Positions 1 to 32,000 of a stretch of 32,000 nt of DNA are shown here, one piece after another (the stretch's first letter is position 1; each line of letters opens with the position of its first letter). The position numbers were made by a program, and so were the translations under genes. Source of the DNA: Xylella taiwanensis (GTDB lineage: Bacteria > Pseudomonadota > Gammaproteobacteria > Xanthomonadales > Xanthomonadaceae); assembly GCF_013177435.1 (NCBI RefSeq), contig NZ_CP053627.1, forward strand, positions 750,001 through 782,000, read 5' to 3'. A model generated the notes under the pieces. It saw nothing but the letters and a program-made list of their open reading frames with translations, was not told the DNA's origin and ran no database searches.

Positions 1-211
1 TAGATCATGTGCGGTGATAGTGCTTTGTGACCATTCCTAAGTTAACACTCATGCAATGCCTGCCAAATGAACGTGAGCGGTGACCATGTTTTCTTGATTG
101 CAGGTGTTGCACTGACACAGTGACTGAAAAGCATCACGCCTCATCAAAAGTCCGTTCCGGGTTTAAATAAGCGCGCATAATTGAATTCTATTGTTACTAC
201 GGAGTCTTTTA

Positions 212-829
212 ATGAAGCTGTACATCTCGCCAGGCGCTTGCTCTTTGGCCGACCATATTCTGCTGCGGTGGGCTGGTTTTTCGTTCGACCTGCAGGTTCT
301 CGACCATAAAGGTATGAAGGAACCCGAATACCTTGCATTGAATCCCGCAGGTGCGGTGCCAGCGTTACAAGTGGACGACTGGGTACTGACTCAAAATGCA
401 GCTATTCTCAATTACATTACTGATCTTGCTCCTGCCGAGTGTGGGTTGGCTGGCGATGGTAGTCCGCAGGCGAGGGCGGAGATCAACCGCTGGATCGCTT
501 TCGCCAATGCGGATGTACATCCCACGTTTTGGCCACTCTTTGGGGGGACTGCCTATTTGCAGGATCAACAACTGATCGCACGCACTCAGGACAATGCTCG
601 GCAGAAATTACGCGTGTTGTACCAGCGTGCTGATACACATTTAAAACATCACAAGTGGCTTGCTAACGGACAGCGTTCCGGTGCCGATGCGTATCTCTAC
701 GTGACACTGCGATGGGCTAAAAAGGTCGGTGTAGATCTTTCTAATTTGGATGCGTTAGAGGCGTTCTTTCAGCGCATGGAGACGGATCCTGGGGTACATG
801 CTGCTTTACAGGCGGAAGGGCTGATCTGA
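212..829 (+). CDS. gstA: Glutathione S-transferase, beta class (GstA-like), 205 aa
   Basis: The N-terminus MKLYISPGACSLADHILL parallels my recollection of E. coli GstA (MKLFYKPGACSLASHITL), and the similarity continues to the C-terminus (RMETDPGVHAALQAEGL). GGAG at 201-204 lies 7 nt upstream of ATG 212. The track start at 191 is an upstream TTG with no RBS. Confidence 0.9.
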   Translation: MKLYISPGACSLADHILLRWAGFSFDLQVLDHKGMKEPEYLALNPAGAVPALQVDDWVLTQNAAILNYITDLAPAECGLAGDGSPQARAEINRWIAFANADVHPTFWPLFGGTAYLQDQQLIARTQDNARQKLRVLYQRADTHLKHHKWLANGQRSGADAYLYVTLRWAKKVGVDLSNLDALEAFFQRMETDPGVHAALQAEGLI

Positions 830-957
830 CTGTTAATAGCAAGGTACGTCTTCGTGCGTGGGTGCCTTGCGGCCAGTGTGGTTGCCAAGTCAGGACGGAA
901 TGTCTTGAGCAGTTTCAATCCAGGGAAGCCAATGTTCCAAGTAAATTAGGAAGCGAT

Positions 958-982
958 GGGCGCCGGATATCAGTCGGCGCCC
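958..982. terminator. GC-rich hairpin between convergent gst and mdh (candidate bidirectional terminator)
   Basis: Perfect 8-bp inverted repeat GGGCGCCG (958-965) / CGGCGCCC (975-982) with a 9-nt loop, 20 nt beyond the mdh stop. There is no strong U-tract on either side, so the call is moderate. Confidence 0.45.
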
Positions 983-1001
983 AGTAGCTGCTACAGCTCA
1001 A

Positions 1002-1988
1002 TTAACGCAGCAAATGGGCGACACTGGCACGCTCTTCTTCCAATTCGGCTCGCGTTTTGTCGATGCACGTTTGGCTGAAGGGGTCGATGGGCAGATCTTT
1101 GACGATGGTGTATTCACCATTGATTGTCATGACTGGGAAACCAAATATCATCTCTTCAGGAATGCCGTAGGAACCGTCCGATGGCACTCCCATCGTGACC
1201 CACTTGCCGTTGCTGCCCAGCACCCAATCACGCATGTGGTCAATGGCTGCATTGGCTGCCGAAGCTGCTGAAGACAAGCCGCGCGCTTCTATGATCGCGG
1301 CGCCACGCTTGCCGACAGTGGGAATGAAGCTGTTAGCGTTCCATGCTTGGTCGTTAATCGTCTCGGCGACCAGAGTGCCATCGGCGGTGGCGAAACGGTA
1401 ATCCGGATACATAGTCGGGCTGTGATTGCCCCACACAATGAGTTTTTCAATTTTGGCGACAGGCTTACCCAGCTTGGTCGATAACTGACTCAATGCGCGA
1501 TTGTGGTCTAGGCGTAGCATCGCGGTAAAGTGCTTCGAATTCAGATCTGGGGCCGACTTCATTGCGATGTAGGCGTTGGTGTTGGCTGGATTACCAACGA
1601 CCAGTACCTTGACATCACGTCGAGCGACTTTGTTCAAGGCTGCACCTTGGGTGGTAAAAATCTTGGCGTTCTCCAGTAGCAGGTCTTTGCGTTCCATCCC
1701 TGGGCCACGGGGGCGGGCACCTACTAGCAACGCCACGTCGGCGTCCTTGAATGCGACTTCTGGATTATCGGTACTGACCATGCCGGCTAGTAACGGGAAC
1801 GCACAGTCCTCAAGCTCCATCATCACGCCCTTAAGTGCGGCCTGTGCTGTATCGTTGGGTAGTTCCAGCATCTGGAGTATCACGGGCCTGTCTTTGCCAA
1901 ACATTTCTCCAGCAGCGATGCGAAACAGCAATGCGTAGCCGATCTGGCCTGCAGCGCCGGTCACAGCAACACGAATAAGTGCTTTCAT
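1002..1988 (-). CDS. mdh: Malate dehydrogenase (LDH-like MDH family), 328 aa
   Basis: Full-length ORF. It has the NAD-binding motif [19 protein letters not shown] plus VVGNPANTN and WGNHS motifs, and the 328-aa length is typical of this MDH type. Confidence 0.95.
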
Positions 1989-2026
1989 AGGATGTTTCTC
2001 TGTGCTGAATGAAGTGATTTAGAGCT

Positions 2027-2040
2027 GGGGGGGGGGGGGG
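2027..2040. repeat. Homopolymeric G14 tract (C14 on the mdh/ppiB sense strand)
   Basis: Direct count gives 14 consecutive G. The tract lies 39-52 nt upstream of the mdh start codon (1988, minus strand) and 87 nt downstream of the ppiB stop. Confidence 0.95.
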
Positions 2041-2126
2041 ATGCTTTGGGAACACGGCAATTACTGTGGGAGGGAATGTCCACACAAGTGGAATAAGGCT
2101 GCCCGTGGCGAGAAGGACGTTCAACA

Positions 2127-2621
2127 TCAGGTAGCAAGAATCGTGTTCCACTCGATGACGCGATCGGCTTTAAGGGCTAGTGCACCATCAACATCGCCTT
2201 CAATCGTGATCTTGTTGATGATGTCGCCCTGGGCAATCGTGTCGACCACGTCCTGGCCATCGAGTACTTTCCCGAATACCGTGTGCTTGCCGTCCAGCCA
2301 TGGGGTTGGGACATGAGTGATGAAAAACTGGCTGCCGTTTGTGTTAGGACCCGCATTGGCCATCGACAGGGAGCCGCGCTCATGGCGCACGCCATTGTTG
2401 GTTTCATCCTCGAAACGGTAGCCTGGACCACCGCGGCCGGAACCCTCGGGGCAACCGCCCTGAATCATGAAATTGGCAATCACACGGTGGAAGTTTAAGC
2501 GGTCGTAGAAGCCACGTTTGGCTAAATTGACGAAATTAGCGACGGCTAAAGGGGCTTTGTCAGCGAATAGATTGATCTTGATCGGACCGCGGGCAGTATC
2601 GAAATGAGCAATGAGATGCAT
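2127..2621 (-). CDS. ppiB: Peptidyl-prolyl cis-trans isomerase, cyclophilin type (cytoplasmic PpiB-like), 164 aa
   Basis: Cyclophilin motifs [34 protein letters not shown] and HTVFGKV are present, and there is no signal peptide. I place the start at ATG 2621 (MHLIAHFDT...), which is preceded by GGAAAGGA. The longer track ORF adds 19 residues that are not cyclophilin-like. Confidence 0.9.
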
Positions 2622-2854
2622 GCAGATCCTTTCCTTAAAATGAGTGGTTTCGCATGAAGTAAGGGCATAAGAATACACCTGGGGACCAATTGTTGCTTCT
2701 TCGTCCAGATCCCCTTACCAACGCCGGTAGCAAGTCTGGAATAGCTTTAGTTTGCTTGTACGAGTGATTGTCCAACGCGAATTTAATCTAAACCGGTATA
2801 ATCCTCGCCTTTCCTAGCTTCCTCACGACGGGCGCCAGACCCGGGTCGTTTCGC

Positions 2855-4684
2855 ATGTCCATAGAAAATCTCCGCAATATCGCCATCGTTGCTCACGTTG
2901 ACCATGGCAAGACCACTCTTGTTGATCAGTTGCTTAAGCAATCTGGGACCTTCAGCGAACGTACCCAAATGGGTGAGCGCGTGATGGACAGCAATGACCA
3001 AGAAAAGGAACGCGGCATCACGATTCTTGCTAAGAACACGGCAATCAATTGGAATGGCAACCGCATCAACATTGTTGATACTCCTGGGCACGCTGATTTT
3101 GGTGGTGAGGTTGAACGCGTGTTGTCGATGGTTGATTCAGTCCTGCTGTTGGTGGATGCAATGGATGGGCCAATGCCGCAGACGCGCTTTGTGACCCAGA
3201 AGGCCTTTGCGATGGGATTCAAACCGATTGTGGTGGTCAACAAGATTGACCGTCCTGGTGCGCGTCCAGATTGGGTTGTTGAGCAGGTCTGGGACTTATT
3301 CGATCGTCTCGGTGCCACGTCGGAGCAGATGGACTTCCCGATAGTCTATGCCTCGGCACTGAATGGTTATGCCAGCTTGGAGCCGAATGTACGGGTAGGC
3401 GATATGACTCCGCTGTATGAAGCGATCATGCAGCACGTCCAGCCACCGCAAGTGGATCTGCATGGCCCATTTCAGATGCGTATTAGCCAATTGGATTACA
3501 ACAGTTACGTTGGTCTCATTGGGATTGGCCGTATTCAACGTGGCAAGGTACGTACCAACATGCCGGTGACGGTCATTGACCGCATGGGCAATAAGCACAA
3601 CGGTAAAATTCTCCAGGTGCTTGGTTTCCTTGGCTTAGAGCGTCATGAGGTTGCAGAGGCCAAAGCGGGTGATATCGTTGCAATTTCTGGCATTGAGGCA
3701 CTCAGTATTTCCGATACCTTGACTGACCCAACGGCTCCAGAGTCTTTGCCAGCATTAAGTGTGGACGAACCGACAATCAGTATGACCTTTCAGGTCAACA
3801 ATTCGCCATTCGCCGGACAGAAGGAGTATTCAGGGGGGAAATTCCTGACAAGCCGTCAGCTCCGCGAACGCTTGACCCGCGAAACCTTACACAACGTTGC
3901 GTTGCGCGTGGAGGACACCGAAGATCCTGACAAATTCAAAGTCTCCGGCCGAGGCGAGCTGCATTTGTCGGTGTTGATTGAGACCATGCGCCGTGAGGGC
4001 TATGAATTGGGCGTGTCCCGCCCGGAAGTGATCATCAAGGAAATCGACGGCATACTCCAGGAGCCTTATGAGCAGTTAGTGGTTGACGTGGAAGAGGAGC
4101 ACCAAGGCGGTGTCATGGAACGTCTTGGCACGCGCAAGGCTCAGTTGTCGAACATGGAATTGGATGGCAAGGGTCGCGTACGTTTGGATTACATCATCCC
4201 AGCGCGTGGTTTGATTGGTTTTCAGACTGAGTTCAAGACCCTGACCTCTGGGAGTGGTCTACTGTTTCACATCTTTGACCACTATGGTCCGAAGGCGGAT
4301 GGTGCGATTGCCAAACGTCCCAACGGCGTCATGATCTCCAATGGACATGGAAAAGCACCTGGATATGCGTTGATGGGCTTGCAAGAACGTGGGCGCTTGC
4401 TGATCGATGCTGGTGAGGACATTTACGAAGGCATGTTGGTTGGCATCCATGCCAAGGATAATGACCTGACCGTCAATGCCCTTCGCGAGAAGCAATTGAC
4501 CAACATCCGTGCTGCTGGCAAGGACGACGCGATCTCGCTGACCCCCCCAATCAAGATGTCCCTGGAGCAGGCGCTAGAGTTCATCGAAGATGACGAGCTG
4601 GTCGAAGTTACACCGCAGGCAATCCGTTTGCGGAAAAAATATCTCAGCGAAAACGATCGTAAGCGTGCCAGTCGCACTGGCTGA
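2855..4684 (+). CDS. typA: Translational GTPase TypA/BipA, 609 aa
   Basis: G1 [10 protein letters not shown]3 [11 protein letters not shown] and G4 NKIDR motifs are present. It has EF-G-like domain architecture without domain IV, and the length is typical of BipA. Confidence 0.95.
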
Positions 4685-4703
4685 AAAAGTGAGGTCATCG
4701 AGT

Positions 4704-5189
4704 ATGACTGACAAACCCTATAATCCCGATGCGCACGCACATCCGGGGCTTCACGCCATCGCCCTATTGGAAGCATTTAAGGGTTTGCTTACGTTGGTTG
4801 GCGCTACTGGTCTAGAACTACTTGGTCCGTTGCCGCTGCAGAACATCGTATCCAATTTGATTCGGCTTCTCCATCTCGATCCAGAGCATGGTGCTTTACC
4901 TTCGTTGTTGAAGATGATCGACCCCAACGCGGTGCATTTGGCCGCAGCCGCAATGTTAGCCTACGGCGTGCTGCACCTGATCGAATCCTGGGGGCTGTGG
5001 CGGGTTAAGGCTTGGGCCTCGCTCCTGGGTTGCGTGTCGGCAGCGATCTACTTGCCATTTGACATCTACGCGATTGTCCATCATCCCGGGTGGCCCTCTT
5101 GGAGCGTCCTAGCGATCAACCTGTTAGTGGTTGGAGTCTTAACTCGTGACTTGATTCGGCGTCGCCTGCCTCAGCGCTGCGTTAGCTGA
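4704..5189 (+). CDS. Small inner-membrane protein (DUF2127-like), 161 aa
   Basis: GAGG at 4691-4694 lies 9 nt upstream of ATG 4704, which is 20 nt after the typA stop, so co-transcription is likely. There are about four hydrophobic helices. The family name comes from remembered sequence resemblance only (HAIALLEAFKGLL ... ESWGLW). Confidence 0.7.
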   Translation: MTDKPYNPDAHAHPGLHAIALLEAFKGLLTLVGATGLELLGPLPLQNIVSNLIRLLHLDPEHGALPSLLKMIDPNAVHLAAAAMLAYGVLHLIESWGLWRVKAWASLLGCVSAAIYLPFDIYAIVHHPGWPSWSVLAINLLVVGVLTRDLIRRRLPQRCVS

Positions 5190-5763
5190 TATGCAATCTG
5201 ATTCACTTCTCATCATCACATTCAAGTTTGAAGGATCTTTGTCTATAAGCCGCTTATTGTCCGTGGCACGATTTTTCGAAGTGTAGAGATAATCAAGGGT
5301 ATGATGAAATCAACCCTGTTCTTTGGAGTGATGTTAAAACATACGTGCTAGAGCGCTTTGCCTGATGATAGGGAGCACGTGATGCCGTAGCCTGATCTCG
5401 TAGCACGCACCTGTGTTTACATTCCGGCTCAGATGGGGAATGTCAAGCCGCGTACCGTTGAAAAATTCAGACAATTGATGTGTATCAATGACCGTACAAC
5501 AAGTAGTTCAACCTGTTGGGGGCAAAGATGAAATCAATATTGAACGACGTAATGGTTATTTTGTAAGTTCTCTGAACTGGAAGGTTAGAAATTCTTGCTA
5601 TCCACATCATCTGAATGGGCTATCAACTGTTAATCCATTTGAATTGCTAATCAATATGCGTAATAGCGAAGAAAATATAAATGAAATTAACGAAAATATG
5701 ATTTGCATTTTTTATTGAGAAGTTGATATAACTCTTCCAATAAAAATGTGACAGCCATCAATA

Positions 5764-7026
5764 GTGAAGGATCTGTTCCGCAAAGAAGTACTTGAGGCAA
5801 AGCGCACAAGTTGGCTTGGTGGTATCTCTTTGATCCAACCAATTAAAGCATGGTTGTTAGTGCTGGCATCCAGCATGATGGCGCTGTTAGTTGTGCTGTT
5901 TCTCTGCTTAGGGACTTACACCCGTAGGTCCAGCGTAACGGGGCAACTCGTGTCATCTAAAGGACTGGTGACGGTAGTAGCACCTGCTACGGGTACAGTA
6001 AGCCAGATCAAAGTGTCCGAGGGAACTAATGCACTTTCTGGGCAGATACTTGCATTGGTGACAGTGCCGCGGACTACTGTTACCAGTGGTGATGCCACCA
6101 GGGCCTTGGAACAGCGGTTACAGGAGCGGAGGCAGGGGTTGTCGATGAGTCAACAAGCTCAGATGCAAGTGCTATCCGCGCAAACATCAGGCATTGAAGC
6201 GCAACTGAGTGCCGCACAACGTGAGTTGGCACAGATCGAAATTGAGATTGCGACTCGTCAGAAACAGATACAGATTGCCAACGAAACTTTACAGCGCTTG
6301 AAGCAGTTGGAGGATGCGCGTTACGTGGGCACACTGCAAATCAAACAACAGGAGTCCACCGTACTGGACTACACCAGCCAAATGCAGGCAATGCAACGCC
6401 AAGCCATCATGACTCGACGGTCTATTGCTCAGTTGCAACAATCCTTAAGGGAATTGCCGGGGCAGTATCAGAATTCCGAGGCAAACTACCGACGCGAACT
6501 GGCGCAACTGGAGCAGGAACAGGTAGAAACCGAGGCTCGTGGTGCGCTTTCTGTAGTTTCCCCAATCGATGGAGTCATTGCTACCCAGATTGTCAAGCCT
6601 CAGCAAACAGTGCAGGCAGGGCAACCAATGTTGAGTTTGTTACCAGTAAATGGTGAGTTGGAAGCAGAACTCCTCTTGCCGAGTCGCGCCATTGGTTTTA
6701 TTGAGCAAGGTGATGAGGTTCGTTTACGTTACCAAGCTTATCCGTATCAGAAATTCGGTCATCAACGTGGTCGAGTGTCTAGAATTAGTCGTAGTGCATT
6801 GACTTCAGGTGAGCTTGGAGCATTAATCGGTGATACCCGACAAGCCGAACCGTATTACCGAGTTATAGTGAAGATTCCCCAACAGTCCATCACAGCCTAT
6901 GGTCGGCAGGAACCTTTAAAACCTGGAATGTTGATTGATGCTGATATTCTTAGCGAAAAACGTCGATTAATCGAATGGATATTCGAACCATTGTACTCGT
7001 TGCGAGGAAAGGTTAGTAATAATTGA
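5764..7026 (+). CDS. cvaA: HlyD-family membrane fusion / bacteriocin secretion protein (CvaA-like), 420 aa
   Basis: The N-terminus LFRKEVLEAKRTSWLGG followed by a single TM segment and then GTYTRRSSVTGQL parallels E. coli CvaA (FRQDALENRKMKWQG ... GTYSRRVNVSGEV). It also has a long coiled-coil centre and the C-terminal motif LSEKRRLIEWIFEPLY. The start is GTG, with no clear SD. Confidence 0.9.
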   Translation: MKDLFRKEVLEAKRTSWLGGISLIQPIKAWLLVLASSMMALLVVLFLCLGTYTRRSSVTGQLVSSKGLVTVVAPATGTVSQIKVSEGTNALSGQILALVTVPRTTVTSGDATRALEQRLQERRQGLSMSQQAQMQVLSAQTSGIEAQLSAAQRELAQIEIEIATRQKQIQIANETLQRLKQLEDARYVGTLQIKQQESTVLDYTSQMQAMQRQAIMTRRSIAQLQQSLRELPGQYQNSEANYRRELAQLEQEQVETEARGALSVVSPIDGVIATQIVKPQQTVQAGQPMLSLLPVNGELEAELLLPSRAIGFIEQGDEVRLRYQAYPYQKFGHQRGRVSRISRSALTSGELGALIGDTRQAEPYYRVIVKIPQQSITAYGRQEPLKPGMLIDADILSEKRRLIEWIFEPLYSLRGKVSNN

Positions 7027-7244
7027 TTTTTCAAATAATAATATGAAATGGGTTTGAATATATAAATGGGTATGTTTTTTAGGTATTATTTTGTTATACG
7101 CAAATGCGTAAGATGCTGAGCTTCGAAAGTAAGGAGATATTTTCTAAGAATAAATTAATTTTATTTATTTCCTTTTTATTTTCTTATGTAATTTCAACTC
7201 TTCAAAATTAAGCTGTGTTAGACCAACTTATAGGAATGGATCAA

Positions 7245-7478
7245 ATGCGTGAACTCGCTGCACAAGAAATTGGAAACGTTGATGGTGGCGTTTACATATT
7301 GAATTTAAATTATGGAGGTTTTTCAAGAAATCCTTTTTTAGCATTTTTGGGGATCGGAAATACGGCGATTGCGGTAAACTTTGGTCGAGGTGGATCTTCC
7401 TTTTACAGCAGGCCAACACTTAATATCGACAATGTAAATGTTATTAACGTCACTCAGGAAATACATCAACCAGTCTGA
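7245..7478 (+). CDS. Double-glycine-leader peptide A (77 aa; leader 15 aa + core 62 aa), bacteriocin/microcin-like PCAT cargo
   Basis: The leader MRELAAQEIGNVDGG matches the ColV-type pattern, with hydrophobic residues at -4, -7 and -12, Glu at -8 and GG at -2/-1. GGA lies 9-10 nt upstream of ATG 7245. Upstream in-frame starts at 7236 (ATG) and 7215 (GTG) are possible but would lengthen the leader atypically. The gene lies between cvaA and cvaB. Confidence 0.75.
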   Translation: MRELAAQEIGNVDGGVYILNLNYGGFSRNPFLAFLGIGNTAIAVNFGRGGSSFYSRPTLNIDNVNVINVTQEIHQPV

Positions 7479-7671
7479 AGATTGGGGCGTTGTTTTATAG
7501 CCGTTCGCTAAATCTGGGGAAGATGATGAATTGTTAAGGAACATGCAGAAGCGATTGAAGCAAGGAAGATGAAAACTTCCTACTCCTGATGGGGTTGCTT
7601 TTTATTATTTTCTGCAATCCTCCTCCTTATTTTCATTATCTCCATAATAACTGACTATGGAAATGAATCAA

Positions 7672-7962
7672 ATGCATGAACTTTCTGTCCAAGAAATCAA
7701 AAACGTTGGTGGTGGCTTTTTCTTTGTTCTTTTTCCTGAGAGTTTTTCAAACGCGACTATTTCATCTGTTACGTTTGGATCTATTCCGAGTAGAACTCGT
7801 CCGTTTGAATCTCTTTCGATACCAGAACCTGTTGTCTCCGGACCTATTTCCTCCGGAATAGGCATTTTTGGAACTGGCACTGGATTTCTAAGGACTTCCA
7901 GCCGACATGTTTCTATCGGCACCGTAAATATTTACAATATTGACCAACAGATCACTCTATAA
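7672..7962 (+). CDS. Double-glycine-leader peptide B (96 aa; core 81 aa), PCAT cargo
   Basis: The leader is MHELSVQEIKNVGGG. An alternative start at 7657 would add MEMNQ. The core is Ser/Pro/Gly-rich and ends in TVNIYNIDQQITL, a motif shared with peptides A and C. Confidence 0.75.
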   Translation: MHELSVQEIKNVGGGFFFVLFPESFSNATISSVTFGSIPSRTRPFESLSIPEPVVSGPISSGIGIFGTGTGFLRTSSRHVSIGTVNIYNIDQQITL

Positions 7963-8162
7963 CATCACCTTATTCAAGGAATAACTCAGCGAATTTTAAA
8001 ATTGGAGCCGTTATTTTATAACAGTTCTTGCTAAATCTGAGTAAAAATGATGAATCATTAAGGAGCATGCAGAATGATCCAAGCAAAGGAAGAAGATGAA
8101 ATGAAAGCTTTCTGCAACTTTCCTCCTTATTTTCATAATAATCGATCATGGAAATGAATCAA

Positions 8163-8426
8163 ATGCGCGAACTTTCTGTCCAAGAAGTAAAAAACGTTGA
8201 TGGCGGCTTTTTATTCTTTGTTTCCTCAGGTATATCTTCCCCTGAAATTATTTCGCCTGTTTCACCTGTTGCGTTCAGCCCTTATCCGTCGTCTGGGGGG
8301 TTTCCTTTTAAATCTGATGGATCCAGTGCAAGCCTTTTGGGATATAATCTTGGAAAACTCGTCGTACAAGAGTTTTTTGTGCGACGTGTAAATGTTTATA
8401 ACATCACTCAAGTAATAAATAAATAA
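8163..8426 (+). CDS. Double-glycine-leader peptide C (87 aa; core 72 aa), PCAT cargo
   Basis: The leader is MRELSVQEVKNVDGG. An alternative start at 8148 would add MEMNQ. The core is Ser/Pro-rich and ends in RVNVYNITQVINK. Confidence 0.75.
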   Translation: MRELSVQEVKNVDGGFLFFVSSGISSPEIISPVSPVAFSPYPSSGGFPFKSDGSSASLLGYNLGKLVVQEFFVRRVNVYNITQVINK

Positions 8427-8637
8427 CATCACTCAAGAAGTAATTCAGCGAAGTATTGGTTTTATAGTTTTTCTCAGTCAAAATAGACAGAGATGATGAA
8501 TTATTAAGGGGTATGCGGGGTAATCTAAGCATAATTAAGATGAAAACTTCCTGTTGTTAATGGAGTGACTCTTTATCGCTTCCTGCAATCTCCCCTTAAT
8601 TTTCATTGTCTTAATATTTACTGTTGGTATTAATTAA

Positions 8638-8868
8638 ATGCGTGAACTTTCTTTCCAGGAAATCGAAAACGTTGAGGATGGTTGCTGTGGAATTATTATT
8701 GGATGCGCAATTGGTGGAGCCGTAGTTGTAGGAGCAGCTGTTGTTACAACTGTTGCTATTAGAGTTATAGCTCTTTATTGGAATTGGGGAAACGTTGCGT
8801 TCAATCTCCAACCTTGTGCTTCCAATAATGGTTGCAGTCAAAATGTTGTCAAATATGAATGTAAATAG
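8638..8868 (+). CDS. Leader-bearing hydrophobic Cys-containing peptide D (76 aa), colicin V/class II microcin-like
   Basis: The leader MRELSFQEIENVEDG is collinear with those of A-C but has Asp-Gly at -2/-1. The core CCGIIIGCAIGGAVVVGAAVVTTVAIRVIALYWNWG... is Gly/Ala/Val-rich with six Cys, including a C-terminal CASNNGC...YECK cluster. Confidence 0.75.
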   Translation: MRELSFQEIENVEDGCCGIIIGCAIGGAVVVGAAVVTTVAIRVIALYWNWGNVAFNLQPCASNNGCSQNVVKYECK

Positions 8869-9052
8869 TGTCACCCGAGGACTAAATTAACCAACCTGAA
8901 GATTTGGTGTGTTGGTTTTATGGTCGTTCCTAGTTAAAATCGGTGAAGGTGGTGAATACTAAAGGGTATGTAGGGATTATAGAAACATAAAAAAACACTG
9001 TACTTTCAATACTAACACTACTAATTTAAATATAAATTTTAATGACTTAGAA

Positions 9053-9087
9053 AAAATCAACCATCATAAGGAGCGTTGATTTTCTTT
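9053..9087 (+). terminator. Candidate rho-independent terminator after the peptide array
   Basis: Perfect 9-bp stem AAAATCAAC (9053-9061) / GTTGATTTT (9075-9083) with a 13-nt loop, running into the T-rich sequence TTTTCTTT. The stem is AT-rich, so this is only a moderate call. Confidence 0.4.
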
Positions 9088-9305
9088 GGAATTTTGCGGG
9101 GCTGTATTAAGAACTGATGCCGCCTCTTCTTTTTAATTTGAAAATTTCTTTATATTCTATTACTTAACTTGCAACATATTAAGATGAAGCTTTAACATGA
9201 ATCGCCTGAAATGTACTCGATTGCATTTTAACAAAAATTTTTCATCATGTTTGATGATGCTGTTCAAATGTCATTGAGGCGTCAATTTACCATAATGGAT
9301 CTAAA

Positions 9306-11417
9306 ATGAGACCTGTTTTGCAATCTGAGGTCAGTGAATGTGGCTTGGCTTCGCTGGTGATGCTAGCGAACGCTCATGGCAAGCATCTGAGCCTATCCCA
9401 GCTTCGTCAGCGTTTTCCTTCATCCCTTAAAGGCGCCAAACTGACTCATCTGGTTCATATTGCACAACAGCTTGGCTTTTCTACTCGTCCACTGCGCCTG
9501 GATATGGAAGATCTGAATAAGCTTAAACTGCCTTGCGTTCTGCACTGGGATCTCAACCACTTTGTGGTGCTGGCAAAAGTCGGTACCACTAAGGCCACCA
9601 TTTATGACCCAGCCATCGGCAAGCGAAAGCTTTCACTCAATGAAGTGTCAAAATACTTCACTGGTATAGCCCTTGAATTGACACCTACGACCGAATTCAA
9701 GCAACAGAAAGCACCTCCTTCGATCTCAGCACGTCAGTTGACCGGTCCGATCCGAGGATTGTGGAGGGCTTTGGCCCAGATTCTGTTATTGTCGCTAGCT
9801 TTACAGGTCTTTGCAGTGCTGTCGCCTTTCTACATGCAATGGGTCGTGGATCAGGTATTGGTCTCGGCTGATCGCGATCTGCTGGTGGTACTGGGATTGG
9901 GCTTCGGATTGGCGCTGTTGCTTCAGATCGCCATCGGTTTGTTTCGTGGCTGGTCAGTGGTCTACCTGTCGTCAAGGCTTGGCCTGCAATGGATGGCTAA
10001 CGTGTTCGCACATCTGTTGAAGCTGCCATTGGAGTACTTCGAAAAGCGCCATCTTGGAGACTTGACTTCTCGCATGTCTTCGGTGCAATCGATCCAGAAA
10101 ACGTTGACCACCAGTTTCGTTGAAGCGATTATTGACGGGCTGATGACGATCGTCACACTGGGTTTGATGCTCGTTTACAGTTGGAAGCTGGCATTGGTCA
10201 CATTGGTAGCGGTGGTGTTGTACCTGCTCATCCGTGCCATTTCATACTGGCCAGTACGCGACTGTACCGAGCAGCAATTAGTTGTTGGTGCAAAACAGCA
10301 GAGCCATTTGCTGGAATCACTACGTGGCATTCAAAGTTTGAAAGTGGCAGGTGAAGAGTCGCTACGCCGTTCTACTTACGACAACCTACTCAACAACACG
10401 GTCAACCAAGAAGTGCGATTGGCACGCATGTCATTGGGTTTCTCGAGCGCTAGCCAACTTGTGTTCGGACTGGAGCGCATCGGAGTGATCTGGTTAGGTG
10501 CGAAATTGGCGTTGGACAACGTATTCTCGGTCGGCATGTTGATCGCCTATTTATCCTACAAAGATCAGTTCACTTCGCGGATCTCTAGCTTGATTGATAA
10601 GTGGGTTGAGTTCCGCATGTTGCGCCTACATGGCGAACGGTTGGCTGATATCGTCTTGACCTCTCCGGAGGAGGACTACGAATTGCCGGAAATGCAGCTA
10701 CCGAAAAAAGAACCAGATATCGAAGTGGATGGATTGTCGTTCCGCTATGGTGAAGGTGAACCATGGATATTGAAAGATTGCAGCTTCAAAATCGCAGCGG
10801 GCGAATCGGTGGCAATCATTGGTGCCTCGGGCTGCGGTAAAACGACACTGATGAAGTTGCTGCTTGGGTTGCTGAAACCTACCACAGGTACGATACGTAT
10901 TGGTGGGCGGGATTTACATAAATTCGGCGCACGTAATGTGCGTTCGGTTGTTGGTGCGGTGATGCAAGATGATCAACTCTTTGCGGGTAGCGTCGCTGAT
11001 AACATCAGTTTTTTTGATCCGGACTTCGACCTGGAGCGTATTGAAGCGGCAGCGAAGTTAGCCGCAATCCATGACGATATCGCCGCGATGCCAATGGGGT
11101 ATCACGCGTTGATCGGCGATATGGGCAGTGCGCTATCCGGCGGACAGAAGCAACGTGTTATCTTGGCCCGTGCGCTTTACCGCCACCCCAAGTTGCTGTG
11201 CCTGGACGAGGCAACCAGCCATTTGGACGTCACGCGAGAGCGCTTAGTCAACGAGGCGGTACACCAGTTAAAACTGACCAAAGTGATTGTGGCACACCGC
11301 CCGGAGACCATTGCTAGTACGGATCGTGTCGTCATTTTGGATCATGGACGGATCGTGCAAACAGTGGCAATGCCAACAGATCATCAAGAGTCAATCGAAA
11401 TGGTGCAGAACACGTGA
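9306..11417 (+). CDS. cvaB: Peptidase C39 domain-containing ABC exporter (PCAT; CvaB-like bacteriocin processing/export ATPase), 703 aa
   Basis: N-terminal C39 motifs are present: catalytic Cys in QSEVSECGLASLVML (codon 9339-9341), His in HWDLNHFVVL, and then IYDP. A six-helix exporter TMD follows. The NBD has Walker A GASGCGKTT, signature LSGGQKQR and Walker B LLCLDEATSHLD. Confidence 0.93.
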   Translation: MRPVLQSEVSECGLASLVMLANAHGKHLSLSQLRQRFPSSLKGAKLTHLVHIAQQLGFSTRPLRLDMEDLNKLKLPCVLHWDLNHFVVLAKVGTTKATIYDPAIGKRKLSLNEVSKYFTGIALELTPTTEFKQQKAPPSISARQLTGPIRGLWRALAQILLLSLALQVFAVLSPFYMQWVVDQVLVSADRDLLVVLGLGFGLALLLQIAIGLFRGWSVVYLSSRLGLQWMANVFAHLLKLPLEYFEKRHLGDLTSRMSSVQSIQKTLTTSFVEAIIDGLMTIVTLGLMLVYSWKLALVTLVAVVLYLLIRAISYWPVRDCTEQQLVVGAKQQSHLLESLRGIQSLKVAGEESLRRSTYDNLLNNTVNQEVRLARMSLGFSSASQLVFGLERIGVIWLGAKLALDNVFSVGMLIAYLSYKDQFTSRISSLIDKWVEFRMLRLHGERLADIVLTSPEEDYELPEMQLPKKEPDIEVDGLSFRYGEGEPWILKDCSFKIAAGESVAIIGASGCGKTTLMKLLLGLLKPTTGTIRIGGRDLHKFGARNVRSVVGAVMQDDQLFAGSVADNISFFDPDFDLERIEAAAKLAAIHDDIAAMPMGYHALIGDMGSALSGGQKQRVILARALYRHPKLLCLDEATSHLDVTRERLVNEAVHQLKLTKVIVAHRPETIASTDRVVILDHGRIVQTVAMPTDHQESIEMVQNT

Positions 11418-12423
11418 CAATGATGATGGCGATTGCTGTGATATGCAGCGGTCCAATCATTAAATGCTTGATCATCTTATCGTTTTCAGCATTGTGTTGC
11501 GTTTCATCGCCATAGCATATCTGGCTCATTTGAAAGCCTTGAAAGCTTGGATGGAGAATTGCGCTTGTTTATGAGGCGTCTCATTGGGCTGCTAAGTGTA
11601 GAACGTGGCTATATTGATGCCGTGTCAGTGTAATAACGCCGCTATCGTTCATCTGGTTGTGCCCCGCTTGCTGGCATCTATGCTTGGGTTGCCAGTGAAT
11701 CAGGATATTTTGATTGAGAAAGAATCTGTCTGGAAAATGACTGTTTCTTCAGGGTATTTGTTTTATGTGTGGATGATGGGTTAACTTTTTTTGACGAAGA
11801 TCGGCTGATTATCTAAGCACAGCAAAAGCGGCTCCTTGACTCGCTTGATTTACAAAATCAGGTGATTGTGGCATGTCGATATTGTGCTTACCTGAATCTT
11901 GCCGTTAGCGGTGATTATGATTGACCGAGATGCCAACCTTTAACACGGAAGCGTTACTGTACTCCTGTGGTTGTTAATTGCAGTCATCAGGGTACCGTGT
12001 GATAGTCGGATGATAGCTTGGTTTCGATCACCCCCGGGATCTATTGGACCAGATCAGTGGGGTTTGTCATACACGTTACGCTGAATGCTCATGTTTGGCC
12101 CATAGCCCGTGCTCTGGGCTTCATTGATTCAGATGCCGATGTCGACAAGAACAAACCCGAACTATAGGCTGTGTTTGTGTCATGGTTGTTCATGATGGAT
12201 GGATATCCCCAACAGCAATTCGGCGTTTGATCTATTTTTTTGTTCGTCACTTCGTTGTTTATTCGTGTTTCCTTTTGGAAGTTACATCTGCGCATAAATT
12301 CAGAGGGGTATAACAATCTGCATGTTTGGTCTCCCAAGTACGTAGTGATTATTAAACTCTCACAGAGTCTAGGCTTGGTACAAAGCAATCAATTCAAGAG
12401 GATTTCAGCCTTGCAATCCTGAC

Positions 12424-13203
12424 CTATTCTATTTCCCGCCGTAGTAACCAGAGTGATAATGCACTGAGCCCTGCGATGAACGTGAGCATCAGTACGTATG
12501 CTATCCATAGTGGGACGTCGCTATGGCCGAGCAAACCGTAGCGAAAGGCGTTGACCATGTAGAAAATCGGGTTCGCGTAAGTGGCGGTTTCAGCCCAGCC
12601 GGGTAGCAGCTTCACTGAGTAAAACACTCCTCCGAGGTAAGTCAACGGAGTCAGAATGAACGTCGGTATGATCGTGATGTCGTCGAACTTTTTGGCGTAG
12701 ACAGCGTTAATGAAGCCGGCCAGTGAGAAAATGATTGCAGCCAGTACCGCTGTGCTCAACGTGACCAATGGGTACGGTAGCCGTACTGGAGTAAAGCACA
12801 TCGCGATTGCCATCACGATAGTGCCGACCATTAGTCCTCGTAGCACTGCTCCGGTGACGTAGCCCCATAGAATCACCCAGTTTGGCATCGGACTCACCAG
12901 CAGTTCCTCAATGTGTCGGCCGAACTTGGCACCGAAGAACGAAGAACTGATGTTGCCGTAACTGTTCTGGATCACACTCATCATGACCAAGCCAGGTACG
13001 ATGAAGTGTATATAGTCAAAGTCGTCCATTGAGCCCACGCGTGTGCCGATCAACTGGCCGAAGATCAAAAAATATAAGGCCATGGTGATGGCTGGTGGCA
13101 CCAGTGTTTGGATCCAGATGCGCAAGATGCGTTGCACTTCGCGGCGTACGATGGTGCCCAGAGCGGTCAGGTTACGCTGGGTGTTGCTTGGTGTATTGGT
13201 CAC
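12424..13203 (-). CDS. yadH: ABC-2 type transporter permease (YadH-like), 259 aa
   Basis: Similarity to my recollection of E. coli YadH runs along the whole length (RIWIQTLVPPAITMALYFLIFG, FIVPGLVMMSV, SSFFGAKF, IEELLVSP, LTPLTYLGGVFYS). The start is GTG at 13203, 33 nt after the upstream ATPase stop. Confidence 0.9.
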   Translation of the reverse strand: MTNTPSNTQRNLTALGTIVRREVQRILRIWIQTLVPPAITMALYFLIFGQLIGTRVGSMDDFDYIHFIVPGLVMMSVIQNSYGNISSSFFGAKFGRHIEELLVSPMPNWVILWGYVTGAVLRGLMVGTIVMAIAMCFTPVRLPYPLVTLSTAVLAAIIFSLAGFINAVYAKKFDDITIIPTFILTPLTYLGGVFYSVKLLPGWAETATYANPIFYMVNAFRYGLLGHSDVPLWIAYVLMLTFIAGLSALSLWLLRREIE

Positions 13204-13236
13204 GGTAAGGATCGGGATGCGACGGTGGGAGAATGA

Positions 13237-14217
13237 TTAGGGTGTGGCAGCGTACGCTGGCAGGCTTTCAGTGATGTTACGGTTCTCTGTACTGGTCAAG
13301 CGTATAAACAGCTCTTCCAGACGATTACTCTTGGTACGCATCGAGCGTACTTGGATGTTGGCGGCACTCAGCGCAGCGAACACGCGATTCAGGTCCATTG
13401 CGCGTGGCATGTTCAAGTCCAATGTGTGATCGTCCAACGCGCTTAGCGTAGTGTTCTCAATTGTTGGAAGTTGCATCGGTAGTGTTCCGTCGATGTCGAG
13501 AAGAAAGCCTTCCACGTCTAGTTTGGCGAGCAGTGTACGCATAGGTCCCTTCTCGATGATCTGACCACGGTCGATGATGGCCAAATTACGACAGAGGCTT
13601 TCGGCTTCTTCAAGGTAATGCGTGGTGAGCATGATTGTGGTGCCACTGGCATTGATCTCCTGTAGGACGCGCCACATATCGCGGCGGATCTCGACGTCCA
13701 CACCAGCAGTAGGTTCATCCAGGATAAGCAAACGCGGTTGGGTCATCATCGCACGGGCAATCATCAAACGCCGTTTCATCCCACCGGACAGGGTACGGCT
13801 CATCACCTGTGCCTTCTCCCACAGGTACGCGCGCTTGAGCTCAACCTCTGCCAGTGCTTCAGCTTCAGCGTGCGGTATGCCGTAGAAGCCGGCGTAGTTG
13901 ATCAGAATGTCTAAAGGTTTTTCGAACAGGTTGAAGTTGATCTCCTGTGGTACTAGGCCGATCAGTCGCATTGCCGCACTACGTTCGTGTACCAAGTCAA
14001 TGCCGAACACTTCGACGTTACCGCTGCTCAGATTGACTAGCGAACTGACGATGCCGATTAAAGTGGACTTGCCGGCGCCGTTGGGACCAAGTAGAGCGAA
14101 GAAATCACCTGGGTTAATGTCCAGACTGATCCCTTTCAGGGCCTGCGTACCATTGCTGTAGGTCTTGTGCAGATGATGCACGTGCAGAGCGGGTGCATGA
14201 GGGACAGTTGAGTTCAA
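13237..14217 (-). CDS. yadG: ABC transporter ATP-binding protein (YadG-like), 326 aa
   Basis: Walker A GPNGAGKST, signature LSGGMKRR and Walker B LLILDEPTAGVD are present. The start is TTG at 14217, preceded by AAGGA with a 7-nt spacer. It is in an operon with the permease. Confidence 0.9.
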   Translation of the reverse strand: MNSTVPHAPALHVHHLHKTYSNGTQALKGISLDINPGDFFALLGPNGAGKSTLIGIVSSLVNLSSGNVEVFGIDLVHERSAAMRLIGLVPQEINFNLFEKPLDILINYAGFYGIPHAEAEALAEVELKRAYLWEKAQVMSRTLSGGMKRRLMIARAMMTQPRLLILDEPTAGVDVEIRRDMWRVLQEINASGTTIMLTTHYLEEAESLCRNLAIIDRGQIIEKGPMRTLLAKLDVEGFLLDIDGTLPMQLPTIENTTLSALDDHTLDLNMPRAMDLNRVFAALSAANIQVRSMRTKSNRLEELFIRLTSTENRNITESLPAYAATP

Positions 14218-15184
14218 GTGGAATTCCTTGAGTGCCTGAGTGGCAGCATGACGAAGATTGCGGCGCTAATTATAGAAGACGTGCGGGGCTTGTCCGATCA
14301 TGGACTGTTTCAAAATCGTACATGACTGTTCAATGTCTCCTGAATCACTTGTTTTCCCGATCTTTGCATGATTTGTGCCTACCTTGGCTTACTGCCGTTT
14401 TATATGGGATAACGGCTCATTCCTGGATTTTCAGCGATGGTGAGTGCGTGCAGGTTTATTGTGTGCATGTTGATGGTACTGGGGCTAAGCACGGCTGGCT
14501 ATTCGTTGGTGGTCATTTGTGACGACACGCTTCAATGAGTATTTTCTTAATAGGTTGATCTCAGCAAGAAAAGTGGTGTGTCTTTTCGACGTACAAGGGA
14601 TTTTCTCTGTGAATATATTTCGGTCTCACAAGCCTGCCGCACCCATTTGAATCTGTCACTGGAGCGTGCGATGCATTTCGAAATCATTTTTTGTGTAGAT
14701 CGTGACGTGTGAAACGTCTGTTAAGTTTCGATTCTTGAGGTATTCGATCCAGTGTTGATCATATGTTTTAACGAGACTCAAACAGATTGTTAGTAATTCT
14801 TTCTTTTTTGTACCATTACTGTTAGGGTTGATATTGAGCTTGATTAATGTTTTAACTATAAATTAAATTCATTTTTATTTTATTTCTTGCATTTATTTAT
14901 AAATGAATTTTTAATTTGGATCATGATACTTCTTATTTTCATCAGGTATGGGTTGTTAGAGATATTAATGCAATTTCAAAATTTCATGGCGCTAAAAATA
15001 ATGGTACGTTAGATACTACTGTGCGCCGTTAAATCGCGGCAATAAAATTTTTTATTCAATTATTCATTGATTTAAAGACTTTCATTGCATGTCTTATATG
15101 AACTTTTACGGTTCATTGGTGTGCGATGGTGCGTGATTAACTAGCGGATTGAATTTATCCAAGGGAGGGAATCAAGGAGTAGGC

Positions 15185-18100
15185 ATGAGCAAGATGATTC
15201 TTAACAACGTCTTATTTTTGAGGTGTGTGGCCACGGTATGCATCGGTACACTCGCTGGTATAAGCGGTGCGGTGCAGGCGGGAGTGGAGATCTCTCAGTC
15301 CCCGTTGTATGTTGGCAGCGAAGTGCCTGGCAATCTTGCCATTGTTGCGTCTGTCGAGTATCCCACGTTGGTCAGTGTGGCTAACCTTGCCAGCACCTAC
15401 ACGCAAGGAGTTAGGTATGTTGGGTACTTCGATTCCAACAAGTGCTACCAATACAATTACAGTGCTGATGAGCGCCAGCGTTACTTCTATCCCGTTGCGT
15501 CTCCAAGGCCTAAAGCCGATTACAGTTGCGATACCTCCCGGGGTGCGTGGGCCGGGAATTTTCTGAACTGGGCCGCCACCCAGACGATCGATCCGTTCCG
15601 CTCCGCATTGACCGGCGGTTATCGCGTGCGCGACACGACCAACGAGACAATTCTGGAAAAAGCAGACATGGATCGCCCGTATCAGGTGAATTACCCGCGT
15701 CGCACGCTCGAAGGCCGGAATTTGCTCGCCGCTTCAGTGCCTGCGCAGTGGGGCAGATTCCGTATCCGCATCGATGGCCTCGGCAACACAATGCGGTTTA
15801 CTCAGGCGACCCCCGCCTTCTCCAATTGGTGGCAAGAACCTTTAGAGAAGGACGGTCAATTTTACGATCCTTCCAAGCACGCATTGAACTGGAATGATAA
15901 TGGCATTTACGAAGTCAGCGTCCGGGTCAAGGTGTGTGATCCATTGGTCGGCCTGGAGCCCAACTGTGTGGCCTATCCCAGTGGCTCCTACAAGCCCGAG
16001 GGGCTGATCCAGCAATATTCCAAGCGCATCCGATATAGCATTTTCGGTTATAAAAATGATGACAGTACTGTGGTGGACGGAGGCGTGTTGCGTGCCAATC
16101 AGAAGTTTGTCGGACCCAAGACCTACTATCCGAATGAAGGCGAGAAAACCAATCCCTATGCGGAATGGGATGCGCAGACCGGCATCTTCTATCCCAATCC
16201 CAATCCTGCTGATGCCGCGGCGACCACCCAGCGGGTGGGCCGTACGATCGCTCATTCCGGTGTGATCAACTATTTGAATAGATTTTCTCAGATGAATACC
16301 GGTAAGAGCGCAAAAGGGTATGACCCTGTCAGTGAGCTCTACTACACGGTAGTTCGCTATTTCAAAGGGTTGGGCGATATTCCAGAATATTCAGTATTGA
16401 CCGGTTCGGTAAACGAAAAGTACCAGCAGGCCGATGCCTTCCCGGTGATTACGACCTGGGATGATCCTATCCGTTATGCCTGCCAGAGCAATGTTGTCCT
16501 TGGAATTGGTGACACTCACACCAATTTTGACAAGAATCTGCCCGGTGATACCAACACCGAGGGAGAGCCTGCCAAACCGCAATTGGTCAGAAACGATACA
16601 AGCGTTGACGTGGTTAAACGTATGGCGCAGATCTTCCAGATGGAGGGCAGGAGCCGGGCTGATGCGCTGGCGGCGGCCCGGGCATCTACTTTCAACTTTC
16701 ATAATAAAAATTCGGCTTATATTGCAGCGCTGGCTTACGATGCCCATACCAAGGACATGCGTCCTGATCTTGAAGGGGATCAGTTTTTAACGACCTACTG
16801 GGTCGACGTGGTGGAGGCTGAGGACTACAAAAATCCAGTAGAAACTAACCAATACTGGTTGGCCGCGAAATATGGCGGATTTCAAGTGCCTGCCGGTTAC
16901 GATCCGGATAAGACGCTCAAAGCTCTGCCAGAGGCTACCTGGTGGAGTAGCCGCGAGTACTTCACTGACGATAAAAACAATCGTACCTTCAAGCGTGCGG
17001 ACAATTTCTACATTGCTGCTGACGCAGAAAAGATGGTGTCCAGCCTGAACAAAGCATTCTCGCGGATCGTGGCCGAGACAAAGGGCTCAGGCACCGGATT
17101 GTCCAGTAATGGTGCCAGGCTTGAAACCGGCGCCGTCACCTACCAGACACAGTTTTTCAGCGGCACCTGGCGTGGCGATCTGAGCGCCTATCACGTGGAC
17201 AAAGTGACCGGTGCGCTCACTCCGTTTTGGAGCGCGAACGCGAACTTCCCGGCGTGGGACCGGCGCGTCATCAAGTTTTCTAGTGCCGCCACACTGAAAG
17301 ACTTCACCAAAAACAACCTAAGCCAAACGCCACTGGCATCGGCCAGTGCCGCGCAGATTGATTACCTGCGCGGTAATCGTAGCCAGGAGGGCAGCGGGCC
17401 GGGCAAGCTCCGGGTACGCAGCGGCCTCATGGGGGATATTGTCAACTCCCAGCCGTTGTATGTGGGCGCGCCCAACCCCCGGCTATACACAGCGGCGCGC
17501 TTCAGCGGGGCGTCGGCTTATGCAGCGTTCGCCGCCGTGCAGGCCAACCGCGTGCCGGTGATCTACGTGGGGGCCAATGACGGCATGCTGCATGCCTTCA
17601 ATGCCAATAACGGTACAGAGATCTTTGCCTTTGTCCCTCAAGCGGCGATGCCCAGATTGCTTGAGTACACCGATCAGAACTACGTACACCAGTATTACGT
17701 TGATGGGGAGCTGACCGCGGCCGATATTTACGACACGACTTTACGGACGTGGCGTTCGGTGCTGGTGGGGACCCTGGGCCGTGGCGGGACAGGCGTGTTC
17801 GCCTTGGATGTGACCGACCCTTCCAATATTGGTGTGCTATGGGACAAAACGTCTACGGACATCAGCGGTCTGGGAAATATCCTAAACAAACCCATGATTG
17901 TTCAGACGTCTGATGGGACATGGTCCGTTTTGCTTGGCAATGGTCCCAACAGCACCGCAGACAACGCCCAACTGATCGTGATCAACCTGCTGACTGGCCA
18001 AGCAACCCAAATAGCTGTGAGCAAGGCTTCAAGCAATGGACTGTCGGGTGTGCTGCCTTGGTCCAGTCAGGGCAACGGCATCACGGATCGCGTGTATGCC

Positions 18101-18880
18101 GGGGACCTGCTGGGCACGCTGTGGCGCTTCAGTCTTACCGATCGCGTGTGGAAGGCGGAGCCGATGTTCAATGCCGAGTATCAGGGAAAGGCGCAGCCGA
18201 TCACCGCAACGCCGCTGGGGGCCATCGAGCGATCCACTGGACGCACGTGGATCTTCTTTGGGACGGGCCGTGCGTTGTCTTCGCATGATCTGGGTAACAA
18301 GGAGGTCCAGAGCTGGTATGGCTTGATTGACCAGGGGACGACGATCAAAGGGCGCAGCACGCTCAGCCAGGTGCAGATTCTTGATGAGGGCGAAGTCAAT
18401 CATGATGCCGTTCGTGTGGTGGCCGATCCTGGCAATGTTGGTGCTGATGGCTGGTACATGGATTTGATCTCGCCGCAGTCCGGCAAGCAGGGAGAACGGA
18501 TGATCGTATCCAACATGTTCCGTGGAGGGGTGCTGATCGGGACCACCCGAATCCCGGATAACAGCAATGTCTGCAAGCCCAGTGGCAAGGGTTTTGTGAT
18601 GGCGATTAATCCGTTCACAGGTGGGCGATTGCGTCAATGGTTTTTCGATTTAGGCAACACCGGTGGTGCGGGCAGTGGTAGTACGCTCAATGGCAATCCG
18701 GTATCCGGGGTGGGTGTGGACAGTGCGCCGAATAGTCCGGTGTTTACCGGGCACATCATGCAGGTGGGGACTGATGATGGCACGGTCACGTCGCTCAAGA
18801 CACCGCCTTCCAGCGGTGGCTACAACATGAGCCGTGTCTCATGGCGTGAAATCCTGAGGTCTGAATTTACGAAAAAATAA
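15185..18880 (+). CDS. pilY1: Type IV pilus tip-associated adhesin/biogenesis factor PilY1 (PilC family), 1231 aa
   Basis: AAGGAG at 15174-15179 precedes ATG 15185. The signal peptide is [32 protein letters not shown], followed by the ISQSPLY motif typical of PilY1 N-termini. C-terminal beta-propeller hallmarks are present ([54 protein letters not shown]). The track start at 15149 is an upstream TTG. Confidence 0.9.
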
Positions 18881-19242
18881 TGGATAGAGGTGCTCCATCA
18901 TCTGGATTATTTCTACAATGCTTGGAAGCTCTTAAAGAGCGTATTATCCCCTCAGCGGCAGTGACCAACCGTGCAGATTAGGCTCACCAAGGAGAAAAAT
19001 ACTTCCAGGTGCATTCACAGGATCTAGCAAATGTAGTACGTAACGGGCTATTTACTACACCCCTTGAGGCTGGATGGATAATCAACTACTGCTCTAACAT
19101 TGCCCAGGGTTACACAGGGGCGAATCCAGCACATGGCGATAGGGGCAAATGATGGTATGCCGGGTGATTTCGTGTGCCGAGTTCAATAAAGATTACTTAG
19201 TTGTTGCTATGTCGTATCAGTTATCTTTACGGTCATGACCAA

Positions 19243-19275
19243 GCTGCATCTCAATATGTTGTATTGAGATGCAGC
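19243..19275. repeat. Perfect 14-bp inverted repeat / hairpin
   Basis: GCTGCATCTCAATA (19243-19256), a TGTTG loop, then TATTGAGATGCAGC (19262-19275). It is intergenic between convergent pilY1 and the 158-aa ORF, and no U-tract follows on either strand. Confidence 0.8.
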
Positions 19276-19401
19276 AGGTCTGCCCTCTTAAGATGCATGA
19301 CTACAAGCCGCAATCCATGAAGCTTAATTATGATCTCTTACTTTGATTATGTTTACTGAAATCCTTTTCATTTGCGAATGAAATTTTCATTCTTCCTTTT
19401 T

Positions 19402-19460
19402 TCAAGTAGCACAGCGCTATTGTGCTTACTTGAGTGAAAAAACCGCCTGTCACCGGGGGC
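19402..19460 (-). terminator. Candidate terminator region for the 19531-20007 ORF
   Basis: Read on the minus strand, a short GC stem (CCCCC/GGCGG with one mismatch) is followed by U6 (complement of A19437-19442). Immediately after it comes a 12-bp bulged hairpin (19402-19433). Confidence 0.35.
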
Positions 19461-19530
19461 AAAAAAGAAACAGCGCACAACTTAGCCTGGCTTTGGTATG
19501 GGAAGGGCAAAGTCTGCCGCACAGCATCGC

Positions 19531-20007
19531 TTACTTGGCTTCAGATACCGATTGCACGCTGTTATTAGGTTGACTCGGGATAACATGCACTCCACGCGCT
19601 TTCATCCATGCGTCGAACTCATCCGCTGTCATGCGCTTACCTTCTTGGCTCATGTTGAAGCGCCAGGGCGTGTTGTCGTAAATGGTTTGCTGCTTGTAAT
19701 CGGTATTGTTATTTAACTTGACTGCACTTTCGAGTGAAGGCGCTTTGGCAATGCTTTGGTGACTATTTACCCGCAAGTGTAGCAACACGGGGTCTATTAA
19801 ATACTCGCTGTTGTAAGTTTTTGACAGTACTCTGCTGGGTATGCCTAATGCGATGTTTGGGTTGTAGAACACAGTGTTTACTTGTGTAACCACCGTCGCT
19901 GGAACCAATTGATTAAAAGGGGTGTTGACAGAATACTGAGGCGTGGAAGCCTCTACGACAGAAGTCACTAAGAGATACAAAAAACCAGCTGTAGCGAAAC
20001 GCAGCAT
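19531..20007 (-). CDS. Hypothetical secreted protein, 158 aa
   Basis: N-terminal signal peptide MLRFATAGFLYLLVTSVVEAS. It is the only long ORF in this interval, and I recognise no family. Confidence 0.55.
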   Translation of the reverse strand: MLRFATAGFLYLLVTSVVEASTPQYSVNTPFNQLVPATVVTQVNTVFYNPNIALGIPSRVLSKTYNSEYLIDPVLLHLRVNSHQSIAKAPSLESAVKLNNNTDYKQQTIYDNTPWRFNMSQEGKRMTADEFDAWMKARGVHVIPSQPNNSVQSVSEAK

Positions 20008-20439
20008 AGTGAAGTTTATCCGCTGGATTGAAAGTCATTGCAGTTTAGACTGCGGTTGCTACGCTTTCAACCAATTTTAATTGAGATATGAATAAAATGA
20101 GAGAATCTTAACATTGCATTCGAATATGTACTAACTAAAGTGTGTTCCGATTTGAAATCTAAGCTGGCAGCTTGCTTAGATATTAAATCTCTGTCTAAAG
20201 GGGGCGTTAGGTTATTCTCAATATTAAGTTAAAAAATCATTTATCGAGCCAGATTATAATTTAGCCTCATCACTTGGGACATGCAGTCATTTGATTTGAA
20301 AATCGTGCTTGAACAGGATTTGCACTTCCCCAGCTTCCTATGCGGTGAGATTAAATTTAGTTAATTGACTAGCTGATTTGGTTTTGTTACACAAATTGAG
20401 CGAAAAGTCAGCCTAACCAATCCAGGACGGATTGATGGC

Positions 20440-21400
20440 TTGGTGATGATCACTAGGGGTTCAGAGTTGGGTGAAACGGTCGAGCAATGCAGCTTGTTCC
20501 TGAAGCTCTGTAATCTGATGGGCAAAGTCACCAGACATCATGTGCGTGCCCAGCCATTCCAAATACCACACTTATGGTTGCAACGATGTAGCATTGATGG
20601 TCAACGCTTATCCTCCGACCCAGGCCCGGTGTTGCCTTGATGATTCCCGAGGGTTTCATGGCCTGTGGGCACTCGGAGGATATGTTTTCCATCGCCCGGC
20701 ATTTCTTCTGTTGGTGGTCTCGATGGCGCGTATTTCCTATGGTCTGGACGTCACATCTCAGATGTACCTTGCGCCACTGACGGCAGTAGTCAGTACCGCA
20801 CTGCTTTGTTTTTTATTTTTCTTTCACTGGGTATCTTGACACCCGTGCTATCCACCAGCCGTTCCCAAACATCGCTCCTGCCACCTAGGGTATGGCGAGC
20901 TGCAAGTACTTTTATCGCCAAGAGATCGTGTTGAAATCCGGTGCCGGCCAATCCAGGCTTGCCAATCTCGGCAGACTGTCTGCCAGCCAATGCTTCGATG
21001 TCATGACAGGCCAAACAAACACTTCAGCGTTATGCGGTGGTGACTGGCCACGTGTGCTGTCACTACCGGCAAACCATGCGGTCTCTTGTCTTGTCAGAGA
21101 CCTTGCAAGCTTCGGGATTTGAGTGCTGTGTTATCCGCTCATCAGTCCGTCGTTCGGTACTTCTTTTCTGTCGGCTTTATCAGGTCTATTCGAGCACACA
21201 TGTCCAGTCCAGCAACGTGTATGCCTATGTGTGCAACAAAGTCCGGTATCTGGGAATAAATTGAAACTAACTTCAATAGAAAATGGAGTACGACCGAGCC
21301 ATCATCTGGAAAAGACAGATCTTTTATGAAGGCCGGTTCTATCTCACTCATTCTTGAATGCGAACAACACCCTCTGGTAGAGCTGTAATGATACATAGTG
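20440..21400 (-). pseudogene. IS5-family (IS903-like) transposase relic, broken by multiple frameshifts and stops
   Basis: Minus-strand fragments in three frames keep the order of my recollection of the IS903 transposase. FPDDGSVVLHFLLKLV...PDFVAHIGIHVAGLD (21142-21396) corresponds to YSDLAI..VLVIKRVF..QGFIDSI. WERLVDSTGVKI (within 20790-21014) corresponds to HLVIDSTGLKV. The frame-shifted RQWRKVHLRCDVQT (20782-20741) corresponds to RRIWRKLHLAVDS. The plus strand carries only short overlapping ORFs in all frames. The element ends are not defined. Confidence 0.6.
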
Positions 21401-21441
21401 AGGTGTTTTTGTGTGTACAGCGAATTTGCATGCTGCGAGGT

Positions 21442-21831
21442 TTACTCGCCGTTGGTATCGCTAGGAGCGACTGCACTGCGGTTGTGGTGAGTGCTGCGTC
21501 GTACTTCAACGTTGTCAGCATGCTCATTGAGCAGATGCTCGGCTTGGCCATTGATGACGATGTTCTTTTTGTTCTTGATCTTATATTTACGGTAGAGCAT
21601 ATAGCCAGCCACCCCGATGCCTACCACTGCAACAGCAACGGCGATGCTAGGGTTGCGCTTGATGAACTTACCGGTCATTTTTCCGCTGGTTTTGACTGCA
21701 CCCAAGGCAGCACCGCTTTTCAACCAGTTGCTAGCATGCGGTGTAGTGGAGCGGAGGCGGTTATTGGCATGCTGAGCTAGATCCATGGTGTGTTTCAGAG
21801 CACGGTCGGTCATGGTGGTGAGCTTGTTCAT
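21442..21831 (-). CDS. Hypothetical single-pass membrane protein (ElaB/YqjD DUF883-like core with a C-terminal extension), 129 aa
   Basis: AAGGAA lies 8 nt upstream of ATG 21831. The segment KRNPSIAVAVAVVGIGVAGYMLYRKY resembles the NPW..IGVAAGxGxLLGLLLxRR membrane anchor of DUF883 proteins, but here about 45 more residues follow it. The family call is tentative. Confidence 0.6.
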   Translation of the reverse strand: MNKLTTMTDRALKHTMDLAQHANNRLRSTTPHASNWLKSGAALGAVKTSGKMTGKFIKRNPSIAVAVAVVGIGVAGYMLYRKYKIKNKKNIVINGQAEHLLNEHADNVEVRRSTHHNRSAVAPSDTNGE

Positions 21832-22089
21832 TAATGGGTTCCTTGTCCAGTGAAAAGCGGCTAGTGTGTGTGTGCTGCAATATATAGGTCATATCATGCT
21901 AGCGGGTGCCTATATCTTTAGCTGACGCTAAGTCAAGCATGCTCTACACCCGTGTATGGCAGGGTAACAGCGGAAATGCCATTCTACGTATGCTAAACGA
22001 TCGCTGCGGAGATTTGGTGTGGTCTTAGATGGAATTATCCAGTGAGAGTCTATATGGAGTGCGGTGGCACCGTTACCATGGCAGCTATA

Positions 22090-24600
22090 TCACCTTCCCT
22101 GTGATTTCGTGCGGTAGGTGGCGATTGCTGTCCATGGATCGTCTGGCCATGGGTGTTTTGGATAGCGCCCTTTCATTTCTTTCTTCACTTCCGGATACGT
22201 GTTAGTCCAAAAGCTTTTCAAATCCTGAGTTACTTGCAGCGGCCGGCCGCCGGGTGAGAGCAGGTGTAGAGTGAGAGGTATACGGTTTCTGGCGATGCGC
22301 GGGGTATCGGGCAGACCAAACAATTCCTGTAGTTTGACGGCAAGGACAGGCGGTTGCGGCGTGTCATCGTCGGCCAACCTATAGTCAACGTGGCGTTCCA
22401 TCCCGGAGGGTACGATGATGCGTGCGGGCGCGTGACGGTCGATCAGTGGGTGCTGTGCCCATGACAGTAGCGATTTCAGTGCTTCCTCGAGTGCCGTTTG
22501 GTCCAGTGCATCCAATCTGGTTTTCCCGGCTAAGGCTGGTGTTAACCAAGTGTCCAGTGTTGCTAGTAACGCTGTGTCGGACAGGTCTGGGAGTTCAAGT
22601 TCCGGCATCCACTGACGCAGTGCCACGGCACGTGCCTGCCACTGGCGTAGGTGCTTTGTCCACGACAGCGTATCTAAGCCGAGTGTGCGTATGGCTCCGG
22701 TTAATGCGTTTGCAGCCTGTGCCGGATCTACGTGCCCGGCGGGGCGTACGTCGAGCACGATGCGGTCGAAGCAGCATTCACGCTGCGCCACCAAGGCGCG
22801 TTTATCTATTTCCCAGCGTACTACATCGTGTTGGGTGAAGCGTTCGGGGAAGTTAGCGTGCAACCGTCCCTCGTCCAGAGGGGCACCGCATCGCAGTTGG
22901 ACGTCTTTGATACCGTGATGCAGCTCGCTGGCGATGACCCAAGGTTCGCCATGCAGGTCGCTGTTGTCGAACAGGCGCATACGGCGGCCGTTGGCCAGTA
23001 CGTAATACAGTGGGTCACTGGAGTGGCGCGCGGCGATGCGTTCAGGGAAAGCATGTGTGAGCAGGTTGCCGAGCGTGTGTGCTTCGACCTCATCCGGTGG
23101 TGTGACCTCACAGCGTATGCGCCGTCGCCATTGTTTCGCTGCGACGTCAATGGTGCTCAGTGTGTTGCGTCTGGCGTCGTGAGAGATCCGGCCACTGCGT
23201 AATCCTGCTAACGCGCGCCAGCGCGTGATCAACGCGTCGCTGCTGCCGCGCAGTGGATCGCGCGCCTCGAGTAATGCGGCCAAGTCGCACGCCAGTGCCT
23301 GCTCTTGCGGATCGTGTGGGGCCAACAGCATGGCTGCCAGGCGTGGATGGATGCCCAGTGTCAGCATGCGTTGCCCCAGGGGCGTCAGGGTGGCCGTGTC
23401 ACTGATAGCACCCAGTCGTTGTAGCAGTTCACGTGCGGCGCTCAGCGCACCGGCTGGCGGTGGGTCGATGAAGCGCAGCGTGGTACTGCCCCAGGCGGCC
23501 AGTTCTAGTGCCAGACCAGATAATTCGATCTGGGTCATTTCCGGCCGGCGTTGTGCTTCCAGTCGCTGTGATTGAGGCCACAGCCGATAGGCCCAACCCG
23601 CGGCGACGCGGCCCGCCCGCCCAGCACGTTGGTCAGCCGAACTCTGCGCGATGCTCACCACGTCCAGCCGTGTGAAGCCGGTATTCGGATCGTAGACAGG
23701 CTCACGCGCTAATCCGCTGTCGATCACTACCGATATCCCGGGTAGGGTGATTGAGGATTCAGCCACATTGGTGGCCAGCACGATGCGCCGCCGTCCATTG
23801 GGATCCGGTTGTAGCACGTGTGCTTGTTGTTCCAGCGGCAGTTCCCCGTGTAGTGGCAGCACTTGCAACGCCGGGTCGAGTGTTTTCTCCAGTGTGGCTT
23901 GTAACCGGGTGATCTCTCGCTGGCCGGGCAGGAAGATCAGCACGTCACCTTGGTGCGTGGTCAAAGCGTGCTCGATGGCGCGACGTGCGTGTGGTTCCAG
24001 TGATTCATCACGGCGCGCAGGAAAGTGGGTGATCTCAACAGGATAGCCACGCCCCTCGCTGGTCAGCCGTGGTGCATCGAGGAATTGCGCTAAGCGTTCA
24101 CCCTGCAGCGTCGCTGACATCACGACAATACGCAGATCCCCACGTAGCTGTGCCTGCACATCCAGCGCCAACGCCAAGCTAAGGTCGCTGGTCAGATGAC
24201 GCTCGTGGAATTCATCGAATAGCAGCGCGTCGATGCCATCCAGTAGCGGATCCTCCTGGATGATCCGGGTCAGGATGCCTTCGGTGACGACGTGAATGCG
24301 GGTGCGTGCAGAGACTTTATTTTCAAAACGGATGCGATAGCCGACAAGCCCACCGACGTCTTCACCACATTGGCGCGCCATGAACAGTGCAGCATTGCGT
24401 GCGGCGACCCGGCGTGGTTCTAAAAGTATGATGTTGCGCCCATCAAGCCACGGTGCATCGAGCAAGGCCAGCGGCACCTGGGTGGTTTTTCCGGCCCCGG
24501 GCGGTGCTTCTAAAATCAGGCGCGGATGATTGGACAAGCTAGTTGTGATCGCTGGCAGCAGCGTAGCAATTGGGAAGGCGTAGCTATTCATGCGGTGCAA
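22090..24600 (-). CDS. hrpB: ATP-dependent RNA helicase HrpB (DEAH box), 836 aa
   Basis: Motif I APPGAGKTTQVP, motif II DEFHER, motif III MSAT and motif VI QRAGRAGR are present. The length and the C-terminal HrpB-type extension also fit. Confidence 0.93.
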   Translation of the reverse strand: MHRMNSYAFPIATLLPAITTSLSNHPRLILEAPPGAGKTTQVPLALLDAPWLDGRNIILLEPRRVAARNAALFMARQCGEDVGGLVGYRIRFENKVSARTRIHVVTEGILTRIIQEDPLLDGIDALLFDEFHERHLTSDLSLALALDVQAQLRGDLRIVVMSATLQGERLAQFLDAPRLTSEGRGYPVEITHFPARRDESLEPHARRAIEHALTTHQGDVLIFLPGQREITRLQATLEKTLDPALQVLPLHGELPLEQQAHVLQPDPNGRRRIVLATNVAESSITLPGISVVIDSGLAREPVYDPNTGFTRLDVVSIAQSSADQRAGRAGRVAAGWAYRLWPQSQRLEAQRRPEMTQIELSGLALELAAWGSTTLRFIDPPPAGALSAARELLQRLGAISDTATLTPLGQRMLTLGIHPRLAAMLLAPHDPQEQALACDLAALLEARDPLRGSSDALITRWRALAGLRSGRISHDARRNTLSTIDVAAKQWRRRIRCEVTPPDEVEAHTLGNLLTHAFPERIAARHSSDPLYYVLANGRRMRLFDNSDLHGEPWVIASELHHGIKDVQLRCGAPLDEGRLHANFPERFTQHDVVRWEIDKRALVAQRECCFDRIVLDVRPAGHVDPAQAANALTGAIRTLGLDTLSWTKHLRQWQARAVALRQWMPELELPDLSDTALLATLDTWLTPALAGKTRLDALDQTALEEALKSLLSWAQHPLIDRHAPARIIVPSGMERHVDYRLADDDTPQPPVLAVKLQELFGLPDTPRIARNRIPLTLHLLSPGGRPLQVTQDLKSFWTNTYPEVKKEMKGRYPKHPWPDDPWTAIATYRTKSQGR

Positions 24601-26383
24601 CGGATATGGGAGTTGTGGCGATGTGGTGCGGGATTGCCTTGCCCATCACATCAGAACAACACGTGTAGTGATTTGAAGAAGTGGGGACTGGCCAATGGGT
24701 GTGATATGCCGAGTGCAATCAGTATGCCGTTTGTCGCCAACATGGGGATTTTCGCATGTCAATGACAGCAGACACAGGTGATGTCTAACGTTAAATCGGC
24801 AATAATGTGTGCTGCTTGGTTGAGCACGCTGATTCACTAGAACTGGCTTTGCAGTGGGCTGTATGCGGTATCGATGTTGATTTTGAAATCATATTGCCGT
24901 TATGCAAGTTGCAGTGCGAAACATTAAATGACGTTCGGGGTTTCGCTGGCCGCAACATCGCATTGCAAACGGATGTTTAACTGAAACGTCTTTCACAGCA
25001 CGACATGCCCTGCAAGTATCCTTTGATAGAAGGGAGTGCCCGAGAGGACTCATGATAGACATCGCTTCACGACCCAATCCTCATGTGTGGTTCTGTCCGA
25101 TGTAGTTAGGAATCATGGGGCGGATTCAATGTTTGATCCCATCACATCAAGTGATGAAGAGAATCAAAGGAGGGCGTTGACTTGAGCGGTTGCATTGCCA
25201 AGTGAAGCGCCCCACGGCCCATGTGGACTGGCCACTCAAACCAGCGTGAACGTTCTTATATCCATGCCTTGCATGACACTGATTGCTTACAAGGTGTCAT
25301 CACCTTTTCCCCGCGCCTGTGTCTTCAGTACTGCCAGCCGCATCATATTGACCCATGTGACCACCCCAATCCAGGCGCAACGCCTACAGTGGACAGGCAA
25401 TTCCGGCGTCTGCGGACGCTTACCATGGACGAATCAAAACGGATCCAAGTCCATCGGTACGATGGTACGCAAGCGGTCACACAAAACAGATGGCAGCATG
25501 CGTCGGTATGGTTTCCACATGGGAGGAAGATCAGCCTATCTGTGTCAAACGAGCGACAAGAGTACCGTGTTGTCTGTGGTGGTCACGTTGCAGGTACGTC
25601 TTGCGTCATGATGCAAATCAACAGCGGCAGCATCGCCGTTGGCTTGATTGATCAGCGCTGGTTGAGGTCCGTTCTTAGTGGGGTAATGGGTAGCCTGCTT
25701 CCGGTGGTAGGGGCGTTACAGTCACGATGGCCGCGCCCATTCTTAACGTGTCGAAGACGGGACGTGCGACGTAGTGTCTGTCTCTTGTGGTAACGCAGTG
25801 ATCGTCACCAGCATTGATGTCCTGCTTTGGTCTGCATCTGTTGGACAGTTCATCCTTACGGGTGGTGCAACACTGCGTGAGCACTCTCTTGCGGCTGGTT
25901 CATGCGTCACAGGTGCTTGATCTGGACTCGATGTGATCGTTGCTGACTGCACTCTATGGTGATTTTCTGCACGAGTGCAGGTTCAGTGTGAAGATGCGCT
26001 GCAGAGATGCGCCGATGTGATGTCTGATCGCCTGAGGCGCAGCGAGCCATGCTGCGGCGGTGCTTGGCATATGGCTGATGCCGATTTGTACGGTTTCAGT
26101 CCGATATCCGATAAGCGTGGCGGATTGATTTTGGGGCAGATTCCTACGGCGATCATGGCTGCTGTTCTGAGCTGTGTTTGCAGCTTTTTTCAGAGGACAG
26201 TGGAGCGCATTTTTCTCTTGCCTCCAGCAGGCAACGGTAAGGTCAGGTGGGGCTTGGGGTCAGCATGGCGGATGTTAACGAAGATGCTGATCACACTTGG
26301 TATGTCTAGGTCGCCGTGTGCTAGCTGACTTGACCAGGTGGGGGAGTCTTCTTTTGGAGCGATGTTCCCCCATTTCATGGCAG

Positions 26384-26872
26384 TCATCTTAAGCTGCTGA
26401 CGAACACGCGTGCTAGTGATTCAATCCCGCTCTGGTCTTCGATATCGAAGCGAGCCAATGTTGGACTGTCCAGGTCGAGTACACCGATCAGCATGTCGTC
26501 TTTGAGGAGTGGAACCACCAGTTCAGAGCGTGAAGCCGAATCGCAAGCGATGTGTCCAGGGAATGTATCCACGTTGTCAATGCGGTGAGTGTGCCGAGTA
26601 CGTGCGGCAGCACCGCATACACCTTTGTCGAGTGGGATGCGTATACAAGCGGGTTGTCCTTGGAATGGACCAACGACCAATTCGCGGCCGTCGTAAAAAT
26701 AGAAGCCGACCCAATTCAGCGCAGGCAGGCTATGGAATATGAGTGCTGCAAGATTAGCGGCATTCGCAATCCGGTCGGTCTCACCGTGTATCAGTGCCTT
26801 GGCCTGGACCTCGAGTTGGGCGTACTGCTCTGGTTTATTGCCGGTGAGTATGCAAGGAGCCAACATCAGCAA
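26384..26872 (-). CDS. msrC: GAF-domain protein, free methionine-(R)-sulfoxide reductase MsrC/YebR-like, 162 aa
   Basis: The protein is collinear with my recollection of E. coli YebR: NWVGFYFYDGRELVVGPFQGQPACIRIPLDKGVCGAAA, then FPGHIACDSASRSELVVPL and IGVLDLDSP. Confidence 0.85.
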   Translation of the reverse strand: MLMLAPCILTGNKPEQYAQLEVQAKALIHGETDRIANAANLAALIFHSLPALNWVGFYFYDGRELVVGPFQGQPACIRIPLDKGVCGAAARTRHTHRIDNVDTFPGHIACDSASRSELVVPLLKDDMLIGVLDLDSPTLARFDIEDQSGIESLARVFVSSLR

Positions 26873-27142
26873 AGCCTTTAGAGTGTGTGATGGGTGTGAG
26901 TCGGCGCTTTTGTAAGCGTGTCAAGCTTCATGCTTTAAAAAGCTAATGCACGGTGGAATTAAAATATCGATCCTTATATACATTTAATGATAGGCGTGAA
27001 GCGAATAACATGCTTCAGTCGGATAAGTATGATGCAAGGAATGTAGATTTCTTGAAGCTCTCGTGCTTTATAGGATGGAAAACGATCAAGTTAAAGTACG
27101 CATCCTATAGTGTGTCATGAGTGGGGTTGCGTTGATGAAACG

Positions 27143-27171
27143 GATACCTTATCGGTGAATTCACCGGTATC
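27143..27171. promoter_or_regulatory. Palindrome: perfect 14-bp CGGTGAATTCACCG flanked by GATAC/GTATC arms
   Basis: CGGTGAATTCACCG (27153-27166) is its own reverse complement. The outer arms GATAC (27143-27147) and GTATC (27167-27171) are complementary, with a 5-nt asymmetric insert. It lies in a gene-less stretch and could be an operator or an RNA stem. Confidence 0.4.
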
Positions 27172-27211
27172 TCAATACATACTTGTTGGGATCATCAAGT
27201 ATGTTTTTATA

Positions 27212-27238
27212 AAGGCCAAAGTGGCCTTGGTTTATTTC
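27212..27238 (+). terminator. Candidate rho-independent terminator with no annotated upstream gene
   Basis: A 7-bp stem AAGGCCA (27212-27218) / TGGCCTT (27222-27228) with a 3-nt loop is followed by GGTTTATTTC. Confidence 0.45.
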
Positions 27239-28057
27239 AGTCAATATACATTGTTCCGTGTTTCATGCGGTGGCTGCTTTGCATATATCTTGGGCTGTTA
27301 TACATGTTGGAGGTATTATTTTTCTATCTTGATCGAAGGCTCAGTACCGTAGCTTCCTGGTTCTCTCTTCAATCTTCGTTGCTGCCTTAGGTGTCTAAAA
27401 AACGTTGCGCCGTGCCATATGATGCGAACGGCATTGATGCTTCACCATCGACATGCGGAATCCATTTTCTTTACTTTGTAAGCTGACATTATTCCTTGCA
27501 GCATGATGACTGTTCTTTGTTCTGCTGAGCTGTCCAAACAGCGTTTCACTGGAGACTCACGTAGCGGTTTAACTGGCCGTTTGTACGGCTGCTACCTGGG
27601 TCCCATGTCTTGTTTTTACAGCGGTCTCTATCCCTATCCTGTCTTCCACTCAGTCCTCAATGTGCCATGCCCTTAGGTCGAATTGTTGGTGCACCTGAAT
27701 CAACATCTTTCTTCATCTTGTTGGATGAGATCTGGCACGCATGCTTACTTGCGATGCGTGATTTATTTTTTGATTTTTCATTCGGAATGGATCAGAGCCC
27801 CACGTCTCCTGCCTAAAAAAGAAGTATGAGTGAGGAGTGCATTGAGGGTGTTACATGGTTCTGGATCGGTGCCGGTGTTTGTCCAACTCCAAGCATCAGA
27901 TTCCGTCTAAGTTGAAAGTGGAGGTGAAGTTTTACTACTCGTGGGCTGGCATGCTGTTTGACATTGTCGCTGCCGTTGCAGGATTTGAAAGTTCTAAGAT
28001 GTTCTTAAAATGTGAAATTTATCACTCTATCGTGTATCGCCTGGGTATACTGCGAAA

Positions 28058-29839
28058 ATGTTAAGACGCTTTATCTCGCCGACGTTGAGCTTATGGTTGG
28101 TCTTAGGTCCCTTGGCTCACGCTGGCGCAACCGTAGACGAAATTCAGATCAAGGGTCTGGATAAAGGTGATGACGTCGAGATGAGGAAGAACATTAATGT
28201 CTCACTATCACTTTATAGTGTGGTTGGCAAGGAGCAGGGCGAATCCCGGTTGGAATACTTGCTCAGCCAAGCCGAGTTCCAGACCCGCCAAGCGTTGGAG
28301 CCGTTTGGCTACTATGCTCCGACCATTCGCATCGACGCGCCGCGCCAGAATGATCACATTACCGTGGTCATTCACGTGGACAAAGGAGAACCAGTCCGAG
28401 TGCGCCAGGCGCACGTTGCGATGACAGGCGCAGCCGCCCAGGACCATTATCTGCAGCGTGACTTGGAGGACTTCAAGCCTAAGCTTGGCGAGATATTCAA
28501 CCATCCAACTTACGAAGCGAGTAAGGTTCGCATCACCCGGCGCTTGGCTGAGCGTGGCTATTTCGATGCCGATTTCACCCGTCGCCGGGTCGAGGTGACC
28601 CGTGCGGCGTATGCAGCAGACATCGATTTGCTTTGGGACAGCGGACGCCGTTACGACATGGGGCCGGTCCGTTTCCATTACGACTATTTTCACGAGGGGC
28701 TGTTTGACCCACTGGTGTACTGGGACGAAGGCAGCTATTACCACGAGGGCAAGCTTGATCGCCTGCGTGAGTCCCTGACCAAGTTAGACTATTTCAGCAG
28801 CATCGATATCCAACCCAAGCCCGAGGAAGCCGACCCTGAAGGGAAGGTGCCGGTTGATGTCAAGCTCGAGCGTGCTAAGAGCAGGCTCTACACCGCTGGC
28901 ATCAGCTATGGCAGCGAAAGTGGTGCCGGTATGCGTGCTGGTGTGGAGCGGCGTTACATGAATGCACGTGGCCACAAAATGAACGCACGATTGGACTATG
29001 CGCAGAATCGCAAGAGCCTGATCACGGCCTATCAAATCCCCGCGTTCACATGGCTGGATGGTTGGTACATGTTTTCCGCACGTGCCTATGATGAGCAAAC
29101 CAAGTACATCGACCTGCGTAACGTGAGGCTGTCAGCGGCACGCAGTGGTCAGATCAACAAGCATTTGACCGCCACGGCTTCGCTGAACGCGCTGCGTGAA
29201 CGCTGGCGTTATGGCACTGAGGAGGGCTCCAACACTGTGGAGTACCAGCATTCCACGCTGATCTACCCGCAGTTAGAAGCGAGCTATGTCGATGTTGACG
29301 ATGCCACCTTCCCCCGCAATGGGAGTGCCGCCACACTGCTCGTGCGTGGTGGTGCCAGTGCCCTGGGTTCAAAAAGTAACTTTACCCAAGTGTATGGCCA
29401 ACTGCGTTGGTTTCACGGACTGGGGACTAGTAGCCGCATGATTCTGCGTGGTGAGGCAGGTGCCACCTGGGCCAGCGATTTGGTGGCGATGCCGCCGAGC
29501 TTGCGTTTCTTCGCTGGAGGTGTGAACAGTATTCGTGGCTACGCTTTCCGCGAGGTTGGTCCGCGCACTCCCAAGCCGGATACATTCGCACTCGGCGCCA
29601 AGCATGTGTTCACTGCTAGCGCTGAGTATGAGCACTATTACAAGGGTGGTCCGTTTGGCGGCGCCGTGTTCGTGGATAGCGGCAGCGCTTTCAATCGCCG
29701 GGCGGATTGGCATACCGGCGTTGGTATTGGCTTGCGTTACCGCTCCCCGGTGGGGCCGGTACGTGTGGATATTGCGCGTGGCCTGAATAACCCAGATTCC
29801 AAGATTCAACTGTATATCGATATTGGAGCAAATCTGTGA
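28058..29839 (+). CDS. tamA: Outer-membrane Omp85-family protein TamA (translocation and assembly module subunit), 593 aa
   Basis: Signal peptide MLRRFISPTLSLWLVLGPLAHA, an N-terminal POTRA-like region, and a C-terminal barrel carrying the Omp85 motif FFAGGVNSIRGYAFREVGP and VRVDIARG. It is immediately followed by, and overlaps, a TamB-like ORF. Confidence 0.88.
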   Translation: MLRRFISPTLSLWLVLGPLAHAGATVDEIQIKGLDKGDDVEMRKNINVSLSLYSVVGKEQGESRLEYLLSQAEFQTRQALEPFGYYAPTIRIDAPRQNDHITVVIHVDKGEPVRVRQAHVAMTGAAAQDHYLQRDLEDFKPKLGEIFNHPTYEASKVRITRRLAERGYFDADFTRRRVEVTRAAYAADIDLLWDSGRRYDMGPVRFHYDYFHEGLFDPLVYWDEGSYYHEGKLDRLRESLTKLDYFSSIDIQPKPEEADPEGKVPVDVKLERAKSRLYTAGISYGSESGAGMRAGVERRYMNARGHKMNARLDYAQNRKSLITAYQIPAFTWLDGWYMFSARAYDEQTKYIDLRNVRLSAARSGQINKHLTATASLNALRERWRYGTEEGSNTVEYQHSTLIYPQLEASYVDVDDATFPRNGSAATLLVRGGASALGSKSNFTQVYGQLRWFHGLGTSSRMILRGEAGATWASDLVAMPPSLRFFAGGVNSIRGYAFREVGPRTPKPDTFALGAKHVFTASAEYEHYYKGGPFGGAVFVDSGSAFNRRADWHTGVGIGLRYRSPVGPVRVDIARGLNNPDSKIQLYIDIGANL

Positions 29840-32000
29840 ATGCTCCTCAGTCTATGGCTACCCTGCGTCGACCTCGCTTTGGGGGCAGCATGGGGCTGAT
29901 TGTATCTGGCTTGTTCCTCGCATTGTTCGCGGTGCTTTACTGGTTATTGCAGACAGCGTCTGGGCGGGACATGTTGCTGACTCAGGTCGTTGCCCGTCTA
30001 CCGGCTGCAGCTGCATTTACCTGGGACAGCGCTGAAGGGACTGTGGCTGGGCCGCTGACCTTACATAATGTCGACTTCCGCTACCAAGACATTCATTTCC
30101 GTGCAGTGCGCTTGCGTTTGGACCCGGACATCTGGCCGCTGCTCATACTTCGGTTGCGTCTTGATGTTCTGGAGATGAGCAATGCCACCCTCAACCTGGG
30201 TAAAAGCGAGGAACCCTTCAAGTTACCGAGTTGGCCGGACGTATTGCCGCCGATAAAAGTGCCATTAGCCTTGCAGGTCGATACCATCGCGGTTGATAAC
30301 CTGCGCATTGCCAAGTTACAGCAGCCACTCATTCATCTGCACCGCATACGGGGGGCTGTCAAAGTCACTCATGGCGAGTTGCAGATGCAACACTTTGCCG
30401 TGGACAGTGATCGCGGCAATATCCGTGTCGACGGTTACTACCGCCCGCGTCAGGCTTACTCCACCGACTTGACGGGTACCGCGGTGTTGCCGGCGTTGCG
30501 TGGTCGCACCCCAGCCAGTCTGGGATTGGTGATCCGTGGTGATCTGGATCGGATGCAGGTCGCACTTGCCGGACGTGCCCCGGCCCCCTTGCGTGCAGAC
30601 TTGGTCATTAACGGCCGCAGCGATCCTCGCTGGACTTTCAGTGCTGTCAGTGAGCACTTGGAGCCTGGGTTGTTGTTCCCTGGTGACTTGACCACGGCTG
30701 CGTCAGCTGCATCGTTGGCGTTCGACGTGCAAGTGCAGGGACGCGGCGGTCACGCTGACCTCAAGGGACAGTTCAAACAGGGAGAGCGCACGATCGTGCT
30801 GCAGCCTTCACGCGTGCAACTGGCCAGTCAAATGTTGATGGTCGAACCGCTGGTGATTGATGCATTTGGAGGGCGTACCGATGTACGTGGCAGTGTTGAC
30901 CTGCGTGATCCTGGTAATACTCGCTTCCGTTTCTCAGCCAACGCGCGTGGATTAAGCTTCAAACCTTCTCCAGAACCTGGGAAGACTAAGACGCAAGCCG
31001 TCCCCGTCGTTCTCGAAGATGCGCAACTGAGTGTGACTGGTACGCCCCGTGCCTGGGCTGCGGTTGGCCGTGCACGGCTGACGCGCGAGAGCCAGCAGGC
31101 CCGTTTGATGTTCGATGTCCGCGGGGATGCTGAACATGCCACCTTCAAACAAGTGCAGGCCGCTACTCCAGGCGGTGTGCTTGATTTCGCTGGGAGTGTG
31201 GCTTGGGCGCCTGCGTTGCGCTGGGACCTGAAGGCAGAATTGGCACAGTTCGATCCGGGCTATTTCATGCCCGGTTGGAATGGTCGTGTCTCTGGTCAAT
31301 TGACTTCTCAAGGCCGGCAACGACCGGCGCCAGCTGGTGGTGTATCGCCTGGCGTCGAGGCCATCGTGGCCGTGCCGGGACTGCATGGACAGCTGCGGCA
31401 GCGGCCGCTTAAAGCCAGTGGTCGCTTCGTGCTGAAAGGCAATCAGGGTGAAGGAGCACTCCAACTAGGCATCGGCGATAGCCACGTGAGTGCTAAAGGC
31501 AAGCTCGGGCCGCATGTGGATCTGGCAGTGCAGTTGCAGTCGTTGCACTTGAACGACCTGTTGCCTGGGGAGGAGGGTAGCCTGAAGGGTAGCCTGCTGT
31601 TGAGAGGGCCGGCGCAGACCCCGGATTTGGTTGTCGATCTGAGTGGCAGCGACCTACGCTGGAATGACTATCGTGCCAAGCAGTTGGCACTGCATGGACA
31701 TTTGCCGTGGCGTGGCAGCGGCGGCAAGCTCACTCTGCAGGCACAGGCACTTGAGATCGGTACTGGATTTGACAGTGTTCGGATCCAGGCCGGTGGTGCG
31801 GTCGAGCATCTGAATCTTCAGGCCGAGGTGCGCAACGCAATGGCTCTGTTTGCCCTGCATGGTGGCGTCCGTCGCGACGGTGTACGTTGGCAGGGGGATC
31901 TTTCACAATTGCGCATTGAACCAGTCAAGGGCGCCGTGTGGGCGCTGCGTGCACCAGCACAGTTTGCAGTGAACGGCCCTGCTTTCAGCCTGTCCGACAC
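29836..32000 (+). CDS. tamB: TamB (DUF490-family inner-membrane-anchored translocation and assembly module subunit), 5' partial; continues beyond the window
   Basis: This ORF is not in the supplied track because it has no stop in the window. I read frame 1 codon by codon from GTG 29836 to 31998 (720 codons after the start) and found no stop. The N-terminal signal-anchor is GLIVSGLFLALFAVLYWLL, followed by repetitive beta-rich sequence. GTG 29836 overlaps the tamA stop (GTGA), and an alternative start is ATG 29854. All ORFs listed for 30093-32000 on the minus strand are shadows of this frame. Confidence 0.85.
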   Translation, partial: MNAPQSMATLRRPRFGGSMGLIVSGLFLALFAVLYWLLQTASGRDMLLTQVVARLPAAAAFTWDSAEGTVAGPLTLHNVDFRYQDIHFRAVRLRLDPDIWPLLILRLRLDVLEMSNATLNLGKSEEPFKLPSWPDVLPPIKVPLALQVDTIAVDNLRIAKLQQPLIHLHRIRGAVKVTHGELQMQHFAVDSDRGNIRVDGYYRPRQAYSTDLTGTAVLPALRGRTPASLGLVIRGDLDRMQVALAGRAPAPLRADLVINGRSDPRWTFSAVSEHLEPGLLFPGDLTTAASAASLAFDVQVQGRGGHADLKGQFKQGERTIVLQPSRVQLASQMLMVEPLVIDAFGGRTDVRGSVDLRDPGNTRFRFSANARGLSFKPSPEPGKTKTQAVPVVLEDAQLSVTGTPRAWAAVGRARLTRESQQARLMFDVRGDAEHATFKQVQAATPGGVLDFAGSVAWAPALRWDLKAELAQFDPGYFMPGWNGRVSGQLTSQGRQRPAPAGGVSPGVEAIVAVPGLHGQLRQRPLKASGRFVLKGNQGEGALQLGIGDSHVSAKGKLGPHVDLAVQLQSLHLNDLLPGEEGSLKGSLLLRGPAQTPDLVVDLSGSDLRWNDYRAKQLALHGHLPWRGSGGKLTLQAQALEIGTGFDSVRIQAGGAVEHLNLQAEVRNAMALFALHGGVRRDGVRWQGDLSQLRIEPVKGAVWALRAPAQFAVNGPAFSLSD

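Follow-up and report, generated by a model that had tools for sequence, protein, structure and literature searches.

A probable class II microcin-type secretion locus with four tandem leader-bearing peptide genes on the Xylella taiwanensis chromosome

Colicin V (microcin V) of Escherichia coli is exported by a peptidase-containing ABC transporter (PCAT) with a C39 domain and an HlyD-type adaptor. On ColV plasmids, cvaA and cvaB overlap, and cvi-cvaC is located downstream on the opposite strand, with the immunity gene. The CdzABCDI system of Caulobacter, a contact-dependent glycine-zipper bacteriocin system with surface aggregation, comprises a type I secretion pump and small proteins with a G[GAS] leader. 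X. fastidiosa CvaC XF_0262 contributed to the definition of the Cdz-like family (PMC5380434), and the accessible portion of that survey lists the XF0262-0264 type and not peptides of the type described here. In X. fastidiosa, XF1216-XF1220 consists of cvaA, XF1217, XF1218, XF1219, and cvaB. XF1219 appears among the double-glycine peptides, at least in a figure based on Michiels et al. (PMC2761928), and XF1217 and XF1219 have been detected in secretomes (PMC10673610, PMC5183587). A 2025 preprint ranks XF1217 and XF1218 with the most abundant transcripts and terms them microcins (bioRxiv 10.1101/2025.08.15.669762). No antibacterial activity of these peptides is reported in the literature searched. 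In the related Lysobacterales Xanthomonas, Pseudoxanthomonas, Stenotrophomonas, Lysobacter, and Arenimonas, the gene order is cvaA-cargo-(transmembrane [TM] ORF)-cvaB, with one or two hydrophobic cargo peptides rich in glycine and alanine and usually a TM ORF of 60 to 150 amino acids (aa) before the exporter gene, which is a candidate immunity gene.

Transporter genes and synteny of the locus

The 32-kb window, which is the whole stretch of DNA that was analysed, is part of the chromosome of Xylella taiwanensis. All six proteins of the locus match X. taiwanensis records exactly, and the earlier note, made from the letters only, had correctly guessed a Xylella-type genome. An HlyD-type adaptor gene and a C39-peptidase ABC exporter gene flank four small genes on the same strand. 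The cvaA-like gene (5764-7026, + strand) encodes a membrane fusion protein of the HlyD family, 420 aa long with an N-terminal TM segment, which matches Pfam HlyD_3 (E value, 3.6e-17) and NCBIfam TIGR01843 type_I_hlyD (E value, 1.2e-42) and shares a 90% cluster with the "Colicin V secretion protein" Q87E31. The cvaB-like gene (9306-11417, + strand) encodes a PCAT of 703 aa, in which the C39 domain (residues 4-129, about 9315-9692) is followed by the TMD and NBD, with matches to Peptidase_C39 (5.1e-35), ABC_membrane (6.8e-39), and ABC_tran (1.2e-33). These profile matches bear out the CvaA-like adaptor and CvaB-like exporter proposed previously. The C39 domain had also been called apparently catalytic, and in alignments to the solved PCATs LahT150 (6mpz), PCAT1 (4ry2), and ComA (8hf6), Cys12 (SECGLASL) and His85 (NHFVV) are indeed unsubstituted and fall in the CG and HFVV motifs, which we take to hold the catalytic Cys and His of PCAT1 and ComA. 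Gln6 and Asp101 are likewise conserved, and the Gln/Cys/His/Asp active site, as aligned, is intact. Compared with E. coli CvaB, the exporter shows 40.9% identity across 96% of its length.

The orthologous locus in X. fastidiosa is XF1216-XF1220/PD0496-PD0499. The gene order (mdh, PPIase, typA, DUF2127, cvaA, cargo genes, cvaB, and an ABC-2 pair) is identical in X. taiwanensis, six X. fastidiosa strains, and a third Xylella species. X. fastidiosa also has four leader-bearing genes between the adaptor and exporter genes, namely, XF1217-XF1219 and a fourth gene that is often unannotated, and the third species carries a four-gene set as well. CvaA and CvaB are each 93% identical between X. fastidiosa and X. 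taiwanensis, and peptides 1 to 3 are 52 to 70% identical. The dN/dS values between the two species are 0.06 to 0.10 for the transporters (0.10 for the adaptor) and 0.22 to 0.46 for the cargo genes, which indicates that the small ORFs are real coding genes. The four-cargo set singled out earlier as deserving attention is thus genuine but not new.

Leader-bearing peptides and their surroundings

A six-frame translation of the window contained exactly four matches to M[RH]EL..QE[IV].NV.[GD]G, at 7245, 7672, 8163, and 8638, all on the + strand, as the earlier note had described, and a looser leader motif had no matches in 100 block-shuffles. The four leaders fit the pattern of the E. coli CvaC leader, MRTLTLNELDSVSGG. 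Longer versions of three ORFs, listed mechanically, begin at upstream codons (7215, 7657, and 8148). However, the third Xylella species either lacks the resulting "MEMNQ" N-terminal extension or has it out of frame, and a GGAAAT-N6-7-ATG sequence before the M-R/H-E-L start is conserved, which favours this Met as the true start and a leader of 15 residues. In a set of 60 comparable leaders of related loci, 48 end in GG, 9 in GA, and 1 each in GS, AG, and DG. The single DG is that of peptide 4, and Asp at position -2 is absent from the other 59, so that processing of peptide 4 is uncertain. The double-glycine label first given to all four ORFs needs correcting for peptide 4, whose leader ends in E-D-G.

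Judged from their sequences, the four cargos are not one set but three paralogs (peptides 1 to 3) and one unrelated peptide (peptide 4). Peptide 1 (7245-7478, + strand; 77 aa), annotated in X. taiwanensis as a hypothetical protein, has the leader MRELAAQEIGNVDGG at 7245-7289 and a predicted mature part of 62 aa (6.8 kDa) with the C-terminal motif NVNVINVTQEI; its X. fastidiosa ortholog (L084 5599-5853) shares 70% amino acid identity (dN/dS, 0.24). Peptide 2 (7672-7962, + strand, with an alternative upstream ATG at 7657; 96 aa) has the leader MHELSVQEIKNVGGG and a predicted mature part of 81 aa (8.7 kDa) that is rich in Ser, Phe, Gly, and Ile and ends in VNIYNIDQQI. Its ortholog, P0027, is 67% identical (dN/dS, 0.44), and the leader ends in G-A in X. 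fastidiosa and in G-G in X. taiwanensis. Peptide 3 (8163-8426, + strand, with an alternative upstream ATG at 8148; 87 aa) has the leader MRELSVQEVKNVDGG and a predicted mature part of 72 aa (7.8 kDa) ending in VNVYNITQVI, with 52% identity to its ortholog (L084 6541-6780; dN/dS, 0.43). None of the three mature parts contains Cys, and the paralogs share only about 30 to 37% identity with one another. A word-indexed search of 5.8 billion sequences and a full HMMER profile search against 1.84 billion representatives revealed that this family is confined to Xylella, and profile and sequence searches showed no resemblance of the mature peptides to a known microcin or bacteriocin. Each of the three Xylella species has orthologs, which are under purifying selection, and peptides 1 to 3 are conserved core genes of the genus. 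An AF2 structure prediction was uninformative (pLDDT, 38).

Peptide 4 (8638-8868, + strand; 76 aa; leader, MRELSFQEIENVEDG) has a predicted mature part of 61 aa (6.3 kDa) with 6 Cys, a hydrophobic glycine-zipper segment, GIIIGCAIGGAVVVG (GxxxGxxxG motif; GRAVY, 0.87), and a polar, Cys-containing C-terminus. The word-indexed search gave no homolog from outside X. taiwanensis. The X. fastidiosa gene in the same position (L084 6926-7126) has only promoter and leader DNA in common with it; the mature parts are essentially unrelated (phmmer E values, 0.2 to 0.6), and the cleavage motif is G-G in X. fastidiosa and D-G in X. taiwanensis. In the third Xylella species, which keeps peptides 1 to 3, the gene is a frameshifted pseudogene. 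Peptide 4 is fast-evolving, and its build is that of a class IIa microcin of the membrane-inserting kind or of a Cdz-like toxin.

Repeat searches and alignments identified four tandem duplication units (7206-8698, + strand), each consisting of a gene and a conserved intergenic stretch, with start-to-start distances of 427, 491, and 475 bp. Conserved blocks occur at 7520-7550, 8044-8074, and 8490-8520, and -10-like CATTAT/CATAAT elements occur within 7609-7639 and 8109-8139. These stretches may act as promoters, and a generic sigma-70 scan gave no enrichment over shuffles. Peptide 4 is separated from cvaB by an AT-rich spacer (8869-9305) that contains no credible ORF (longest, 35 aa). The spacer and the 1-kb region downstream of cvaB are not conserved between X. 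taiwanensis and X. fastidiosa; the last ~208 bp of the spacer (9098-9305), however, are shared with X. fastidiosa and probably control cvaB. The earlier statements that immunity, tailoring, and TolC-type genes are missing were confirmed: between 7026 and 9306 no immunity-type ORF was found, peptide 4 being the only credible frame with a predicted TM segment, no tailoring gene was in view at the locus, and no OEP/TolC family occurred among the large ORFs scanned in the window.

Role of the peptides

The most likely explanation, which we hold with moderate confidence, is that this is a chromosomal class II microcin-type (ColV-type) type I secretion locus, with the peptides being secreted competition factors. 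Transcription of each small gene would probably start within its own copy of the duplicated upstream region, and transcription of the X. fastidiosa orthologs and their presence in the secretome have been demonstrated by others. As in its family, the N-terminal C39 domain of CvaB would bind the 15-residue amphipathic leader and cut after Gly-Gly at residue 15, and the mature peptide of 6 to 9 kDa would be pumped out via CvaB, CvaA, and a TolC encoded elsewhere. A cvaC-like gene of X. taiwanensis (leader, MRELTLAEIDNVSGA) is encoded apart from the locus, with no PCAT or adaptor gene within 6 kb, and its product is probably exported by the same pump, because it has the same leader and no exporter of its own nearby. 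Peptides 1 to 3, as unmodified, Cys-free members of a Xylella-only family, and peptide 4 would most likely act against other xylem or insect-foregut bacteria. Because the locus has no immunity gene, producers may be insensitive by nature or owe their protection to a factor encoded at another locus. Against the microcin reading, class II microcins are said to be invariably accompanied by a neighbouring immunity gene (PMC10233263), the mature peptides are unlike any known microcin or bacteriocin, most related Lysobacterales loci have a small TM ORF before the exporter that Xylella lacks, and peptides 1 to 3 are core genes, while strain-variable presence is more typical of bacteriocins.

It is possible, though distinctly less likely, that peptides 1 to 3 use the microcin route as abundant non-toxin secreted peptides that serve the producer itself, for example as self-assembling or amyloid-like biofilm and adhesion components or as diffusible signals, for which an immunity gene would not be needed. 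The lack of an immunity ORF, the retention of orthologs under purifying selection in three species, and the great abundance of the X. fastidiosa orthologs in transcriptome and secretome are consistent with such a role, as are the Cys-free composition rich in Ser, Gly, Phe, Val, Ile, and Asn, the hydrophobic mature N-terminus (FFFV, FLFFV), and the polar/apolar alternation at the C-terminus (VNVYNITQ). Double-glycine peptides with signalling or biofilm roles are also reported in a microcin review (PMC10233263). However, a pheromone circuit needs an adjoining sensor kinase or regulator, and no two-component genes lie beside the locus, which indicates that it is not such a circuit. In addition, other Lysobacterales exporters are paired with glycine-rich hydrophobic bacteriocin-like cargo and TM ORFs, and the X. 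fastidiosa authors call the peptides microcins (bioRxiv 10.1101/2025.08.15.669762).

An improbable variant is that the four peptides form one multi-component bacteriocin, with peptides 1 to 3, with or without peptide 4, needed jointly, much like the class IIb-like bacteriocins built from two to four peptides, so that no peptide would be active by itself. All four genes lie in tandem on one strand and are alike in organisation, with duplicated control regions, X. fastidiosa and X. taiwanensis retain all four slots, and in UniRef peptide 4 carries the name "class IIb bacteriocin, lactobin A/cerein 7B family." However, peptide 4 scores far under the TIGR03949 cut-off (10.1 versus 21.5 bits), the low identity among the three paralogs speaks against joint action, and the replacement of peptide 4 in X. 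fastidiosa and its frameshift in the third species while peptides 1 to 3 persist argue against an obligate partnership with peptide 4. That peptide 4 is instead a membrane-retained, immunity-like peptide whose D-G site blocks cleavage and export is very improbable: it is strongly hydrophobic, bears the unique Asp, and sits directly upstream of cvaB in the slot of the small TM ORFs of related loci, but leader positions E-13, L/I-12, E-8, I/M-7, V-4, and G-1 are conserved between species, the X. fastidiosa site is a canonical H-G-G, the sequence is not co-conserved with peptides 1 to 3 and is a pseudogene where these are kept, and double-glycine leaders are not known to us from any immunity protein.

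Comparison with known systems

The microcin-type locus of X. taiwanensis shares with E. coli colicin V the C39-domain PCAT and HlyD adaptor, a 15-residue leader with the pattern MRELxxQEIxNVxGG, mature peptides that are unmodified and 6 to 9 kDa (predicted in X. taiwanensis), and export through a TolC encoded elsewhere, as would be the case here. It differs in being chromosomal, in having four cargo genes between the transporter genes, and in lacking an immunity gene, and the mature peptides have no sequence similarity to colicin V. Like Caulobacter CdzABCDI, it combines a type I secretion pump with G[GAS]-leader proteins, and peptide 4 resembles Cdz in its glycine zipper and short polar C-terminus. 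In contrast, peptides 1 to 3 have no glycine zipper, and there is no CdzI-like immunity gene.

The layout was noted earlier as differing from that of E. coli ColV; the contrast is real, but the layout itself is standard among the nearest Lysobacterales relatives. Of 79 related loci, 19 have the adaptor-cargo-exporter order, and nearly all loci whose exporters are most similar belong to these. The other Lysobacterales loci have exporters 70 to 80% identical to the present one, the same split layout, and similar leaders of the MRELxxxExxxVxGG type. Xylella differs from them in having no TM ORF and in carrying four cargo genes, three of which belong to a genus-specific, non-hydrophobic family.

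The transporter pair and its genomic setting

The open reading frame (ORF) at 9306-11417 (+) encodes a CvaB-like exporter with Pfam matches to Peptidase_C39 (5.1e-35), ABC_membrane (6.8e-39), and ABC_tran (1.2e-33), and it shares 40.9% identity with E. coli CvaB and 93% with X. fastidiosa CvaB. Alignment of its C39 domain to the structures of LahT150 (6mpz), PCAT1 (4ry2), and ComA (8hf6) placed Cys12 (SECGLASL) on the CG motif and His85 (NHFVV) on the HFVV motif, which in PCAT1 and ComA we take to be the sites of the catalytic Cys and His. Gln6 (oxyanion) and Asp101 were also matched to their counterparts in all three structures. Since these four residues are in place, the domain is predicted by sequence to be an active C39 peptidase and not a C39-like domain, which agrees with the earlier note and leaves the inactive reading unsupported.

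The ORF at 5764-7026 (+) encodes a CvaA-like membrane fusion protein of the HlyD family (HlyD_3, E = 3.6e-17; TIGR01843, E = 1.2e-42), with the TIGR01843 match falling under the curated cutoff because that model was built for a subfamily. As had been claimed, no gene for a TolC-type outer-membrane partner was found among the large ORFs of the 32-kb window; tolC is likewise unlinked in the E. coli system. An NHLP/Nif11-type export system was rejected by scores of 501 for TIGR03796 (cutoff, 853) and 58 for TIGR03794 (cutoff, 156), and the 15-residue cargo leaders are not of NHLP type.

The genes run in the order mdh, PPIase, typA, DUF2127, cvaA, the small genes, cvaB, and a convergent ABC-2 pair, an order shared with six X. 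fastidiosa genomes, De Donno (CP020870) among them, and with a third Xylella species represented by metagenome assemblies. All six locus proteins match X. taiwanensis records exactly, and in these records the small ones carry the label hypothetical protein. X. fastidiosa has these four leader-bearing genes as well, at the locus XF1216-XF1220/PD0496-PD0499, in which cvaA (PD0496) and cvaB (PD0499) have been named as colicin V export genes (PMC7017821) and XF1219 has been listed as a double-glycine peptide (PMC2761928). XF1217 and XF1219 are present in X. fastidiosa secretomes (PMC10673610, PMC5183587), and the transcripts of XF1217/PD0497 and XF1218/PD0498 rank with the most abundant ones, the two being termed newly identified microcins (bioRxiv 10.1101/2025.08.15.669762). 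Transcription and secretion of the orthologs have thus been shown by others, and the refutation set by the earlier note, that the small ORFs are neither transcribed nor translated, is therefore answered in the negative for the X. fastidiosa orthologs.

The classical cvaC genes and the cvi immunity gene form a separate locus (PMC11885251). X. fastidiosa has three cvaC-like genes in tandem, and X. taiwanensis has a single one elsewhere in its genome (6001-6309 in the local coordinates of that locus, L090), with the leader MRELTLAEIDNVSGA. No exporter lies within 6 kb of this gene, and the CvaAB pair of the window is therefore probably shared with the CvaC-like microcin. A called 72-aa gene upstream of it (L090, 5460-5678) is unlike a transmembrane (TM) immunity protein.

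Three paralogous peptides and a variable fourth slot

In a six-frame scan of the whole window, the pattern M[RH]EL..QE[IV].NV.[GD]G occurred four times, at 7245, 7672, 8163, and 8638; each occurrence is on the + strand and between the transporter genes. A looser leader pattern had no occurrence in 100 block-shuffles. The scan bears out the proposal of four cargo ORFs with a 15-residue leader flanked by the transporter pair; they are referred to here as peptides 1 to 4. The mechanically longest cargo ORFs begin upstream, at 7215, 7657, and 8148. In the third Xylella species, the codons of the upstream "MEMNQ" extension are absent or not in frame, and the spacing GGAAAT-N6-7-ATG is kept; therefore, the M-R/H-E-L codon is the likely start, giving a leader of 15 residues. 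The leaders of peptides 1 to 3 end in DGG, GGG, and DGG, in line with the GG/GA ending of leaders of 15 to 18 residues, and that of peptide 4 ends in E-D-G, departing from the strict GG/GA ending. Among 60 leaders of this type beside cvaAB homologs, the last two residues are GG in 48, GA in 9, and GS, AG, and DG in one each, the sole DG being that of X. taiwanensis peptide 4. Processing of peptide 4 at the D-G site appears uncertain.

The four cargo genes lie in tandem units of ~430 to 490 bp that include conserved intergenic blocks, as seen in alignments and in repeat families D1, D3, D5, and D6, and the G+C content of this cargo block is 36 to 40%, versus 50 to 53% in most of the flanking sequence. 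Within the units, a -10-like CATTAT/CATAAT stands a few bases 5' of the first ATG. We infer that independent promoters may have been duplicated together with the cargo genes; a generic sigma-70 and terminator scan of the locus gave no enrichment over shuffles. Each cargo gene is followed by a block of ~30 nt, AAGATGATGAATNNTTAAGGNNCATGCNG (7520-7550, 8044-8074, and 8490-8520), with weaker copies near 7080-7110 and 8945-8975. The block is partly kept in X. fastidiosa, is not an ORF, and could be a candidate regulator binding site. The conserved intergenic block also contains a mini-ORF, "MMN[CHY]*," which was dropped, as it is not kept across species. No Fur box match of at least 13/19 was found in the locus, matches of 12/19 were fewer than in shuffles, and Rfam and tRNA scans were both empty. 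Two more stretches of low G+C content (~0.40 to 0.45) lie outside the locus, at 14217-15149, upstream of a PilY1-domain gene (15149-18880), and at 19000-20500.

Peptides 1 to 3 are paralogs with ~30 to 37% identity, which share a hydrophobic mature start and the C-terminal motif V-N-[VI]-[YI]-N-[IV]-x-Q-x-I. Their mature forms, of 62, 81, and 72 residues, respectively (6.8 to 8.7 kDa), contain neither Cys nor a glycine zipper, are near-neutral to basic, and have a high content of Ser, Gly, Phe, Val, Ile, and Asn. No relatives outside Xylella were found by a word-indexed search of 5.8 billion proteins, and a full HMMER profile search of 1.84 billion cluster representatives gave no credible ones; its sole extra match, a repetitive 1,005-aa protein (E = 6.8e-4), was judged spurious. 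Between species, peptides 1 to 3 show identities of 52 to 72% and dN/dS values of 0.22 to 0.46, compared with 0.06 to 0.10 for CvaA and CvaB, so that the cargo proteins diverge about four- to ninefold faster; peptides 1 to 3 are real genes under purifying selection. Searches of the peptides against Pfam, NCBIfam, and PADLOC returned nothing above threshold. The sub-threshold matches of peptide 3 were to Bacteriocin_IIc (residues 3 to 20) and TIGR03949 (residues 8 to 21, essentially the leader; 12.3 bits). An AlphaFold2 model of the peptide 1 to 3 family alignment was uninformative (pLDDT, 38).

Peptide 4 is unrelated to peptides 1 to 3. It contains a strongly hydrophobic glycine-zipper segment (GIIIGCAIGGAVVVG), six Cys residues, and a polar Cys-containing tail, and it has the build of a membrane-inserting toxin. 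No homologs outside X. taiwanensis were detected by a word-indexed search, and none of the cargo peptides from 80 related loci matched it significantly in a local phmmer comparison. Its two family-library matches are sub-threshold and weaker than those on peptide 3; the UniRef label, class IIb bacteriocin of the lactobin A/cerein 7B family (TIGR03949), was rejected at 10.1 bits against an NCBIfam cutoff of 21.5. The fourth-slot gene of X. fastidiosa resembles that of peptide 4 at the DNA level in the upstream region and leader only, and its product is a different hydrophobic peptide starting with CCCEIIIG. In the third Xylella species, both assemblies have a gene of the X. taiwanensis type in the fourth slot, interrupted by a frameshift, and an extra degenerate leader-bearing unit is present as well; the frameshifted slot and the extra unit lie at local positions 7161-7338 and 6791-6892 of L088 and also occur in L087. 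They suggest birth and death of cargo units.

Immunity and the possible roles of the peptides

What was observed here on domains, active-site residues, leader sequences, orthology, and selection is best read as a class II microcin-type type I secretion locus. The C39 domain of CvaB would bind the 15-residue leader and cut after residue 15, and the mature peptides would be exported via CvaB, CvaA, and an unlinked TolC, most likely as factors in competition with other xylem or insect-foregut bacteria. Antibacterial activity of the mature peptides is not reported in PMC11885251, PMC10673610, PMC5183587, or bioRxiv 10.1101/2025.08.15.669762.

The adjacent small membrane immunity gene of class II microcins is missing from the Xylella locus, and the earlier note was correct that none is visible: peptide 4 aside, the interval from 7026 to 9306 is free of TM ORFs, and the 437-bp spacer at 8869-9305 contains no ORF of >35 aa. 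Other candidates were rejected. DUF2127 (4707-5189) is syntenic with cvaAB solely within Xylella and is absent beside cvaAB elsewhere. The downstream ABC-2 pair (YadH/YadG-type) is beside cvaAB in Xylella alone, and its permease matches a YadH-type housekeeping model. The hydrophobic small ORFs at 7104-7211, 8977-9060 (-), and 11414-11515 are not kept in X. fastidiosa, the last being a 33-aa mini-ORF overlapping the cvaB stop codon. The ~1 kb past cvaB (11418-12423) has no credible ORF and a G+C content of 0.45 to 0.48, and its resemblance to X. fastidiosa is confined to the last ~250 bp. Downstream of cvaB, X. fastidiosa De Donno carries a 96-aa ORF, not annotated, for which TM segments are predicted (L084, local positions 9712-10002, +); the X. 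taiwanensis counterpart (~12018-12313) is broken by stops and frameshifts, and the ORF is not conserved.

The main alternative to the microcin reading is that peptides 1 to 3 have no toxin function. In its favor, their genes are core and genus specific, the peptides are extremely abundant, no immunity partner accompanies them, and double-glycine peptides may have signaling or biofilm roles (microcin review, PMC10233263). However, a double-glycine pheromone circuit (ComC/ComAB-like), one form of this alternative, was rejected by the lack of adjacent two-component genes: no histidine kinase or response regulator gene lies near the locus, where the neighbors are typA, DUF2127, and the YadH/YadG-like ABC-2 pair. 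We consider it unlikely that peptides 1 to 3 are a genus-specific family of very abundant cargo of a microcin exporter and not self-toxic bacteriocins. This would explain why they are core genes without an immunity partner; they could then self-assemble as peptides of the matrix or of adhesion, or be factors that a xylem pathogen directs at its host or vector, and the hypervariable fourth slot alone would hold a true toxin. Lesser alternatives are that the four peptides form a multipeptide bacteriocin or that peptide 4 is a retained protective peptide.

Xylella species are quarantine plant pathogens, and the microcin-type locus described here sharpens the experiments to be done on it, with three Xylella-only paralogs, one rapidly replaced hydrophobic peptide, no immunity gene, and one exporter, predicted to be catalytically competent, for all of the cargo and probably for CvaC as well. 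A single cvaB mutant should strip a whole class of secreted peptides, and each cargo peptide can be assayed on its own for toxicity or for a matrix or signal role.

Comparison with known systems

The exporter, active-site residues, adaptor, leader (in three of the four peptides), and peptide size are those of class II microcins. Assignment to the class IIb (siderophore) microcins was rejected, since the C-termini (...QEIHQPV, ...QQITL, ...QVINK, and ...KYECK) are not the Ser/Gly-rich motif and no linked glycosyltransferase, esterase, or acyltransferase gene is present; the window holds none of these tailoring genes, as previously claimed. By the criteria of PMC5380434, Cdz-like glycine-zipper contact-dependent bacteriocins are 60 to 151 aa long, contain one or two glycine zippers, and combine a leader ending in G[GAS] with a C-terminus that is short and polar. 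Peptide 4, of 76 aa, has GIIIGCAIG (GxxxGxxxG) and its C-terminus is polar, but with a leader ending in D-G it would fit these criteria only partly.

An E. coli ColV plasmid has overlapping cvaA and cvaB genes, with cvi-cvaC downstream of them on the opposite strand, whereas the Xylella cargo genes lie between cvaA and cvaB. The contrast with the ColV layout drawn in the earlier note is thus real, but it does not extend to the closest Lysobacterales relatives. Eighty related loci were retrieved by the exporter, and layout was counted over 79 of them; an adaptor, a gap with one or two leader-bearing genes, and an exporter were found in 19 overall and in most of the closest relatives, which belong to Xanthomonas, Pseudoxanthomonas, Stenotrophomonas, Lysobacter, and Arenimonas and have exporters 70 to 80% identical. 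The cargo-between-transporters layout is therefore typical of the lineage.

Unlike Xylella, these Lysobacterales relatives usually carry an ORF of 60 to 150 aa with one to five predicted TM segments between the cargo and the exporter. Such small multi-TM candidate immunity ORFs stand in the cargo-exporter gap at local positions 5549-5992 of L005, 5467-5844 of L001, 5213-5620 of L011, 5637-5972 of L012, and 5727-5942 of L015. The gap ORFs are of diverse, apparently unrelated types. The X. taiwanensis locus is the species ortholog of a known, already noticed locus and not a new kind of system; added here are its three-plus-one cargo split, the Xylella-only family of peptides 1 to 3, the turnover of the fourth slot together with its atypical D-G site, and the lack of the TM ORF that its relatives carry.

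What the first reader, a model, noticed from the sequence alone, without database searches (positions are those of the whole stretch)
7245..8426. Peptides A-C form a paralogous family with a conserved leader and a conserved C-terminal VN[VI][YI]N[VI][TD]Q tail around hypervariable, non-microcin-like cores
After the leader, the three cores start with an aromatic/hydrophobic patch (VYILNLNY, FFFVLF, FLFFV). They then diverge almost completely in sequence and length (62, 81 and 72 aa). They re-converge on a shared C-terminal motif: A DNVNVINVTQEIHQPV, B GTVNIYNIDQQITL, C RRVNVYNITQVINK. The codons of this motif differ at synonymous positions (Tyr TAC/TAT, Asn AAC/AAT, Gln CAG/CAA, Ile ATT/ATC/ATA). 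This argues for selection on the amino-acid sequence rather than a mere recent DNA duplication. The cores lack Cys, Trp and Met and are Ser/Pro/Gly/Phe-rich (for example SSPEIISPVSPVAFSPYPSSGGFPF), unlike the Gly/Ala-rich cores of ColV-type microcins. A conserved C-terminal module with a variable middle recalls the modular organisation of class IIb microcins, which carry a conserved C-terminal uptake/modification module. It could be a receptor-recognition or beta-strand docking element, since the alternating N-V-N-V-I-N-V pattern fits a strand. This interpretation is my inference.
Basis: partly seen in the sequence, partly recalled or inferred. Interest (0 to 1): 0.8.

Follow-up and report, generated by a model that had tools for sequence, protein, structure and literature searches.

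The report
Xylella secreted-peptide trio with shared tail
Three neighbouring small genes in the plant pathogen Xylella taiwanensis encode export-tagged peptides that share a leader and a short C-terminal motif kept by selection on the protein. They match uncharacterised X. fastidiosa genes already flagged as putative microcins, and the shared motif is one end of a larger repeated DNA unit.

Summary
Peptides A (7245-7478), B (7672-7962) and C (8163-8426) have 15-residue double-glycine leaders, cores with no detectable similarity to one another, and a shared tail V-N-x-[YI]-N-x-x-Q.

The window is Xylella taiwanensis. The peptides are orthologues of X. fastidiosa XF1217, XF1218 and XF1219. They lie between a CvaA-like adaptor and a C39-peptidase ABC exporter.

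Selection on the tail's amino-acid sequence is supported. Orthologue dN/dS is 0.1-0.4, and third codon positions vary most (Fisher p=0.0009).

- The cores are not hypervariable. Between species they evolve under purifying selection (dN/dS 0.16-0.51), and they are nearly invariant among X. fastidiosa strains.
- DNA conservation does not stop at the tail. Tail, the ~190-210-nt spacer and the next leader form one repeated module (z = 10-28). Cores show nothing (z ≤ 2.3).
- A fourth unit, D, has an unrelated Cys-rich core and keeps an untranslated, out-of-frame tail relic. This argues for core replacement inside a constant frame.

The class IIb microcin analogy fails: there is no Ser-rich end and no modification genes. 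The family is restricted to Xylella. No fold, immunity gene or tail function could be established.

Verdict: modest interest, a new variant of a known kind.

The parts
5764..7026 (+). HlyD/CvaA-like membrane-fusion (periplasmic adaptor) protein, 420 aa
   Evidence: Pfam HlyD_3 E=3.6e-17; NCBIfam type_I_hlyD E=1.2e-42
7245..7478 (+). Peptide A precursor (XF1217 orthologue). Leader 7245-7289 (MRELAAQEIGNVDGG), core 7290-7433, tail 7434-7475 (VNVINVTQEIHQPV), stop 7476-7478 sitting in the loop of a terminator-like hairpin (7470-7485).
   Evidence: (P0003, 100% identity)
7479..7671 (+). Spacer A-B. Non-coding constant module holding the ATGATGAATNATTAAGG box (7523-7539) and the block TTCTGCAATC..CCTTATTTTCAT.
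   Evidence: Local DNA similarity to spacers B-C and C-D, z=28; box found 3 times, only in the array; alignments
7672..7962 (+). Peptide B precursor (XF1218 orthologue). Leader 7672-7716 (MHELSVQEIKNVGGG), core 7717-7923, tail 7924-7959 (VNIYNIDQQITL).
   Evidence: (P0002)
7963..8162 (+). Spacer B-C, including an untranslated second tail-like copy just after the B stop (7964-7993).
   Evidence: the repeat finder families D3, D5, D7; z=28 and 10 against the other spacers
8163..8426 (+). Peptide C precursor (XF1219 orthologue). Leader 8163-8207 (MRELSVQEVKNVDGG), core 8208-8387, tail 8388-8423 (VNVYNITQVINK). A 25-nt tandem duplication (AACATCACTCAAG at 8400-8412 and 8425-8437) creates the stop.
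   Evidence: D2, D5; P0001
8427..8637 (+). Spacer C-D, a constant module that begins with the second, out-of-frame tail copy (8423-8452).
8638..8868 (+). Peptide D: a family-type leader ending EDG, then an unrelated Cys/Gly/Ala-rich hydrophobic core (61 aa).
   Evidence: (its only database match is itself; UniRef names it 'class IIb bacteriocin, lactobin A/cerein 7B family')
8852..8907 (+). Orphan A-type tail relic (reads NMNVNSVTRGLN* in a frame different from D) plus a hairpin CCAACCTGAAGATTTGG and a T-rich run. The X. fastidiosa counterpart lies entirely downstream of the D stop.
   Evidence: the repeat finder D4: 71% identity over 56 nt to 7431-7486
9306..11417 (+). Peptidase-containing ABC transporter (PCAT, CvaB-like), 703 aa, with an N-terminal C39 domain.
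   Evidence: Pfam Peptidase_C39 E=5e-35, ABC_membrane, ABC_tran; NCBIfam NHLM_micro_ABC1 E=4.6e-150

Best explanation
This is the Xylella cvaA-[peptide array]-cvaB locus. A, B and C are orthologues of X. fastidiosa XF1217, XF1218 and XF1219.

Export (inferred from family knowledge). Each peptide is made with a 15-residue double-glycine leader. The C39 domain of the adjacent ABC exporter recognises the leader and cuts after GG. The mature 6.8, 8.7 and 7.8 kDa peptides leave through the exporter, the HlyD-like adaptor and a TolC-type outer-membrane channel.

Shared ends (shown). The mature peptides share a short aromatic or hydrophobic N-terminal stretch. They also share a C-terminal motif [V]-[N/K]-x-[Y/I/T]-[N/S]-x-x-Q, which is maintained by selection on the protein.

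Role of the tail (inferred). I think the tail is most likely a common strand-forming element used after export. It could dock on one shared target-cell receptor or uptake component, or it could drive self-association. The unrelated cores would then supply different activities, as in the modular toxic-plus-uptake layout described for class II microcins.

Array organisation (shown). The array is built from a constant junction (tail, then a ~190-210-nt spacer, then the next leader) that flanks variable cores.

Core replacement (inferred from the relic). Unit D shows that a core can be replaced inside this frame, leaving the old tail as an untranslated relic.
For: Identity. P0001, P0002 and P0003 from X. 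taiwanensis are 100% identical to C, B and A. Synteny typA-DUF2127-HlyD-A-B-C-D-PCAT holds in X. fastidiosa and a Xylella sp. MAG. The gene table of the 2025 preprint gives XF1216 (HlyD), XF1217, XF1219 and XF1220 (C39 ABC) in that order.

Export machinery and leader. C39, ABC and HlyD domains are present. The leader residues L-12, E-8, I/V-7, V-4 and GG are kept in 16 sequences.

Expression and secretion of the orthologues. XF1217 and XF1219 are in X. fastidiosa secretomes. XF1217 and XF1218 are among the most abundant transcripts.

Tail under protein-level selection. Evidence comes from NG86 dN/dS and the excess of third-position variation, p=0.0009. The tail core is kept in all 30 or so X. 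fastidiosa alleles.

Constant and variable parts. Spacers give z=10-28 while cores give z<=2.3 at DNA level, about 0 at protein level, and hhalign probability <1%.

Core replacement. The orphan tail after D is present in both species. D of X. taiwanensis has no homologue, not even X. fastidiosa D.
Against: No antibacterial activity, receptor or structure is known for any member. AlphaFold2 models are unreliable: pLDDT 37 and 47, and the tail is not modelled as a strand. No immunity-like gene was found next to any unit, which is unusual for microcins. The tail is only 8-11 residues long. In X. fastidiosa A it relaxes to VNATSITQ, so the alternating N-V pattern is not strictly required. Spacer conservation is unexplained, so part of the tail's DNA conservation could have a non-protein cause.
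Confidence: 0.55

Rival explanations
1. The peptides are not toxins. They are secreted, beta-prone, self-assembling peptides (functional-amyloid or matrix-like) that contribute to Xylella aggregates or biofilm. The N-terminal aromatic strand and the N/Q/V/I/Y-rich tail would be the zipper segments.
For: No immunity gene was found. The orthologues are very highly and constitutively expressed and abundant in the secretome. The composition is Cys-free and rich in Ser, Gly, Phe and Asn, with high strand propensity. The low-confidence AlphaFold2 model of A is all-beta. The cores are conserved rather than racing, and dN/dS is well below 1.
Against: There is no direct evidence of assembly. The locus type (PCAT plus adaptor, with a MccV-like hydrophobic peptide D in the same array) is the classical bacteriocin arrangement. 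AlphaFold2 did not model the tail as a strand.
Confidence: 0.2
2. The tail is conserved mainly as DNA or RNA. It is the 5' edge of a repeated regulatory or terminator module, or it is homogenised by gene conversion. It has no peptide function of its own.
For: Similarity continues past the stop codons through the whole spacer. Untranslated tail copies persist after B, C and D. The A stop codon sits in the loop of a terminator-like hairpin. Spacer similarity does not follow positional orthology: Xtai_BC scores 81 against XfP_AB but 32 against XfP_BC, which hints at recombination.
Against: The tail shows a clear three-base periodicity of variation and dN/dS <1. The reading frame and the residues V, N, N/S and Q are retained in 12 gene copies from three species, and in all strain alleles. 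No consensus RNA structure, Rfam match or Fur box was found. Tails and leaders do not cluster by species, as recent gene conversion would predict.
Confidence: 0.12
3. The tail is a follower or recognition sequence for a maturation enzyme. That would fit RiPP-like leader-core-follower precursors, or class IIb-like C-terminal modification. The tail would be modified or removed in the mature product.
For: The conserved-variable-conserved precursor layout is typical of such systems (own knowledge, not tested here). The conserved Asn and Gln residues could be modification sites.
Against: There is no modifying or second processing enzyme in the 32-kb window; the neighbours are housekeeping genes. 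The tail has no Ser-rich end. The cores are 48-69 residues, which is long for RiPP cores. Related PCAT loci in other Lysobacterales carry ordinary Gly/Ala-rich peptides.
Confidence: 0.08

Closest known systems
X. fastidiosa XF1217 / XF1218 / XF1219 (PD0497 / PD0498), hypothetical proteins between cvaA (XF1216) and cvaB (XF1220)
   Same: They are direct orthologues (64-70% identity) with the same order, leader, cores and tail. XF1219 was listed as a double-glycine peptide. XF1217 and XF1218 were called 'newly identified microcins' and are highly expressed. XF1217 and XF1219 were found in secretomes.
   Different: Nothing differs in kind. In the papers I could read, the shared tail, the constant-junction architecture and the orphan tail after D are not described.
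Class IIa microcins exported by CvaAB/TolC (MccV/ColV, MccL, MccN, MccS, MccPDI)
   Same: They share the double-glycine leader, the PCAT plus HlyD-type adaptor, and an unmodified mature peptide under 10 kDa. MccV and MccL are reported to share a homologous C-terminal region, and MccH47 and ColV to have a toxic-plus-uptake modular layout (own knowledge, not tested here).
   Different: A-C have no sequence similarity to any microcin family. They have no Cys or disulfide and are Ser/Pro/Phe-rich rather than Gly/Ala-rich. There is no adjacent immunity gene. The shared C-terminal element is only 8-11 residues.
Class IIb (siderophore) microcins: MccE492, MccH47, MccI47, MccM
   Same: A conserved short C-terminal element is shared by peptides with different bodies.
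   Different: The class IIb tail is Ser/Gly-rich and carries a salmochelin-type moiety added by dedicated enzymes (own knowledge). Here the tail is V/N/I/Y/Q-rich and no such genes are present.
Xylella CvaC-like colicin V precursors (XF0262-XF0264)
   Same: Same organism, double-glycine leaders, tandem paralogues, very high expression.
   Different: They are at a different locus with an annotated immunity gene (cvi) and MccV-like sequences. The profile search with A-C did not retrieve them.
Precursor families with conserved flanks and variable cores (prochlorosin ProcA paralogues; Amanita MSDIN leader-core-follower)
   Same: Paralogous genes have conserved ends and cores that share no similarity. 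This suggests decoupled evolution of the constant and variable parts (own knowledge).
   Different: Those are enzyme-modified RiPPs with short cores. Here there are no tailoring enzymes, the cores are 48-69 residues, and they are stable between species.

Membership tests
PCAT-exported double-glycine-leader peptides (class II microcin-type cargo) | N-terminal leader of about 15 residues with conserved hydrophobic and acidic positions, ending GG/GA/GS | tested here: met
   MRELxxQE[IV]xN[VI]xGG is kept in A-D of three species. There is a weak match to the N-terminus of PF10439 (E=0.17).
PCAT-exported double-glycine-leader peptides (class II microcin-type cargo) | Encoded next to an ABC transporter with an N-terminal C39 peptidase domain and a HlyD-type adaptor | tested here: met
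   PF03412 E=5e-35, plus ABC_membrane and ABC_tran, at 9306-11417. HlyD_3 / TIGR01843 at 5764-7026.
PCAT-exported double-glycine-leader peptides (class II microcin-type cargo) | Mature product below about 10 kDa | tested here: met
   6.8, 8.7 and 7.8 kDa after GG.
PCAT-exported double-glycine-leader peptides (class II microcin-type cargo) | Actually cleaved at GG and secreted | not testable with these tools
   Indirect only: orthologues XF1217 and XF1219 were detected in X. fastidiosa extracellular fractions. The cleavage site has not been shown.
Class II microcins (functional definition) | Antibacterial activity against related bacteria | not testable with these tools
   The papers I read contain no assay. 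A preprint cites 'functional and expression data' from a source I could not access.
Class II microcins (functional definition) | Dedicated small membrane immunity gene adjacent to the structural gene | tested here: not met
   No conserved ORF was found in the spacers on either strand. The candidate minus-strand ORFs differ in length (18-59 aa) and are broken by indels that are not multiples of three. Nothing suitable lies in the flanks.
Class IIa microcin sequence families (MccV, MccL, MccN, MccS, MccPDI) | Detectable sequence similarity of the core to a known family | tested here: not met
   Pfam and NCBIfam gave none. PDB gave none. A profile search of 1.84 billion proteins found only Xylella sequences.
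Class IIb siderophore-microcins | Conserved Ser/Gly-rich C-terminal segment of about 10 residues ending in Ser | tested here: not met
   The tails read VNVINVTQEIHQPV, VNIYNIDQQITL and VNVYNITQVINK.
Class IIb siderophore-microcins | Glycosyltransferase, esterase and acyltransferase maturation genes in the cluster | tested here: not met
   The other ORFs in the 32-kb window are GST, Mdh, PPIase, TypA, DUF2127, an ABC-2 transporter, PilY1, HrpB, GAF and TamA.
RiPP-type leader-core-follower precursors | A tailoring or second processing enzyme encoded with the precursors | tested here: not met
   The only processing enzyme is the C39 domain of the PCAT.
XF1217-XF1219 orthologue group of Xylella | Significant full-length similarity and conserved synteny | tested here: met
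   E=1e-10 to 1e-34. The gene order is identical in L001-L009.

The most novel reading that the evidence does not exclude
The array is a built-in cassette system. The constant tail-spacer-leader junctions would act as recombination joints that let unrelated cores be swapped in, as happened for D. The tail would be a portable tag that delivers or assembles whatever core it is attached to. Alternatively, A-C are not bacteriocins at all but a Xylella-specific family of PCAT-exported, self-assembling beta peptides involved in xylem biofilm.
Probability: 0.15. Interest if true: 0.7.

Novelty: new variant of a known kind. Interest (0 to 1): 0.4.

Why it matters
Xylella is a quarantine plant pathogen, and these peptides are among its most abundant transcripts and secreted products, yet their function is unknown. 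Knowing that three unrelated cores share one selected C-terminal motif gives a concrete handle: tail deletions or tail swaps, receptor screens and assembly assays. Such experiments could decide whether the peptides are competition weapons or matrix components. The constant-junction architecture and the orphan tail after D also illustrate how new cargo can be captured by an existing export leader. That is relevant to microcin discovery pipelines, which currently rely on Gly/Ala-rich models and would miss this family.

Tried and rejected
- Fur box in the conserved spacer box: the best 19-mer match is 13/19, no better than shuffles. Rejected.
- Conserved RNA structure in the spacers: RNAalifold found 0 pairs. 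Rfam gave only a chance snoRNA hit.
- Small ORFs in the spacers on the plus strand (MQKRLKQGR*, MKTSYS* and similar) and the minus strand (MKIRR.....LNNSSS..): lengths and frames are not conserved, so I rejected them as genes.
- Immunity genes in the flanks: none found.
- Residual homology between cores: none, whether by hhalign, Smith-Waterman on DNA and protein, or a frameshift check through DNA similarity.
- Recent gene conversion of leaders or tails: there is no clustering by species.
- Structure: AlphaFold2 on B with the family alignment gave pLDDT 37, and on A with its orthologues 46.7. These were too poor for a fold search, so none was run.
- PDB sequence search: nothing.
- The search for related loci with the peptide alignment failed because no stretch was conserved enough.
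- The PCAT query returned 80 Lysobacterales and Burkholderiales loci. Their leader-bearing peptides are Gly/Ala-rich or otherwise unrelated, and none has an A-C core or tail.
- Zaini et al. 2008 (iron stimulon) could not be read.

Full report
**What is there**

The window carries, on the plus strand:
- a HlyD/CvaA-like adaptor (5764-7026);
- four small ORFs with double-glycine-type leaders: A 7245-7478, B 7672-7962, C 8163-8426 and D 8638-8868;
- an ABC transporter with an N-terminal C39 peptidase domain (9306-11417).

The region 7001-9000 has 36-37% GC, against about 50% around it. The neighbours are housekeeping genes: typA, a DUF2127 gene, an ABC-2 transporter, PilY1, HrpB and TamA.

Peptides C, B and A are 100% identical to hypothetical proteins of Xylella taiwanensis (P0001-P0003).

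**Check of the observation**

- The leader is MRELxxQE[IV]xNVxGG.
- The mature lengths are 62, 81 and 72 aa, and none contains Cys, Trp or Met.
- The tails are VNVINVTQEIHQPV, VNIYNIDQQITL and VNVYNITQVINK, with the stated synonymous differences.
- The tail motif occurs three times in all six frames of the window, only at these C-termini. A 24-nt consensus never matches in shuffles.
- Between paralogues the cores are unalignable: hhalign probability below 1%, protein Smith-Waterman z about 0, DNA z at most 2.3.

The likely start codon is the ATG of MRE(L). A GGA/GGAG-like stretch lies 8-12 nt upstream, which gives 15-residue leaders (inference).

**Identity and what is already known**

The same locus, in the same order and between typA-DUF2127 and the ABC-2 transporter, is present in X. 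fastidiosa subspecies and in a Xylella sp. MAG.

It corresponds to XF1216 (HlyD), XF1217, XF1218, XF1219 and XF1220 (C39 ABC) of strain 9a5c, and to PD0496-PD0499 of Temecula1. What the papers say:
- XF1219 was listed among double-glycine peptides of Gram-negative bacteria.
- XF1217 and XF1219 were detected in X. fastidiosa extracellular proteomes.
- A 2025 preprint calls XF1217 and XF1218 'newly identified microcins' and ranks them among the most abundant transcripts.

So expression and secretion are supported for the orthologues. In the papers I could read I found no description of the shared tail.

**Is the tail selected as protein?**

Yes.
- Nei-Gojobori estimates between X. taiwanensis, X. 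fastidiosa and the MAG give tail dN/dS of 0.10-0.37 wherever dS is finite. Tail pN is 0.08-0.30 against pS of 0.29-1.0.
- Across 12 tails, the mean column entropy is 0.47, 0.59 and 1.12 at codon positions 1, 2 and 3.
- Within orthologue groups, the variable sites number 5, 7 and 16 of 24 at positions 1, 2 and 3 (Fisher p=0.0009).
- The core of the motif survives in all strain alleles of X. fastidiosa. The residues after Q-E vary or are lost: the commonest C allele ends ...VKIYNIIQE.
- In X. fastidiosa A the motif relaxes to VNATSITQ.

The selected element is therefore about [V/L]-[N/K/R]-x-[Y/I/T]-[N/S]-x-x-Q.

**The cores are not hypervariable**

Between species the cores have dN/dS of 0.16-0.51, similar to the leader and the tail. 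Among X. fastidiosa strains they differ by at most a few residues. The complete dissimilarity exists only between paralogues.

**The tail is one end of a larger repeated DNA module**

Similarity among units does not end at the stop codon.
- It continues through the ~190-210-nt spacers into the next leader (repeat finder families D1-D7; alignments).
- Spacer pairs give local-alignment z-scores of 10-28, and the region after D gives 7.5-9.
- A box ATGATGAATNATTAAGG occurs three times in the window, once in each of the three internal spacers.
- B and C carry a second, untranslated tail-like copy just after their stops. In C a 25-nt tandem duplication creates the stop.
- After D there is an A-type tail with its hairpin (8852-8907, 71% identical to 7431-7486). 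It reads NMNVNSVTRGLN* in a frame different from D.
- In X. fastidiosa the homologous relic (KNVNNISLKNIN*) lies wholly downstream of the D stop.
- D has the family leader but an unrelated Cys/Gly/Ala-rich hydrophobic core. The X. taiwanensis version has no homologue in 5.8 billion proteins, not even X. fastidiosa D.

I read this as a core replacement inside a pre-existing leader/tail frame (inference).

Spacer similarity does not follow positional orthology. For example, Xtai B-C scores 81 against Xf A-B but 32 against Xf B-C, while Xf A-B against Xf B-C scores 18. That suggests recombination between junctions or differential deletions. Leaders and tails do not cluster by species, so recent gene conversion is not evident.

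**What the spacers do is unresolved**

I found no consensus RNA structure, no Rfam family, no Fur box above chance, and no conserved ORF on either strand. Terminator-like hairpins follow A (its stop codon lies in the loop) and D. Promoter-like matches are no more frequent than in shuffles.

**Distribution and relatives**

A profile of nine family members, searched against 1.84 billion representative proteins, retrieved only Xylella sequences plus one spurious repeat protein. Eighty loci encoding 52-80% identical PCATs in Lysobacterales and Burkholderiales carry, where a leader peptide is recognisable, Gly/Ala-rich or otherwise unrelated peptides. None has an A-C core or tail. Pfam, NCBIfam and PDB give nothing for the cores.

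**Structure**

AlphaFold2 gave pLDDT 37 for B and 46.7 for A. The A model has four beta strands in the core, and the tail is unstructured. These models are not reliable and I did not use them for fold searches.

**Mechanism**

Inferred from established knowledge of PCAT systems:
- the C39 domain binds the leader and cleaves after GG;
- the exporter, the adaptor and a TolC-type channel release the mature peptides.

Shown by the sequences: the three cargoes share a selected C-terminal motif and, in B and C, an FFFV-type N-terminus.

My inference, with low certainty: the tail serves a step common to all three after export. It could be docking to one receptor or uptake component, or self-association. 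The cores would provide distinct activities.

The absence of any immunity gene and the very high constitutive expression keep a non-toxin, self-assembly role open. The class IIb analogy is rejected because both defining features are absent.

**Verdict**

The genes are known but uncharacterised, and the kind of system (double-glycine cargo of a PCAT) is well known. What is new:
- the selected tail;
- the constant-junction and variable-core architecture, with spacers better conserved than the coding cores;
- the orphan tail that documents a core replacement.

I rate interest at 0.4.

Noticed in passing
window 8638-8868: Peptide D has the family leader, but the leader ends EDG instead of GG (X. 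fastidiosa has HGG; the MAG has VG followed by CCCC). Its core is Cys-rich and hydrophobic. The X. taiwanensis version has no homologue in the 5.8-billion-protein database other than itself.
   Followed up: partly
window 8400-8437: A 25-nt tandem duplication (AACATCACTCAAG ... AACATCACTCAAG) inside the 3' end of C introduces its stop codon. A degenerate second copy is also present in the Xylella sp. MAG, and B has an equivalent post-stop copy at 7964-7993.
   Followed up: partly
window 7523-7539, 8047-8063, 8493-8509: The box ATGATGAATNATTAAGG occurs once in each of the three internal spacers and nowhere else in the 32 kb. It is not a Fur box, and its function is unknown.
   Followed up: partly
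window 7001-9000: The peptide array is AT-rich (36-37% GC) compared with about 50% in the flanking export genes and the chromosome.
   Followed up: no
L006 4421-4522 and 4805-4970: The Xylella sp. MAG has an extra leader-bearing mini-unit after C (MEINEVRELAIQNLENCGRCFFLFPFIVVLVIG*). Its D gene appears frameshifted: 36 aa, then a D-like YVNWGSFDCTPQP... in another frame.
   Followed up: partly
L007 3934-4167; proteins P0037-P0047, P0012, P0013: X. fastidiosa C exists as 77-aa and 79-aa alleles that differ by a 1-nt indel in the tail (...IIQE* against ...IIQEVN*). Frameshifted or truncated A alleles also occur in a few assemblies.
   Followed up: partly
L001-L009, B orthologues: The X. fastidiosa B leader ends in G-A (NVDGA|FFFV) whereas X. 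taiwanensis B has GGG. UniRef labels one B-orthologue cluster 'Dirigent protein', but no Pfam domain is recorded for that protein and B itself gave no Pfam hit.
   Followed up: no
window 11418-12423: About 1 kb downstream of the PCAT has no convincing ORF (the longest is 99 aa on the minus strand, with no obvious features) before the convergent ABC-2 transporter genes.
   Followed up: no
L010-L089: Close PCAT homologues (up to 80% identity, for example in Xanthomonas albilineans) are widespread in Lysobacterales. Where a leader peptide is recognisable, it is a Gly/Ala-rich or otherwise unrelated double-glycine peptide. So the exporter is conserved while the cargo family is Xylella-specific.
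   Followed up: partly
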